64,000 bases of DNA, from contig CDMY01000231.1 of the NCBI GenBank assembly GCA_001179505.1, positions 62,001 to 126,000 on the forward strand, written 5' to 3'. This document shows positions 1-64,000 of this stretch, piece after piece (positions within the stretch are counted from its first letter, which is position 1; each line of letters opens with the position of its first letter). Origin of the DNA: Vitrella brassicaformis CCMP3155. Its lineage: Eukaryota; Protista; Chromerida. Position numbers and translations under genes: made by a program. The notes under the pieces were generated by a model. It was not told the origin of the DNA. It did no database searches and saw only the letters and a program-made list of their open reading frames with translations.

Positions 1-420
1 GCTTCACAGACAGAGGTGCCTCCGTTTTCATTTGTCTGTCTCACTCATCTTCATTCGCCTGCATGTGTGTGGTGAGTCGTGCGGCCCAGTGGGCTGTGTG
101 TGACTTCTGTGTGTGAGTATATTTGCGTGAAGCACGCCCTGGACATACAGACGGGACGGATGAGACGCAATGAAGGACACACATTCACTACACATTAAGT
201 CGATTGGATCATGTTGTGAGTCCCACCAACACCAAGTACATCCACCAAACGAGGTCCATCTGTCAGTCAGCTGGCTAGTGGTCGACCATCGTATCGGCCC
301 CATGAGCCCCTCCCCCACTCACACCAGCTGCAGCTGCAGCACCACCGCCACCGCCAGCAGTGCCATTCAACAGACGATCAGACATGACTGCACACACAGA
401 CAGAAAGAGAGAGACACATG
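1..420 (-). repeat. Third copy of the Seh1 3' end (terminal exon 275-387 plus downstream flank); end of a duplicated block that extends left of the window
   Basis: 1-420 aligns by eye with ~11133-11570 and ~5660-5930, including the terminal exon ...GGGAHGADxMVDH* (stop at 275-277). Similarity stops at ~420. Confidence 0.85.
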
Positions 421-629
421 AATCGTGGTCCCTCTGTCTTTTCCTGTCCGCCCTGCCTCAAGGGATGAACTGTCCTTCCCTTCGTTGTGGCCTACGTGGC
501 TGTTCGCGTCTTTGCTTTTGTGGCTGGCTAATGTATGTGTCCTTCATTCATCCGTTGTGTGAAGCGCTCCGAGTCCTGCTGACAGACCGCATGCAAAGAC
601 GGCGTATGTGCGTGCGTGAGGGTGACTGA

Positions 630-2684
630 CAGTGATGGATGAGACGGCGAGTGGATGTTGACATCCACGGGATCGGTTTGTGAGTCGGTTGCCTGTCTCG
701 CGCGAATGGTTTCAGCAATCTTTGCTGACATATAGTGAGGAACAAGTCTCATAACGTTCGTCCAGAGGATGTGCAGCGTCTACCTGTACACGTACTAGCC
801 ACACAATCCAAGCATCCAGTTAGTCACTTAGTCGGCCCCACTGCCGTACTCTACTGGCACAGCAGCGCCAAACCAGTCTACCTACCTACCGACCTAAGTG
901 ACTGACTGACTATCGACACACACACTGCATGCACACACATGGATGAACACACACATGGATGGATGGATGGATGGGTGGGAATGGGAAAAGACAGGGCCAA
1001 AAGAAATGGGCGACAACAAAACAAACGTCTACAGCCATCGTCATGTCAGCCAGCCAGCCAGCCAGCCAGGCAATCAGGCAATCAGGAAGCACAAAGATCC
1101 CGTGGTACCAAATGAGGATGGTTCTTCTCGCTACACCGCATTGTGCGTGGTGTGGCCCAAAACCAAGCCCCTCTCTGATCCCTTTCCAGACTGTGTGTCT
1201 GTCTGTAAGCCGTCACTCAGATGCAACACGAAAGAGAGATCGACCATGCACACACAGACGGCATCCATTCCATCATACCCTCACATCAATCACATTAGCC
1301 ATTCTCGCGCACATCAATCACACAGCAGCTGCCTGGGGACAAATGGCATAGAAAATGACCAACAACTGCAAATCACGAGAAAAAGAAAGAGTTCAGGCAG
1401 CCAGCCATGCACGTTCGTGTGTATTGTACATCCACCAAGACACGCATTCAAGACCAATTGCCAGCAGCGGAGCCCCATTGTGCGTGTCTTGTTGTACCCA
1501 TCATTCAGTGCACTCACGCTTCCACCTACCCCACCCCACCCCACCCCACACCCGACGCCAAGGTCTCACTCGCCTCCATCCATCCATACACACGGTTCAC
1601 CCAGATTGCGTGGTCGGTTTGAGGGAGCGGTAGAGGAGAGAAACCGACTCCGGCGTGCAGCACCGCAGCCGCCACTTGGCGCCACATCGGGTGTTTATCA
1701 CCTGCACACATCCACAAACAACCACACATCCACAAACAACCACGAAAACAAAAACGTTATAACGCTTTCGTCGTGGCTGCGTGCAGTGGTAGAGGTATGG
1801 CGTCCGTACGATTTCGAGTTTCGGGTTGTGTTCTCTCATTCGGCAGCCGACAATCTGGCTTCGCTTGAGGGTCTCGCGGACTCGCTTGCCGCTTTTCGGG
1901 GACGGAAATGACACCAAGCTTCTAGTTATCTGTAGAAAGACCCCCCACACACACAGACGAAAGCGTTGTACGCAAGAAGCCCGCCACACCATCTCTGAAT
2001 CGCCAGTCAACGTGCGTGTGTGCGTGTATTGCTCGGCGCAGTGCGTACCTGTCTAACCAGGCGTCTGGCGTGCCCGCTGGCGGATTGCTCCTGGAACTCA
2101 TCGCAGAAGAGCGCCTCTACCCCCGACACAACGACCGTCCTCCTCACCCACGTGCAGTGCCACTTGAGCAGCGTCACTTGCACACGGCACTCGCACAGCA
2201 GATGCTCCGACCCGGGGGGGCTGAATTCGTCCCCCTCGGGGAGCGTCACCAGGGGGGACGCGGGCGACTCGGCTGCTCTCGTCGATGCACTGGCGAAGCC
2301 GGAGGACGACGCGGGAGAGAGCTTCGTGTGGTCATCTGCCTGCTGGCTCGAGTGGCGCGCGAGGCGTATGCGGATCTCTTCGGGAGAGGGCTGATCGGTG
2401 CCGGGCTCCTCACGTTGCGACGGGCGGATGAGCATCGTCACCACATCGGCTGCAAGCAAAAGCAGGCGACCGTCGTTGCGGTCTGCGGCAACGAAAAATA
2501 TGCGAAGACGCACGAGAAGCTCCCCTTCCCCGGTAGAAGAGGGAGAGAAGCCGCGAGAGCGCGAGCGATACATAAACGCGCTACAGCGAGGAATTCGACG
2601 CTGGGTCCGACACCATGCGCCTCGCTGACGTATATGCCGGTAGCGCCGTTGACAGCGTCGTCGAGATGAAGACGGAACCTCCAA
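630..2684 (-). CDS. Hypothetical multi-exon protein; model uncertain
   Basis: 225-aa ORF 2007-2684 ends at a donor (CAG|GTACG, 2049). An in-phase acceptor at 1930 opens ITRSLVSFPSPKSGKRVRETLK..., and a further open exon lies near 640-780. No recognisable domain. Confidence 0.35.
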
Positions 2685-2826
2685 GTGTCAGCTTAGGTTG
2701 TGTTTTACGCATCACTTTAGCCCAGAATCCATACTTGCAACGGGGAGCGAAGGGTGAGGAGCGGTATGAGAGAGAGACAGTGTCTTCGTATGCTCTTCTG
2801 TCTCTCTTGTCGCCTGCCCACCGCCT

Positions 2827-2852
2827 CCCCGGCCTGAGGTCATCTCAGATCT
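2827..2852 (+). promoter_or_regulatory. 26-bp upstream element CCCCGGCCTGAGGTCATCTCAGATCT, also present at 7175-7200
   Basis: Exact 26-nt match upstream of two unrelated secreted peptide genes. Contains the inverted repeat CTGAG-N5-CTCAG. Confidence 0.5.
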
Positions 2853-3046
2853 GATTCCATCAAGGATTCTCGCAAACCGTCTCTGTCCGTCCCTTCAATT
2901 TGCTTCATCTGATTCCATCAATTGGATATCTTGTCTTCTCTCTTTTCGTTTGCTCTCTCGACCGGCCTGTGCTCAAACCTTTCAAGCCTGTTCTCTCTCG
3001 CGTCACGAGCCTTTCAGCTGCATCTACCCTCGTGCTGCAGTCCACC

Positions 3047-4681
3047 ATGACTCGACTCTCGGCTGCCGCGGTGTGCCTCATCTTCCTGGTGTCGGCTGCC
3101 CTGGCCGACGATGCTTCGCGCAACGCGCTCCGCTCCATGCGCGGCAAGAACGCTGCTGCCAATGATCAAGGTGCATAGGAATGAGACCAGATGCCTGCAC
3201 ATTACAGCCCATCACATCACTTGTCTGCCTGTCGTCTCTCTCTCCCTTTTTTTGTGCAGCTGCGGATGATCTTGTGTCCGGCCTCAGGTGGACACACAGC
3301 ATCCCTGAGCTGGACAGCATGCCTGAGGAGCCACCCCAGCATCGCGCCCTGTGGCCCAAGATCAGTGCGCCCAAGATCCCCGCGCCCAAGATCAGCCCGC
3401 CCAAGATCAAAAGCCCCGATCTCGGCAATCTGGGTAAGACAGCAGGCAAGGCTGCTGGGGCGTACTACGGAGGCGCTGCTGGAGCCGCTCTTGGCGGGGC
3501 CGTTGGGTCGAAATTCGGCCCTGGGGGGACGGCGGCAGGGTCGGCTATTGGCACGGCTGTTGGCGCGACAGAGGGAGCAAAGCATGGGGGCAAAGCTGGA
3601 GAAAAGGCCGGAGACTGGGTGGAGGACCGGCTCGGCGGCTCTTTCGGGTTCAGACGTCTGAGTGACGACACGGCCGATGCAGAGGTAGGAGGGATGGGAG
3701 AGAGGCACTGGGCTTGCTTCAGCACTTGGTCGCATTGCACCCCATCTCATTATCTCATTGCTGTCTGTCTGTCTGTCTGTGAGTGCAGGACGCCGCGGAT
3801 GATCTTGTGTCCGGCCTCGAGGACAAGCACGCTGAGCAGCATGAGGAGGAGCCACCCCAGCATCGCGCCCTGTGGCCCAAGATCAGTGCGCCCAAGATCC
3901 CCGCGCCCAAGATCAGCCCGCCCAAGATCAAAAGCCCCGATCTCGGCGATCTGGGTAAGACAGCAGGCAAGGCTGCTGGGGCGTACTACGGAGGCGCTGC
4001 TGGAGCCGCTCTTGGCGGGGCCGTTGGGTCGAAATTCGGCCCTGGGGGGACGGCGGCAGGGTCGGCTATTGGCACGGCTGTTGGCGCGACAGAGGGAGCA
4101 AAGCATGGGGGCAAAGCTGGAGAAAAGGCCGGAGACTGGGCGATGGACCGGCTTGGCGGCTCCTTCGGGTACAGACGTCTGAGTGACGACAAGGCCGATG
4201 CAGAGGTAGGAGGGATGGGAGAGAGGCACTGGGCTTGCTTCAGCAGTTGGTGGCATTGCACCCCATCTCATTGCTGTCTGTCTGTCTGTCTGTCTGTCTG
4301 TGAGTGCAGGACGCCGCGGATGATCTTGTGTCCGGCCTCGAGGACAAGCACGCTGAGCAGCATGAGGAGGAGCCACCCCAGCATCGCGCCCTGTGGCCCA
4401 AGATCAGCGCGCCCAAGATCAGCCCGCCCAAGATCAAAAGCCCCGATCTCGGCAATCTGGGTAAGACAGCAGGCAAGGCTGCTGGGGCGTACTACGGAGG
4501 CGCTGCTGGAGCCGCTCTTGGCGGGGCCGTTGGGTCGAAATTCGGCCCTGGGGGGACGGCGGCAGGGTCGGCTATTGGCACGGCTGTTGGCGCGACAGAG
4601 GGCGCAAAGCATGGGGGCCGATTGGGAGAAAACGCCGGAAACTGGGCGGAGGACCGGCTTGGCGGCTCCTTCGGGTACTAG
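3047..4681 (+). CDS. Secreted glycine-zipper peptide polyprotein A (signal peptide + 3 repeats); exons 3047-3170, 3260-3684, 3789-4205, 4310-4681
   Basis: Signal peptide MTRLSAAAVCLIFLVSAALA. GT-AG introns keep the frame (phases 1,0,0). Each of exons 2-4 encodes an acidic spacer, HRAL, (PKIxx)n, a GxxxG zipper and GGSFG(F/Y), followed by RRLSDD in exons 2-3 and by the stop in exon 4. Confidence 0.9.
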
Positions 4682-4861
4682 ACTGGTAGATGAGTGGTAG
4701 ATGCTTGCATGGGGAGGGATGGGCACGCGGTTTCGGCTCATAGGAGATGAGGTAGACTACGGGGGTTCATGATTGTGGCTGCCCATGAATGCTCTGTCTG
4801 TCTTTCCCATTCCCGTGTATGTGTACACCCCATTCATGTATGTGCGTGTATGTACGTGTAG

Positions 4862-5365
4862 ATAGGCAGGTAAGTAGGTAGATCGGTTCGGCGCTGCCGT
4901 GCCAGTAGCGTAGGGTTCACAGATAGAATGGGCAATGGGGTCGGCTGACTGGATGCTATTCATGATGACACGAGGCTGGGGCTTCGTGAATTTCATGATC
5001 ACATGGATATATAAGTGTACACTAGGCAGATCAGCTGATAGGATAGATGTAACATTGTGTATATGCCTGTTGACGTCACCGTTTTCCTTTTCACTGTCTG
5101 TCTTGTCCCATCGTAACGTGTGTGTATGTGCTGCACGGGGCTGGGCTTCGTGAATTGCGTGATTACATGTATTTGCACACTACGCATTCCCGTTGCCCTC
5201 CATGTGTGTGTCCATGTGTCGACAGGTAGGTAGGTGTAGATAGCTGTGCCAGTAGAGTACGGTAAGACAGATACAAGGGGAATGGGCTCGACTGGCTGTC
5301 ATCTTGATGATGCACGAGGCTGGGGCTTCGTGGATTGCATGATTACACGCATGTGTACCCATACA
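4862..5365. repeat. ~170-bp degenerate repeat units in the 3' flank of polyprotein A
   Basis: GTAGGTAGATCGGTTCGGCGCTGCCGTGCCAGTAG...GATGACACGAGGCTGGGGCTTCGTG recurs at ~4862, ~5222, ~10452 and ~10722, with a degenerate inverted copy at ~805-895. Confidence 0.7.
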
Positions 5366-5780
5366 TTCTCGTTCGGTCTGGTGAGCCTACGCGTAGTGCG
5401 CCCTCTGTGTTTCCTGTCGTATGGTTGGTCAGTTGTGGGTCTTCCACATATCCACAGGTGTGGCTGTCTGTCTGTCTCCTGTCTGGCTGTCTCCTGTCTG
5501 GCTGGCTGCCTGTAGTTTTCATGTGTCTGTCGTTAATCACTTTCATACGCGTGTATGTGTGGTGTGTCGTTTGGCCAAGTGGGCTGTGTGTGCCTTGTTT
5601 GTAAGTATGTTTGCATGAAGCACGCCTTGTTGATATGCGAATTATGACGGGATGCATGGATGGAGGGATGAGACGCAATCAAGGACACACATTCACTACA
5701 CATTAAGTCGATTGAATCACAGTTTGAGTCCCCAGCACCAAGTACATCCATCAAACGAGGTCCACCTGTCAGTCAGCTGG

Positions 5781-7007
5781 CTAGTGGTCGACCATCGCAT
5801 CCGCCCCATGAGCCCCTCCCCCACTCACAGCAGTAGCAGCAGCACCACCGCCACCACCACCAGAGCCATTCAACAGACGATCAGACATGACTGCACACAC
5901 AGAGAGAGAGACACACATGAATCATGCGTGCGTGTGTCGTGCCCTTCTCCCTCTCTGGCTGACATGACGGCCTCGGTTCCTTCTTGTCGTCTCCTGGTAT
6001 GAGTGTGGTGATGGGCACCCACTCGGGCGGCTCCTGGTCGCCACACCGCCATGATATCACCTGCAGCGAAGAGTGTATCATGCAGCATTCACCACCAATG
6101 GGGTTTTCCTTTCCGTCCTCCTCCCCCCCTTACTGTTCCGTCATCTGCCGCTGCGGTGAGGACGGTGCCGGTGACGTTGAAGCACACACGCCATATCTGC
6201 ACACATACAGCCCACAGTTGTCACGAAGCATGCACTGAATCACACAACGCAATGGGTGTGATCTTAGGAGGCGGGCTCACCGGTCCCGGCGATATTTCGA
6301 TCTTCTGCAGGATCTGGAGCAGCCACTTGTCGGACGCGCCGGCCACACCCGACTCTGCGCAGACACAGACACTCAGCGAGAGATGCCTGTCTGTCGCGTA
6401 CACAACACACACAAGCTTGTTGCTTCCGTGCATACCAGCCGATGGTGGCAAGATGGCCTCCGCCTGAGCAAGGGGGCGAGCCGTCTGTCGATGGACGTAT
6501 GTCTGCCTGGCTGTGTGCCAGCCCTATTACTGACCGGTGCGTTGGCCGATGTGTCCTGTTGTGGCTGCTGCTTCCACTGCCATATGTGCACCAGGGGCTC
6601 GTCCCCACAGGTGGCCAGCAGATCATACGGCCTGCATAGGTTGGGTGCCCACGCCACATCCTTCAGAGGGGCACTGCTCGCCTGCACACACACACACACA
6701 CCAAGACAGGCCGATCCCATCCCGGCCGCCAGCCAACCTTTTGCTCTGCAAGCCTCGACCAGCCCCGTCCACTCCTGAAATGGACCACAGCAGCCAGCCA
6801 TGCGGTGATCCAATCCATCGCTGTGTGTGCCGCCCGCCATGCCATAGATCGATCTCTCACTCACTTGCCCCAGACGTCGAGTATGCCGTCGTTGCCCACC
6901 ACGGCCAGTATCTGGTCCTCACTGTCGAAGTTCCACGCCAGCGCCGTGCAGCCTCGGGGGCAGTTGCTACGCTTGTGACTTGTGAAACAATCCTCCTGAC
7001 CGATTGA
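5781..7007 (-). pseudogene. 5'-truncated duplicate of Seh1 (last exons only)
   Basis: Near-identical to 11420-12700 (VAWAPNLCRPYDLLATCGDE; IWRVCFNVTGTVLTAAADDGT). Similarity ends at ~7017 inside an intron, so the N-terminal WD40 exons are absent. Confidence 0.85.
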
Positions 7008-7174
7008 TTGAACACACACCTCATCACACTCGAACCCTGGAACCCCGCAAACCCTTGCCTGATTTGAATAAGCCAGGAGAGAACGCTCCCGCGAAGACGG
7101 AAGATCTTTCCACCTCTTTCATCTGTCCCTTCTTTCCCTCCCTCTCTACCTGCCCACAGTTCGCTATCCCCTCC

Positions 7175-7200
7175 CCCCGGCCTGAGGTCATCTCAGATCT
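7175..7200 (+). promoter_or_regulatory. Second copy of the 26-bp upstream element
   Basis: Identical to 2827-2852; ends 17 nt before the ATG at 7218. Confidence 0.5.
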
Positions 7201-7217
7201 CTCATCTCGGTCAGGTC

Positions 7218-7718
7218 ATGAAGATTGTGATGTGCCTTGTTGGTGCCCTTCTGCTGGCTGCTGCTGTCTGCGGTGCCATGACCGATGCAACCGCGCCATC
7301 TGACGCCGCCACCAATGTGATGGTGGGGAACGTTCAACAGGAGTGGAAGGAGCGCCTGCTTCCTTCCCTGTGTGTGTTTGCAGGTGCTTCGCGGATCCGT
7401 GAGCGCCTCCGCGGACGACGTCGATATGGACAATGGTGAGCCCCTCAACGGCTTATTCTCCTCATGTTCTGGGTGCATGTGTGTGCGTCCTGCCTTCCTG
7501 CAGCTCACGACGCTGAGGCTGAGGCGGAGAGGCGTGAGCTCCAGATGTACTGTTCCCCCGGCATGTGTTTCCCCCCGCCCTGCTGCTTGTCATCTCTTCC
7601 ATCTGTCAGTCGCTACTGTCCCGACTCCATGTGCAACCGCCCCCGTCATCCCTGCTGCGTTCGCCAGTGGCCAGGATCGCAGGCGGCATGGTCACAAGCA
7701 CGGCGACGACCATATTAA
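7218..7718 (+). CDS. Secreted cysteine-rich peptide precursor; exons 7218-7322, 7384-7435, 7504-7718
   Basis: Signal MKIVMCLVGALLLAAAVCGA, acidic pro-region (..ADDVDMDNAHDAEAEAE), RRELQ, then YCSPGMCFPPPCC and YCPDSMCNRPRHPCC. Splice phases 0 and 1 keep the frame. Confidence 0.85.
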
Positions 7719-8908
7719 TTAGAGGTGAATGGGGAGGAGAGAGCTGCGTGCAGAGTGCATTGCTCGATGTATCTGGCGAATGCACATGCAGGTGAGTGAG
7801 TGGGCGACTGACTGCACCGCCGACTGCTGATGGATGGATGATTACATGGACAACTTGTAGCCTAGTCCTCTGATCTGACTATCCTGCTACACTACGCTGG
7901 TGGGGGATGTATGCAATCATTCCACGCATGGTTTGCTTTTTTCCGTTGCTCGTGCCATTCATTCGTGTGTCTGTCTGTATCGGTACCACGTAATCATTCA
8001 CATGGTCGGTGCTGGAATGCGCGTGCCAACTCTGATTGGATGTGTACAATCGGTGCACACGGTCGGCGATGGCTGGCTGGTCCCTTGCGGGTTCGTGTGC
8101 TGTGTTGTTCCCACCACAAACAACCCCTCGTTTGTCTGTCTGCCTCAGGGTGTCTCTGTGCCAGGCTTCCTGTTTCATTTTGATGGTTGTATTTGTCCTA
8201 GCTAGTGTATTTGTCGGTCCTAGTACGTCACTTTGCCTGCCTGCCTGGCGCAGTTGTTCTTTCGAAAACATGTGTATAACACGAACAGACGCTGTGTCGT
8301 GTGCTCGGTGCGTAAGGAAAATGAAATGATCGTACATGGCGAAGATTCACGTTTGCATCCATACACATATCATATGCACAGTCTGCATGATGTCTGAAAT
8401 TGGCGCTGTCATACCAGCGGGGTACGTCACACGAGGGGTGCAGAGGTGGAGGTGAATGACTACACCCCTCCAAATCAAGTTTGCAATGGGATTGTGTATA
8501 ACAGCCTGCTCGTGCTCGCGTTTGCACGCGCCGCAGCAGCGGGGCCATCGTTCTTCGGCAGCTCGGGCGTTAGGGCGCCGTTGAACAAACGTCCTGTGAT
8601 GATCGACGAGGAGGCGACGCAAAGCTTGGTTTGATGTGATAGAGAGCAGGGAGAGCGCCTCTTTTCCTTTCTTTAAGTTTTCGAATTGGAATTCAAGAAC
8701 GGACGGGCGAGAGAGAGAGAGAGAGATGTAGTTTTTCGTCTCCTTCTGTCTCGCTCTCTCTCTGTCGCCCCGCCCACCCGCCTCCCTATTCTCCGTCGCT
8801 TCCCTCATCCATCTTTTCCTCTTCTCTCTTGCCGACACTGATCCGCCTTGCCTCGAGCCTCAGACTTGCTATCGACCTGCTCTCTCTCTGAAGCCTTTCA
8901 GCTGCATC

Positions 8909-10281
8909 ATGACTCGCCTCTCGGCTGCCGTGGTGTGCCTCATCTTCCTGGTGTCGGCTGCCCTGGCCGACGATGCTTCGCGCAACGGGCTCCGCTCCAT
9001 GCGCGGCAAGAACGGTGCTGCCAGTGATCAAGGTACATAGGAATGAGACCAGATGCCTGCACATTACAGCCCATCACATCACTTGTCTGCCTGTCGTCTC
9101 TCTCTCCCTTTTTTTGTGCAGCTGCGGATGATCTTGTGTACGGCCTCAGGTGGACACACAGCATCCCCGAGCTGGACAGCATGCCTGAGGAGCCACCCCA
9201 GCATCGCGCCCTGTGGCCCAAGATCAGTGCACCCAAGATCAGCCCGCCCAAGATCAAAAGCCCCGATCTCGGCAATCTGGGTAAGGCAGCAGGCACGGCT
9301 GCTGGGGGGGCTGTTGGGACCAAGTATGGAGGCCCTGTTGGAGGCGCAGCTGGCGCGGCCGCTGGGGGCCGATTGGGAGAAAAGGCCGGAAACTGGGCGG
9401 AGGAGCGGCTTGGCGGCTCCTTTGGGTACAGACGTCTGAGTGACGACACGGCCGATGCAGAGGTAGGAGGGATGGGAGAGAGGCACTGGGCTTGCTTCAG
9501 CAGTTGTTCGCATCGCACCCCATCTCATTGCTTGCTGTCTGTCTGTCTGTCTGTGAGTGCAGGAAGCCGCGGATGATCTTGTGTCCGGCCTCGAGGACAA
9601 GGACGCTGAGGAGCATGAGGAGGAGCCACCCCAGCATCGCGCTCTGTGGCCCAAGATCAGTGCGCCCAAGATCCCCGCGCCCAAGATCCCCAGCCCCGAT
9701 CTCGGCAATCTGGGTAAGGCAGCAGGCACGGCTGCTGGGGGGGCTGTTGGGACCAAGTATGGAGGCCCTGTTGGAGGCGCAGCTGGCGCGGCCGCTGGGG
9801 GCCGATTGGGAGAAAAGGCCGGAAACTGGGCGGAGGAGCGGCTTGGCGGCTCCTTTGGGTACAGACGTCTGAGTGACGACACGGCCGATGCAGAGGTAGG
9901 AGGGATGGGAGAGAGGCACTGGGCTTGCTTCAGCAGTTGTTCGCATCGCACCCCATCTCATTGCTTGCTGTCTGTCTGTCTGTCTGTCTGTGAGTGCAGG
10001 AAGCCGCGGATGATCTTGTGTCCGGCCTCGAGGACAAGGACGCTGAGGAGCATGAGGAGGAGCCACCCCAGCATCGCGCCCTGCAGTTCAGCCTGCCCAA
10101 GATCCCCAGCCCCGATCTCGGCAATCTGGGTAAGGCAGCAGGCACGGCTGCTGGGGGGGCTGTTGGGACCAAGTATGGAGGCCCTGTTGGAGGCGCAGCT
10201 GGCGCGGCCGCTGGGGGCCGATTGGGAGAAAAGGCCGGAAACTGGGCGGAGGAGCGGCTTGGCGGCTCCTTCGGGTACTAG
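8909..10281 (+). CDS. Secreted glycine-zipper peptide polyprotein B (paralog of A, shorter zipper); exons 8909-9032, 9122-9462, 9563-9895, 10000-10281
   Basis: Same signal exon (124 nt) and intron phases as A. Repeats HRAL(W/Q)-(PKIxx)n-DLGNLGKAAGTAAGGAVGTKYGGPVGGAAGAAAGGRLGEKAGNWAEERLGGSFGY-RRLSDD. Confidence 0.9.
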
Positions 10282-10451
10282 ACTGGTAGATGAATTGCGG
10301 ACGCTTCCATGGTGTTGTGGGGCCGGGAGGGAGGAGTGAGAGGCGTCCTCTTGGGTCATGGGCCATGTCATGTATGCCCTGTCTGTCTTTTCCCATTCCC
10401 GTGTATGTATGTACCCCACTTATGTGTGTGCGTGTATGTGCGTGTAGACAG

Positions 10452-10870
10452 ACAGGTAAGCAGGTAGATCGGTTCGGCGCTGCCGTGCCATTAGCGCACG
10501 GTACACAGATGCAATGGGCAATGGGGTCGGCTGACTGGATGCTATCATGATGACACGAGGCTGGGGCTTCGTGAATTTCATGGTTACATGGATATACAAG
10601 TGTACACTGGGCAGATCGCTTCGGCCGTGAACATGCACAGTGGTGTGTCACCCTTTTGCCTCGGGCCGTGTGTCTTTTCGCGCTCTCATGTATGAATGTG
10701 TGTTTGTGTGCACGTGTAGATAGGCAGGCAGGTCGGTACGAAGGGTAGTCGCTGCCGTGCCAGTAGCGTACGGTACACAGATACAATGCACTGGATGGAT
10801 GGTGTGACGATGATGCACGAGGCTGGGGCTTCGTGGATTGCGTGCTCACATACGTGTGTTTGTACACTAC
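10452..10870. repeat. ~170-bp degenerate repeat units in the 3' flank of polyprotein B
   Basis: Same unit as 4862-5365, two copies. Confidence 0.7.
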
Positions 10871-11419
10871 GCGTTGCTCAAATGATTTGAGTTGGTTATT
10901 TGTGGGAACCATAGCGTGGGCGGCTGTGGTTTTCATCTGACTGACTGTCGATACGTGTACGTGAATGTGTGATGTGCCGTGTGGCCGAGTGGGCTGTGTG
11001 AGTGTCTGTGGGCCGAGTGCACGTACAACACTGATGGGATAAATGGATGGATGAGATTACGGTCGAGTGGAGTTCATGCCGCACTTTTCGCCTTCTTCGC
11101 TATTCGTCGGACTGAGTTACGTATTTGTGGGCTTCACAGACAGAGGTGCCTCCGTTTTCATTTGTCTGTCTCACTCATCTTCATACGCCTGCATGTGTGT
11201 GGTGAGTCGTGTGGCCAAGTGGGCTGTATGTGCCTTGTTTGTAAGTATGTTTGCATGAAGCACGCCCTGTGGATATGCAGACAGGATGGGGGGATGCATG
11301 GATGGGTGAGACACAATCAATGGGACACATTCACTTCACATTGAAGTCGATTGGATCACGCTGTGAGTCACCAGCACCAAGTACCTCCATCAAATGAGGT
11401 CCATCTGTCAGTCAGCTGG

Positions 11420-13685
11420 CTAGTGGTCGACCATCGCATCCGCCCCATGAGCCCCTCCCCCACTCACAGCAGCAGCAGCAGCAGCACCACCGCCACCGCC
11501 AGTGCCATTTAACAGACGATCAGACATGACTGCACACACACACAGAGAGAGAAGAGAGACACATGAACCGCGCGTGCGTGTGTCGTGCCCCCCTCTCTCT
11601 TTGGCTGACATGACGGCCTTGGTTCCTTCTCGTCATCTCCTGGTATGAGTGTGGTGATTGGCACCCACTCGGGCGGCTCCTGGTCGCCACACCGCCATGA
11701 TATCACCTGCAGAGAAGAATGCATCATGCAACATTCACCAATGGGTTTTCCTTCCCGTCCTCCTCCCCCCCTTACTGTTCCGTCATCTGCCGCTGCGGTG
11801 AGGACGGTGCCGGTGACGTTGAAGCACACACGCCATATCTGCACACATACAGCCCACAGTTGTCACGAAGCATGCACTGAATCACACAACGCAATGGGTG
11901 TGATCTTAGGCGGGTTCACCGGTCCCGGCGATATTTCGATCTTCTGCAGGATCTGGAGCAGCCACTTGTCGGACGCGCCGGCCACACCCGACTCTGCACA
12001 GACAGACACTCAACGAGAGATGCCTGCCTGTCGCGTACACACGCACACAAGCTTGTTGCTTCCGTGCATACCAGCCGATGGTGGCAAGATGGCCTCCGCC
12101 TGAGCAAAGGGGCGAGCATGAGATGCCCTTCTGTCGATGGGCGTATGTCTGCCTGGCTGTGTGCCTGCCCTATTACTGACCGGTGCGTTGGCCGATGTGT
12201 CTTGTTGTGGCTGCTGCTTCCACTGCCATATGTGCACCAGGGGCTCGTCCCCACAGGTGGCCAGCAGATCATACGGCCTGCATAGGCTGGGTGCCCACGC
12301 CACATCCTTCAGAGGGGCACTGCTCGCCTGCACACACACACACACACACACACACAGAGCACAACACAATGTAACGCACACGCACATCCCATCAGCCCAG
12401 CCATCGACCGGTCAGCCAACCTTTTGCTCTGCAAGCCTCGACCAGCCCCGCCCACTCCTGTAATGAACCACAGCAGCCAGCCATGCGGCGATCCAATCCA
12501 TCGCTGTGTGTGCCGCCCGCCATGCCATAGATCGATCCCCTACTCACTTGCCCCAGACGTCGAGTATGCCGTCGTTGCCCACCACGGCCAGTATCTGGTC
12601 CTCACTGTCGAAGTTCCACGCCAGCGCCGTGCAGCCTCGGGGGCAGTTGCTTCGCTTGTGACTTGTGAAGCAATCCTCCTGACCGATTGATTGAACACAC
12701 AGCTGCAATGTGTGGGTGGTGATGGCCGCCATTGTGTGCGTACCATTGGCCACGCCCCGAGCGAGAGGAGGTCTTGCGCCTCGTAGATGCGGACGCTGCC
12801 GTCGGCACTGCACGTGGCCTGATGCGTCGCGTGGGTGGTTGAGCATTCATCCATCACACACACACGTGCGCGCCTCGGCTCTCTGTTTGTTGGCTGACCA
12901 GTCTGAGTCCATGCTTCTTGGGCGAGAACTGGATGTCGCGTACGGGCATCTGACACGGATATTTCGACGCAGGCCACAATGTGACCGTAGGGCGATGACC
13001 GTGTGTGCGTTGGATCGATTCACTTGTGCGTCTGAGAGTTTCGCTCTCCTCTTCCATATGTTTGTCAGATCTGCCGGCGCGCCGACATTCTCAGCGTGGC
13101 CCTTTGGTCTGTATCTCTCCGACCAGATGCAGACAGTCCTGTCCTCCGAGCAAGTCGCAAGAACCTATCCGCCAACGAGTACCTCTGTAGGGCCCACACT
13201 TGCGTGTCTTCTCTTGACTCGACTCACCTGGCCGAACTCGGGATGCGCCCAGTCGACCCGCCAGATGGGAGCATCGTGAGCCTGACCACACACAGACGAT
13301 CTAACCCGTGCGTGCCGTGCCTCGAGACCACCCGTCGTACGCTCTCGATGTTGGCTGACTCATTCCACTCGCCGCTTCTCTGGTCGTAATCAAACACAAT
13401 GACCTTCTGAGATGACGAACACACCGCCAGCCGGTCACCTGCATGAGCGACGGAGGGAGAAGAGTCAAGTCATTCAGTGAATGAATGAATGAACGAGTGA
13501 ACGTTGTAGTGTATTAGCGGTTGGTGTGACTGTGCTTACCGTAGTAGTTGTATGTGATGTCGTGGATGTAGTCTGCTGACGTCGCCAGCCTCACTGTGAT
13601 GCTCTTGTCCAACCGCTGATAAATCAACACAAACGACAAGCAACGGACGAACGCTGTGATTGATTCATCTTCCTTTGCTGACCAT
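11420..13685 (-). CDS. SEH1: Nucleoporin / GATOR2 WD40 protein Seh1, full-length and multi-exon
   Basis: N-terminal ..SADYIHDITYNYYG|DRLAVCSSSQKV.., VRDIQFSPKKHGLRL, ATCSADGSVRIYEA, VAWAPSLCRPYDLLAT and WRVCFNVTGTVLTAAADDGT match Seh1/Sec13 WD40 blades. The YDLLAT and IHD..Y motifs favour Seh1. The first exon appears to supply only the ATG (13683-13685). Confidence 0.85.
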
Positions 13686-14323
13686 CCTGACGCGCGGCTG
13701 TATGGCGCTGCTGATCTTCTCACTTTTGTTTGTTTGTCGAATTTTAGCTCGCACGCCGATCGGGCGCTAAGGGCTTCTTTCCATCTTCCCTTCGGTGCAG
13801 TGCGGCTCAGCCTTACCTCTGCGGGCTTATGCGTGCGGATCATTCGAAAAAAAACACCTCAATTGCATCCACATTGGATGCAGTACGATCAATGCATGCA
13901 ACTGGATGTCCCCTCCTGCCCACCGCACGTCCTGCCTCATCGAAAACCCGTCGAAGCCAGCCGAAAAGGGGAATTCGCCTTTGGCTTGCCTTGTTTGCTG
14001 TATCTGCAAACGCCAAAGCAACCCAAGTGCAGCGTAGAGATAGAGAGGAAGAGGGATCGGGAACGGGAAAACGCGAGAGCAGCACAACGAGCCATGCAGC
14101 GCAAAACAGCGCACGTGATACGTCGGGAGGCCGTGCATCTTTCAGATGCTGGCCCACGCATCCCCACTGATGGCTTCCTTCCTTCGGTGCCCACACGCAA
14201 ACAAACAGCCACACACGGTGACTTACTAAGACATCCCCACCGGCCGCACACACATACGGCATCAATGGCAACTTCATTGGTTTGACGCCACTCATTCGAA
14301 TCACATCCCTCCCCTTCCACCAC

Positions 14324-15322
14324 CTACACTACTATGGCGTCACCAATTAGCACAGAGTCAGCGAGTTCGACGGGCAGCTTGCATGTCTCGGTCGATAGAA
14401 AGAACCCCACCTGAGCTGTGCTGACCGTTTCCGCGGTGAAATTGACCGTCAGGAAGGCCACCCCGGTCGGAGGCGGGTTCTTGATAAGCTCTTCGGAGGG
14501 CGCTATGAACACCTGCATTATACAGACGGAAACAAACGAGATGGGCAGCTAAACCGCAGGAAGACGCCTGGGTTCAGCTGCAAAGGCTGACCACGTCCTC
14601 GAAGGTGATTCTGTCCTTGTCAGTGTCGGCGTCGGACTCGCCAACCACTTCGTTCATGACCCCTTGGACAGTGATATCGACGTCGCCCACGAGGCTGAAC
14701 AACAAGGCAGACACGGACGCAAAGATGGACAGACCCAGGCGATAGAATCGATTTCCTGTGAATGAAGTGGAGTCGCTCGGTTTGTCCTCTTTCCCACCTG
14801 TTGGAAGCTATGACCAGCACGGGTTCTTTGATACCCTGGCAAGCAGAGCACAACAACAGCAGGACAGGGGTGACGCATACGCCCCCGCGTACGTACGTGC
14901 GTTCGTACCTCTGGTATGCTGTTGAGGGGCACAGTAACGTCCAGAATGACCTGTCGCGTCTTTTTGCCGACAAAGGCATTGACAATGTGCGGTTTCATAT
15001 TGCCCTCGAACGCCAGCGTTGCACAGATTTCCTCGTATCCATCGGTCTGCTCCGTCACTTGACTGACGTCGTCTTTCGTCAGCCGCGCAGCGCCAACCTT
15101 CTTGACGCTGCCTGCTGCGTCCCGCACAGACATTTTGACATTCTCTCTCCTTTTGAGGCTCTTGCCATCCTCCCTGCTTCGGTGGAGCAGCTCTATCTTC
15201 CCCCGGATGTCCTCGAGCTTCTCTCTCAATTGCAAGTTGGCGTCAAGCGGCGACGGAAGGGAGCTTTGCACCACCGGCTGAGCGAAGGCCGCAGCAAGGA
15301 GGAAGAGGGCCGTGGCACTCAT
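14324..15322 (-). CDS. Secreted hypothetical protein, possibly with a beta-sandwich (LEA2/Ig-like) C-terminal domain
   Basis: Signal MSATALFLLAAAFAQ; long open exon 14890-15322; further exons (LVGDVDITVQGVMNE..., VFIAPSEELIKNPP...GDAIVV*). Confidence 0.6.
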
Positions 15323-15391
15323 ATTTTCCCGGACGCACGCATTTACGCTAGCTACGCTGTTGCCAGACCGTTTGAGAAAACGGCAGCAAGA

Positions 15392-17460
15392 ATGAGGTCT
15401 TTCCCTGCTCTCTGCCTTGCCCTCGCGGCAACACAGCTGTTTGCGGGTGAGCACCACACTCACTCAACCACATTTGCCTGCCTGCTGATGTCTGTGTGTT
15501 GCTTGTGTGCAGCTGCGCAGGACAGTGAACCCAAAGTCCTGGAGCCCAAGGAGCAGGTGTTCCTTGTGGGCTCCATCAACGGCGAGAAACACCTGCACAA
15601 TGCGGCTCCCATCACCGTCGACCCCTTCCCCCTCCATCCCCCCGAGCCGCCCCGCACAGTCACCATCCTCTTCCAGCCAGACCCCGAGCACGCCACCAAA
15701 GAGCTCGAGGACATCCAAAGCGTCCAGTTCACCGTCAGGAATGAGAAAGGAAGAGCAGTCTACAATCGGACGACGTCCAGTCCACCGTTCTCCCTCTTTG
15801 CCCACGAGAAGGGGACATTTCAGGGTGCCTCGCTCGGCACCAAGACTCCCAGCACGCAGCTGAGGCGGAGCCTGCAGAAGGACGGCAACCATCACTCTTT
15901 CCTGCTGCAGGGGCGCCACACCCTTGAGGCGGCGGTGCTGCGGAAAGGAGACAAAGACCCCAAGGTCTTCACCGTCGATCTGAAGACGACGAACCACAGT
16001 GAGCCAGAGATGCAGACAGACCTACCAGCCTGCCACCCACCACTCATTCATGGATGGCTCTCTGTCCGTTGCGTGCAGGTAGCTCGTTGCTGACCCATCC
16101 CGGGATAAGTGGGATAGAACTCGAGAAGGAGACATCCGACGAGTGGTTCGGCTCTCTCAAGGAAGCGGCCACCAAGGCGGGCATCGCCTTCGGGTCCGCC
16201 ATCTGCCAGACGCCATTCGACCTGCAGGGCACACCGAGATGCCGATATGGCGGCGAGGGGGCGTACCAAGCCATTGTGAGAGAGGAGCTGGCTGTCATAT
16301 CGCCCGAGAGGGAGTGCAAGTGGTGGTTTACCCGGACGAGTGCGGACTTGGATGAAATCGACTTCACTGGCTGCGACGACATCTTTGACCTAGCCATCGC
16401 CAACAAGCAGCAGGCGCGCTTCCACACGCTCCTGTGGCACAGCGACGCCTTCTACGGCAACATCGAGGAGTGGCTTCACGCCATGAAGGCCGTCGACAAG
16501 AGAGCCCAGCTGATCGGCCACATTGAGAAAATGGTCGAGAGGTATCGGACGCCCAAGTACTCCAACATCATCGCATGGGACGTTGTCAACGAGGGTATGG
16601 CACATACGCACAACTTAGGTGTCTTGACGTCTGTTTGTCTGTGTCATGTGATCTGTGTGTGCAGCGATTGATGACGCGCAGGACGAAGCCGAGGTCAGGA
16701 GCGGCGGCTACAAGCTGCGTGACAGCATGTGGCATCCCGACCTCCCCGAGTATATCGACCTCGCCTTTGTTTACGCCCACAAGGCCGGACAGGCCGCCGA
16801 CGCCAAGCACAACTCCACCACGATGCCGCCCATGAAGCTCTTCTACAACGACTACTCGTGCGAGTCCACTGAAGGCTACAGCGGCACCAAATCGGACGCC
16901 GTCTACAACCTCTTGGCGGGCATGAAGAGACGTGGGGTGCCTGTCGCAGGGGTCGGCTTCCAGTCGCACGTCAACGGCGAGTACAGCTACTATGAGGGCG
17001 TGCGGAAGAACATGCGGCGTCTGGGCGAGTTGGGGCTGGAGGTGCAGTTCACCGAGCTGGATGTGGCCTGCGGCAAATGGGGGGTGGGTGCGGGGGACGA
17101 CCCCGGCTACACGCCCTGCAAGCAATCCGAATGGACACCGGAAAGAGAGCTGCAACAGGCGAGAGGGACCAGAGACAAAGCACAGGCGAAGACAGAGTCC
17201 ATGCGACCTCTCTCCATTTGTGCCTCTAGGCGGAGATATACCGGCAGTTTATGCGTGTATGTCTGGAAGAGCCCAACTGCACCGGCTTCATCACATGGGG
17301 CTTTGTGGACAAGTCATCGTGGCTCAACCGGGGCATGTATTCCCCTGACTGGCCGCTGCTCTTTGACTCGTCATACAAACCCAAGCAGAGCTACCTCGCA
17401 CTCAGAGAGGAGCTGAGGAACCACACGATAGCCGCGGAGAAGATGGGGCGCCGACAGTGA
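15392..17460 (+). CDS. Secreted GH10 endo-beta-1,4-xylanase with an N-terminal accessory domain
   Basis: Signal MRSFPALCLALAATQLFA; GH10 motifs HTLLWH, WDVVNE (acid/base Glu), KLFYNDY, GVGFQSH, FTELDV (nucleophile Glu), TWGFVDKSSW and PLLFD. Confidence 0.9.
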
Positions 17461-18021
17461 CGCCGGCCAGCGTCGTGCGTAGTGTTTGCGTCGCGTCAAG
17501 TGGTGCTGTGCTCTCTGACGGGCGACTTAGGCAGTGAAGTATTTTGTGGTGTTTTGTGTTTTGTGTGGCGGAGGCAGATATGAGACAAGACACCGAATGT
17601 CGGTGTCATTCCATCCACTGACTGTCGAACAAGTGGTTTTGAGCGAACTGGGGTCTCCTCGATTGCTGATTGGGCGGGGTGATGTGTGTGTGAGAGATCG
17701 AAGGTGTGCATGCGCCATGGATGAGACATCATCGCATTCACGATCGTTCAACTGACAGGTCGTCCGTTCATGTAATTAATGCGAACAAGCCGATCGGATC
17801 GCTGGATGGATGTGTGTCCGCCTTGCCTGCCTACCTGTGAGCATGACTACAGCTCTCACTTGACTGTCAAAGACCGCATTGATTGACAAATACTACAAAG
17901 AACGACAAAGGAAAGAACACATGCAGCGAACGAATGCACTGCAAACACATCTCCATCACCAAACAGAGGACAGCTCAGCTCAGCTCAGCTCAGCTTGGCT
18001 GCTGCTCATGTGTGCGTTCGT

Positions 18022-18885
18022 CTAGGAGCCGCCCTGCAGCACACGCTTCGACACCTTCCTGCACGTATCCCTCACACTCTGCACACACACGAGAAGACAG
18101 GCAGCCGGGAGAATGAAGACACCTCTCTGCACACACACATGTGTGGCTTCCTTCCTCCCGTACCTCCTTGAAGTAGCCATAGAACTCGTTCTGTGAGCAC
18201 CGGCCATAGCCACCCCTCCCCTCCCCGCCACACGTCGGCCAATACAGGCCCTCGGACCGGTCGATGCATGTGTTCAGCTGCACCAAGTAACACACCAAAG
18301 GCCCTAGGAAAGCAGCAGCCTGCGGCGCAAAATTCGGGCGGCATTGCTCCCGAACGTAGCCACAAGCAGTCGAAGCGATGCCCTTGGCGGCACTGTTGCT
18401 GAACTGGGTGCAGGGGTTGGAAGAGCTGCGGCAAAAGGGTGAGGGGTCACAGGACTGGAAGCACCGATAGAGACTCTGACCGGACAGCAGGTTAGAAACG
18501 CACTGCGAGCAGCACTTTCGTTGCTGCAGGGCGCGCCCGCTGCCCTCCTCAGCCTCAGCGTCCACCACCCCCACACAGCCGTCCTCGTCGCAGTCGACGA
18601 AGGCCTCGGCGGCCATGTCGGTGTCGTTTGCTGGTGAGGGGGGAAAGATGGGCTGATGCGCTGTGACATTCGGGGGCGGGACCGGCTGTTGCGATGGGAT
18701 GGGAGGGCTCGCCTCACCTACAGAGAAGCACACATGCGCAATAACATAGATAGATAGTCCACCCTCTTCATCCGGTTGTTACCGCTCGTGGATGTCGATT
18801 CATTCAGGGGTCGCCCGTGCGGCTGAGAAAGCACCGCTGCGATCAGACAGAGGAAGATAAACGGACACAGCGCACGAGTCACCAT
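18022..18885 (-). CDS. Secreted cysteine-rich protein precursor; exons 18885-18783, 18717-18164, 18078-18022
   Basis: Signal MVTRALCPFIFLCLIAAVLSQ, then RPLNE, a Pro/acid-rich pro-region, GRALQQ and a 14-Cys mature region ending KRVLQGGS*. Splice phases 1 and 0 are consistent. Confidence 0.8.
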
Positions 18886-19176
18886 TGCGGCGTAGCGAAG
18901 AGATCAAGCGTGACGGACAGGCAGGAAGGAAGCGGACGAAAGTGACAAGAGGCGGAAAGAACTGGAGGGATGGGCTGCGGTGATGCCAAGCGAACCGGCG
19001 GACTGCCAGCCTCAACGTCACGCCCCCTCAATCATTCCTTCTCTCAGTCCTTCATATCCCTCCTCTCAGTCCTTCCGGATCTCGGCTTTGGCCCAGAGCA
19101 ACCTGGCCAACCGTTGGTACGGTACAGTGTACAGAGCCTTTATGCGCGAATTCATCGAAGCCGGGCGTAGTGCTGA

Positions 19177-21645
19177 ATGTATGATTTTCACTCTCTCACG
19201 GCCCTGCTCGCGTACCTCGGCTTCTGGGTAGGCACACATGGCATGATTCGCACAGACACGCACAGCATCTGCCATGTGCGTGTGTCCAGGTGCTCGTGTG
19301 TCCCGGCAGCCTGCAGGGTGTGGCAGGGAAGCCTCGTCGCGATGTCCTCGACCCCCCGCTTGAGCTCGACTTCCCCATTCCCTTCGAGAACACCATCAAC
19401 GCGCTCAGAGAGAACAATGGCGCCACGAGGCTTGCAGAGTTCCTCGCCAACCCCCCACAGACGCCAGGAGAGAAAGCCGCGGCCACTCTCGAGGCGCTCA
19501 AGCCAGAGCCCTCACCTTTTCTCGAGTCCACCATCCCTGCGGTACGTTTGTCAGTCAATCGGGACACGCACGTGTGTGGCCTGGCCTGAAAGTGATGCGT
19601 ATTGGTGTGGTGCAGGCGTTCGATGCGATCAAGAACAAGGAGCCGCTGCCGACTGTTGTGCCGGGGCAGAAGCAGTCCATTCCCCCTCTGTCGCAGCTCA
19701 AGTGCAACCCCGCCATCAAGAACTGCACCGACATCGCCTCGCTCACCATCCCCATAGGCGTCACACTGCGAAACATCTACGACAACTCGCTTGTCGGAGA
19801 TGCGCAAAACGTCATCGGCACCTTTGTCAATGACTTATACGTACGTAAGCACACTAAGGGACGAACACTGTCCAGGGTCAGTACAGTACACGTCTCTTTG
19901 CCGCTATCAGAACATCACCGTGGCCAAGGCCTTGGGCATTCCCCAGCCGAGCACCGGCCTTGTCACGGTCAATGACGGCATCAAGCGGCTGCAGCTGGAC
20001 CCCATCTACCAGCGGCTATACGACACGGCCATTGCCGTGTCAACACAGACCACGGTCAACAAAACGGACCCCATCGTCCAGTTCCTGTCCAATGTGACGG
20101 AGTTCGTACTGTGGAATGCCTACCGGCGAGTCGACAAGGATGGCGAACTCAGGCTCGCCCGCGCGCAGCAGAAGAATGCCGTCTTTTCGGCCATTGCGTG
20201 TGCGGCGACCGGGAAGAAGCTGGCGCAGTGTGACAGAGTCCTGCCGACCAGCTCGCCTGATCCGATACTCTCCCTGCCTTTCAATATTTCGGACCCCATG
20301 TTCAACCTCGAAGCAGTTGCGGAAACACTTGTTTTCGACTTCCCAGGTGGGTGGGTGGGCGGCGGGGCGGGCCACACCAAGCACACCCACAATGCGTGTG
20401 TGTGTGTGTGCGTGTGTGTGTGTGTGTCCAGCGTGCGTGGAGGTGACGGGTCACAATCTGGCGTGCCTCAAGAATGCGGGCGGGCAGTGCGTGTCGGGGT
20501 CGGCCAATCTGCAGCCGGAGCAGTTCGACGCCGTCTACAGGCGAGACAGGGTACTGGAGGAGCAATTCGCGGAGGAGCTAAGGCGGGGTGAGATCCCGTT
20601 GAGGGGAGTTGTCTCGGACCCTGTTGTCGGTGTCGACTACGGGCCATTCTACACGGTCGGCCAATAGGATGCCAGCTGGCCCACAGCAACGGTGTGGGCG
20701 TGTCATGGTTTCTGTCTGTGGTGTGGATGTGCGCACACACAGGTGCCTGTGAAATTCCGGTCTTTCCCCAATGTGAAGCGGCTGGTGTTCGAGCCACGGT
20801 CTGTGGAAGTCAGCGGTGTCGTCGCTGCATCCATCGTAATATCACCACAAGACCCTTTCGACATCGCTAGGGTCAGTCAGTCAGTCAGTCAGGCGGCACA
20901 CAAGCTTGCTGACATACTCCTAGTCACTCATCCATTGATCGATGCAGGACCTCCCATCCGTCTTGTTCCCCGGCTTCCGGCCGCCCTTTACCTTCGCACT
21001 CCAAAGTGGGAGGGGGAGCGAGTGCCAGTCGGCCGCATCTCCAGGGGGCGGTGTCCCTAGCCCCGAGGTGTTTGAGGCCCTCGGATTCGAAGTCAGCCCT
21101 GTCCCGCTGGTGCCCATCACGCCACCCGAGTTCCTCAACGACACCACGAGCCCCATCGAGAAGGCATGCAGCTGCATCTGCGTAGATGTGCCGCCCACCT
21201 CGCCAGTCTTCGTGCCCGGCTGCATCCCCTGCGATGACGAATTCGACCGCAAGAACTGTGATGTGACGCTTGAGGGGCTGGCGAGTGTGCAGCAGCTGTG
21301 CGAGCGCGGGTCGCTGTACGAGAATGTGTTTAGCCGGATACAGCAGCAGGGCACTATCGGGGAGTGCAACGGGGTCGTGGAGCCCAACTTTTGCTTCTTC
21401 GACTTCGACATCGCGGCCAGGGGGATATTCGATGAATTAAAGTGTAACCAGACATTCGCAGCTCAGGTGTGTGTGGCTGGGTTGGTATGTGGGTGTGTGG
21501 GTGTGGACGCACGTTCCCTCGATCGTGCTCTCCGTGCGTGTGTGTGTGTCTTCAGTTTCCGCCTGAGCGGAATTCATCGTCATCAATGAGGACGCCCGAC
21601 GAAGCACTAAAGGCTTTCTTTAGCCGAATGGGGCGACCGGGATAA
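19177..21645 (+). CDS. Large secreted hypothetical protein with several Cys clusters (about 8 exons)
   Basis: Hydrophobic N-terminus MYDFHSLTALLAYLGFW|VLVC. Chain of open, spliceable exons (19290-19540, 19617-19840, 19911-20347, 20430-20657, 20743-20871, 20949-21466, 21557-21645; approximate). No family recognised. Confidence 0.65.
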
Positions 21646-22116
21646 ATAGACCACACGCACGTGTACGTAGTTTGATTCGATGTACATATTCACATACACA
21701 CATACATTCGTGTATTTGTTTGTATTGTCGACCGATGAGACAATCAATTCGACACGCCGATGGATCGATGGATGGGAGGATGTGACAAGGATCACACGGC
21801 AGGGATGATGCGAGCGTCTGACCATTCATTTAGTGGCGATCAGCGTTTTGATGTGATGTTTGATGTGACATTATATATCTGCTGTCGGTGAATCATTCAT
21901 TCATGTCACTCATGTCACGGATGCATCCGCCAGCCAGCCAGGTATCCCATCCCACCCCACACCACTGCACACCACTCCACTTCATTCCATCCATCAATCC
22001 ATTCCTCTCGATAAACACAACAGCAGGCAGACAGGCAGGCAGGCAGGCAGGCAGACAGGCATCCTTGCACGTATGCACGCATGTATGTCTCTCTCTCTCT
22101 CCGTCTAGTGGCTAGC

Positions 22117-25100
22117 CTACATAAGAGGCAGCCGGCCAGCTACATTATATTTCCTCCTGCTCCTCCTCGAGTGAGCCATGGTCGCCTCTCTGGCCACCGA
22201 AGGACGCACGGCCAGGCCGACAACCCGCAGCATCACCACCACTGCCCGTTGACGGCCCGGCGATGTGCTCCTCGGACGCGTGAGGCTGCATGGACTGGGA
22301 GTGGCTGCGGGAGGTCCGCTGCTCACCGGCACACTGAAAGGGGCAGGCAGGCAGGCAGGCAGGCAGCAAAAATGGGAATGTATCTGTTGGTGGGTGGGTG
22401 GGTGGTGGGTGGATGGTGGCTGACCGGGAGTGCGGATGTGAGAATGGGTTGTGCGTTAGAGAATAGGAGGGAGGAGTCTTCGCCGAACATGATGCCGCCA
22501 CGACGACGCCACTTGAGCTCAGACCTCTGACACAATGCAGCACACAGAGAGATCAGGAGCCGTTGTGTGTCGCAGCTTCTGTGTCTCTTGGTCGGCTCTC
22601 ACCAGAGTGCGAATGCTGTCGCGGGTGCGGTCAAGCTGATGCTGCGGAACACACAATATTATGCCGCACACACACAACGACACATCACGTCATGTCTCTT
22701 TTTTCTCCCGTCTGTCTCTCCCTGGTGTGTGCGTCACCAGCAGGGCCTTCTCCATGGCTATCGTCTCCTCAAGTCGGTCCTGCTCCACACACACGCATGC
22801 AGGCCGAGAGGGAGGATGAGACGGCCGTCTCTTTGCACCCACCCACCTTGATCCTATGAATATTCATCTCTCCTCCGCCATACCCGCCGCTCAACCCGCC
22901 CCTCTCCGTCTTCTCGCCACCCTTCAGCCCCTCCTTCTGCTCAGCCATGCCAGTGACCATGGTGGGCATGGTGGCCGTGACTAGGTCGACCTTCTCCCAC
23001 TCGCTATCCTCCTGGTCCTCAACCATGCTCGGACGAGTGCTGGGGGTCGTGTTGCTCTGACCAGACGGCACACGACGGGCCGCCGTGTTGATGGTGGCGG
23101 ACGCCGCTGCTGCGGCTGTGCTGGCAGGGTATGTCGGTGGGAGTCGGAAGCCGGGGTAGAGTGTGTTGCGGTGTGGCGTGGGCGGGCTGTACTGGGCGAT
23201 GCTGCGGGCTGACGGGGGCTGGAAGGTCTGCACCTGCGCGTCACGGCTGCCCGACATCATAATGCCGACCTGATAGATGGATGGGAAGGAGACACAGAGG
23301 AGCATCGCGGGTCAATGGATGGCCTGCGTCCCTGTCTGATTACCTGTGTGCTTTGGTGGATGAGGTCCGTCTGTGTCTCTGCAGCCACACCCACCAGACC
23401 CGCAGCTGTAGCCGCAGCAGCACTGGCGGAGCGGTTGTTCTGCTCATAGAGTGTGTTGTAGAGGTCGGTATTTTCATTGGTGACCTGCGCCAGCTGCTCC
23501 GCCAGCAGACGCTCGCGATCCGTCGGGCCGCTCTGCAAGTGACGAACCTATACAACAACAGCCGCACCCTTGAGGACGGCCCGGTGGGCGTCGGTCAGCC
23601 ACTGACCTGGTCTTCCAGTGCATGCGTCTTTTCAGTGAGGGCGTCGATGACAGTCTGCAGCTCCTGGTGGGTGAATGGACAAGGGAATGAGACACAGAGA
23701 GAGACATGGAGGGACGGAGTGTGTGTGGTGAGTACCTCTTCGGTCTGTTGTTTCTTGTGTCGCAGGTCTTCGATCTGCACCTTGAGCTCCTGGTCTTGGT
23801 CGCCACCACCTAGCACCAACTCCAATCGCTGCAGACACAGAGAGAGAGATACCCAGATAGCACTAGTGGCACATGAGGAGAGAGTGTAAGCCTGCCGTCT
23901 GCAGCTTGGCCCTCTCAGCTTCCAGGCTCTCGATCTGCTTCGCCAGAACCGCCTACACACACACGTATGCAACGGGGCAACATGTGTGTGAACTGCAGTA
24001 GGCAGGTATGGCGGTTGTCTTTCCTCTCTCTGCCCACACCACACACCTACCTCGTCCCGCTCGGTCTTCCTGAGCTGCTCTAGATGTCTCGCCTCCGCAG
24101 CCGCAAGTTGCTGAACAAACGAACGAAGGAGACGCGATATCCGTGTGTGTGTGTTGATGCCTCTGTATCTTTCCCGCTGACCTCTCTAAGCCTTTCAAAT
24201 TCCTCCCCATGATCGCCGCCCCCACTCACCCCCTCCCCGTCTGCCGCCCCAGTGGTCTGCGTGACCGCACTGGCCAGTTCAGGTCTGCTGGCGAGCGTCT
24301 GCTGCAGCTGGTGCACCTCGTGCTGCAGCTGGTTCTGGAGGATGGTCTTCTCCTGCTGCACGGCGTCCAGCTGGGCGCGGATGCGCTGGAGCTCGTTGAC
24401 CGCGTCGTCGTAGCGGTCCTGCAGCTCGCGGATGCCATGCTTCAGACGCTTCTCCGACTGCATCCATGGATGGTACATCCATGTGATGGGCAGATGGACA
24501 GAAACTCTTATGTGTGAGAGAGGTACCTACCTGTGTCCTCTCCTGTTTGAGTGTCTTGATTTGTGCCTTGAGGTGATCCTCGCTGGCCTCCCGTGTGGCC
24601 TTGATGGTGGCCAACTCGCGACCGTGCTCCTCAATAGCGCCCTCAAACTGAACACACACACACATGAGACACACACAGAGACGTGGATGTATTGCATTGT
24701 GTTGGGTGAAGACACCTCCTTTTGCATTTTGGTCATGGCGGCCTCGTGGGCGTCCCGGTGAGCCTGACGGACAGACAGGTGGATGCAGAAGAAATGACTG
24801 GATGCCATGAGGGGTGCGGCCCGGGGCAGTGCTGTCACCTGAGCCTCCGCTAGCTGGTCGAGAACACCCTGGTGTTGCGCCCGCAGCTGGGAGAGCTCAT
24901 CACCAGCAGACAATACATCAACCTGCGAAGCAACAACATTGTCGTCAGTTTTCTGTTTGCGGTGGCGGTCGACTCTTGCTTGTCTCACCTGTCTGCCCTC
25001 GACACCATCGGTGCCCTCTTGCGCGGCATCGTTGGACAGTGTCTCCAGTTCTCGGATCCTATTCTTCATGTCAGCGGCCCTCTGGCGAAGGTTGGCCACC

Positions 25101-26641
25101 TCGGCCTCCAGCAGCCCCCTCTCGATCTCCCACACCGACAAATCGTCTCCATCCATGCTCGTGAAGCTACAATCAACAACACAACACAACACAACACAGC
25201 AACGGCATTCACAGGCATAGGGTATGGTGATTGTTGGTGTCGGAATGCCGACCTATCTCTCAGGTTTGGTTTTGTCTGCGCTATCATGAGTTTAGCCGGG
25301 GTCCGTGCATCCGGCGAGGGGCGAGGGGGAGTGAACTCAGGCATCGGAGGCAGCAACCCTGAATTGAATGCACACGGAGAAAAACACCCTGACCATTGAC
25401 ACGAGGACAATGCACCCTCGTTCGACTTACCTTTGCCATGGGTGTGTTTCTGGCCCCCCTCCCCGTCGCGGCACGTCACTCCTCCATCCCCTTCTCCCTC
25501 TGCCGCCCCCGCCCCCTCCACACGAGCCGTGTCCGGCCGCTCCCCCCTCACATCGCACTGGCTCGCCCAACGCTGAGGCGACAACACCCCAAGCGACGCA
25601 AACGGCCCCCCAGCCCCCTTCCTCGGAGGACTCTCCGTGAACTGGCTGCTGGTGGATGACGGACTGCCGTCCGGGAGCGCTGGCAACGATGCAGACGGGG
25701 AGCCGAAGGATGGGGCCTTGCCGAAGAGGAATCGGCCGAGCGGCTGCGGGCCCTGCGGGAGCAGGGGGCGTGTGAGTGATGAGTTGGTGGCCGCCACGGG
25801 AACAGAGGCCGTCGAGAGCGACGGGGAAACGCCAGACTGCAGCATGTCGATGGGCAGATGCGAGCCATCACCATCCTTTCCACTATCACCGCCACGTGAA
25901 GAACCTGTAAACAGATCAGGGAAGAAGGAGGAATGACAGAGATCGGACACATCATATTATGCAATAGACAAGCTTTCTGTCCCCACCAGCAGAGTCTGTG
26001 ACGAGCCTCCTCAGCCCCTCGACGCCCTTGGCCAGCCCGCCCAGCGCCCCCTTGAACCCCACCCCTCCACCATGCCTCTTGCCGCCGTCATCCCTTCCCT
26101 GCCGGTGGTGCGGCCGGGCGCTGGATGGCGGTGAGGAGCCCTCCCGCCATGTGGGTGAGGCTGACATGAAGGGATTGCTGTGTGCATGCGGCTGGCGGTC
26201 GGTGCGCGGCGAGATGGCCAGGGACTGCCGACGGGCATCTTCGATGGAACGCTTCAGTGCAGAGATCCAGCTGAAGGAATGGATAACATTAGATAACATG
26301 GACAATGCGGCCTTTCCTGCCTCCCTCCCTCCCTGCGGTGCGTATGCTCACTTTTGTTTATCTTCGAGCGTTTCAGCCGCCAGGATGATGACGTGGGTCT
26401 TGAGAGCGAGGGCGAACATGTGGTCGAACGAGCCGCCCGTGGAGCTCTGCACCGCCCCGGTGGGCGGCAGGTCCACCGATTCCACCATCTTGCGGCTGTC
26501 GCCCTCACCGTCATTGCCCTTGGTGAGCTGGTACAGCATCAGGCGGTGGTCATCATGCAGCTCCCCGTACAGCAGCTTCCATCGGAGGGACTTAGAGGAC
26601 CGCTTGTACAGCGGGCCGTGCATCTGGACACGGCCCGACAT
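22117..26641 (-). CDS. PH-domain plus long coiled-coil protein; 3' end approximate
   Basis: N-terminal MSGRVQMHGPLYKRS...HMFALALKTHVIILAAETLEDKQK|WISALKRSI is a typical PH domain. Downstream exons are heptad/Glu-Gln-rich (LEAEVANLRQRAADMKNRIRELE; LQDRYDDAVNELQRIRAQL). Confidence 0.75.
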
Positions 26642-26740
26642 GGTGGATGGATGTCCTTGCGATGGAGTGAGAAGTGAAGTCACCTCTTGCTCGCCCTCTC
26701 GCCCCGCCCGTAAATCCCCTATGAAACGGCGCCTGGACCT

Positions 26741-27290
26741 ATGAAAGTGCATTTGGAGTTCAGGTGAGATGCAGTTTTGAGTGCACTCTCAGTCCCATTC
26801 AACGATCTGCCTTCGTGTGTCCTCCCTTTGTCCACACACACAGTGGTGGCCTTGAGTTGCTGTTCGGCAAGAAGAAGCAGCTCACGCTGGAGCTGGACCA
26901 GGAGACCATAGGTCAGCACAGTCTGTCTGCACACAGACACGTGCACCACACGCACCGCCGGGTCAGGCACGTACGTGTTCCCTCTCTCGTCGGGTGTGTG
27001 TGTGTGGTGCGCACAGGCATCTTGCCGCTTATTCAGCACATTCGGGACCATCTGTTGAAGGAGAGACCTGAGCTGTTTGTCGTCGGCAACTCTGTGTGAG
27101 CAAGAGAACGAGAGAACGGGAAAATCACATGCATCCTCTATCTTCCCTTGTGTGTGCCTGTCCCTCTGTCAGTCGTCCGGGCATTCTGGTGTTGATAAAC
27201 GACTGCGACTGGGAGCTGGAGGGCGGCACGGAGAGCATCGTGAGGGATGGCGACAAGATCTGCTTCATATCGACCCTACACGGCGGATAG
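26741..27290 (+). CDS. URM1: Ubiquitin-related modifier 1
   Basis: MKVHLEFS|GGLELLFG...[14 protein letters not shown]...[17 protein letters not shown]...[14 protein letters not shown] is the Urm1 signature with C-terminal GG. Confidence 0.95.
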
Positions 27291-27322
27291 AGAGAAAGAG
27301 CGACGCCCACGTGTTCATCCTG

Positions 27323-28527
27323 ATGGCCCACCCTTTGCCGATTGAGCTGTGGCACGAGCGTGTGGCACCCTGCCTGCCAATTACTGACTTGATGGCCCTC
27401 CGCGCATCGTCTCGGGCAGTCGGCAGCTCGGTCATCACTGTGGCTTTGCTCCAGGGATCGACGCATCCCTCGCCCGCCACTCGCTCACTGGCCTCGTCGA
27501 CGTCGCTTACCGCCAACCAACGCCTGCTCGTGGATGTGGATGGACTCGGGCGCTGCTCGCATTCGCCCGTCGCGCTCGTCGAGTGCTGCGCGTCCCCACC
27601 ATGACTCGTTTCGGCTATTTCCTGCGAGTGGCTTGTGTGCTGGAGGAAGGCGACAGGGAGTGGCGGGTGATGGGTATGATCATCAGACTGGCGAGCACTT
27701 ATCGGCTGACGGCGCACACGACCATGCCCGTCGTGCTGTGGCCGCACTGGGTGGGCCGTCATCTGCCCAGCAAGGCGGCTCTTCACCAGATGCCTCTTAT
27801 GATGGCCATCTATCGGCTCATCGGCCACCGCCTCAGATACCAACCGGGCTTACACGGGAATGAGCAAGAGGTCAGGCTGGCCCCCCTGCGACGGACCAAG
27901 AGCGGCGACTTCCGGATCGGCGAGAATGCGTTTCGTGTGGTGCCATCAGAAGACCTTCCTCCCGGCCACCGTTTTGCTGACTGCTACAGCCGGCGAGATC
28001 CCGTCATCCGCACATGGGGAGACCGTCTGTATCCCTCTCTCTCGTCCTTGCTGCTGTCGAGACTTGCCCAGTGGAGCCTGCAGAGCCTCAATGGGGTGTT
28101 TGTCTTCATCATCAGCAAGCAAGACGGCCGCTATCGCTCTCTGTTCAGCGACGATATCGGCGAGGAGGAGGGCATCGCCGTGGACCCTGAGGATTGCCGC
28201 CCACTATCCATCGGGAAGTCTTCCGGCCAGCTCATCTTCGTCAGCGGCTTCAGGCCACACGAGACCACCGCCGTTTCTTTGAAGGCGGGTGCCGAAGTGG
28301 GCAGCTGCGGACAGGTCCTCGCGTACACAACCGAGGTGCCTGCTGCTGAGGAATCATCTCCATGGGATGTCCGCTTCCCGCTGTCAGCGCCGCCGCTGCG
28401 TCGGATACTCAGACGCTTTGGTCTGGAGAGTGAGATCAGCAAGACCGTGTCGTTGTATCAGGGGATGTGTAATGAACTTATCAGAGGCGACATATATTTA
28501 TCGACCCGTGTGTTTCCAGACTGTTGA
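27323..28527 (+). pseudogene. Intronless lineage-specific F-box-like family member with a 1-nt frameshift at ~27455
   Basis: The F-box-like start MAHPLPIELWHERVAPCLPITDLMALR..ITVALLQ is in one frame; the continuation IDASLARHSLTGLVDV...FGYFLRVACVLEEG to the stop at 28527 is in another. No intron signals at the junction. Confidence 0.6.
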
Positions 28528-28685
28528 TGAATCAAACCAGCTGCATGTGAATGAATCTTGTTTGATGATGTCTTCTGGTCCTTGCCCTGCTCCGCCCTCC
28601 TCCTTTCATGTCGGAGAACCCGCCACTGCGAGCTTAGCCGGAGGGAAGACCTCGAAGGAGCGGATCTGCCTTCTGCAATAACGCC

Positions 28686-31010
28686 ATGCAGAGGAGCAAA
28701 TGCTTTCGTCAACGTCCACTCATCCATCTTGCTCTCTGTCAAGCCCTTCTCGCCTTTTGCCGCCTTAACCCCTTGTCGGCTTTCCAGCCGCACAATGCAC
28801 TGCCCATCGGCCGCTCTCTGGCCCCGTCGGCCCACCAATCGCGGCAACATCGTCCGAGGAATGGCGCCTTGTTAACCACGCTGCCGCTCTCGGCAACACT
28901 GAGTGTCGAGAAGCCCGGCTCCGACACGCAAAGTGACGCCAAAGCAGCTGAAGAGGCGGCTCGCGTGACCGTCAGGATATCTGAGTCTGAGAAGTGGGTG
29001 GTGTCTTCTGAGCTGTGGGAGAACTTCGGTATGGTCGAAGGGGAGGAAGATCGGTACCTCCCTACGCAGCGGACGAGCGAGAATGCACCGTGGGTGCGCG
29101 TGAAGGCGTTTGTGGCAACAGTGATGAAGAGTGAGGGCGACTTTGCAGTGGGCGAAGAGGTGATTGGCTACGAGCAGCCGGGAACGCCCAAAGGTGAGGG
29201 AGGGACTGCCCCCTTGCGCATTCACTCTCTCTTCTGTCTGTCTGTTTCCGTGAGTGCCTGCAGTGTTGGATGACCTGTCTGTGCTGCCTTCCAGCCTTGT
29301 GAGGAAGCCAAAATCCCTCACACGCAGACAAGCAGGTAACGTACACGTGCTACGCAGACAGGCAGACAGACAGGAATCACGCAACAAGGTCACCCACCCA
29401 CGGAACACTGTCCCTGTCATCCCTCCCTCTTCAGTGCTGCTTCCCCTCCTCGCCATCACGGCGGCGGCCGTCCTGGCCCACTTCGCCAGACAGCCGAGCG
29501 TCCTCAGGCCTCTGAGAGGAGGCGCACGCGCTGCCAGCAGCACCAAGCCCTTCGCTGCCGACGTGTCCCGGCCAGAGCCGATATCGTTGCCGCCGGGTGT
29601 GGTGTTCGAGATGGGCAAGGGGCTGGAAAGCGTCAAGGGTGTGCTACTGGGGCTCAGCGCCACCAACACCTTCCTGTGCCAGATACTCCACCTGCTCGGC
29701 GCGCACGTGTCCATTGTGGGAGCGGACAAAGTCGACGGACAAGTCAAGTACTAAGTGACGTGACGCAGCACAGCACAGCACAGCAGACGAGTCATCAAGT
29801 CATCACAGACAGCACATGCCATGCCGCCTGTCCTGTCTGTTGGTGGCATCAGGTATCGGTGGGGCCAGCTAGGTGCGGATGGTGGGGTGTATGACGTGCG
29901 GGATGGAGTGGACTTCGAGGACGCTGCGGGCGGGACGCCGTCATTCGTCATCGATGCGGTGGGCAGGGAACCAGACGACGTCCAGGAAGCCGTCACTCGG
30001 GTAGCTACAAAACACAACCGCAAGACGACCAAACCAAACCACGAGCAAGGACCACTTTCTCCCTCCTGTCTTCCTTCCCTTTTGTCTGCAGTCCTGGAAC
30101 GCCCGCTATCTGTCCACAGCCCCATCAGCCCTTCTTGAGGCAGCTGGGGGCGGCCTCGCTTCCGCATTCGGCAGCGTCATCTCCATTTTGGCCAAGAAGA
30201 CCGACGCCTCTGAGCCAAAGATGGCCGGTCGTGTGAGGAATTGGACGCCGAGCACGTCTGCTGTGGGCGCGCTGCGGTGGGCTGCTGATCTGGTGGAGAG
30301 CGGGAGGGTGAGGGAGCTGCCTGAACGGCTCGTGCAGTCGCGGGACTACTTTGAGGCTCTCTCCTGGCCCAGTGACTCCGAGAGCTTACAGCGGTTCGGC
30401 TTCCCGGCGCTCTCACAGACCCAAAGCATGAGGAATTTAGGTGAGAAGAAAGCGATGTGGATATTCACGATTGCAGTCCGTGTGTGTGTGCGCCTGCAGG
30501 TCTTGACATCATCAGCCCAGATGCTCCCAAGTCATTGTGGGGCGACGTGGAGACCCTCGAGGAGGGTGAGCAGCCCCTCCTGTGGGCGCACGACGTCATC
30601 GACCTGGAGGAGCGTATCGAGGCCACCAACATCACACCGCTTGTCGTCTTCGCAACCGCATCATGGTGGGCGTGCGGCACCCGCATCACAACGCTCCACA
30701 GCGAATCGAGGGATGTGCGTCTTTGTCCTTCTTGCTTGGCTTGTTCAGGTGCCAGGCCTGCAGGGCCCTGCGCCCCACGGTGCGGCAGCTGGTGCGAGAC
30801 TTCCCCGGCGTCAAGTGGGTGTGTGTGGACATCGACAACCCCGAGGATGTGCCGCGGAGTGTGGCTTTGAGGAAGGCGATTGACGTCAAGGTGGTCCCGT
30901 CATTCCAGATGTACAGGAAGGGCGAGAAGGTGGATGAGATCGAGACCACAGACAAGACCGTCCTGGCCAGGACCATCGGCAACCTACTCAAGGACCATAA
31001 GAAGGCATGA
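28686..31010 (+). CDS. Plastid-targeted MDR/quinone-reductase-like protein fused to a C-terminal thioredoxin (WCQAC)
   Basis: Signal ending LSA|FQP plus a Ser/Arg-rich transit peptide; GroES-like (DFAVGEEVIG) and Rossmann-like (ILHLLGAHVSIVG; FVIDAVG) segments; spliced FATASW|CQAC, VCVDIDN and VVPSFQMYRKGEKVDE. Confidence 0.75.
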
Positions 31011-31016
31011 GTGGGG

Positions 31017-31316
31017 NNNNNNNNNNNNNNNNNNNNNNNNNNNNNNNNNNNNNNNNNNNNNNNNNNNNNNNNNNNNNNNNNNNNNNNNNNNNNNNNNNNN
31101 NNNNNNNNNNNNNNNNNNNNNNNNNNNNNNNNNNNNNNNNNNNNNNNNNNNNNNNNNNNNNNNNNNNNNNNNNNNNNNNNNNNNNNNNNNNNNNNNNNNN
31201 NNNNNNNNNNNNNNNNNNNNNNNNNNNNNNNNNNNNNNNNNNNNNNNNNNNNNNNNNNNNNNNNNNNNNNNNNNNNNNNNNNNNNNNNNNNNNNNNNNNN
31301 NNNNNNNNNNNNNNNN
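31017..31316. other. Assembly gap (300 N)
   Basis: Run of N. Confidence 1.
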
Positions 31317-31846
31317 GGGGGGCGATCGGTCGGTGTACAGAGGGAGGGAGGGAAGATGATGGACGGTGGGGGGCTGGCTAGTTGGCTGGCTGAGCTGGCT
31401 GAGAGTGAGTGTTATGCCACAGAAGCCAGCCAGGGGTTGTACTGTGTGTGTGGGTTCGTCGGGAGTGTGCATACGCATATTTGTACTCGCTGCTGCCTGC
31501 CTTCTCTTGTCTCCTCTTTCTCTCTGCTCTGCTGCAGTGTTTTTCCTCTGTCTGCGAATGAAAGAAAGATGCTGTCTCCCCTGCCCTCTCCCCTTGCCAC
31601 TAACTAACTCTGGCTGGCTATCCTGTTGTCAACCCGTGCTTGCTTGCTGTAGCTATTTTTCTCTTCCTGCCTGCCTCAATGCATCCATCCATCCAGTCTC
31701 TCATACATACCCCATCCATCTATCCATCTCAGCTGAGCTGTAGTGTCCTGGGATAGAGGGCCAGAGGGCGAAGTCAGGGGCAGGCAGTGCACGTTCGTAC
31801 GTCTGGTGTGCATGATCGATCGATCGATCAACCCGCCGATTTTCCA

Positions 31847-32001
31847 GCGTCACGGCAGCCAGGTGGGGAGTTTTATGTCTGAATGAATGTGACTGAGAAG
31901 GGCTGGGCGATATTTCTACTTGCGCGTCACGGCAGCCAGGTGGGGAGTTTTATGTCTGAATGAATGTGACTGAGAAGGGCTGGGCGATATTTCTACTTGC
32001 G
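31847..32001. repeat. Perfect 77-bp tandem duplication
   Basis: GCGTCACGGCAGCCAGGTGGGGAG...TTTCTACTTGCG occurs twice with period 77. Confidence 0.9.
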
Positions 32002-32228
32002 AGACAGACCTCTCGTGGGCACTCAATTCAGCGAATGGAACACGTCTTGTGGGTCCGGTGTGTGTCTCTCCCTCCCGCTTCCCCGCCCGACATCCCCATC
32101 ATACTCACATGACACAAAAAACCGCTACAGCGGCACGAGACGGAAAAACTGCTACCACACGGCGGCTGGGCTGCTTCGTCAGCCACACACCGACCAAGGG
32201 ACAACTACAGAAAAACTCGGCCCCATCC

Positions 32229-33581
32229 TCACCGGCACGTGCCCACAGTGGTGAGGATGCGCCTGGGGGGGTCAAAGGGCTTCCGCGCATGTGCACACGC
32301 CAAGTTATCGACAAAGAGGATGTCCCCCTCCCGCCAGGCAAACATCACATAGTTGCGCCAGTACGCCCGCACAATCAAAAACAGGTCGAGCAGCCCTATC
32401 TCAGAGCCGTCGGCGTACGTGGCCCACAGCAGGCACTGCATTGGGAAGAAACGCAGCACCACCACTTGCAGCACCCACATGCACAGCAGCACCAGCAGGA
32501 CGGCAATGTCGCGAAGGCGCCAAGTGTGGCTGGCGAGGAAGAAGGCGTCACAGACGTTGCCGAATGGATGGAGGAAAGGGAAGAACCCGCCCAGGGCTGT
32601 CTCCTCGTCCCCACCGCCGCTGGCCGCGGGCACCAATGTCGTTGCCGGGAATGTGTTCTTGAGGAGGCAGTCTCCTCCTCGCTTGCCGTCGACCCACTCG
32701 AGTTCGACTTTGTCTTGTTTGCATGCGTCCTCCACCTTCTGGGGGTCCCCGTCGGTGTCGAAGGTGTCGCGCCACGTCTTGGTCTTGCGGCCCAGCGAAC
32801 GGGCATCGAACACCCTGATCGATCGACCAATGGCAGAGGAAGGGAGATAGATGTGTCCTTTGATCCGATTGGTATCGCTGACAAAGTGACTGACTGACCT
32901 TTTGCTCTCTGCGTCGCCTCTGCGGACAGCCGTGAAGCCTCCCTTCCGCTCAAGCTTGGCTTGCAGCCAGAGGGGCAGATCTTTCCACACGAGGCTCAGG
33001 CGCGCGATCGGCGTTTCGCCGCCCCAGGCACACGCCCGCTCACAGAAGAAGATAATGCAGTCAGGCCGCAGACTGCACACAGGGAGGACGTGACATAGTC
33101 AACACATGAAGCCTCTTTCTGTTTGGTCAGTCAGCGTACGCGGGGGTCTCGGCCAACTCCGCATGAGCAGCTATGGGGAGGTAGTGCGGCAGCTCAGTGG
33201 ACGTCCACACGTGCTTTGTGATGCGGTTGCGAGGCGCATTTCCTGCAGGCAGGCACGTGACGTGACGTCCACTTATTTTTCTCACACATCCATTCATTCA
33301 TTCATGCATCTCATCCGTCCGTCCTCTGACGCGGTGTGTGTGTTGGTGACCTGACCTGGGTATCTGTCGAGCAGCATCGGGCACAGGGCCAGCGCCGCCT
33401 TCTCGAAGCTGACGGCGTCAGTCACATGGAAGCCCCGTACCAGCAAGGCGCCGGACTGGTTCCACAGGGCCTTCAACTCATTAGTGTTGTCGTGCAGCAG
33501 GCGGCAGAGGTGCTCGACCGAGAGATCTGGCTCATCTGCAGCAGGCGACAAGACCACGCCGAGATGCTTGTCCAGAGCCAC
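32229..33581 (-). CDS. TauD/TfdA (SyrP-like) Fe(II)/2-oxoglutarate dioxygenase
   Basis: GALLVRGF, spliced IAAHAEL (H-x-E), IIFFC..GGETPIA and WREGDILFVDNLACAHARKPFDPPRRIL. Confidence 0.85.
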
Positions 33582-34011
33582 CTAGGTCAGCCCCTTGAGC
33601 GGAATAGCAGCTTCTTTCATGACACCCTTCGAGCCAAACCACTGTGTTGATCTAGACCATCTCCACCGTATGGCCTAGGCAGAGCACAAGACAACCAACT
33701 GCAGCCTCCTCAGAAAACCACTAGGGTTTCAGGGTTCATGCACCTCGGGTTTTACGTCTCAGGATTAGGGTCCGTCCCAGGTCCCCTCTCGAATCTAATT
33801 TCTCTCTCTGTCCCGGGGGCGGTCCCAGGGCCCTTCCGCAGTTCTCTCTGCGGGAGGTCGCCTTTCCCAAATTCGTGTCGCACAATCCGCCGCTCCCGTC
33901 GCTGTTCTGGATCAGTCAAGCAGATCTTGGTCCTCGCCTGGTGAATCAAGACCAATTGATCAAGACCCGCCGCTTTGCGCGACAGCCCTCGCAGCACAGC
34001 CACGTCACATC

Positions 34012-34612
34012 ATGCCATCCTATCCCTCCGTTGGGCAGCCTTCCACCGCTGCACCGGCGTACGATGCGCCCCAGACGACGCCGGTTGTTGCGACGCCGGT
34101 TGTTGTCGGCCAGCCGGTGGCGACGAGTGATCCCACGTATGCGCAGATGGTGCAGGACACGACAGACAAGCCCGAGGGTACCGGCGAGCCGCAGCATGTG
34201 CAGCCGCAGACGGTGCAGCCGCAGTTGGGTGGTGCTCATGTGATCAACGTGCCCGCGGTGGTGGTGTACGATCCGCGACATGAAGATGACAGGTCGTGCA
34301 TGCTCGGCTGTGCACAGGTGGGGAGGGAGGCAGGGACGGTGGGAGGGAGGGAGGAACAGGACAGGCAGACATTTCTTTCCCTTATGTGCAATATACATCA
34401 ATGTTGTGTTATGGTGTGTTGTTGTCCATCAGGTGTCGTGCATGTTGTCGGTATTCTTCCCCATTGTTGGGTGCATCGCTTTCTGTGCGAATCTGGACGC
34501 CAAGGAGGGGTCCGAGAGGTACAAGTGGGCCCGCCGCTGCCTCCTCGTGGCCATCGTCATGATCGCACTGGCAATCCTTTGGCGGGTCATCGTGTACATG
34601 ACCTTAAGCTAG
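34012..34612 (+). CDS. Small two-TM membrane protein with a Pro/Gln-rich N-terminus (dispanin/CYSTM-like architecture)
   Basis: Exon 34012-34317 joins in phase to VSCMLSVFFPIVGCIAFC...ARRCLLVAIVMIALAILWRVIVYMTLS*. Confidence 0.65.
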
Positions 34613-36742
34613 ACAGACAGACAGACAGACAGTGGGTACCGGGCTGTCGAGGGCACAGCTTTAGTCATTTTCCTAGGTCCGTATATCGCATTCATCTGTG
34701 TCGGTTCTTTTCAGTGTCAATCAAGTGTTTCGTGCCTGTCCGTCCAGCGGCGGGACTCTTCCTGCCGGTTGTTGGACGGAGAGGGTGTTAAGCTGGCGGT
34801 CAGTGTATGTGTGTGTTGTATTTTGTGTCGATTTCAGCGTCAAGTGTATCTATCGTACCCAGATAGCTTGAGTGTCGTGTCTGTCTGTCCGGCTGCCTGC
34901 CTGTCTGTCTGGCTGGCTGGCTGCCTGTCTATCTATCTATCTATCTATCTATCTATTTATCTGTCTGCCTGTGTGTCTGTCCATGCACTGCGTTCGCCGG
35001 TTGGAAGCATGGCGGTGTGTGCAGTGCATGTCATGTGTGTATTGTACGTACGTACGTAAGTTGGCTGTTTTTGGTCACTGCGGCTGATGTAGCGCATCTC
35101 ATTCGTGTGTGCCTCACTCTAGTCACGGGTGCGGCCTAGCTCGCGGCGCAGCTCCACAATTGCATGGTGCTGTGTCTGGGCGTCGGTGAGGCTATTTCTC
35201 GTGCTGACTTCACTGCCTTCGGCAAGTGAGTGCGTTGTGACTGTCTGTCCTTGTTGAGGGCTGGCCCGCTGTCTTGCAAGACCCAACACATTCATCTGTT
35301 CGTGTGTGTTTTTCGTGTCGAAGGCGCGTGTGTGGGTGAGGTGACTTACTGTGTGTGTGGCTGGTTCATCGATGCATGTGGCTGGCTTTGCGGACGAGGG
35401 TAGAGCCTTTGCAATGGATGTGTCTTCGGACGGTCTGCTTGTGCCCTCTTGCACGTTGGGTGTTGATGAGACTTGGTTTATTACAGAGGTCATTCATTCA
35501 TTCATTGCAGATGGCGACCATCAACATAACATCCATGAGTCAACGATCCCGTGCCGACAGACAGACAGGCAGGCAGCCCCACACGCACCCAAGGCAGTCA
35601 GTATCCATATATATCACTCTCTCCGTCACACGGCATTCCGTCACTGTGTGTCCGAATACACCGACCGCATCACACACTCTTGTCTGCTGCCTCTCTGTCA
35701 GTTTGTTTGTCTCTCCACGTGTCACTCACTCTCTCCATTGCCGCATCTCTCGCGACAAAACAAAAAGATTCCCCTTTCCGAACCGGTCGGTGTGGGCGCC
35801 CAGCCGGCCATGAATACATATAGCCGTATGCACCGCCACCGGCCAAAAAGGCGAAAAAAAAAGGGAAGCCATCTCATCACACACACGGAGCTAGGTCGTG
35901 GGCCATGGCAGGACGACCAGCTGCTCGATGGTACACATAAATACGCAGCATGCATATGCTCTCGCTCTCTGTGTTCAGTGCTTGTGCGTGGTAGCGAGCC
36001 ACAGAAGAACGGGGCAGGCAGCCAAATCGACACAGACAGCCAGTTAGTTAGTTACACGCGCACTCAGGCGGCCACTCTTTCGGCAACACAGACGGACAGA
36101 CAGACAGACAGCGGCATTCCATTCATTCAAACCGACATGCACAGCAGATTGCATTCATGCCATGAATGGAGTGGGTGTTTCTGTGTGCTGGTATGGTATA
36201 TTCGTCTGTCTCTGTCTCTCTCACTTCCACTCAGTCAGTCAGCCATCCAGCCACTCGTACGCACACCCGACACCAATCAGCCAAGGGGCGGCCAAAAAGA
36301 CGTCCCAATTCGTTAGTTAGTTAGTTAATTCTGCCCTCCTCGTGTACCCTTGCTCGAGGAGAGAGTGGCAGACACAACCGCCATTAAATGCGATGCTCGA
36401 TATCGCAGCACAACAGACGGGACAGGCCGATCCTATTGCACACACACAGAGGCAGTCAGTTGACTAAGGGAGAGGGAGAGGGAGAAATGTGGTTAAGATA
36501 TAGGAAGATGTGCTTGTTGTGTTCGGTGCGCTTATGCGTGGGAGTGAGAGCCTCGCTTGCTGACGAAGAAAAAGCCTCGCTCAGACCAGACTATCCTCAT
36601 CTGACATTCCATGCAGCATCCATCCAGCAGCCAGCCCAGGCACAACACATCTGGGTCGGTCAATCTATGGCAGCCCCTCAGCCAGGCCATCCATCCATCC
36701 ATCCATCCCCCAGCCAGTCCCCGTGTGTTGGCCTGTCTGTCT

Positions 36743-37777
36743 TCACTCTTGGTAGGTGGCCTTGGCAGCCGCCCCCCACAGGATCGCCCCCATCAGCCCG
36801 TCGCCGTATCCGGCGCGCACCGCGGCAATGCCCGTAGAGGCGCAGGGCAGCAGCCGGGTCTCGCGCCACTCGTGGGTGATGGCGCTGCCGATCATGACGG
36901 GCAGGTATCCCATGGACCGGTACTTGGCGTACTCGGCCGGCTCGACGGGTCCGGGCGGCGACGGGCAGAGGTTGACCATCTCCAGCCCGTCGCCAGGCCG
37001 GCTGGAGAAGGCCTCGAGCTTGCGGGTGTGCGGGCCGCTCATGACCCAGCCGATGACCACGTGGCCGCCACACGCCAGGTGGGTGACGTAGATGAGGGTG
37101 CTCTCGTCGATACACGTCCCGCCCAGCCCGACGGTGGCTTCGGTAGTGCGGAAGAAGGCCTCGAATGGCACCATCTCGGGCGACACGACGGGAGGAGGGT
37201 CGTACGATGTGCAGTTGGTGACCTGTGTGAAAAACGGGATCATGGCGCCTGGTGTGGCGGGTTGAAAAGGGTCATACTCACCTTCTCGACAGGGTCATCG
37301 GCAGGTGGCACATGCACGGCGTCCAACGACTGAAGGCCATCCCCAAAACGTCCTGATGCGCACAGCCACACAGACAACCACACATGGCTTCTTAGGTGGT
37401 GGGTGTGCTGTGTGTCGCATATGCGGGTGTACCAGTAGGTGTGGCGTCGGGCTTGATCTCTGGCGACGAGTCGTCCTTCGTCGAGGCCGCAGACAGAGTG
37501 CTGAAGACAACGAAAGGAACAGACGCCATGTGAGCCCATCGATGGGCACACCTCTCTTCCTGACAGTGCTTTGGCCGGGCGTACCTGACTTTGCGCTCGA
37601 CTTTGCGCCACACCGTCCTCCCACGTCCACGGCGCTTCGTCAAAGAGCGTCCCTGAAGCATGCAGTGTGTAACAGGCGATAGGCACAGCAATGCATCGGG
37701 ACGGGCATGCATGTCCTCTGGCAGCCCCGAGTCCGTCTCCTCCTCACCTTGGCAGTCATCGCACTCACCAGCGGCAT
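36743..37777 (-). CDS. Hypothetical multi-exon protein; start uncertain
   Basis: Open terminal exon 36743-37222 (VTNCTSYDPP...) preceded by the in-phase exon GRFGDGLQSLDAVHVPPADDPVEK. 5' exons ambiguous. Confidence 0.45.
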
Positions 37778-38001
37778 CCCGTCAACAATAAGGGCGAAAC
37801 AGAAGCAAAACAGAAGAGAACGGTCGAGTGAAGGAACGTGAGTAGCTTCAGTGGGTCAAGAGTTAAGAGCCAGGCCTGAGAAACAGCCTCAACACGTTCC
37901 AACGTGCCACTTTTAATTGACCTGGGCTAGGGTACGTGGCTTCCGTGTAGCTCTGGCGAGCTGCGGGCGCATTCGACGTGAGAAGTAAGGATCACAAGGA
38001 A

Positions 38002-39484
38002 ATGGGTGCTAATGTGAGCAGAAGAAGCAACGACGAGGACTGGCCATCGATCCGTGGCCAGCAGCCGGACTTCATTCATCGAGAAGAGCGGGACAGGCTA
38101 CACAAGCTCAAGGACTTGGGCGTCCTCAGATCCACCGCCCTCTTCCTATCGCATGTCGACTTCGAGACCGACGTGCTGCGCCACCGCCTCACCCGCGCTC
38201 TGCACGACACGACACTCGCTGACGGGACGCGGCTGGACACGGTGCTGACGTTCGATGATGCGCAGCTGGAGGACCAGCTGCTGCTCCAGGTACACATTTG
38301 AGAGGAGGAAAGAGGCGAGTTCATTCATGGGTCCATTGACGTGTCGGTCCATCTACCAGGCCATGTACTTGGTTGAGGATCAGAGTTGGGACGAGGTGGC
38401 CGACGCACTGCGGCTGGCGAGCCAGCTCAGCTACTGTGAGCTGCCCGTCAACATCACACAGCAAGATCTCGAGAAGCACCATAGCAAAGAGGTGAGCATG
38501 ATGGGTAGGTAAACGGCGATGGGGTCGGTGAGGGCCGGCCTTCATCTGTCCATTTGTTCTGATATGTGTCAGACATATTTGGCTGACCCTCGTGTCGTGG
38601 CGTTGTGGAAGATGGTCGGGCGGCACGTCAACTTTGGTGGCGAGTTGGGGCGTTTCGAGTTGTTCACTCACGGCAATGGCGCGCTGCGGGCCATCAAGGA
38701 GGAGGAGGACTTCACCGTCGATCTGACTCCCCTTTCCCCACACCATCAGTTCCAGCAACACGCCAACCCCCAGGACCCTCCCACCCGTCACCGCATCTAT
38801 GTCGATGGCAACGGCAACTGGGAGGCGGGGGCTCATGGCCTATTCACCGACGACTCGTTCTCGACGCTTCTCATGGGAATCATTCTCGTGCCGACCTTTG
38901 GCGACATGAGGAGGACCACTAAAGTCGTCTCCCGGTCAGTCAGTCAGTCAGTTAGTCGAGATGGGGCTATTCTGTTGTGTCATGTACTCTCCGTGATTGA
39001 CCTATGTGTGTGTGTGTGTGCGTGTCTGCAGCGATGCTCGCGGCGGCGTGTTGGCGCATCTGCTCAATCAGCCGCCCAATCAGGCGGCGGGAGGGACCAC
39101 GTCCGTCCTGACGTACACCCACGACGACACACCCATGAAGCTCCTGCTGGTGACGCCCTTCGACTGCCCATTTATCGCATTCGTCATCATCACTGCATTC
39201 GCCCCTCCAAATGGTATCACTGCATTCGCCCCTCAAAATGGTATGTTCCACGATTGTGGTTAGCCCAGACAGACATACACACCTCTTTTCTCATGTCATG
39301 TGTCCCGTCTTGTCTGTCTGTAGTGCAAGTGTCGGTGTCTACGACCGAGACGCCTGCAGCGGGGGTGGCTGAGAATGCGCCCTTCAAGCAACGCTTCCCC
39401 CGCACCACCGCCCTGGCGCGCCCCGTCCTAGGTCCCATAGCGCCCATCGTATTCGACGGAGAAGACCCCAACCAGGATGCTTGA
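38002..39484 (+). CDS. Lineage-specific expanded-family protein, compact copy, with a possible N-myristoylation start (MGANVS)
   Basis: Five spliceable exons; strong similarity along its length to the minus-strand gene 39887-44865 (LADGTRLD, CELPV.ITQQDL, MVGRHV..GGELGR, APFK.RFP.TTA). Confidence 0.75.
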
Positions 39485-39886
39485 TGGTGCCTTGCCTGGT
39501 CTTACAGATGGCTGGTTGTCTGCGTGTCTGGTTGTGCGTCTGTCTGCCCCGAGGCTGCCTGTGTGTGTTGTTGATACTTGGTTAGACGTGTGGATGGGAC
39601 TCCCTGCGTGCTTCGTGACGTCTATGTACATCTTTTGCTGCTGGACGAGAAAATTCTTTTGTTGCGCCCTCATGCAATGCAATGCAATGCATCCATATGG
39701 ATGGATGCACACAAGATGATGAGATGATCAACCGGCTGTCTCACCCATCACGCGCCACAGCCTCCCACCACCCGCTGCTGCTGCACACGGAAAAGATGGA
39801 TGGACACATAGACGATGGGCTGCGCTGCCCACTAGATCGTCCTCTCTATCTTCCTTCGTCTCTGCTGGTGTGCCGCCCGCGTCGAT

Positions 39887-42800
39887 TCACGCACCAACAA
39901 CTGCCGCACCCTGCCCGGCACCACCACCTGAACCTGAGACATACACAGACAGGCATGCATACATCGACCATGTCCAGTTACCATACCCACACCGATCTGA
40001 ATCACCTGTGCCATGGCTATCGTCTCCATCGTCATCTTCATCCTCTTCAGGGTCCTCGTCGTCGAAAATGATGGCAGCGATGGGTCCCAGCACCCGGCGC
40101 GCCCTGGCGGTGGTCAGGGGGAAGCGCCGCTTGAAGGGCGCATCCCCGCCCACACCAGCGACGGCCCTCTCAGAAGTGCACACCTCGATACAAACTGCAG
40201 TCAAACAAGGCCAATCAGGATCAACCGTCTCATTGCTGTGTCCGTCGGTCCGTCCGCCTATGTGTGCGCACCATATTCATCGTCATAGACTGACAGGCTG
40301 ATCCACGCCATGAAGTCGTCGGTGTAGGACGTGAGCACCAGCACCCGCTCCTGGTAGCCCTCCGGCTCCACACCTTCATAATCATCGTCACCCTCTTCGT
40401 CGCCCTCGCTATCCTCTTCGCTATCCTCTTGGCTCCCACTGTCGTCCGACTCTTGGTCGGACTCCTCGCCCATCGCGTCTGGGTGGCGCATGGGACGGTC
40501 GACGATCGGCGCGGGCTGGGGTCGCCCTTCATCTTGGTCAATATCGAGGCCAAGGACGACCTCCGGGGGTAGCTCTGCCTCGAGGCTCTCACGGAAGGTA
40601 TCCACCTCTTCATCGATGGCGTCTGCCCGCCCGTGTGTGTATGGATGGGGGCGGCTGGGGAAGGGTGGAGGGGGAGCCGGATGGTCTGAGTCGAGGCCAA
40701 GGACAACTTCTGGTGGAAGGGCCGCCTCGAGGCTCTCGCGGAAGGCGTCAGCATTATCATCCTCGACGGGCGTACTGACTACGTCTTGGTGGAGGGGCGT
40801 GGCGGGCCTCGGCAGGATCGCTCGGCCCATCCGCTGCATGCCTTGGCCCTCCTCCAAGCCGGGAGCGAGTGCGATTCGATCGCGCAGCAACGCTGTACGA
40901 CACATGTAGGAACAATACACACACACAAGTAGTGTGTGGACCCATTCAGAAGTGTCGCTCGCTTGCTGCCGCTTACCGATGTCATTCGACAGAATGTCCT
41001 CGGCCGCCCTGCTGTCGGCGATCTGTGCGGTGATGCTCTGAATCCGATGGTCAATGTAGTCCCTCTGCGCCCGCAGGTCGCTGAGCTCCGTCAGCATCGC
41101 CGGCAGCAGCTGCTCGATGCGACCCAGACGAGTGCGCTTGTCCTCCAACTCGTGCTGCATCCTCGCGATGAGCGTGTGGCTGGTACTCATCTCGATGTTG
41201 CAGTGGCGCACTGGTGCGTCCAGCCCTCCTTCTGAGTCGTCATCGGAGCTGTGATCGGCTGCAGGTGGGTTGGGATCGTCGCCCATGTGGCTGCTGTCGG
41301 CCAGCTGCAAGCTCCTCTCCCCGCCACCGGCACACGCCCTCGACTGGTCCTGGAAATCCTGAACACACACACACACACAACACAGGTAGGTGATGAGATG
41401 GGTGTGGCGTAGTCGCTGTGTGGCCACTCCTGCCGCGACTCGCTCACCCACCCAGCCGCGCACCAGTATGAGCATTTTGTTGATGATGAGTTTGATGAGG
41501 CCGAGGAGGACCTTCCTGGCCTCCACGTTGGGGCTGTCGAAGGGCACCTCGTTCTTGCCCACCCAGCCCTCCCCTTTGTTCTTGAGAGCGTCCACCGCCC
41601 ATGCCTCGACCTCCTTGCGGCTGCTCTCCTCGTCCGCTGCAGCAGTCGTGTTGCCCGTCGCCCGCATGAACATGTCCAGGCTGTCTCCACTCAGGCAGTG
41701 GATGGCACCGCGGAGGTGGGCATCGACGATGCGGTTCCAGTTCTGCTCGGCCCGCTCTCGCGCCTCCCTGATGCGCACCCCCATGAAAGACGTAGCGGCC
41801 TGGATGGCCACGTCCATCTCGCAGTGTTGGTCGGTGATATGGTCCGCTGCCTCCTGACAGATGATCTTGATGAGCTCGCTGTCCTCCTGCTCGACCATGA
41901 TGCGGTCCATCAGCTGCCGGAGGTCCTCAGTGTACTGCCGCCCTTCCTCACTGGCCGCCTGCTCCTTCTGACTCGTCTTGGTCTCCTTGCCCTCACCATC
42001 GCGACCCCTGCCGCCTGCAGACGACGACGCGCCACTGTCGCTGCCGCTTTTGCTGCTATCGTTGAGTTTGTTGTGGTAGTTGGCAATGAACCTTTTGACG
42101 TGGCCGTGGAGCTGAATCTGCTGGTTCTGCATCCGCTCGGTGCGCAGACGGTCGTTGAGTGCCTGAGGGTGGAAGCGGCGCATGGAGGCCTCCACTCTAA
42201 TGCACTGCCGGATCCGCCGTGCATCTTCAGCGTCGTCCTCAGATTCGCTGACGGCATTACCCTCCAGGGGACGGAACTGGAAGCCGCGGCTGTCATCGTC
42301 GGCACTGTCGCTCTCCGCCGCTTCATGCGCCTCGTCGTTGTTGTCGTCATGAGGCAAAAGAGGGTGATCCACTTGGCGACAGGAGGGACCATTGTCCGGC
42401 AGTGCACCATCAGTACCAGTGCCGACACTCGACCCACTGCCCCCAGAGCTGCCTGTTGCAACTTGATGGGCGTCGAGATCGGGTGGTAGGGGCGGGTGGA
42501 TGGCGGGAGAGACGGTAGGGGACACACGAGAGGACCTCGGCCTGTCGTCAGACGGCTCGCCACGACCCTCACGCTGACCCACGCCCCTCTCAGGATGGCC
42601 GCCCGAGGGTGAGCGAGGAGGGTGGAGCTGCGATGGACGCCCTGTGGCAGGGATGGCGATGTCCTCGGTGGACGTCCCCTGCGCCGGCTTGCTCTTGCCC
42701 TCACCACCCATGGGGGCCTTGCCGTTGCCTCGGGTGGACGTGCACCGCGCGATGATGCCCACTGCAGCAGCCCTGTCGCTTCGCTGCCCTCGATGCCATC

Positions 42801-44371
42801 GCGACATGTAGTCGTCTGGGTCGCTGTCAAGCTCCTCACCTCCAGATGCCTCCAGCCCGCGGTTGGGCTGCTGCTGGTCGCTGCGAGTCGCTGGTCGCAC
42901 CATGTCGTTGGCCCTGGCCAAGATGCCTAGCAGATTCGACGCGAGCACCTTGTTCTTGAGTGCGGACGATGCCGCAGGGCTGATTTCGTCGGCCTGGTTG
43001 CCCATTGCAGCAGCCCTGTCGCTTCGCTGCCCTCGATGCCATCTCGACGTGTAGTCGTCTGGGTCGCTGTCGAGCTCCTCACCTCCAGATGCCTCCAGCC
43101 GGTTGGGCTGCTGCTGGTCGCTGGTGCCCTGTGGCTGCGGGGCGGGGAAGGTGTGTGGTGGGGCCCCCACGTCTTGGCGTGGGAGGTGCGGCAGCTCTCC
43201 GCTGTCCCTCTCCGCTTCCCTCGATCGACCGACGTCCTTATGGCCCTGATGGTGGTCGACCGACCGCTGCCGCACATCCGTGTCGAGGTGACGGGCCTCA
43301 TGCATGTGGGGTATGTCGTCACTGTCGGTGCTCTCTGAATCGATACTAGACACGTCGTCCAGCAACGCCAGCCATCGCTGACCAACCTCCGGGCTATCAG
43401 ACTCACGTCGGCCCTCGATCGCCCTGCCTGGACAACAAACACAGCACACGACACATCACAACACACTCGCAGTGAGCACAGCTGGCGATGGATGCTTCGT
43501 ACACGTGTATGTCTGTCGATCACCTTGCGAAGGATCGTGAGATGAAGGCGCGCCGACGGGAGGGCGTCCCACGCCGCCCGGGCTCTCATCCACGGGCTGT
43601 GTCGGCTCCGTCGGGCCGCCACCGTTCACGCCAGCCGCACCAGCAGCCGCAGCAGCAGCACACTGACTGCCGGACGCTGCCCGCATTTGGTGAGTCAATT
43701 GCGCTTCCAGCCGACCCTTCACCTCGTTGAGGTAGTCGGAGTGCAGCTCGCCGCTGGCCACTTCGAGGGGCTTGGAGGCCTCCTCTTCGCCTGCATCATC
43801 GTCAGACGACTTGTCGTCGTCCACCAGGCACTCCCAGGCCATGACAGTGCAGCCCTCCACTGGCTGGCGGGGAGGCCGGGTGAAGGTGCGATTGATCCAG
43901 CCACCCCGAACATGCCTGAAAGTAGAAAACACAAGGGGACTGACTGAAAAAGTCAGTCAAAGTGGCTGGGCTGAGGTGGGTCGAACGGTCGCTTACAAGA
44001 TGTAGTCTTCATACTCGCATTTGGTCATCATGTCTTCGCGAGGGCACATGATGGTCGTCTTGATAAAGGTCGAGAAGGACAACTCCACCACCGACCTCTG
44101 ACCCGTCATCCCCACCCAACTCCTGCTCTCGTCATCATAGCTCAATCCGTGACGGAGCGGCGGGTCTTCTGGGTCGACATGTGGCTGGAAGCGGTGGGCT
44201 GGGGGGAGGGACAGCTTGATGGCGAAGGCCGGCTCGTCCTTCAGCATGCGCAGCTCGCCACCCGGCCGCTCAAACAGCTCCAGTCGCCCCAGCTCGCCAC
44301 CCAAGTCTACGTGCCGACCAACCATCAGCCACTGAGCTACCACACGTGGCCTGGACAAATATGCCTGACAC

Positions 44372-44402
<31 letters not shown>

Positions 44403-44865
44403 GAGAGATGCACGGCCCCATCCTCCCAGCTCCCCCATCGCCCATGCGCACCTGTTTGCTCCGGTGCTTCTGCAGGTCTTGCTGTGTGATCATCACTGGC
44501 AGCTCACAGAAGCCGCTCTGGTGACCGAATCTCAGTGCGTCCCCCACCTCATCCCATCTCTGGTGCTCCACCAGCCAAAGGGACTGCAACAGCAACCGGT
44601 CCCCAAGCTGCTGGTCGTCGAATGACAGAATGGCATCCAATCGAGTGCCGTCTGCAAGTTTTGCATGACTAAGGGAGTGGGCAAGGCGGCTGCGCAGCAC
44701 GGCTGCCGGGAAATCGATGGCTGAGGCGAAAAGGGCTGCTGATCTGAGAGTGCCGAGGTCTTTCAGGGTATGGAAGCGGTGTCGGCTGTCCCTATGGATG
44801 AAATCTATCTCATGGCCGTCCTTGTGTGGCGGGTCCGTGCTCTTGCTGCTGATGGTCCCTCCCAT
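39887..44865 (-). CDS. Same family as 38002-39484 but with a ~1100-aa low-complexity/coiled-coil insertion; starts MGGTIS
   Basis: Family N-half at 44865-43995 and C-half at ~40370-39887. They are joined through phase-compatible GT-AG junctions (TT|GTAAG to G-CAT, phase 2; CAAG|GT to GC-AGG, phase 1; TATG|GT to TT-TGT, phase 1) and the 1063-aa ORF. Confidence 0.65.
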
Positions 44866-44908
44866 GTTTCCAGATGGCTCAGTCAGGGGACCATCCGTGA
44901 CCCCTACT

Positions 44909-45704
44909 ATGTACAGGAGCCTTGGCCGCCTCTTTCGCTTTCTTTTTTTCTCGGCCGCAAGCTCGCCCTCCGTGAAACCGCTGCGAGGAGTGAAACTGCT
45001 CGTCGCGCCAAGAAAAGGCCGAAAGAAAGGCAAGGAGAAGATGCAGCTGACGAGGATGTGCCGCAATCTTCTCGATGCCAGCCCAACTCCCGGTGCTGTG
45101 AGTGCGCCGAGCAGATCTGAGCCTGTGATGCGCATGAATCCATGGACCTTGGCGAGAGCCGTCAGCAAGGCCGCCAAGTATGCAAGATGCAACCATCACG
45201 CCAGCGACTCACCGATGGTATGCTGTGGTTTGTGTTGGTATGAATCATGTCTGTGTGTGTGCAGGGAGAACATTCGTGAGGTGTCATTGTGGAAGGGCTT
45301 TGCAGCGCGGGCCAAGGAGGTGTCGGCCAAGCTGCAGCCGACAGACATGTCCATGATCCTATTCGGATTCGCCAGGATGCGATACAGAGGCGCGTGACTG
45401 TTCACCTCACAACCAGACCGACACACACATAACCGGAGGCATCCCTTCTCCCATTCTTTGTCCGTTTGTTCAGATCGTGAGTTGATGTCTTTGATGGCCA
45501 AGGAGCTGGTGCCGATGCTGCCCCTGTTTGCCGCCTCTGACATCGCCTTCTTCCTCTCGTCCTATGCGCGGCTGCAGCTGCAGAACGCCTTCCTCTTCAA
45601 CATATTCGCCCGTGAGGTGGCCAGGAAGGTACACGACTTCACGCCAAGAGAACTCAGGTCAGTAACAAACTGACAACGGAGAGAGCGGAGGAACGGGGAA
45701 GTGT

Positions 45705-45739
<35 letters not shown>

Positions 45740-47870
45740 CAGTGAGGTCGTGTATGCGTACGCTGTAGCCCAGTTCCACCCCCCCCTGATGTTCGATGTC
45801 ATCCGCAAACGCATGTTTGAGGTCGCCAGGCACATGGAGCCATGGTTAGCATCATCATATCCCAGACAGACACATACGTGTGTATAGGCATTTATTCGGC
45901 TTCTCCCTGTGTGTGTGTGAAGGCACCTGACGCTTGTGGTCAACGGGTATGCGCGTCTGGGTTTGCTGGACACGCGGCTGTTCGCCCTGCTGGCTACTGA
46001 GATATCCCGGCAGATCGGCGCCTTCCCTGCACGGCCGCTTGCACTCATCGCCAATGCATACGCCAGGCTGCGAATAGAGTGAGTCAGTGAGGGAACAACG
46101 AGATGCTCCATCGGTCGGCCGGTGGGTCGCTCGCTTGTGTGCATATTTTATGTGTGTCCAGGAATCGGTTTCTGTTGGAGGTGTTGGGCGATGAGATATT
46201 TCGGAAGAGGGCAGACCTGTCGCCTCAGGTAGGGGGCCGCCTAAGGGAGAGCCAGGGGAGAGCCAGGGGAGAGCGGTCTGCATAGGATTGCTGTTTGTTT
46301 GTGTGGTTGATCCGGTCGATTAGGGTGTTGCGTTGGTGGTGAATGCCTATGCACGGCTCAACATCGTCAACCCTGTCCTATTCGACTACTTCGCTGACGT
46401 GAGGCGACGTCAGCAAAAAGACCGAAAGATCGACAGACCACCGTCAAGTCTGGCTGTGTGTGTCTGTGTATCAGGCGGTTCCAGCGAGGATGTCGGAGTA
46501 CCATCTCCACTCTCTGTGTCTGATCGGTGCGGCCTATGCTCGGCAGCAGCACACCGCCCCCCGGCTGTTCGAGGCCATGGGCGAGCGGATCGGGCAGCTC
46601 TCGGCTGAGCTGTACCCGAGAGCCGTCGCATCGTGTGTCTTCTCCTTCGCACAGGTGGCTGACTGACATACACTCACATCACATACACTTTCGCACTGAG
46701 TATTTGTGTGAATGAATGAGTGGACGTATGTGTGATGTGATGTGTGTGTGATTGTCTGTCTGTCTGTTTCCCACTCAGCTTGGTGTCCGTCACGGCCCCC
46801 TCCTCTACCACGCCCCCATCCATGCCGAGCGATTCGCGTCATCCTACACCTGCGACGAGCTCGCCATGCTGGCACAGTCCTACGCCCACCTCTCCATCAA
46901 CAACACCACCCTCTTCCAGACCATCCTGGGCCAGATGCACCGTTTTGCGATGGTGGCCATCGATGTCAGTGGCACAGAAGACAGCTCCGATTACCATGGC
47001 GAGAAGGCCTTCGCCAGCCAGCCACAGGGGGAGGTTAAAGGCAGCGGGGCCGTGCGAGATGGGCAGGAGTACGTGGATGCGATTGCCCGGTCGGAGGGCA
47101 CGAGTGAGGGGCGGACTGCCCCGCCGTGTCGGGTGGTGTCCCTCGTGTGGCTGCTGCAGGCCTTCGCGAAGCTCCACATATTCGATGACCAGGTCAGGGG
47201 GACTGCTCCCAAGAGACACAGCCGGGCAGTTTCTTGTTGCTTACGTGTGTTGTGTACGTGTGTGTGTTCAGGCATTTGACATTCTGGGTGATCAGTTGGG
47301 CCTCCGTGTGGAGGAGCTGACGCCCCCAATGATAGCACACGTGCTGTACTCGTTCGCCCAGTGCACCTACTTCCACCCGAGAGCCCTCAGTGCCATCGTC
47401 AACCACCTCCAGGTACTCACATCACATCTGCTCTATTCTACCGCCTGAATATCATCCCATCTCCATCCATCCATCCATCCATCCATTGGCTGCGCATCCA
47501 TCGTCCATCTTGGTCCATTCAGTTGCACCGTGCGTCTCTTCACGAGTTCGGCCAGGAGGAGCTCGATCTGGTCCGTGTGTCGCTGATTGCCCTCGGCTGC
47601 TCAGTCGACATGACTCACCAGCACTCGCCCGAGCCCGTCTTCACCTACCGGCCCCCATCGCACCTGCAGCTGGCGACGACAGACGGGGCGGGGGAAGGGG
47701 CGGAGGTGGATGCGCCCGTGCACATGAATTTCAACGTGGTGCTGCCGTCCTCAGTGCCGCACAAGAGGTTCCAGGCACAAACCATTGAACGGCCCCCCTT
47801 CGTGCTGCCTGACGTGGGAGCAGCCCAGGGCACAGGCCAGGGGCAGCAGCAGCACGACGCCAATAAATGA
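44909..47870 (+). CDS. Heptatricopeptide repeat (HPR) organellar RNA-binding protein, likely mitochondrial
   Basis: Basic, acid-free N-terminus MYRSLGRLFRFLFFSAASS. Tandem 37-aa helical repeats (FAASDIAFFLSSYARLQLQNAFLFNIFAREVARKVHD / FTPREL.EVVYAYA.. / MEPWHLTLVVNGYARL.. / FPARPLALIANAYARL). Confidence 0.8.
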
Positions 47871-48096
47871 ACTGTGTGGGTGGCCTGGCAGTGCATGCCG
47901 GGCATGGACGCAGATAGATAGATGGGTGGATGGGTGCAGGTGTGGTGGGGTGGGGTGGCTGCGGCCCATGTCGATATGAATGAATGATGATCATTTCAGG
48001 GGTGCGCGCTTTTCAGCGTCTCGCTCACCCACCCCCCTCCACCCCCCCGTCTCTCCCGACCTCCCTGACCCTCTCCCTTGTCAGCAAACCAGAACA

Positions 48097-49733
48097 ATGA
48101 GGGCCCCTCCATCGCTTATGAGGCCCCCCCACCGTCCCGACATTCAGCTGGACGACATTCGTGAGGAGGACGCCGTCTTGCGAATCATATCAGAGAAGGC
48201 AAAGACCAAGACAGAGAGAGAGCTGGCCTACCAAGGAAGGTGGGCGAGACCATGCATTGGCATCCGAGATTGTCCGCATCTTTGTCTTGGTGCGGTGTGC
48301 TGTGTGATTCAGATGGTCCGATGGCCTTTGTGAGGTGTGGAATGACTGTGGGTGGTTCATCGCCACGCTATTCCTCGGCTGTTGGCTGAGACAGGGCGTC
48401 ACGCTGCAGCGGTCCAACATCATGGGTCTGGCGGAGGCCTGCCCCCTCTTTGGCTTCCTCTTTCTGGTCTCGGTGGGGCTGCTCTTCGTGTCGTGGTACG
48501 GGTACACCAACCTGGTCTTCCTGGCGTGCTTCTTCATACTCATCTACCTCCTGCTGACGTGGAAATACCACCTCAGATTCAGACACGTAAGCACAGCACA
48601 GCACAGCACAGCACAGACCGACAGAAAAGCCAACAGAGACGTACAGTACACTGATGGGATGGGGGGTATCTGTCTGTTTCTGTCTTAATTGTTGGTTCGA
48701 TTCAGCGGTTCTCCCTGCCAGCCACCGATTCGACAGAGGATTGCTGCCTCGTGTTTCTTTGTCTGCCATTCGTCCTGGCCCACCAAGGCAGACACGCAGA
48801 CAGATTCGCCGGTAGGCAGCAGCAAGCCAACTCAGCAGCAAGCCAACTCCCGTACACTACACGCCTGCATATGTCTCTACTCGCTGCATCGCATCAGGTG
48901 TGTTGGCGCCCGCCAGGTCGGGTGCTTATTATGACGAAGAGATTGCCATCGGAGACGCCACCAAACAGCCACTGGCCCCCACATACGACACCTACCCCCA
49001 GCCCAACGCAGGCGACAAGCCCACACAGAAGATGGGCACCAAGCTGACCATGGAGAGTCTGGAGACGCGAGAGCCGCTCACAGTGCACGGCACCAAGGAC
49101 ACGAGCTTCGTACCCGTCATGATGGGCGGGGGCAGCGGCGAGAGCCTCACCGACAGAGAGAGACCCGACAGCAACACAAGCCGTGAGACTTCATCAGTCG
49201 TTAGACAGGGGCCCCTCATGTCTCAGCTGACGCGTCACCTCTCCGACGAAGCGGTCGTGCACCGACACACACACACCGGCCCCTCGGCCACAGCCAGCCA
49301 GCAGCTCGCCACCCCGCCAACCCACCTACAGCATTTTTCGTCGTCGCACAGCGACGTCATTCACTACGCCAACACGCAGAGAGGGGGGCCGGACATACAG
49401 GGGCAGGGGAAGCGAGGGCCGCTGAAAGAGGAGGACATCGAGCGAGAACTGATGCGAATGCGGTCGATGCAGCAGCAGCAGCAGGAGCAAGGCGCCTACC
49501 TGCCGTGGCGCCCCAGCTGGCGACGGGCGGCCACACTGGACCCCACTGTTTATGGCAAGCCTCTGTTTGATCCCGCTGATTTCTACCGCCGTGCCCGCAG
49601 CGAGATAGCAGTGCCCGTGACGCAACAGCAGCACATGGGGGATGACGATGCGGCCAGCGGGACGACAGAGGGAGGGTCTGGGCGAAAGAAGACGGGCGAG
49701 CCGTTCAGAAAAAAGATGAGAGTGGAGAAATAG
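48097..49733 (+). CDS. PLAC8/DUF614-like membrane protein with a long disordered C-tail
   Basis: Spliced R|WSDGLCEVWNDCGWFIATLFLGCW, two hydrophobic segments, then EDCCLVFLCLPFVLAHQGRH; 278-aa terminal exon. Confidence 0.7.
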
Positions 49734-49952
49734 ATGAGTTGGACAGATCAGATGGAGAGCTGAATGAGAACCGAGTTAATTGACAAAGCGACTTGCTGTC
49801 TGTCTGTGTGTCTGCGGGGAAGGGCGAAAATAGTTTTGACTCATGTGCCTTTACAGGAGATAAGTAAGTATTGACACGCACAGACACGCCAGTTTATGTA
49901 TATCGACCCGTAAATCGACACACTGGAATAAGTCCACTGAGCCCACTGTTCG

Positions 49953-51556
49953 TCACCCTTCGTGCCCAGCATCATCACCCTCGGTTGTCCGGTGCCGCGA
50001 CCTCGACCGCACCCTTGGCTTCTTTGCACCATCCGCAGCAGCAGGAGACAGTTTGGGCCTTTTGGGCTTCTTGGGGAGACACGACAGGGGGTTCTTGCCC
50101 TTCTTCTTCTTTCTGTCAGAGAGACATCAATCAACGGGGGTTGCGGAAGGTGACACACACGAACCAGTGGTGTCTGCCGTGCGGCCTACTTTTTCTTCTG
50201 GGCTGCGTCCTGGTCTTGTTGTGCTTTGGCAGTGGCGTCTTTCAGAAAAGGCCGTTCCCACTCCCTCGGACCCGCCTGCTGCTCCTCACGCTGAACACAC
50301 GCTTGACGCACCGATTCGATCCATGTGTATGAATGAGTATGGTGTGGGTCTGCCTGCCCAGCCCACCTTGCTGAGGGATGCCTTGGCCGCATCTGAGGGC
50401 TCCTCGATGAGCGGCACGCTGCCGTGAAGATACAGCAACGGCACACGTGGAATACGCCTGTCAGATGAATCAATCATCGTTATTCCGCTCCATCAAGCAT
50501 GGTTGTATTGGTGCCGCCTGCGATCATGCCGTGAGTGCCGTGCCGACCTGACGAATGCTTGCAGGGTGCGATCCTGCGTCGCCACGCAGAAACGGTGCGG
50601 ATTGGAGGACCCTGCACACACAATGAATGACACACAACCTCAATCACAGCAGTGTAGCGCCCTTGGCGTACCGAGGAGTTGCTTGATGCACTCTGCTGCA
50701 TCGATGGTGCCCTCCTCCCCCTCGTCCATCTTGCGCCTCTTCCATGCCCGCCATCCGCCACCCTCGAGGCTCTCGCGGCTCTGCACAGCCGAGGTGGGCA
50801 CCACACGATGAACCACATCGTCGTCGTCTTGAGGACAATCGACCTCTCGCGGCCTCTTCTTGGCACCTGGGGTACATGGTGGACAGACAGGGTGCTCAAC
50901 ACTACTCGCGGAACAGTCAGTACCTGGCGGTGGCGTGCTGGCATCGTGGTCCGCTAATTCGAGCCCCTCGGCCTCGAGGTCATTTGCATCATCCGCTGCT
51001 TCTGGTGGTGCATCCTTGCCGTCTGGTGGCTTTGGCGCTTCCTGGATGGCCTTGGTGTGATGGCACTTGTGCCTGAATAGTGAGTCGAGGGAGCGGGCAA
51101 GACAACGAATGGGTGAGTGCTGCTGATTGACTGACCTGTAGAAGTTCTTGGCAACGAGCACCGCCCCGAGGAGGTCAGGCCCCAGCTTCCGCAACTCAGC
51201 CATGGTACACGTTGTCACAACTGATGAATGAATGTACCAGGATAGATACACATCACATATATCGGTTCGTTGGCCTCCATCATCCTGACTGACCGACCTG
51301 GTGTGCATCTCCCTCCCAGCATCTTGGGCAGCTGTTCCTTGATGTGCACCTTCTGCTTCAACGACGCCTGGATGAACGGACCGTCAACTGAGCGCATTGA
51401 CAACACAACAACAGACAGGGATGGATGAGTGAGATCCGCCATGGTTCTTGCCTGCCTGATAGGCTTACTGAGGACGCGATATGGTTCGTCGATTCCGCAT
51501 GCCACCCTGTAGAAGCGCATGATGCGCCTGAACTGCTTCTGACGCTTCGCCTTCAT
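49953..51556 (-). CDS. UTP23: rRNA-processing PIN-domain protein UTP23
   Basis: MKAKRQKQFRRIMRFY...EPYRVL|VDGPFIQASL, TTCTMAELRKLG, CVATQD, IPRVPLLYL and C-terminal KKKKGKNPLSCLPKK. Confidence 0.9.
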
Positions 51557-51669
51557 CCTTCTTCTTTGCACCTCTAAGCTCGCAGACGAGGCGGGCGGCG
51601 CGAAGAGGAATGTCGTGGCTTGGAAGAGGCGCGGCTGCAGCACTCCGTCAAGGGTGCGTGCAGTTGGGT

Positions 51670-53550
51670 ATGAGATCCCGCTCCTTCTCGACACTAGCAT
51701 CTGCCCTGGATGCTGATCTCATCGGCTTCATCGGCCTCGGTGAGCAGCAGAGCAGATCCAACACGGGAGGTTCATGGTGATCATCGTGTGTATGTATTGC
51801 ATATATGTGCAGGCAACATGGGTCTGCCGATGGCGTCCAACCTGCTGACGCACGGGCGTAGGCTGCTGGTGTTCGACATGTCTGATGAGAGGCTGCAGGA
51901 GGCCCAGAAGAGGGGTGCCAAGGCCGCACAGAGCGTCGCACATGTGGCCCGGGAGGTGAGCGAAGCGACCATTGATTGCAGTGCATCTGCATGCACCAGG
52001 ATGTCTGTGACATTCCTTCGTTCGTTCCTCCTCTGGCTGGGTGTGGTGTGTGTAGGCTCGCGTCGTGATGACCATGCTGCCGGCCACGAAACACGTCAAG
52101 GCCGTGTACCTCGGCGAAACAGGTCAGTCAGCATACATACACACGTGAGGGACCAGATGGATGAAGTGAGGCGGAAAGGTTTAGTGAGTGAGTGCGTCCT
52201 CGCTGTTGTGCAGGTCTACTCGCCAATCTGGGGGAGAAGGGCAGTCTTATCATCGACTCGTCGACCATCGACCCTGTGAGTGCGGAAGAGGTCAACAAGG
52301 AGGCCACATCGGCGGGTTATCGGATGGTGGATGCCCCGGTGTCTGGCGGCGTGCCTGGGGCGGTGGACGCGACGCTCACCTTCATGGTCGGGGGCACCGA
52401 TGACAACTTCAAGGTACGTACGTACGTCCACTACACCTCACCTGTCTGTCGGTCCGCATGGTTTGCGTGAGTGGTGGCACAATGAATGCGACCAAATCCA
52501 TCCTGTCCTGCTGTGCTGTTGTTGTATCGTTTCCGATTTGATGTGTGTGGATGTCATGTGCTGTGATGGGTGGTTCGGTTCAGGCTACCCAGCCGCTGCT
52601 GGCCATGATGGGCAAGAGTGTGGTCCATTGTGGGGGCCCGGGCAAGGGAGCAGCCTTCAAGGTAAGCGTCGCAAGCACAGACGCTGGCCAGCCAGATAAG
52701 ATAGCACGTGTGTGTCAAGCAAGACTTGCTTGTGTCGCCCTCCCTCTGCAGGTGTGCAACAACTTGATCCTTGCCGTGAGCATGCTGGGCGTGTCGGAGG
52801 GCTTCAGACTCGCCGAGTCTCTCGGTCAGCCCAGGCTGCCGTGTGACAGATCAGATTCCGGACACGCCTAATGCAATGCAATGCAAGCCACACAAGTGTA
52901 GTGTCTGTCTGTCTGCCGTGTGTGTCACACGCAGGCGTGGACCTCAACAAGTTCGCCTCAGTCGTCAACACGTCATCCGGCAGGTACTGTACTTCCCACA
53001 CAGACACATGGACCGGATGCATCCGTCCACCCAAACCAGCAGGCACACACACGTCTTCGGGCGGCCCCTCTCTGTGCTGTGGTGTGCAGGTGCTGGTCGT
53101 CTGATACCTACAACCCTGCACCCGGTGTCATGGATAACGTACCGGCCTCCAGGTGTGTGAGTCAGTCAGTCCAGTGGACGAACGATGCGATTCGATGGCA
53201 TCCATCACAATGAATGCCTATGCTTCGTGATTCGATTCACCATCCGTCGATGCCATGCCATGTCATGTGTGCCTTTCAGGGATTATGTGGGCGGGTTTGC
53301 GATAGATTTGATGGTCAAGGACCTGGGTCTGGCGCTGAGTGCGGCCGAGGTGACCAAGGCACCGCTGCCCGCCACCAAAGAGGCACACCGCCTCTACGGA
53401 CAAGTCGCCGCCAAAGGTACGTGTAAGTGAAGGCAATTGATGAGCGTCAAGACACTCAGGGCTGGCCGCATGTGTGTGTGTCTTGGCTGCTGTCACTCAG
53501 GTCATGGCTCGTTGGACTTCGGCAGCGTCTACAAGTATGGCGGCACCTGA
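51670..53550 (+). CDS. HIBADH: 3-hydroxyisobutyrate dehydrogenase
   Basis: IGFIGLG|NMGLPMA, TMLP, IDSSTIDP, DAPVSGG..GA..ATLTFMVGG, K|VCNN, TSSGR|CWSSDTYNP.PG, GGFAIDLMVKDLGLA and DFGSVY. Confidence 0.95.
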
Positions 53551-54668
53551 AAGAAAGAGTGCGTTGGCCGCGTCGTATGCCATCAGCATCAGTTTTTCGT
53601 CGACCTGTCTAGCTACACACACACACACACACACAGAGACACAGACATTTACACAGCTCTTATGGTGTCAGTCAGTTTCTTCCCTTGGTCGCCCCTGTGC
53701 CCGCCTCGGCTGACTTGCCTCTTGATCGATCCACCGACCAAGAGCACAAGTCTGCTGGGCGTGTCACAGCTGGAGGATGGGGAGGACAGACAGCCTCACT
53801 AATGTGTGATGAATCAGTGCATGGGGCGTCTGTCTTTTTTGGGTGACGATTGGTTCATTCTTATTCCGTTTTGTGCGTCCGTCCGTAGTGGACAGACAAG
53901 GCGTGGGGCGGCGCCTTCTCTCTCCTTCCTTTTTTTGAGCCGTACGTGCGTATCTCGTCAGTCACGGTGAATGTGTGGTGTGTTGCCGTTGTTGCTGCGG
54001 AGGTGCTGCCTGTGTGTATCACCGCCTGGTCATAGTCTGTCCATCCCCTTTGTTTGTATGTGGTGGGGTGGTGTGTGGCAACACAACCTGACGGACCCAC
54101 CGTGTGTGTTTTTGTGTGAATGCCGCGCCCGTCCCAACCACCGGAAGCTGCTCATTTCGACTCGACTGGACTGGCCGTTAACTGGAAAGACATTAACTCA
54201 TAGCCCAACGTCAGGCAGAGTCTGTCGGTCTGTCATGAAATGAACTGTGTCAATCGACCAACTCTCAATCACGCGACAAACATGCCAGCCCATCCTCAGC
54301 GCCCGCCTGGCGTATCTTCTAGCGCCCGCCTGGCCCACACGCACACACAAACGAGCACGGGCCCACCCAATCACCTGGCTATACGACTTCTCAACCAGGC
54401 GGCCGGAAAAAGCATTGGCCTCTCTGCCCCACACACCATCCACCGTGACGCCCAAGGGGGTGAAGTGGATGGACTTGTCCTCGCACACACTGGCGGTTAA
54501 CCAACGCAGTGGTCGACCGACACACAGTGTGATCCACTCCATGCACTGCACTGAATGCAATTGAGTCCACAAACCAACGGACACAAAATCCTTGCAGGCC
54601 ACGCTTCGCTTCGCTTCGCTTCACCCCTCACTCACAGGACAGACATCTGTCTGTCAACAAAAAACCCC

Positions 54669-55854
54669 TCATGCTCGTGCCATCCAGGCACTGAATGCCT
54701 TAGGGTAGTCTGTCTGGATGGCTGTGATGCCGTCAGGGTGCCTCACAGCGTACGACCAATCGCCCTACACACACACATACAGACACACCTGCCGGCCGGC
54801 CTGCCGGCCTGCCTACTGATGTGTGTGTGTGATGTGCTGTGTTGTGTTGTGTTGTGATGAGAGACCCACCTCCTCGTTAAGTATCCAAATGACAACAGGC
54901 ACCCCCCGCCTCTCCAAATGACGCCACAGACCTGTCAGGACACACACATTCACACACATCATGGATAATATGATATATAGATGTGTGGACGATTCAATCA
55001 GTGAGGCGCATGACTTGACTTGCCTTGCCCACCTGGTCTGTTGATGAGCACCTTGGCCATGTAGGCCTTGGCCCAGAACCACCACCCCACCTTCTTGCCC
55101 TTCATCTCGGCAACTTTTGCGAACAGATTGACGATAAGGGAATTCACCAAGGGGACATTGTAGACCTGCAAGCAAGCAACCCATCACACCCCACGCATAC
55201 GCACACGCACACGCAGCCGCAGCAGAGTGACACTGACGACGGACACACACAGTCCTCCTCGTGTGTGTACCAGGTTGTTTGGGATGCTCACGAAGGGCAG
55301 AAGGCCCATTGTGTAGAGCGCGACGATTCTCAGAAATTCGGGCTTGACAGTGATGCACGGGACGGACGTATCCTTGGCCTGCATCACACACAGAGGCCAC
55401 AGAAAGAAAAGAGGCCACTTGATTCAGCGGCCCCGGTCTGTTTGTCTGGCTGCATACCCACCATGAGTTTCTCCTTGAGGGATTTGTTGAAGGGGTTGCC
55501 CCAGACAGTGCGGTTCTTCCGCCCCGAATTGACCAGCTCTCGGTACACAGCATCGACTGTCGCCTGGTCGTCATCCCACAGCTCAAGGATGGCAAACATG
55601 TCAGGCCCGAGAGCCGCCAACACATCCTTCAGCAGCGACAGGCGGCCACCTGCGCACACACGAACAGACAAACACAACACGCGAACAGCGGTAGGGAGGG
55701 AGGGAGGTGTTCGTGCCTGCGTGCGAAAGTGTGTGTCTGTGTGTGACTACCGTACCGTCTGTTTTGACGGGATGGGGGATCAGCAGGTTGGGTGGCAACT
55801 CCTTCTTCAGCGGAGGGATGTCGTCGTAGTTGAGACTGCAGACAGACACAAGAC

Positions 55855-55890
<36 letters not shown>

Positions 55891-56338
55891 CCGGTGCCCA
55901 ACCATGGCAGGAGATAGATACAGGTGAGCTGTGTGTTGTGTCCCTTCTCCCCACCAGTCACTCACTCTTTCAGCTCTTTGTCTGCTCCCGTCAGGTTTTT
56001 CAGCCCCGAGTGGTACGCCACGGCCACGCCGTCCTTGGTCATCCGTGCATCAATCTGGCACCCCGCCGCGCCGTTCGCCACGCAGTTGTTGACTGCACTG
56101 ACGGTGTTCTCGGCCTCTTCGCCGCCTCCCGCCCGATGCCCCACGCACAACACGCGGCCTCCTCGAGCTTTTTTCGCATCGAAGAAGATCTTCTGCCGGA
56201 TGTCCGAGGGGTCAGGTCGGCCCCAGAGGAGGTGGGGATACCGCCCGAAGATCTCCGAGATGAGTGCATAGGTAGCGACAGCCCCGCCGGCGACGACCAG
56301 AGGCCGAAGCCATGGATGGGCGTCGGTTGACGATGCCA
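54669..56338 (-). CDS. GDPD1/GDPD3-like glycerophosphodiester phosphodiesterase with N-terminal TM
   Basis: N-terminal hydrophobic anchor, HRAGGGEEAENT, MTKDG, LNYDDIP, VVIWILNEE and terminal exon IQTDYP. Confidence 0.85.
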
Positions 56339-56401
56339 TTGGCGGAGCCTGAAAAGATTTGCGAGCTCATTGGCTGACTTGAAGGGTGGGGGTGGTGGAA
56401 A

Positions 56402-57516
56402 ATGAACAGCTTTTTCAGCTCCCTTTGGACCCCGCCGTACGGCCACATCAGCTTCACTCACACGCCCCCGTTTCCCGCCGCGTGTTGTGTGGCTCCGAGC
56501 AAGCTGCACAAGCGGGGCGTGTTTGCCACCCGCCATCTGCACAGGGGAGAGCTGATTGAGATGTGCCCGGTCCTCAAAATCGACGCGCGGTACCTCCTGC
56601 CGCAGACGGGGCTCAGGTACACAGAGGGGAATTACAATTGCATGCAACGCAAAGCTCCTAACAAGCCCATCCGTTGTTTTGTGTCTGTTGCTCCCTCCTT
56701 TGTGTGTGTGCAGGGACTATGTGTTTGATCCGCAGGAGGCCTGGTGCGGCCCGGGCAAACACACCTGCCTGCTGGCGGTAAGTAAGAAAGAAACCCTCAG
56801 ACGTTGGAGTGGAGTGTGCACGTTCTTTCAGTTGGGGAACGGTTCGCTGTACAACCATGCTCCCAATGGTCGCGGCGCCAACTGCACCTGGCACTACGAC
56901 AAGACCAGGGAGGTCATGGTGCTCTACGCGACCGCTGCAGTGGCCGCCGGGACCGAACTCCTGCACGACTACTCTGACGTAAGAAGGAACCAATAGAACC
57001 AACCGGATGAAATCGAGTCGTAAACAAAGCGGCCCATTAGTGTGTTTGGATGGATGGATGGATGGATGGATGTGTGTGTGTGTGCAGGACTACTGGAAGG
57101 CTCGCCCCACCCAGGCTGCAGTCCCTCCTCCCTCCGGCCAAGCTCATCCCGCCCTGCACACCACAGCCCCTGCCGCCCCGGCGGCGGCACCGGTGCCAGG
57201 GCCAGCCCAGCAGGCGCCCGTCATGAAGCACACAGGAGAGGGCGGCATCACACAAGGGGCGGGCATCACACAAGGGCCGGGGCCGCTCGCACCCCTCGAA
57301 CATCCACCCAACGCCATCCCTGTCCGGCCGCTCCATCGCCAGCCGCCACTGCCAGGCTATGCGGGTGCGCCGTTCCGTCCTCCAGTGACACCGCTGGCTG
57401 TGACGCGCTCGGTCATGGCACAGGGCCCCCCGGGAGGGTTTGTGGGGACGGTGGTGATGCCGCCGGTTGGCCAGCTGCACACCACACAGATGGTTAGGAA
57501 GGAGGGTGACAACTGA
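56402..57516 (+). CDS. Small SET-domain methyltransferase with a Pro-rich tail
   Basis: RGVFATRHL.RGELIEMCPV, GNGSLYNHA, ANCTW and AGTELLHDY.D|DYW. Confidence 0.85.
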
Positions 57517-58290
57517 AGGATGATTATGGGGCCGTGGCGAGGGGGAGGGAGGGAGGGAGGGAGAGAGAGCGAGCCTGGCTGGCTGTGTAACTAACGGTGA
57601 GTCCGTGAGCGAGGCGTGTTGTTCGTATGTACAGGTGGGCTGGCCAAGAGTCGCTGGTTGGCTGTCGAAGCGGGATCTGGTTGTGTGGTGTGTGTGTGTG
57701 TATATATATATATATCGCTTCCTATGAACGCGACGGAGGCTGGTTGGCTGCATGGATGGAATGTCTGTTGCCTGACGGACTGACCAGGGAGGGGAGGGGA
57801 GGGGCAATAAGATTTCGCCATTCAGTCAGCTGCGACAGACATGCAATCATCCATCCATCATTCAAGGCATTCAAGGCAAAGGAGAGGTCTGTCGATTTGC
57901 ACTGCAGGCGCATGCACATGCACGTCTGTCTGTCTTGTGTCTGCTATAGATGAGTGCACTCATGCAACCATCACTGCATGGCTGGTACAAACACACAAAC
58001 ATGGGAATACATACATACAGACATCTGGAGCTAAGACGCACCGCACCAACCGACACACACCCACAGCCCACAGGCAGACAGACAGACAGCCCCAATAACT
58101 GTAGGTAGGTACTGTACGATCCTTTCCTTGGCCAGCTGTTTGCTCTCGACCGACCAGTCAGTCAATCAATTGGCTAACTAATTGGTTAACAAACAAAGGA
58201 CACACGCGCACACATACACACACATAGGTACATCCATCCCATACACGTACAAGCACACGACCCCACCCCCCACCCCCCCTGCACATGGCC

Positions 58291-58590
58291 NNNNNNNNNN
58301 NNNNNNNNNNNNNNNNNNNNNNNNNNNNNNNNNNNNNNNNNNNNNNNNNNNNNNNNNNNNNNNNNNNNNNNNNNNNNNNNNNNNNNNNNNNNNNNNNNNN
58401 NNNNNNNNNNNNNNNNNNNNNNNNNNNNNNNNNNNNNNNNNNNNNNNNNNNNNNNNNNNNNNNNNNNNNNNNNNNNNNNNNNNNNNNNNNNNNNNNNNNN
58501 NNNNNNNNNNNNNNNNNNNNNNNNNNNNNNNNNNNNNNNNNNNNNNNNNNNNNNNNNNNNNNNNNNNNNNNNNNNNNNNNNNNNNNNNNN
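58291..58590. other. Assembly gap (300 N)
   Basis: Run of N. Confidence 1.
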
Positions 58591-58952
58591 GCCCTGCCTG
58601 TACTTGGGGACGTTTCCTTCGTCGCCTGGACTGACGCAAAACAACCGACACGACACACCAAATGTCAATGGCACTCGACGTGGTCCTTTCTCTCTCTTAA
58701 CTCAATGGGTCTGTCTGTCTGTCTGACGCCACAGAGTGCACATGGACGGATGAATGACAGCAGCCAAACAAAGCGGACGGCGGAAAACGGCTACCTCTCT
58801 CTGTGTGTGGCGTGCGTGGATGCGCGTGTGTGTGCTCCTCCACCCCATTCCATCCCATCCCAAGAAATGAGTAATAACGACTGACTGACTTCATCTGTGC
58901 CGTCCCTCCCGCCTCCTTCCCCCCCGCATCACAGCTGGGCGGTGTGCATGTG

Positions 58953-61900
58953 TCATGCTGTCCTGACAGGCATGGGTATGGCGGGCTGTTGCCGCAGCTC
59001 ACGTTCCCTCTCGTCAAAGTCATCCTCGTCGCTGTCGTAGTCTTCGCCTAGCTCAATCGGCACATCACCTGTGTGGATGAACGAGACGGACCGACACATA
59101 TGAGAAAGAAGTCTCTGTGTGTGTGTGTGTGTGTGTGTGTACCAGGGTAGTCTCCGCCCCTGTAGTTGCTCATCTGTATCTCGCGTAACCTCTGCTCCTC
59201 CTCATCGTCCTCCTCTATATCACCCACACACATACGCACACATACACACAGAGCCGGAGGTGCACACCTCGTGTTGTCTTTTTTTCCCTTTTCGTGTGGC
59301 AGCAAATGGGTGTGTGTCTCTGTATACCGGCCATGGTCTCGTAGGTGACGGGTTTGGTCCTTACGGACTGACAAATGATCACGATCATCGCTGAAAGACG
59401 GAGGGAGGGAGGGAGGGAAGGGCCAGAGGCACACGGAAAGAGCATGCGGGGAATTGTTTTCATGTTTGTCATATGGGTACGTACCGATCAGTACGGCAGA
59501 GACCCCGACAATCGCTGCCGTCCAAATGCCTGCAGGACCCACACACCCACACCACAACACACCACACCACAACACACCACAACAGAGAGGGTATCAGAAA
59601 GCAGCTGCCAACGCGTGAAGCCATAACCCCCCACTGACCGATCTTAGAAGAGAGTGCGGCCTCGTCCATGCTGGCGTCTCCTCCCTCGCCCGTGAGTGTC
59701 TGTCCGCCCTCACTGATGGTGCCATTACGTCCCTGCCCCCTGTCGCTCGAGCCCTGTTGTGCATGGGGATAGGACGGGGGGGCGGGGGGATGGGGCAGCG
59801 CATGACCATCCAGAGTATTCGACTTGCCACCACCCCCTCCACTGGATGGCTGTGCTGGTGCTGGTGCTGGTGGGTGTGGGATGGGGGCGGATGAGTCGTC
59901 GAGTGGTGGTGGGACGGTCGTGTCAGAGGTGGATGTGTGTGGACGAGACACAGGGGGCAGGGCAGTGGGGGTGCGTGGGGGGCTAGATGGGCTAGACGAC
60001 GAGGATGTGTTGGCGGGGGGTGGGCTAGGGGTGCTCGTGGTGGTGCTCGTGGTGGTGGTGGTGGTAAGCAGTGGTGCGTCCGTGTCTGTCGATACCGGCG
60101 GACTTGTCGAGTAGAACTCCTTCGGATACAGCGGCAGGGCCTTGTGCTCAGGAGCTGACAACCACACACACAGAAGGCCATGTTTTCCCGTCCATCCCTC
60201 CCTCGTGACCGACAGTACGACGGTGGCTTACGTGGCGGCCTCAGTTTGTCCAGGTATCTTGGGCATGCTGCATCGGCGAAACCTGCATCCACCCAACACA
60301 ACACCACAGCACACCGCAGCACACCACATCAACCTGTCCGTCTGTCTGTCTGTCTGTCTGATGGTTTTCGGCTTGGCACTCTCTTGTCTGTCGTGCCGAC
60401 TGACCGACTCTATCCTCGGTGCGGTCAAATATGACGTCCCTCTGCACCATGAACGACATGCCCAGCACCGTGTCATGCTTCCGGTTGTCGTCGATGGCCA
60501 AACACCACTTCCTGATGAACAAACCAACCAACCACAGACACACAGCACACGGTCAATGGGGAAGGCGGGCAACTGAATGCCTCTTCTCCCTGCGATCGTC
60601 TCTCTCTCTCGTACTTGGACGGTGGCTTTGGGAAGAGGTACGAGTGCGCTCTCCAATGGATGGTGCCGCCACCCCTGCAATCAACCAACCAACCACCGAC
60701 TCCATCCACAGGCGCCCCGTCCCTCCCTCCCTCTGCCCCTCTGTGGTCTCTCTCATCTATCTCGCCCCACCCACTTGAAGGTGATTCTGAAGACGGGGAA
60801 GGTGTCGAGGTCCTTCTCATCCTCAATCTCCCAGCAGTCGTCCGAGTGGTGGGTCCGCACGCCCTTGCAATGCTCGGGGTCCTTACAGAAGCTCTCGAAC
60901 GTCTCGGAGATGCCCTTCCATATCTCGGGAGGCACATACGTGAATGTCGTGCCTGACCGACAGACAACCCACGAACGGCACGACAGACTGACAATGCGTG
61001 TCGTTCTCCAGTGTGTGCATATACATGCATGGGTGTACCAGAGTCGACAATGACCGATCCCCAGGCAGAGCGGCCCCCCAGGCTCTTGCCCTCGATGTCG
61101 GCATCCTGCAAATGGATTGCAAGAATGATGCGGCCCAGAGGACACATATATCAGCATGATGGATCTGATCGCTAAGGCGGCTCACTCACTTCGATTCCAA
61201 TGGAGTAGTAGAGATGGTTCTCCATGGGCGTCCACACGACCGTCGGCTTCTCCTCCGCATTGTCATAGTTGCGGTGGAGGCTCTGGTTGTACCCACCCAC
61301 AGTCAGTATGCCACCCTGATCCGCCAAACATATGGCGAACACCTTCGTGTCGACCGCACCTTTCTGAGGGAGGGAAGGAAAAGAGAGCAAAGTAGGCAGA
61401 CAGACAGACAGGCAGCAGACGGGAGTGAGTGACGGAAGGGCCAAGAGTGGCGTGATATGATCGGCCGGACGGCTTCATTTGATGGGATTGAGCTGACCTG
61501 GTCGCTGAAGAGAGCATCGATGATGGTCTCGTGGTCCCTTGACCGCCTTGGTGCCACACCCACAATGCCGCTGGCCTTCTGGGTGGTGAACAGCTTGGTC
61601 TCGGCATCATGGCAACCTGACAGACACAAGCACCCACCCCACCCACACCAGCCACATACATACACACATACATTTAATCACACCGCCATTCCATTCTCTG
61701 CCATTCATTCGTTGTGCCCGCCTACCAGCATAAGCCTTGACTGCAGGATTCTTCCGTTCAACATCGCCTATGCGGATGTAGTCCTGGAACCAGTAGCCCG
61801 CAATGCTGGAGCCCTCCGTGTAGCCCTGGTAGTAGCTGCACCGCTCATTGCGGCAGGGACACCCACCCTCACATTGCTGCCAGCAACCACACACACACAC

Positions 61901-62338
61901 AAGCACAGACAAACACAGACACCAGAAAACAGACAGAGGTCAGCGATACAGCCCACACGTGTGGCCGTCGGCGGTATGTGCGATGTGATTTGCACCAACC
62001 ACAGGAACTGTACATACCTGCCACTCAGCGGTGTCGGAAGCGCTGAAGTCGAATGGCGCATCGATGTGGTTGCCGCAGTTTTTGCAGTTTTTGCAGGGGA
62101 AGGCCAAGATGGTGCTGCCCGTATCCAGAATGACGCTCTGCCGCTGCGGGACGGGGGATCCCACGAGGATGTCGATGAAGTAGTAGGCGTAGCCGTGGAT
62201 GGAGCCGTAGATGCGCGCCTCCTCCAGCTTCTTGCCCGGCTGACACACCACCACCGCACATGGCACCAACACCAACAGCAGCACCAGCCACAGACAAGGC
62301 CTGACCGGCCGATGACGGCCTCTCCGCCTTGGCAACAT
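58953..62338 (-). CDS. Plasmepsin V / ASP5-like membrane-anchored aspartyl protease (family A1); start could extend to 62500
   Basis: YG.I..YAYYFIDILVG.P..QRQSVILDTGS.ILAFPC.NC.NCG.H, YYQGYTEGSSIAG, GCH..ETKLF..QKASGIVG, VFAICLADQGGILTVGG, VIVDSGTTFTY, VLGMSFM and a C-terminal TM (IWTAAIVGVSAVLIG) with acidic tail. Motif order matches Plasmodium plasmepsin V as I recall it. Confidence 0.85.
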
Positions 62339-62590
62339 CAGACGATCTTCTCCTTTCCGCAGCGAAGAAGACAACACAGCGCTTCTCCACACACAGATAA
62401 GCCTCTTGTCGCCTCCGCCTCGCGCTCTCCTATCTCCTCGGCGAGCTTGTAGCTCGCAGCGAGCGCTGACTCTCTCTTTTGAGTTGTCTCTGGTTTTCAT
62501 CAGCGTGCTTTGGTTGTCGACCCAGGAGAGCAGCGTTCATCTCAATCGTGACTTTCATCGCCTAAGGCGGCGTTCGCCTCAGTCTGCACA

Positions 62591-63757
62591 ATGAAGCTCT
62601 TGGTCCTCTCCCTCCTCTCCCTCTCCTCCTTCCTCGACAGCAGCAGCGCTTTCGTCGTGCGGTCCCCCTCCCCCCTCTCATCGCAGCTTCCCTCCCCTTC
62701 CCGCCCTAGATCACGGTGGTGCCCAACGCAGATGCAGGTGGGCGACGGTGCAAACCACTGCACGTGGGCCATGCAGACCAGACAAGTAGCTATCTGGGGA
62801 ATGTGTTGTTGGTGTGCACTGCGTGTCGTGTCAGGTGTCTGTTGGGGTGTGCATTTATGGCCCCAACTGCTGCAAGAAGACAGAGAAGCAGAATGGCGGG
62901 AGAGATTATAACCTGGTGACGACACAGGCCGTGGCTGACGTGCTCGGCGGCATCAAGGTGACGGCGACGGGCTGCCAGGCCAACTGCAAGCGGGGGCCAA
63001 ACCTGAAGATTACTCAGAGAGGCACGGAGAACAAGCAGGAGTACACGATGGACGCCGAGCAGATCATCGATGCGCTCGAGGCGGCCACCAACAAGATCGG
63101 CAAGTTCCCCCAGAACATGCGTCTGGCTCTCAAGCAGAAGGAGCAGGGCAACCGTGCTCTCATCAAGAAGGATGCCAAGGCCGCCATTCGGTATTACGAG
63201 GACGCCATGAAGAATCTTGGCAAGGGCGGCAAGACGCAGAAGGTGCTGGGGACCATCTATGCTAACAGGTGGGCTGGGCTGGGCTGGGCTGCACTGCAAC
63301 GGAGGTGGAGGGACAGACAGACAGACACGTGCGGTGCGTGTGTGTGTGTGTGTGTGTGTCAGGGCTGCTGCCAAGTTGATTGCCGGTGACACGACCGGCG
63401 CGATGGATGACTGCGAAATGGCAGTGGGAAGAAACCCACAATCAAGGTCAGCAGCCGAGCCGCCTTGGTTCGGTTGACCCACACACACAGGCCTGATGCT
63501 GCTTGGCCTGCACTCATCGTCCGTCCGTCCTTTGTCTGTCGTTCGTTGTGCACTGCCCACCACACAGGGTAGCGTGGGTGCGCAAGGGCGACGCTTTGAA
63601 GCTGTCCGGCAACCCCGATGCAGCCGAGGAGGCGTATGAGAAGGCAGCATCCCTCGACAAGTTCCGATCTGATGACGTCAGGTCGGGAGCTGAGAAGGTC
63701 GGCAAGGGAGGCCCCTTCGGCATGGGCCCGAAGTATCAGGTCTACGACTTGGTGTGA
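62591..63757 (+). CDS. Plastid-targeted thioredoxin-like [2Fe-2S] ferredoxin plus TPR protein
   Basis: Signal ending SSA|FVV plus Ser/Pro/Arg transit peptide; VCIYGPNCC...GCQANCKRGP Cys pattern; TPR helices (LKQKEQGNRAL, IYANR|AAAKL, AWVRKGDAL..AEEAYEKA). Confidence 0.75.
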
Positions 63758-64000
63758 GTGACGTGACAGCACGGATTGGGCTGCTCGCGTAGCTGGCTTG
63801 GGGGGCGCGGGGGATGTGTGCTACACGTCGTGTGTTGTCGGGTGCGTGCATTTTTCTCCCATCGGCCTATATCATGTGTGTGGCCGGAGACTGTTTGATA
63901 CGATAGATACGCGCTGGGGAGGACATGACGTCCATGAGTGAGTGCATCTGTGTGTGTGTGTACAGCTCCGTCGTATACATGTACTTGGCTACTGCTCATG

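Follow-up and report, generated by a model that had tools for sequence, protein, structure and literature searches.

Secreted proteins encoded in a 64,000-nucleotide stretch of the genome of Vitrella brassicaformis, referred to here as the window, appear to be built as precursors on a common plan: a signal peptide comes first, then an anionic pro-piece closed by Arg-x-Leu (RxL), and finally a cationic product. The plan recurs in three independent families, represented by genes A and B, gene C and gene D, and the Arg-x-Leu that closes their acidic pro-regions ahead of the basic products looks like a cleavage signal. The products would be, in A and B, three copies per gene of a peptide rich in Pro/Lys plus Gly/Ala, and a Cys-rich domain in C and D. 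An endoprotease of the secretory pathway would cut after the Leu of RxL and would free the basic products from the acidic pieces that neutralise them in transport, a logic equal to that of the RXL sites of diatom wall proteins and of the PEXEL and TEXEL sites of apicomplexans. We infer the cleavage, its position, the enzyme and the function from the sequences, and we give an RxL-directed precursor plan with endoproteolysis after Leu in A/B, C and D a probability of about 0.45. V. brassicaformis is a chromerid, a free-living relative of the Apicomplexa and thus of the malaria parasites.

The four gene models from which this reading starts hold, B and C as public proteins, C and D as spliced RNA and A by homology. 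Gene B (8909-10281, forward strand; first exon 8909-9032, followed by exons 9122-9462, 9563-9895 and 10000-10281) encodes 359 residues and corresponds exactly to a public 359-residue protein (P0001). Gene C (7218-7718, forward strand; exons 7218-7322, 7384-7435 and 7504-7718) encodes 123 residues and is identical to a V. brassicaformis protein of that length (P0031, MMETSP/UniRef); an RNA contig (X1, record 5) that lacks both of its introns represents the spliced form. Gene D (18022-18885, reverse strand; exons 18885-18783, 18717-18164 and 18078-18022; 237 residues) is covered by a spliced transcript contig (L001) that lacks both introns and whose translation is the full protein. The predicted model of gene A (3047-4681, forward strand; exons 3047-3170, 3260-3684, 3789-4205 and 4310-4681; 445 residues) follows from its parallel to gene B, itself a public protein; its introns, of 89 and 104 nt, are bounded by GT..AG and are in frame, and the RNA contigs that match it are exclusively short and unspliced.

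The preliminary description had taken the four precursors to be unrelated to one another, a view that has to be revised. Over their first 300 nt, A and B have 97% identity; they are paralogues and lie in a duplicated segment of about 5.8 kb. Since they are recent paralogues in a segmental duplication, the set amounts to three independent families rather than four. C and D are unrelated to each other (BLASTP E > 1). A functional gene cluster formed by A to D was rejected, as genes for a WD40 protein and a GH10 glycosidase, among others, are interspersed among them.

All the motifs that had been listed in the four genes were found in place. [quoted passage not shown] HRALW occurs three times (RAL codons 3343-3351, 3864-3872 and 4385-4393, forward strand) and fences the peptide on its N-side, at the acid-to-base step, while RRLSD, the C-side fence, occurs twice (RRL codons 3652-3660 and 4173-4181, forward strand). 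Gene B has two copies of HRALW and one of HRALQ (RAL codons 9205-9213, 9638-9646 and 10075-10083, the last being that of HRALQ), as well as two of RRLSD (RRL codons 9430-9438 and 9863-9871), all on the forward strand, so that each of the two proteins has five RxL sites. In A as in B, the final unit closes with GGSFGY-stop, exactly where the internal units start RRL. Because the last copy stops right before it, this second site, which closes each internal peptide, would probably be removed together with the linker. The segment EEPPQHRAL is invariant across six of six A/B units, with flanks on both sides that are variable or contain indels, but this invariance says little, the six units having arisen by recent duplication: their identity is 84-99% within a gene and falls to 67% between A and B, and their introns are 70-94% alike. 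A search with the A/B unit among 1.84 billion representatives returned only gene B and weak Gly-rich matches, with E values of 1.6e-7 or worse. The 'peptide arsenal' function that had been proposed for the products would be purely conjectural, and the Pro/Lys plus Gly/Ala/Tyr composition of A and B fits a wall protein equally well.

Gene C comprises a signal peptide, an acidic pro-region that runs to DAEAEAERREL and a basic domain with eight Cys residues, its RxL being part of RRELQ (REL codons 7533-7541, forward strand). Gene D comprises a signal peptide, a Pro-rich and acidic pro-region ending in DAEAEEGSGRAL and a basic domain with 14 Cys residues, and it has the motif GRALQQ (RAL codons 18535-18527, reverse strand). 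The pro-regions of C and D both finish in DAEAE...R-x-L-Q. Three further RxL sites are found in D, all on the reverse strand, namely RPLNE (RPL codons 18813-18805), about four residues past the predicted signal cleavage site, KRVLQ near the C-terminus (RVL codons 18045-18037) and RALCP within the signal peptide (18876-18868), the last of which was absent from the earlier list. A cut at RPLNE would release a piece of only 7 residues and one at KRVLQ a piece of only 4, for which reason both sites are probably due to chance; together with the RxL of the signal peptide, these tiny end pieces indicate that chance copies exist in these very proteins. The UniRef name of gene C, Granulin, found no support in Pfam, where the search matched no family at E <= 1 with exon 3 or at E <= 0.1 with the whole protein. 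A Pfam search of A/B, C and D gave nothing above threshold, homologue searches with C and D retrieved their own sequences only and none outside the Vitrella genome, and look-ups in a protein atlas with the A/B unit and with D gave no usable match.

Cutting at RxL in silico divides all four proteins cleanly into pieces that are either acidic (pI ~4) or basic (pI 9-10). In A and B, pieces of pI ~4.1 (net charge -10 to -13) alternate with others of pI ~10 (+5 to +8), the exceptions being the first piece, with a net charge of -3, and the last peptide of B, with +2 and a pI of 9.3; C is split into pieces of -8 and +6, and D into pieces of -12 and +8. A hydrophobic core is present at the N-terminus of A/B, C and D (maximum KD 3.0-3.4), and their acidic piece is closed by RAL or REL, as is characteristic of the diatom RXL type, in which the acidic domain ends in RXL and often in RRL. 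In each independent protein, the steepest change from acid to base precedes the RxL boundary by 3-7 residues. The claim that RxL is enriched stands by position at this boundary and fails by plain counts. In the non-redundant set, RxL occurs 7 times versus 2.2 expected (P = 0.008, uncorrected), but it ranks fifth among 1200 gapped dipeptides by count and is not significant once corrected, the motif being short and chosen after looking. For the position test, gapped dipeptides were sought in the 10 residues past the point at which the charge of the A unit, of C and of D steps most strongly from acid to base, with shuffled controls for comparison. RxL was the sole gapped dipeptide common to all three segments, with P values of 0.014-0.053 for any shared motif and of about 0.0003 for RxL specifically, in a test that is partly circular, as Arg itself adds to the step, and whose circularity is limited by the fact that the shuffles recompute the charge step.

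It could be argued that there is no shared code at all and that RxL reflects chance or composition, the proteins being rich in Arg and Leu and the genome having 58% GC, A and B being unprocessed, repetitive wall or surface proteins, and C and D small Cys-rich proteins that are cut by signal peptidase only. The failure of the counts to withstand correction for 1200 motifs is in line with this view, as are the visible chance copies in D, the non-independence of the A/B repeats and the selection of the genes by an earlier reader on account of the motif. AlphaFold2 models, with pLDDT values of 40.8 for exon 2 of D and 47.8 for one A unit, were of too low a quality to reveal folded products, and the matches of A/B to the glycine zipper family (Pfam PF13488) remained below threshold, at 15.0-18.4 bits versus a cut-off of 25 and E values of 0.002-0.024. 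Yet the position test yields its P of 0.014-0.053 even without a prior motif, the partition by pI is clean in all four proteins, and precursors known to be cleaved have the same layout, acidic and then basic, with repeats the size of an exon (PMC4557024). We consider the absence of a shared code rather unlikely.

Alternatively, a kexin/subtilisin-type convertase may cut after RR, RK or KR and a carboxypeptidase trim off the basic pair, the adjoining Leu being incidental; the sites would then be GGSFGY-RR, AEAE-RR, RALQQ-RK and VS-KR. In kexin/furin-type polyproteins such as yeast alpha-factor and insect apidaecin, tandem copies are split by a basic pair and an acidic Asp/Glu/Ala spacer. A and B likewise have tandem copies, a basic pair with an acidic spacer and a last copy without spacer; they differ in that RR is found on the C-side only, with none on the N-side, and in that their spacers are not regular X-Ala dipeptides. 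A dibasic pair (RR, RK or KR) is present at, or at most four residues from, four of the six site types. The RR of RRLSD is the sole such pair per A/B unit, despite the Lys-rich nature of the units, and gene A has 2 pairs versus 5.5 expected, as though internal pairs were avoided. The GGSFGY-stop of the last A and B unit is the end that the internal copies would have after RR cleavage and trimming, but it suits the silaffin precedent, in which RRIL/RRNL is removed, equally well (PMC4557024). In contrast, a basic pair is missing from PPQHRAL-WPK, where A/B change from acid to base, and the acidic 36-residue spacer would consequently remain joined to each A/B peptide. Moreover, the three independent boundaries have RxL in common but no dibasic motif, and in D the RK sits four residues past RAL. 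Dibasic processing is a serious rival but in our view an unlikely explanation, somewhat less probable than the absence of a code. As the N-side fence of A/B lacks a dibasic pair, RxL alone would explain both fences.

Judged by analogy, the nearest known anatomy is that of a diatom RXL-type precursor and not that of a PEXEL effector. In Sil1p of Cylindrotheca fusiformis, a signal peptide leads into an acidic domain and basic repeats, the latter ending in RRIL or RRNL, which are missing from the mature peptides (PMC4557024), and the RXL domains of diatom silaffins, cingulins, silacidins and Sin1 are excised by a protease whose identity is unknown (PMC5525289). A and B agree with Sil1p in each element of this anatomy, down to a last unit that breaks off ahead of RRL, with mature termini that are predicted only; their basic peptides have a pI of ~10 and their internal units end in RRL. 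The differences are that Vitrella is an alveolate, that its peptides are Pro/Lys plus Gly/Ala-rich and devoid of Ser/Lys clusters, whereas those of diatoms are Ser/Lys-rich, that C and D have single-domain, Cys-rich products, and that there is no sequence homology. Vitrella is not known to be silicified or to contain silica.

The preliminary description had also seen in these sites the PEXEL consensus RxLx(E/Q/D), which applies to RRLSD, RPLNE and RALQQ but not to RALWP, RALQF, RELQM and RVLQG, and the TEXEL core RRLxx, with Arg at P3 and P2, which applies to RRLSD only, all the other sites being without Arg at P2. The PEXEL motif is found soon after the signal sequence, is cut co-translationally in the endoplasmic reticulum and serves export to the host cell (PMC4740378). 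The Vitrella sites share R-x-L with it, along with a cut after Leu that takes place in PEXEL and is predicted here, three of their pentamers fit, and the candidate enzyme described below keeps the flap Tyr and Glu of plasmepsin V (PMC4987639). They differ in that they belong to a free-living alga and are internal, C-terminal or present in several copies, and RALWP and RELQM, which mark the best boundaries, fall outside the pentamer. A single site a few tens of residues past the signal sequence is not the pattern of the fitting pentamers, and the majority of the RxL sites of A to D are distant from the usual N-terminal location of PEXEL, RRLSD being at residues 173 and 312 of A and 145 and 256 of B, and RALQQ at residue 96 of D. 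TEXEL sites may sit anywhere in the protein, including near the C-terminus; ASP5 cleaves the TEXEL RRLSD of GRA19 in vitro and needs Arg at both P3 and P2, and the REL site of GRA21, RELLD, remains uncut (PMC4764566). The RRLSD of A and B is letter for letter that of GRA19, and a gene of the ASP5/plasmepsin V type is present in the window. However, HRAL, GRAL, RPL, RVL and REL of Vitrella break the Arg-Arg rule of ASP5, and the Toxoplasma substrates are dense-granule effectors of a parasite, whereas A and B are repeat polyproteins.

That gene (58953-62338, reverse strand) is multi-exon and lies 40 kb from genes A to D. By its sequence it is assigned to the plasmepsin V/ASP5-type (clade D) aspartyl proteases, plasmepsin V being the nearest solved relative. 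It has the catalytic motifs DTGS and DSGT, a Cys-rich insert, a flap with YTEGS and a hydrophobic C-terminal segment (membrane anchor). Exon 1 matched P. vivax plasmepsin V (4zl4/8tyf) with an E value of 1.5e-18, the next family being at 1.6e-4, and for exon 2 plasmepsin V was the sole match at E < 0.1 (the next being at about 0.8), with YTEGS aligned to YCEGS. In P. falciparum plasmepsin V, the flap Tyr serves the P1 Leu and the flap Glu binds the P3 Arg (PMC4987639). The exon 3 motif LFTTQKASGIVGV looks compatible by eye with the Gln/Ala half of the S3 pocket (equivalents of Gln222/Ala224). This protease is the best candidate enzyme for A to D, for which it would need a plasmepsin V-like specificity (RxL) rather than an ASP5-like one (RRL).

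The idea that the locus displays a pre-parasitic form of apicomplexan effector maturation is borne out in part. In three independent families of a free-living apicomplexan relative the acidic pro-region is closed by RxL, a plasmepsin V/ASP5-type protease is encoded in the same window, and RRLSD equals the GRA19 TEXEL; conversely, RRLSD alone qualifies under the strict ASP5 rule, and the nearest anatomy is of the diatom RXL type. In its broadest form, this idea would hold that RxL maturation by a plasmepsin V/ASP5-type protease is older than parasitism, that the enzyme acts in Vitrella as a general pro-protein convertase, releasing cationic peptides and small Cys-rich proteins from their anionic pro-pieces, that PEXEL and TEXEL re-use an algal code and that the diatom RXL sites follow the same ancient logic, a scenario that we consider speculative and rather doubtful.

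Plasmepsin V and ASP5 serve as drug targets, and it is by their motif that the exportomes of malaria parasites and Toxoplasma are defined. The locus bears on what these proteases did before apicomplexan parasitism. If the sites proved to be dibasic or uncut, the locus would merely encode orphan secreted proteins. As it stands, it ties the alveolate motif to the RXL sites of diatoms and offers expressed candidate substrates together with a candidate enzyme in a culturable free-living relative, so that the question of a pre-parasitic role becomes testable.

In the window, a stretch of eukaryotic DNA whose introns are short and of the GT..AG type, spliced models were built for four genes encoding candidate secreted precursors. 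Gene B (plus strand; exons 8909-9032, 9122-9462, 9563-9895 and 10000-10281; 359 residues) exactly matches the public protein P0001 and was the parallel by which gene A was modelled (plus strand; exons 3047-3170, 3260-3684, 3789-4205 and 4310-4681; 445 residues), the RNA contigs on the gene A locus being short and unspliced only. One contig of RNA run X2 carries an extra in-frame GAG (Glu) at position 4354, in the acidic spacer of the last A unit, which is an allele or paralogue variant. The product of gene C (plus strand; exons 7218-7322, 7384-7435 and 7504-7718) is identical to a 123-residue V. brassicaformis protein (MMETSP/UniRef), which assigns the window to this chromerid alga, and one spliced RNA contig lacks both of its introns as well as an extra 3'UTR intron (7723-7789) located past the stop codon (7716-7718); this contig extends to 8339. 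For gene D (minus strand; exons 18885-18783, 18717-18164 and 18078-18022), the spliced transcript contig L001 lacks both introns, and its translation gives all 237 residues. Since this single unstranded contig also spans a convergent GH10 glycoside hydrolase gene (15400-17460, plus strand; introns 16005-16078 and 16595-16663), the 3' ends of the two genes overlap or abut.

Genes A and B belong to a segmental duplication of ~5.6-5.9 kb (2900-7000 and 8800-12700), with 97% identity over their first 300 nt and intron sequences that are 70-94% alike. The four precursors, described as unrelated in the preliminary description, thus reduce to three independent families (A/B, C and D), and no similarity was detectable between C and D. 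The duplication also carries part of a minus-strand WD40-repeat gene; in RNA contigs its first copy (6058-6996) shows five CT..AC joints, corresponding to minus-strand GT..AG introns, and so is still spliced. (CTGT)n microsatellites (3760-3781, 4270-4300, 9540-9556 and 9970-9990) directly precede the acceptor in every A/B repeat-exon intron; they represent a genome-wide simple repeat, since the ends or joints of many unrelated contigs fall at 3761-3781.

All of the RxL motifs initially listed were found in the four genes, of which RRLSD, RPLNE and RALQQ fit RxLxE/Q/D, unlike RALWP, RALQF, RELQM and RVLQG; chance probably accounts for RPLNE and KRVLQ. The signal peptide of gene D holds one more RxL, missing from that list. 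The pro-regions of C (residues 54-66) and D (residues 86-99) both end in DAEAE...R-x-L-Q, and RxLQ is also present in B unit 3 and at the D C-terminus. Cleavage after Leu in C and D would leave an N-terminal Gln, which could form pyroglutamate.

The internal exons of A/B each encode a series that runs from an acidic spacer through HRAL, a Pro/Lys repeat, a Gly/Ala-rich segment (glycine-zipper-like, but under the Pfam threshold), GGSFG(F/Y) and RRL to SDD(T/K)ADAE. In both genes the last unit stops directly past GGSFGY, which indicates that RRL belongs to the linker. This anatomy is that of the diatom silaffin precursor Sil1p, in which a signal peptide and an acidic domain precede basic repeats with RRIL/RRNL ends that the mature peptides lack, and RXL is proposed to direct cleavage by an as yet unidentified endopeptidase (PMC4557024, PMC5525289). 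A 317-residue secreted protein, P0012, has two Gly-zipper-like repeats ending in GERAGAWVGGK(V/I)GH, which resembles the way the A/B peptides end (GEKAGDW...RLGG); it may be a distant analogue of them.

Whether the four precursors share any code at all was weighed against chance. As plain RxL counts are inflated by the A/B repeats, a non-redundant set was used, which gave 7 observed against 2.2 expected (P 0.008); RxL nevertheless ranks only 5th among 1200 gapped dipeptides, which is unremarkable once corrected. Its position is more telling. When the strongest acid-to-base charge step was located in one A unit, C and D, it lay 3-7 residues upstream of the RxL boundary in each, and RxL was the sole gapped dipeptide common to the 10 residues past the step. 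Shuffles in which the step was recomputed each time gave P values of 0.014-0.053 for any shared motif and of ~0.0003 for RxL itself. The absence of a shared code is considered rather unlikely. In silico cleavage after every RxL splits A/B into alternating acidic (pI ~4.1, net charge -10 to -13) and basic pieces (pI ~10, +5 to +8; +2 and pI 9.3 for the last B peptide), C into -8 and +6 pieces, and D into -12 and +8 pieces. EEPPQHRAL is invariant in 6/6 A/B units, with flanks on both sides that vary or carry indels; as the units are recent copies, this is weak evidence.

Alternatively, the precursors might be matured by kexin-type cleavage at dibasic pairs followed by carboxypeptidase trimming. 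Of the six site types, four have RR, RK or KR on them or no more than 4 residues away. The A/B units, although rich in Lys, contain no dibasic pair besides their RR, gene A has 2 such pairs where 5.5 are expected, and the A/B stop codons are placed as this pathway predicts. In contrast, dibasic pairs are missing at the N-side boundary of the A/B peptides, and the three independent boundaries have no dibasic motif in common. This route is considered rather improbable.

A candidate enzyme for RxL cleavage is encoded in the same window, by a multi-exon aspartyl protease gene (about 58953-62338, minus strand; an N run marking an assembly gap, about 58290-58590, lies just beyond its 3' end) whose product combines the DTGS and DSGT motifs with a Cys-rich insert and, at the C-terminus, a hydrophobic anchor. 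Its distance from the precursor genes says nothing about function. The match of exon 1 to P. vivax plasmepsin V (PMV) has an E value of 1.5e-18 (next family, 1.6e-4), and PMV is the only match to exon 2 with E < 0.1 (next, about 0.8). The exon 2 flap, YTEGS, aligns with YCEGS of PMV, the alignment covering the flap half of the S3 pocket; in PfPMV the flap Tyr and Glu bind P1 Leu and P3 Arg (PMC4987639). RRLSD of A/B is the GRA19 TEXEL itself. Toxoplasma ASP5 requires RRL and left an REL site uncut, whereas PMV accepts RxL (PMC4764566), and the Vitrella protease would thus have to be PMV-like in specificity to serve all sites.

The chromerid genome paper discusses neither PEXEL-like substrates nor these proteases, Vitrella and Chromera are represented in a published phylogeny of apicomplexan aspartyl proteases that covers no substrates, and the literature search turned up no publication on chromerid RxL precursors. 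That RxL cleavage of these precursors is real is given a probability of about 0.45. From the proposal of a pre-parasitic effector-maturation pathway serving a peptide arsenal, the apicomplexan relationship, the motif and a PMV-like candidate enzyme are retained; the arsenal is unsupported, and a role in wall building is equally possible. The four precursors are best described as candidates for a novel form of RXL/PEXEL-type pro-protein processing.

Follow-up and report, generated by a model that had tools for sequence, protein, structure and literature searches.

The neighbouring genes A and B of Vitrella brassicaformis CCMP3155, a free-living chromerid alga related to malaria parasites, are best explained as encoding secreted polyproteins that would be cut at R-x-L motifs and would release membrane-acting glycine-zipper peptides. 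We give this explanation a probability of about one half, and infer cleavage, secretion and membrane activity from the features described below. The new elements are the fit of the RRLSD sites to the TEXEL and PEXEL motifs, a silaffin-like layout, two plasmepsin V/ASP5-like proteases, a match of the zipper to RHS/eCIS modules, and a unit of the family devoid of zipper.

Both genes lie in a window of 64,000 nucleotides. Each has four exons separated by GT-AG introns, and the spliced models are in frame. The eukaryotic, chromerid origin that an earlier sequence-only reading had attributed to the pair is upheld. Gene A (3047-4681) encodes a product of 445 aa and gene B (8909-10281) one of 359 aa, the latter identical (359/359 aa) to the public model CEL95573.1 / A0A0G4EGK9. 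The sequence-only reading knew of no description of the family. None was found in the literature searched, but gene B was already public under the automatic name 'Glycine zipper domain-containing protein'. The parts of the two genes are:

3047..3170, + strand, gene A exon 1: start codon, predicted signal peptide, start of the pro-region; donor GTGCAT
3047-3106, + strand, gene A predicted signal peptide: 20 aa, predicted cut after ALA
3260..3684, + strand, gene A exon 2: remainder of the pro-region to HRAL, unit A1, first half of acidic spacer 1
3352-3660, + strand, unit A1: 103 aa including RRL
3789..4205, + strand, gene A exon 3: second half of spacer 1, HRAL, unit A2, RRL, first half of spacer 2
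3873-4181, + strand, unit A2: RRL after the unit
4310..4681, + strand, gene A exon 4: second half of spacer 2, HRAL, unit A3, stop
4394-4678, + strand, unit A3: 95 aa, stop codon immediately after GGSFGY
8909..9032, + strand, gene B exon 1: predicted signal peptide, start of the pro-region
9122..9462, + strand, gene B exon 2: pro-region to HRAL, unit B1, half of a spacer
9214-9438, + strand, unit B1: 75 aa including RRL
9563..9895, + strand, gene B exon 3: half of a spacer, HRAL, unit B2, RRL, half of a spacer
9647-9871, + strand, unit B2: RRL after the unit
10000..10281, + strand, gene B exon 4: half of a spacer, HRAL, unit B3, stop after GGSFGY
10084-10278, + strand, unit B3: 65 aa, begins QFSL in place of WPKIS

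The two genes are paralogues arranged in tandem. Their exons 1, 96% identical, are the only two copies of this exon genome-wide, and their flanks and introns are homogenised (95-99% identity), so that R-x-L sites conserved across these six units do not count as independent evidence. The main divergence is in the zipper core, where the glycine positions were kept through many synonymous changes (pN/pS 0.3-0.45).

The two precursors have the same layout. Their N-termini read MTR, then LSAAAVCLIFLVSAALA, then DD, a hydrophobic N-terminal signal in which an n-region, a 17-residue hydrophobic core (mean Kyte-Doolittle value about 2.5 by hand) and an A-x-A before DD can be recognized by eye. Three units follow, each made of a 36-aa acidic spacer ending in HRAL (13 D/E per spacer in A, 15 in B) and a basic peptide; RRL comes after units 1 and 2, and in unit 3 a stop codon follows GGSFGY. 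The spliced models thus bear out what had been read from the letters alone, namely two genes with a predicted signal and three spacer-HRAL-peptide copies each, RRL closing the first two copies and a stop the third. R-x-L tripeptides are confined to five predicted boundaries in each precursor, RRLSD occurring twice per protein and HRAL-W/Q three times; the first begins at residue 70, 50 residues past the predicted signal cut, and the remainder are internal. The precursor of gene A carries 49 K+R for 52 D+E, and this count, together with those of the spacers, is consistent with acidic spacers that balance charge. Multi-copy antimicrobial precursors of the apidaecin or magainin type are similarly built of several cationic peptides, with acidic stretches in between and basic sites for processing. 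Compared to these, the Vitrella peptides are much longer (62-100 aa), use another processing motif and show no homology.

Expression of the gene pair is partially documented. In RNA run X8, one contig passes from exon 1 of gene B into exon 2 precisely at the junction of the model (9019 + GCCAGTGATCA -> 3258) and bears the B-specific T>C at 3306. Among the joints listed, this exon 1-2 junction is the only one that concerns the A/B introns, introns 2 and 3 not being among them. Exonic contigs of gene A were found over 3478-3633 (exon 2, zero mismatches) in the RNA-like run X1, and over 3930-4154 (exon 3) in X8. Run X8 also contains some intron-like sequence, and neighbouring genes are spliced in the same run.

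Within a unit, PKIxx pentads are followed by the glycine zipper and by a conserved tail, AG(D/N)W..(D/E)RLGGSFG(Y/F). Tyrosines are few. Unit A without RRL is 100 aa long with a net charge of +6, the values estimated earlier by hand. It contains two period-4 runs of 8 glycines with G-P between them, and unit B one run of 10; when the Gly-rich part was shuffled, a run of 8 appeared in about 1/1,000 cases and a run of 10 in 2/100,000. AF2 placed helices at residues 24-55 and 57-95 of unit A2, at low confidence (pLDDT 53). Together with the glycine runs, this model is in line with the helix-GP-helix zipper described from the letters. The zipper is weakly hydrophobic (best 19-residue Kyte-Doolittle mean 0.89 in A, 0.47 in B), and its helices are more polar than a classical transmembrane segment would allow.

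We then consider the relatives of the zipper. No homologue outside Vitrella was found among 1.84 billion representative proteins. Among the phmmer matches of the zipper (1e-7 to 1e-3, 1.84e9 proteins) are cargo regions that follow Rhs_assc_core (P0006, P0028/P0030) and one eCIS core protein (P0008). The zipper with its AGEKAxxW tail can be aligned to the cargo module that ends RHS and eCIS-core polymorphic toxins of bacteria at their C-terminus. With hhalign, a probability of 98.4% was obtained (E 1e-14, 69 columns, 48% identity), and a score of 85.9 compared to maxima of 17.6 and 25.6 in shuffled controls, the latter with Gly columns fixed and the rest shuffled; because the modules were chosen as best hits from a huge library, part of this similarity is a selection effect. 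Both sides share two GxxxG helices joined by G-P, a GS.FGP.GTAAG..IG core and an AGEKAxxW..D tail. The bacterial modules differ by being single copies behind a delivery domain, their toxicity being itself inferred from this position, whereas A and B have three copies, each with a PK-rich N-terminus and an acidic spacer, behind a predicted eukaryotic signal peptide; Pfam profiles found no RHS or eCIS delivery domain in either. From these alignments, we consider that the bacterial module is probably a relative of the zipper and of the first part of the tail, which would lend indirect support to a membrane activity of the peptides. EsxX, CdzC/D and Tde1 are other glycine-zipper toxins available for comparison. 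A relation to the class II bacteriocins and microcins (microcin V), named in the sequence-only reading as bearers of such zippers, was not supported: matches to PF17508 and PF10439 were insignificant (E 0.5-9), and the leader is a predicted eukaryotic signal peptide instead of a double-glycine leader.

The Pfam family Gly-zipper_Omp (PF13488) matched whole B with 32.6 bits over 3 stretches, above its curated cut-off of 25 bits; single units stayed below it at 15-19 bits (18.4 for unit B2). The trait of this family, two small-residue GxxxG helices and a turn, is found in A and B from the glycine runs and the low-confidence AF2 model. Its members are mostly bacterial lipoproteins with one copy, compared to three units per Vitrella precursor, and no further match was found in the Vitrella genome. 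Gly-zipper modules occur also in non-toxic outer-membrane lipoproteins.

Concerning processing, the TEXEL motif is RRLxx, cut after Leu by the Golgi protease ASP5, including at internal and C-terminal sites; PEXEL is RxLxE/Q/D, and ASP5 is reportedly strict for RRL (PMC4764566). RRLSD fits both motifs, and the HRAL-W/Q sites fit R-x-L only, having neither RRL nor xE/Q/D. PEXEL lies 15-30 aa past the signal peptide, compared to 50 aa in A and B, a position compatible with an ASP5-type enzyme but not with a classical PEXEL. PEXEL/TEXEL substrates are secretory proteins, as A and B would be, and RRLxx or RxLxE/Q/D motifs occur in both groups; unlike PEXEL/TEXEL substrates, A and B have five sites per protein that fence repeated peptides, three of the sites being R-x-L only. 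Vitrella also differs from Toxoplasma and Plasmodium in being free-living, with no host cell as export target. In diatoms, the silaffin precursor Sil1p combines a signal peptide and an acidic domain with basic repeats that lose RRIL/RRNL, and RXL was proposed as a general processing motif (PMC4557024). A and B resemble Sil1p and other RXL-processed wall-protein precursors of diatoms by an acidic region, by basic units in tandem that end in RRxL/RXL and by their predicted signal peptide. They depart from Sil1p by an acidic spacer ahead of every unit, by glycine-zipper cores instead of Lys/Ser-rich silica-precipitating peptides, and by the organism, an alveolate and not a diatom; no sequence similarity to Sil1p was found. 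The sequence-only reading of the pair did not connect HRAL and RRL with the R-x-L processing motifs of Apicomplexa (PEXEL/TEXEL) and diatoms (silaffins), which in our view offer the most informative comparison.

Candidates for the enzyme exist in the Vitrella genome, where the best relative of solved structure is, by a wide margin, plasmepsin V at two loci. At the first (C688), the plasmepsin V match has an E value of 4e-39, versus 3e-7 for the next family. The second is in the window, about 50 kb from gene B:

60473..62500, - strand, aspartyl protease of plasmepsin V/ASP5-like type, recovered in a search with its C688 paralogue (open reading frames)

It has an N-terminal signal or anchor and DTGS and DSGT motifs, and the best PDB matches of its first exon are plasmepsin V structures 4zl4/8tyf (E 2.8e-18, versus 5.6e-4 for the next family), which makes it a candidate R-x-L endopeptidase.

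The following scheme can be proposed. After entry into the ER, an endopeptidase, most likely one of these two proteases, would cut past the Leu of every R-x-L, the acidic spacers having held the precursor near neutral in transport. The C-terminal RRL would then be trimmed, like RRIL/RRNL of the silaffins. Since the stop directly follows GGSFGY in unit 3, RRL is presumably absent from the mature peptide, as in Sil1p. Three peptides would result per precursor, of about 100 aa and +6 from A, and of 62-72 aa from B, each with a basic, probably extended PKIxx region, a helix-GP-helix zipper and the conserved tail. They may bind anionic surfaces, then self-associate through the zipper in a target membrane, of bacteria, grazers or a host, and perturb it; given the probable relation of the zipper and the first part of the tail to the RHS/eCIS toxin module, this would be their most likely action.

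A third unit of the family, unit C, is encoded on contig C51. It is more divergent, has no zipper, keeps the PK pentads and GGSFGY, and also has a stop codon where RRL follows in other units. As judged from this unit, the family conserves its processing scaffold together with the PK pentads and the C-terminal motif, but does not conserve the zipper, which is thus dispensable for it. A common scaffold with differing cores in A, B and unit C is the pattern that would be expected of a diversified secreted-peptide family. Unit C also suits another use of the R-x-L-cut peptides, as building material of a sporangium or cyst wall or of a dense secretory organelle matrix, in the manner of silaffins or coccidian wall-forming proteins. 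The PK pentads and Gly/Ala segments would then be structural or self-assembling, and the terminal Tyr/Phe would be cross-linking points. The Sil1p-like layout and the polarity of the zipper go in the same direction, and PKIxx pentads resemble proline-rich wall proteins. Nevertheless, we consider this use unlikely: the similarity of the core to a bacterial membrane-module family is specific, well beyond composition and glycine periodicity, Tyr is scarce in each unit, and Vitrella is not known to be silicified.

The R-x-L design extends to neighbours of the pair:

7218..7718, + strand, gene Y, between A and B: spliced translation, RNA-spliced introns
17990..18733, - strand, open frame: acidic stretch, then RAL, QQ and a Cys-rich region

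RNA runs X8 and X1 show splicing of the gene Y introns (7323-7383, 7436-7503 and 7725-7791). By its predicted sequence, the product of gene Y is a precursor unrelated to A/B and of the same acidic-pro/R-x-L design: a signal peptide and an acidic pro-region come first, then RREL followed by Q, and a Cys-rich peptide. This bears on the idea that A and B are never cut and act as single secreted or surface polyampholytes, for instance adhesive or extracellular-matrix repeat proteins, R-x-L being a mere part of the duplicated repeat. Since gene conversion has homogenised the six units, all of them recent copies, the repeated RAL and RRL need not reflect selection. Yet the stop falls exactly where RRL follows elsewhere, both in the gene pair and in unit C, which is more divergent, R-x-L is restricted to charge boundaries, and the unrelated neighbouring precursors place it at the end of their acidic pro-region, so that uncut proteins appear rather improbable. 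Quite improbable, finally, is a cut after Arg (RR|L, HR|A) by a subtilisin/kexin-like convertase instead of one after Leu by a plasmepsin V/ASP5-like protease: RR is a classical dibasic site, used in animal and fungal multi-copy antimicrobial precursors, and HRAL is devoid of the second Arg preferred by ASP5, but HR before A suits kexin poorly, a single R-x-L rule covers both site types of A/B as well as RREL and RAL of the neighbours, and plasmepsin V-like genes are present in the genome, one of them linked to A/B.

The models of genes A and B, tandem paralogues predicted to encode secreted precursors, were built from six-frame open reading frames and the DNA, joined at canonical GT..AG sites, and both are in frame:

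Gene A, plus strand, exons 3047-3170, 3260-3684, 3789-4205 and 4310-4681: 445 aa, spliced in-frame model.
Gene B, plus strand, exons 8909-9032, 9122-9462, 9563-9895 and 10000-10281: 359 aa, spliced in-frame model.

The public entry CEL95573.1 (A0A0G4EGK9), whose product is unnamed and which UniRef labels 'Glycine zipper domain-containing protein', is identical to the B model from end to end. This Vitrella entry being the best protein match of B, the chromerid origin first assigned to the genes holds. In word-index searches of a 5.8-billion protein collection (76-628 aa), full-length B retrieved only itself and unit A2, the second peptide unit of A, retrieved nothing; gene A thus seems unannotated, since it has no match in this collection at 76-628 aa whereas B is present. 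No description of either gene was found in the literature on Vitrella with PEXEL or antimicrobial peptides.

Both precursors begin with MTR, a 17-residue hydrophobic core and ALA, followed by DD. Plastid targeting was considered and rejected, as a post-signal region that begins with DD does not, by inspection and general knowledge, resemble a transit peptide. Three units follow in each precursor, every one encoded by one phase-0 exon, the introns being placed inside the acidic spacers, which are 36 aa long, contain 13 (A) or 15 (B) D/E residues and end with HRAL. The peptide downstream of each spacer has 100 aa and a charge of +6 in A, in agreement with the values (about 100 aa and about +6) given by the sequence-only reading, and 62-72 aa in B; its C-terminus is GGSFG(Y/F). 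RRL comes after units 1 and 2, and a stop codon after unit 3, in A and B. Over the whole of each protein, R-x-L is found at the five unit boundaries and at no other position. Without its signal peptide, precursor A is almost neutral (K+R 49 vs D+E 52). Glycines spaced by four form two eight-glycine runs in A and a single ten-glycine run in B; shuffles of the Gly-rich part reach eight in ~1 in 1,000 trials and ten in 2 in 100,000. We conclude that the repeat architecture first described is real and corresponds to a secreted polyprotein whose units are fenced by R-x-L.

Contigs from four sequencing runs (X1, X3, X5 and X8) were aligned over 3020-9019. X3 and X5 were DNA-like, with contigs unbroken across intron 1. 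X8 and X1 are RNA, as the contigs of neighbouring genes are spliced in them (CT..AC and GT..AG joints, 6196-6864 and 7321-7790). One X8 contig, which has the base specific to B at the counterpart of position 3306, contains B exon 1, its remaining 11 bases, then exon 2 directly, which confirms the removal of intron 1. Other contigs lie within A exons 2 and 3 in both X8 and X1, and X8 also contains some intron-like sequence. The RNA check of the junctions proposed with the sequence-only reading was therefore positive for intron 1 (in X8, for B), and none of the joints listed corresponds to introns 2 and 3. Expression is supported, and for the complete splicing pattern we rely on the public B model. 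A CTGT microsatellite inside introns 2 and 3 (3761-3781, and equivalent spots in the other spacer introns) draws unrelated contigs, creating a false depth peak and spurious joints. Another X8 contig links A exon 2 to A exon 4 (3460 to 4612) with unknown letters between them; it could be a repeat-driven assembly collapse, or stem from an additional paralogue whose core differs.

The closest architectural precedent for A and B is the diatom silaffin precursor Sil1p. This protein combines a signal peptide with an acidic domain and with basic repeats that no longer carry their C-terminal RRIL/RRNL as mature peptides, and it has been suggested that RXL serves diatom wall proteins generally as an endopeptidase signal (PMC4557024). 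In A, in B and in the zipper-less third family member (unit C, see below), the stop codon stands exactly before the RRL position, which fits with removal of RRL. Cutting of the precursors at their R-x-L sites is, in our opinion, rather probable. The main rival here is an uncleaved polyampholyte repeat protein; the placement of the stop codons speaks rather for processing.

Concerning the enzyme, RRLSD of A and B meets both RRLxx (TEXEL) and RxLxE/Q/D (PEXEL), and HRAL-W/Q fits R-x-L only. In Toxoplasma, the Golgi protease ASP5 cleaves RRLxx behind the Leu, including in substrates cut near their C-termini, and RxLxE/Q/D is the plasmepsin V motif (PMC4764566). The genome contains at least 10 pepsin-family loci. 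For the one on contig C688, plasmepsin V is the best solved relative (E 4e-39 vs 3e-7 for the next family), and a search with this locus brought up a paralogue in the window:

60473-62500, minus strand: plasmepsin V/ASP5-like protease paralogue, with signal/anchor, DTGS and DSGT.

Plasmepsin V is again the best relative of this paralogue (E 2.8e-18 vs 5.6e-4), which is 57-65% identical to the C688 protease over matched exons and some 50 kb distant from the precursor cluster. By a post-hoc estimate, the chance that one of two such genes in 72.7 Mb falls within about 55 kb of this locus is roughly 0.3%. We tentatively consider that a plasmepsin V/ASP5-like enzyme may do the cutting, a kexin-like convertase being the main rival for this step.

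When 1.84 billion representatives were searched exhaustively with phmmer, B itself was the only match below 1e-10. The 28 weak matches (1e-7 to 1e-3) were bacterial or metagenomic glycine-zipper segments, several of them C-termini of polymorphic toxins: the zipper is downstream of an RHS repeat-associated core domain, i.e. in the variable cargo region, in P0006 and P0028/P0030, and behind an eCIS core domain in P0008. The matched bacterial protein P0020 has a signal peptide, then at once QWPKYRPPKIEKP and a zipper, which mirrors the predicted mature N-terminus of the Vitrella peptides, WPKISAPKI. When a profile of the six Vitrella units was compared by hhalign with a profile of five toxin-borne modules, a probability of 98.4% was obtained (E 1e-14, 69 columns, 48% identity), the alignment spanning the two helices with the G-P turn between them, as well as the tail AGEKAxxW..D. 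The score of 85.9, against a maximum of 17.6 in 60 free column shuffles and 25.6 with glycine columns fixed and the rest shuffled, means that the match goes well beyond composition and periodicity, with the reservation that the modules had been chosen as best matches from a very large library. Whole B passed the Pfam cut-offs of Gly-zipper_Omp (32.6 vs 25 bits) and DUF6861, and single units were below both. Microcin V and class II bacteriocins gave insignificant matches, and A and B belong to no bacteriocin family. PADLOC gave no match, NCBIfam nothing meaningful for A or B, and the ESM Atlas feature search a top score of 0.86, under the useful range.

In the AF2 model of unit A2 (25-row alignment), the PK-rich N-terminus is disordered and two long helices (24-55 and 57-95) are broken at G-P; the mean pLDDT is 53, and fold matches from so uncertain a model would be meaningless. 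The best 19-residue hydropathy is 0.89 for A and 0.47 for B, meaning that the helices are not classical transmembrane helices. A four-copy prediction (unit A2 residues 22-100) returned no answer (score 0.00) and is neither for nor against. Any membrane action would be that of soluble peptides associating through their glycine faces, and action of the products on foreign membranes is conceivable, if somewhat doubtful. The main rival is a role in building walls or granules after the same R-x-L processing, to which the likeness to Sil1p would lend itself, and the toxin-borne relatives of the zipper less so.

The precursor is formally a Pfam Gly-zipper protein, and is predicted to work most like a hybrid in which a precursor of the silaffin type carries a glycine-zipper module of bacterial toxins. 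The boldest reading, to which we give a probability of about 0.25, is that R-x-L cutting of the plasmepsin V/ASP5 type was already a general proprotein-convertase system in the free-living ancestor of Apicomplexa, with an origin other than host-cell export. This system would find natural multi-site substrates in A and B, with a protease paralogue linked in the 64-kb window, and as cargo they would carry a membrane-inserting glycine-zipper module from bacterial polymorphic toxins, recast as a multi-copy secreted peptide weapon. If plasmepsin V-like enzymes cut the R-x-L sites, Vitrella provides a tractable non-parasitic setting for the role of PEXEL/TEXEL proteases before parasitism, and A and B provide clean multi-site substrates for testing it, which is the main value of the finding. 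Diatom wall proteins, whose RXL processing is unexplained, would thereby also be linked to a candidate enzyme class. Use by a eukaryote of a bacterial-type glycine-zipper toxin module as a secreted peptide, repeated and charge-masked, would add a new class to the peptides by which protists of the coral-reef microbiome defend themselves or compete.

The only further family member in the genome is one terminal exon on contig C51 (locus L007, 1307-1537), which has the same spacer, HRAL and W; its four PKIxx pentads lead straight into AGDWIRDRLGGSFGY and the stop codon, without zipper. A GAG insertion after 4354 in RNA runs X8 and X1 matches this member, which therefore seems to be transcribed. 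There is no third exon-1 copy in the genome; C51 begins within a segmental duplicate of window 12274-13560, and the upstream exons of the zipper-less gene are absent from the assembly. A whole-genome PF13488 search added no loci to those known, and a weak own-genome match on contig C314 (35% identity, E 0.0017) was dropped because it sits in an unrelated open frame. The duplications at the locus comprise a minus-strand gene and the region downstream of the precursor genes, C51 being one more such unit:

Window 24-427, 4651-6167, 6628-7014, 11154-11809 and 12274-13560, and L007 1-2980: segmental duplications, 84-95% identity.

Between A and B, identity is 95-99% in introns and 92-93% in exons. 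Differences are concentrated in the zipper core, where nearly every codon differs, many synonymously, with the glycines kept; spacers, HRAL, pentads, tail and introns are nearly identical. Positive selection, as might be read from exons outpacing introns, was rejected, since the excess lies in the core, is largely synonymous and gives a pN/pS of 0.3-0.45. This pattern would fit cores that are old and selectively maintained, inside a scaffold homogenised by gene conversion. It follows that the family is defined by its scaffold and not by the zipper, and that the six copies of each site are not independent evidence of constraint. Variable cores on a constant scaffold would form a natural library.

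Two neighbours are unrelated to A and B and have the same design:

7218-7718, plus strand: gene Y, located between A and B; signal peptide and acidic pro-region, with RREL and Q ahead of a small Cys-rich peptide.
17990-18733, minus strand: open frame, candidate precursor; acidic stretch, RAL then QQ, Cys-rich region.

The three introns of gene Y, the last one in the 3' UTR, were confirmed by RNA contigs. Open frames at 16054-17416 (plus strand), with WDVVNE and TELD, may encode a family 10 glycoside hydrolase (xylanase-like), which they resemble by eye.

Follow-up and report, generated by a model that had tools for sequence, protein, structure and literature searches.

An expressed three-exon gene of Vitrella brassicaformis encoding a putative secreted peptide precursor with a duplicated four-cysteine module

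The window analysed was a 64,000-nt stretch of Vitrella brassicaformis DNA (contig C231:62001-126000). It contains a real, expressed three-exon nuclear gene for a 123-aa protein, referred to here as the Cys gene. The gene is the dispersed fifth member of a family found in Vitrella only, the other four genes of which lie in tandem on contig C392. Its product is probably a secretory prepropeptide that is cut at an RRELQ junction to give a cationic eight-Cys peptide, likely of an extracellular defence or antimicrobial type. A probability of about 0.55 was assigned to this reading.

The genome assembly comprised 72.7 Mb in 1064 contigs. DNA of the window was eukaryotic in character, with about 58% G+C and short introns. 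The Cys gene was read on the plus strand as exons 7218-7322, 7384-7435 and 7504-7715, separated by GT-AG introns of 61 and 68 nt. A protein word search with exon 3 returned a single protein, P0001, which was 100% identical across the query. The three exons were subsequently joined and compared with this protein for equality, and the spliced model matched P0001 residue for residue over 123 aa. The sources of P0001 were UniRef (A0A7S1KGW9) and MMETSP (Transcript_54103) only, with Vitrella brassicaformis as the organism. P0001 comes from an independent transcriptome and confirms the frame, the strand and both splice junctions of the Cys gene. Because the model equals this MMETSP-derived protein, the gene was taken to be transcribed and spliced as read. 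A lookup of contigs encoding P0001 returned none. An earlier reading of the window from its letters (the sequence-only reading) had described a signal, an acidic pro-piece and a Cys-rich end at this locus, and all of the elements that it listed are present in the sequence (Table 1). It had also considered that other splicing might remove the frame of the Cys exon; the MMETSP transcript keeps this exon in frame.

Table 1. Features of the Cys gene and its flanks. Positions are those of the window.
Feature	Position	Strand	Remarks
Short 5' element, putative 5' UTR or core promoter piece	7175..7200	+	Putative function
Exon 1: start codon, signal-like peptide, start of pro-region	7218..7322	+	Corresponds to P0001 residues 1-35
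Signal-like peptide MKIVMCLVGALLLAAAVCGA	About residues 1-20, 7218-7277	+	Hydrophobic; cleavage point judged by eye
Intron 1	7323..7383	+	61 nt, GT...AG; removal needed to give P0001
Exon 2, acidic pro-region VLRGSVSASADDVDMDN	7384..7435	+	Paralogues A and B have exon 2 at this position and in this phase
Intron 2	7436..7503	+	68 nt, GT...AG
Start of exon 3: end of acidic pro-region and conserved RRELQ junction (7530-7544)	7504..7544	+	Predicted cleavage
Cys module 1, Y-C-x4-C-x4-CC, YCSPGMCFPPPCC	7548..7586	+	Alignable to the one module in each of A and B
Linker LSSLPSVSR	7587..7613	+	From translation
Cys module 2, Y-C-x4-C-x6-CC, YCPDSMCNRPRHPCC	7614..7658	+	Duplicate of module 1 within the gene
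Trp/Arg-rich C-terminal tail, 19 aa, RRRPY end; stop codon 7716-7718	7659..7718	+	From translation
Probable 3' UTR with paralogue-conserved pieces 7730-7765 and 8008-8145	7730..8145	+	Putative extent

The full Cys pattern encoded by the gene is C-x4-C-x4-CC-x10-C-x4-C-x6-CC, with 8 Cys and two CC pairs. Both modules are Y-C-x3-M-C-...-P-CC units, and alignment of the DNA of module 1 with that of module 2 gave 30 identical positions out of 42. The Cys module pair, the linker, the RRELQ junction and the tail with its RRRPY end were each found where the sequence-only reading had placed them. The tandem module pair was absent from all 100 windows simulated with a first-order Markov (dinucleotide-frequency) model; in the same simulations a single C-x4-C-x(4-8)-CC module came up roughly once in every 64 kb. 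Genome-wide, the pattern Y-C-x3-M-C-x(4-6)-CC was found at the two sites of the Cys gene and in four TG-rich low-complexity stretches, and at no others. A further 18 frames of 60 aa in the window contained at least 7 Cys and 2 CC pairs, and Cys-richness by itself is not special, since the genome is TG-rich and its six-frame translations often show it. The first six Cys fit the knottin order C-C-CC-C-C; the AlphaFold2 model (pLDDT 51) was unusable for knot topology. The internal duplication of the module speaks for two four-Cys units. Having no relative among billions of proteins, the duplicated module is regarded as a candidate new small disulfide scaffold.

The N-terminus of the product has the typical n-h-c character of a signal-like peptide. 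Residues 1-61 carry a net charge of -8. The part after Leu65 comprises 58 aa with 8 Cys and 10 Pro (17% Pro), a net charge of +6 and a pI of 9.14. Many precursors of defence peptides are laid out in this way, with an acidic pro-piece ahead of a basic, Cys-rich end. In the proposed route, the signal peptide would direct the protein into the ER, and the acidic pro-piece (net about -8) would mask the basic end. An endoprotease of the secretory pathway would then cut at RRELQ, either after Leu (R-x-L, in the manner of the pepsin-type enzymes plasmepsin V and ASP5 of the related Apicomplexa) or after Arg-Arg, and would release a peptide of ~58 residues (net charge +6, pI about 9.1, 10 Pro). The eight Cys of the duplicated C-x4-C-x(4,6)-CC module would form four disulfides, with the Trp/Arg-rich tail following them, and the released peptide may act extracellularly as a defence or antimicrobial-type peptide.

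The family was traced through DNA at the gene start. A DNA search with the unique spacer that holds the gene (7019-8904) matched the stretch 7196-7275 to several places on C392 and also to C543 and C908. Some 0.8 kb further downstream, a stretch of 120 nt (8008-8128) likewise matched C392. Between the leader region (7196-7329) and the first exons of the four C392 genes, DNA identity was 75-90%; for three of them the leader match was obtained in the whole-genome search (E 3e-12 to 1e-8), and for the fourth by local BLASTN. Genes on C543 and C908 have first exons that are 82-88% identical in DNA to the leader exon. As a protein query, the 35-aa leader had too little power to show how large this wider leader-sharing family is. 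The sequence-only reading had proposed a novel peptide gene inserted between two glycine-zipper genes. The location held; the isolated novelty did not, as four paralogues are present on C392.

The C392 genes (paralogues A-D) are four tandem genes on the minus strand. Paralogue A (start L017:6341) has three exons with the phases of the Cys gene, and its product reads ...GGERRELQ, then RSCPQYLCGWLGPVVPCC, then a tail of about 45 Pro-rich residues that is Arg/Gln-rich and Ser-poor. Paralogue B (start L017:8346; P0005) shares this plan of three exons and its phases; its product reads ...GGKRRVLQ, then RYCPQYLCGWLGGVIPCC and, after a Pro-rich linker, another domain with 14 Cys. Paralogue C (L020:3570) also has three exons, the last of which is entered in phase 1, as in the Cys gene. 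Its product reads ...AERRELS, then two C-x(7-11)-C-x2-C-x(4-7)-CCC units, and ends, in the unspliced reading, in about 20 GPGEx-type (Gly-Pro pentapeptide) repeats. Paralogue D (L020:1325; P0006) has two exons and reads ...SLRRLQ, then another Cys head, then the C-terminal domain of B, with a Pro-rich linker. The NCBI proteins P0005 and P0006 equal the hand-read models of B and D. For A, P0007 agrees with exons 2-3 and begins at an internal Met, and P0008 is gene C, modelled differently by NCBI. The records of P0005-P0008 are named "unnamed/uncharacterized", with Vitrella brassicaformis CCMP3155 as the organism.

Gene structure is shared in detail. Exon 1 ends in ..ATN[VA]M in the Cys gene and in paralogue A. 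In the Cys gene, A and B, exon 2 ends in a split Gly/Ala codon and exon 3 opens with CTG/CTC in the same phase. The C-x4-C-x(4-8)-P-CC module occurs twice in the Cys gene and once each in A and B, where it takes the form C-x4-C-x8-P-CC, and is absent from C and D. Paralogues with the same Cys spacing had been suggested as a check on the earlier reading. Exon 3 as a protein query revealed no other copy in the genome, with weak matches on C494 (E 0.11) and C212 (E 1.4); a profile of the junction plus module found exactly three loci in the whole genome (E 1e-25 to 6e-18). A fourth, weak profile match, on C300, was discarded as part of a multi-pass membrane protein. In comparison with the C392 genes, the Cys gene lies on another contig and is the sole member with the module duplicated in tandem. 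Where it has a Trp/Arg tail, A has a Pro-rich tail, B and D the 14-Cys C-terminal domain, and C the Gly-Pro repeats.

Similarity between the members was unevenly distributed. The protein of the Cys gene was 41% identical to B over 82 residues and 46% to A over 39 residues. Pairwise protein similarity to the paralogues was modest (E 0.001-0.003) and lay mostly in the prepro part. At the DNA level, the last bases 5' of the ATG (7196-7217) also aligned to the 5' flank of paralogue C, and the stretch covering the end of intron 2 and the junction (7499-7544) was 79% identical to paralogue A by BLASTN. Downstream, 7730-7765 was 86% identical to sequence directly after the stop codon of C, 8008-8127 was 78% identical to the 3' flank of A, and 8037-8145 was 80-88% identical to C. 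BLASTN of the Cys gene against the four paralogues gave no similarity in the roughly 170 nt of mature-coding DNA. The family therefore keeps its leader, its junction and partly its UTRs, with Cys-rich ends that have diverged or been replaced. Such a contrast, with UTRs that can be aligned and mature-coding DNA that cannot, is typical of fast-evolving families of secreted peptides.

No relative outside Vitrella emerged from the databases searched. Among 5.8 billion proteins, a word search brought up no outside relative, and an exhaustive HMMER scan of 1.84 billion representatives with exon 3 as the query likewise found none. Besides the protein itself, the scan did match three long repetitive proteins (P0002-P0004); their scores were built from 6-10 repeated matches of 18-26 residues and were rejected as repeat-inflated chance. 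Pfam searches with exon 1, exon 3 and P0001 gave no family (no match at E up to 10 for exon 3 and P0001), nor did Pfam searches with the end exons of the four paralogues. The PDB sequence search returned chance matches alone (E of 0.4-0.5). In the ESM Atlas there was no feature match, and the structural rows were all below TM 0.4, on a poor model (pLDDT 0.46). The AlphaFold2 single-sequence model of P0001 (pLDDT 51, pTM 0.21) gave no confident fold, and that of the paralogue P0005 (pLDDT 44.5) was unusable. Rfam over 6900-9000 gave no match. No paper describing chromerid Cys-rich peptides or this Vitrella-only family was found in the literature searched. By its sequence, then, the Cys gene appears to belong to no known family.

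The organisation of the precursor was compared with that of known systems. Like the conotoxin-type superfamilies, it combines a signal / pro / mature layout with a compact Cys framework and a basic site before the mature peptide, and its family keeps the signal and pro-region and has a strongly diverged mature part. C-C-CC is conotoxin framework XVI. Unlike the conotoxins, to which protein-database searches showed no sequence relationship, the Cys gene occurs in a free-living photosynthetic alveolate, and its mature part consists of two modules and a tail. Mammalian alpha-defensins are cationic defence peptides with anionic pro-pieces, and penaeidins are chimeras of a Pro/Arg stretch and a Cys domain. 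In the Cys gene an acidic pro-piece similarly balances a basic Cys-rich end with a Trp/Arg-rich tail, and in paralogue A a Cys module is followed by a Pro/Arg-rich stretch, a combination also seen in penaeidins. The Cys gene differs from both in having no homology to them and another Cys framework. Its likeness to venom and defence-peptide families is one of organisation, an analogy only and no sign of membership. The sequence-only reading had drawn the conotoxin parallel as "analogy only, no homology claimed", and this was the right caution for a gene to which known families give no match. A conserved leader with a divergent Cys-rich end is already well known in animals, plants and fungi, and the Cys gene is best seen as a solid annotation and a lead, not a surprise.

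Four other explanations were weighed against a free secreted peptide. In the most serious of them, which is nevertheless rather unlikely, the family would consist of structural extracellular proteins, components of the cell wall, sporangium wall or matrix in which Cys modules act as intermolecular cross-links and Pro-rich stretches form rods, the Cys gene being a short, rod-less member. The Pro-rich tail of A, the Pro-rich linker of B and D, the GPGEx-type repeats of C in its unspliced reading and the Pro content of the mature part of the Cys gene product (17%) are all consistent with such a role. The Cys gene itself is without any rod or repeat, and encodes a mature part of just 58 aa that is strongly basic. 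Mature-coding DNA that has diverged past recognition next to UTRs that have not would also be unusual for structural proteins. The tail of paralogue A is Arg/Gln-rich and Ser-poor, which argues against a wall role as well; tails of this kind are nearer to Pro/Arg antimicrobial peptides than to Ser-Pro extensin motifs. For the Cys gene, the free-peptide reading was ranked above the wall or matrix reading, not by much, because the product is small and cationic and has no rod or repeat. Alternatively, the gene could be a young orphan transcript with no selected function, a recently dispersed and decaying copy from the C392 family that is still transcribed. An intact open frame over three exons with canonical splice sites, the retention of all eight Cys in a regular duplicated pattern, the preserved junction motif with its spacing to the first Cys, and the presence of the transcript in an independent data set make decay improbable. 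What speaks for it is that the gene is single-copy with no orthologue found anywhere, adjoins a duplication breakpoint and does not have the long C-terminal domain of B and D, and that P0001 is a transcriptome/UniRef record with no NCBI genome-derived source, unlike the paralogues.

The remaining two explanations are both very improbable. UniProt automatically names P0001 a "Granulins domain-containing protein", which would make the module a divergent granulin/epithelin-type unit. Granulins (PF00396) and the Cys gene share a small Cys-rich unit with CC pairs, on the present reading also secreted, and C-P-D-x-x-C...CC loosely recalls the granulin N-terminal C-x5-6-C-x5-CC. The complete granulin pattern is C-x5-6-C-x5-CC-x8-CC-x6-CC-x5-CC-x4-C-x5-6-C, with twelve Cys and four CC pairs. 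The Cys gene has 8 Cys, two CC pairs and different spacings. PF00396 gave no match at E up to 10 to exon 3 or to P0001 (cut-off 20.9 bits), and its six-frame search of the genome missed the Cys gene locus, with one sub-threshold match elsewhere. No granulin chain in the PDB matched in sequence at E up to 10. The models of P0001 from AlphaFold2 (pLDDT 51, pTM 0.21) and the ESM Atlas (pLDDT 0.46) were of too low a quality to be set against the stacked beta-hairpin fold of granulins. The UniProt name was not reproducible, and profile, Cys count and spacing speak against it. A non-secreted or plastid-directed metal-binding peptide, akin to metallothionein, would account for the high Cys content, and a signal peptide also stands at the start of chromerid plastid proteins. 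Transit peptides, however, have a basic character with few acidic residues, and a plastid transit peptide is argued against here because the pro-region that follows the signal is strongly acidic. The Cys spacing contains no C-x-C or C-x-x-C clusters, which speaks against a metallothionein, and the conserved junction motif argues instead for proteolytic maturation.

Under the free-peptide reading, the junction is the point at which maturation would take place. In an alignment of the junctions of all five family genes, R10, L12 and C16 were invariant and the residue after Leu was Q or S. The first Cys follows four residues after Leu in 5/5 genes, and an Arg-Arg pair is present in every one of them. 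The conserved RRELQ junction looks as a processing site would look. In Apicomplexa, the PEXEL motif (RxLxE/Q/D) is cut by plasmepsin V and the TEXEL motif (RRLxx) by ASP5 (PMC4764566, PMC4608785, PMC8540915). The junction resembles these motifs in having a family-invariant R-x-L core downstream of a signal peptide, and Vitrella, though free-living, is closely related to Apicomplexa and has many proteases of the pepsin family. It departs from strict PEXEL in that the Cys gene motif is RELQM, with Met as the fifth residue and not E/Q/D, and from TEXEL in having RRE and not RRL. The R-x-L lies about 40 residues past the predicted signal cleavage. Unlike the parasites that use PEXEL/TEXEL systems, Vitrella lives without a host into whose cells proteins could be exported. 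Loci for pepsin-family proteases number at least 10 in the genome, and a six-frame genome search found no proprotein-convertase P domain; a weak lean to the aspartyl protease route was taken for these two reasons. None of the papers found in the literature searched stated whether a plasmepsin V/ASP5 (clade-D) orthologue exists in Vitrella.

A bolder extension was also considered, and is doubtful. The R-x-L would be cut by a Vitrella homologue of plasmepsin V/ASP5, the paralogues and the glycine-zipper and Cys-rich neighbours would be further substrates, and the 58-residue peptide would be a new disulfide-rich antimicrobial scaffold. If this were true, the PEXEL/TEXEL protease would originally have matured secreted defence peptides, and would later have been put to the export of effectors into host cells in malaria parasites and Toxoplasma. 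Vitrella brassicaformis is a coral-reef alga, and the chromerids are the closest photosynthetic, free-living relatives of the apicomplexan parasites. Lineage-specific R-x-L precursors of this kind could serve as simple non-parasite substrates with which to ask whether the export-motif protease pathway predated parasitism.

The Cys gene lies in a duplicated setting. Positions 3043-7018 and 8905-12701 of the window are two copies of a ~4-kb segment. The segment holds a gene for a glycine-zipper polyprotein together with the 3' exons of a WD-repeat-like gene on the minus strand. The Cys gene occupies the unique 1.9-kb spacer between the copies, 200 nt from the end of copy 1, with a truncated copy of the minus-strand WD-repeat-like gene directly upstream. 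Copy 1 of the WD gene was judged to be truncated because only copy 2 runs on into further upstream exons. Pfam searches with the minus-strand upstream exons did not confirm the WD-repeat reading. The short element at 7175..7200 (26 nt) is 100% identical to window positions 2827-2852, upstream of glycine-zipper gene A. Its 22-mer 7179-7200 occurs exactly twice in the 72.7-Mb genome, the second time upstream of the same glycine-zipper gene.

Junction-like motifs were also seen in neighbouring genes. The glycine-zipper neighbours are polyproteins with RRLSD junctions, and a Cys-rich ORF at window positions 17990-18733 (minus strand) has GRALQQ before its first Cys. RRLSD and RALQQ of these neighbouring precursors fit the strict PEXEL/TEXEL motifs. 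The neighbourhood of the Cys gene contains other precursors of cationic, secreted-looking peptides.

The signal-like first exon (leader) of the eight-cysteine precursor gene (Cys gene, window 7218-7718) was matched by the leader DNA of genes on contigs C543 and C908 at 82-88% identity over 42-55 nt. As both genes start with nearly the same leader, it is common to a wider set of secreted precursors. The C543 gene appears to run on, past a D-L-R-A-L-G stretch, to a Cys/His-rich end (DCDCWC..., CPCMC..., CDCSC..., CTCTC). The acidic, R-x-L-Q, Cys order of the Cys gene was also matched by a long minus-strand ORF of the window, the two proteins being otherwise unrelated. ORFs with glycoside-hydrolase-like motifs, e.g. 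WDVVNEG, adjoin secreted-precursor genes at window 16054-17400 (+) and possibly encode a GH10-type enzyme. Candidate proteases were sought by six-frame search of the whole genome: no proprotein-convertase P domain (PF01483) was found, and the pepsin-type aspartic domain (PF00026) gave 17 matching stretches, at roughly 10-12 loci.

Features located in the window and on three other contigs (L017 and L020 are stretches of C392, L018 of C908 and L019 of C543)
Feature	Location	Strand	Basis or remark
Segment of ~4 kb, two copies	window 3043-7018 and 8905-12701		about 90-99% identity over most of length
WD-repeat-like gene, two copies	window 5700-7018 and 11344-13700	minus	
Identical 22-mer	window 2831-2852 and 7179-7200		26 nt by BLASTN
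Long Cys-rich ORF	window 17990-18733	minus	acidic run DAEAEEGSG, then RALQQ, then KCC
Leader-bearing gene	L019 (C543:29500-35500), from about 3200	minus	similar leader DNA
Leader-bearing gene	L018 (C908:22000-28000), from about 2861	plus	similar leader DNA
Gene A (Cys gene paralogue)	L017:5773-6341	minus	public model P0007
Gene C (Cys gene paralogue)	L020:2739-3570	minus	public model P0008

Each copy of the ~4-kb segment holds a glycine-zipper polyprotein gene (+) and the minus-strand 3' exons of a WD-repeat-like gene, and similarity between the copies ends sharply at 7018/12701. Because only the second WD-repeat-like copy continues into further upstream exons, the first, whose end lies 200 nt from the Cys gene, appears to be a duplicate truncated on its 5' side. 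On visual inspection the minus-strand exons resemble those of a Sec13/Seh1-type WD-repeat protein; a Pfam search of these short exons did not confirm that identity. The 22-mer is present exactly twice in the whole genome: one copy precedes the ATG of the upstream glycine-zipper gene by 195 nt, and the other precedes the Cys gene's ATG by 18 nt. The two copies may represent a common 5' UTR or promoter piece, or else a relic of rearrangement.

The public models of C392 paralogues A and C look imperfect. In P0007 the start is set at an internal Met, and the first 20 residues of the signal exon are missing. In P0008 a splice is placed within the last exon and the repeat tail is read in a different frame, giving GLAS-type repeats (Pfam PF01744) where the unspliced reading gives GPGEx; the latter retains the second Cys unit. 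Two more single C-x4-C-x(4-8)-CC matches were located at window 40980 (+) and 34050 (+), CHSTECPRPPCC and CTGVRCAPDDAGCC respectively, in other frames or genes.
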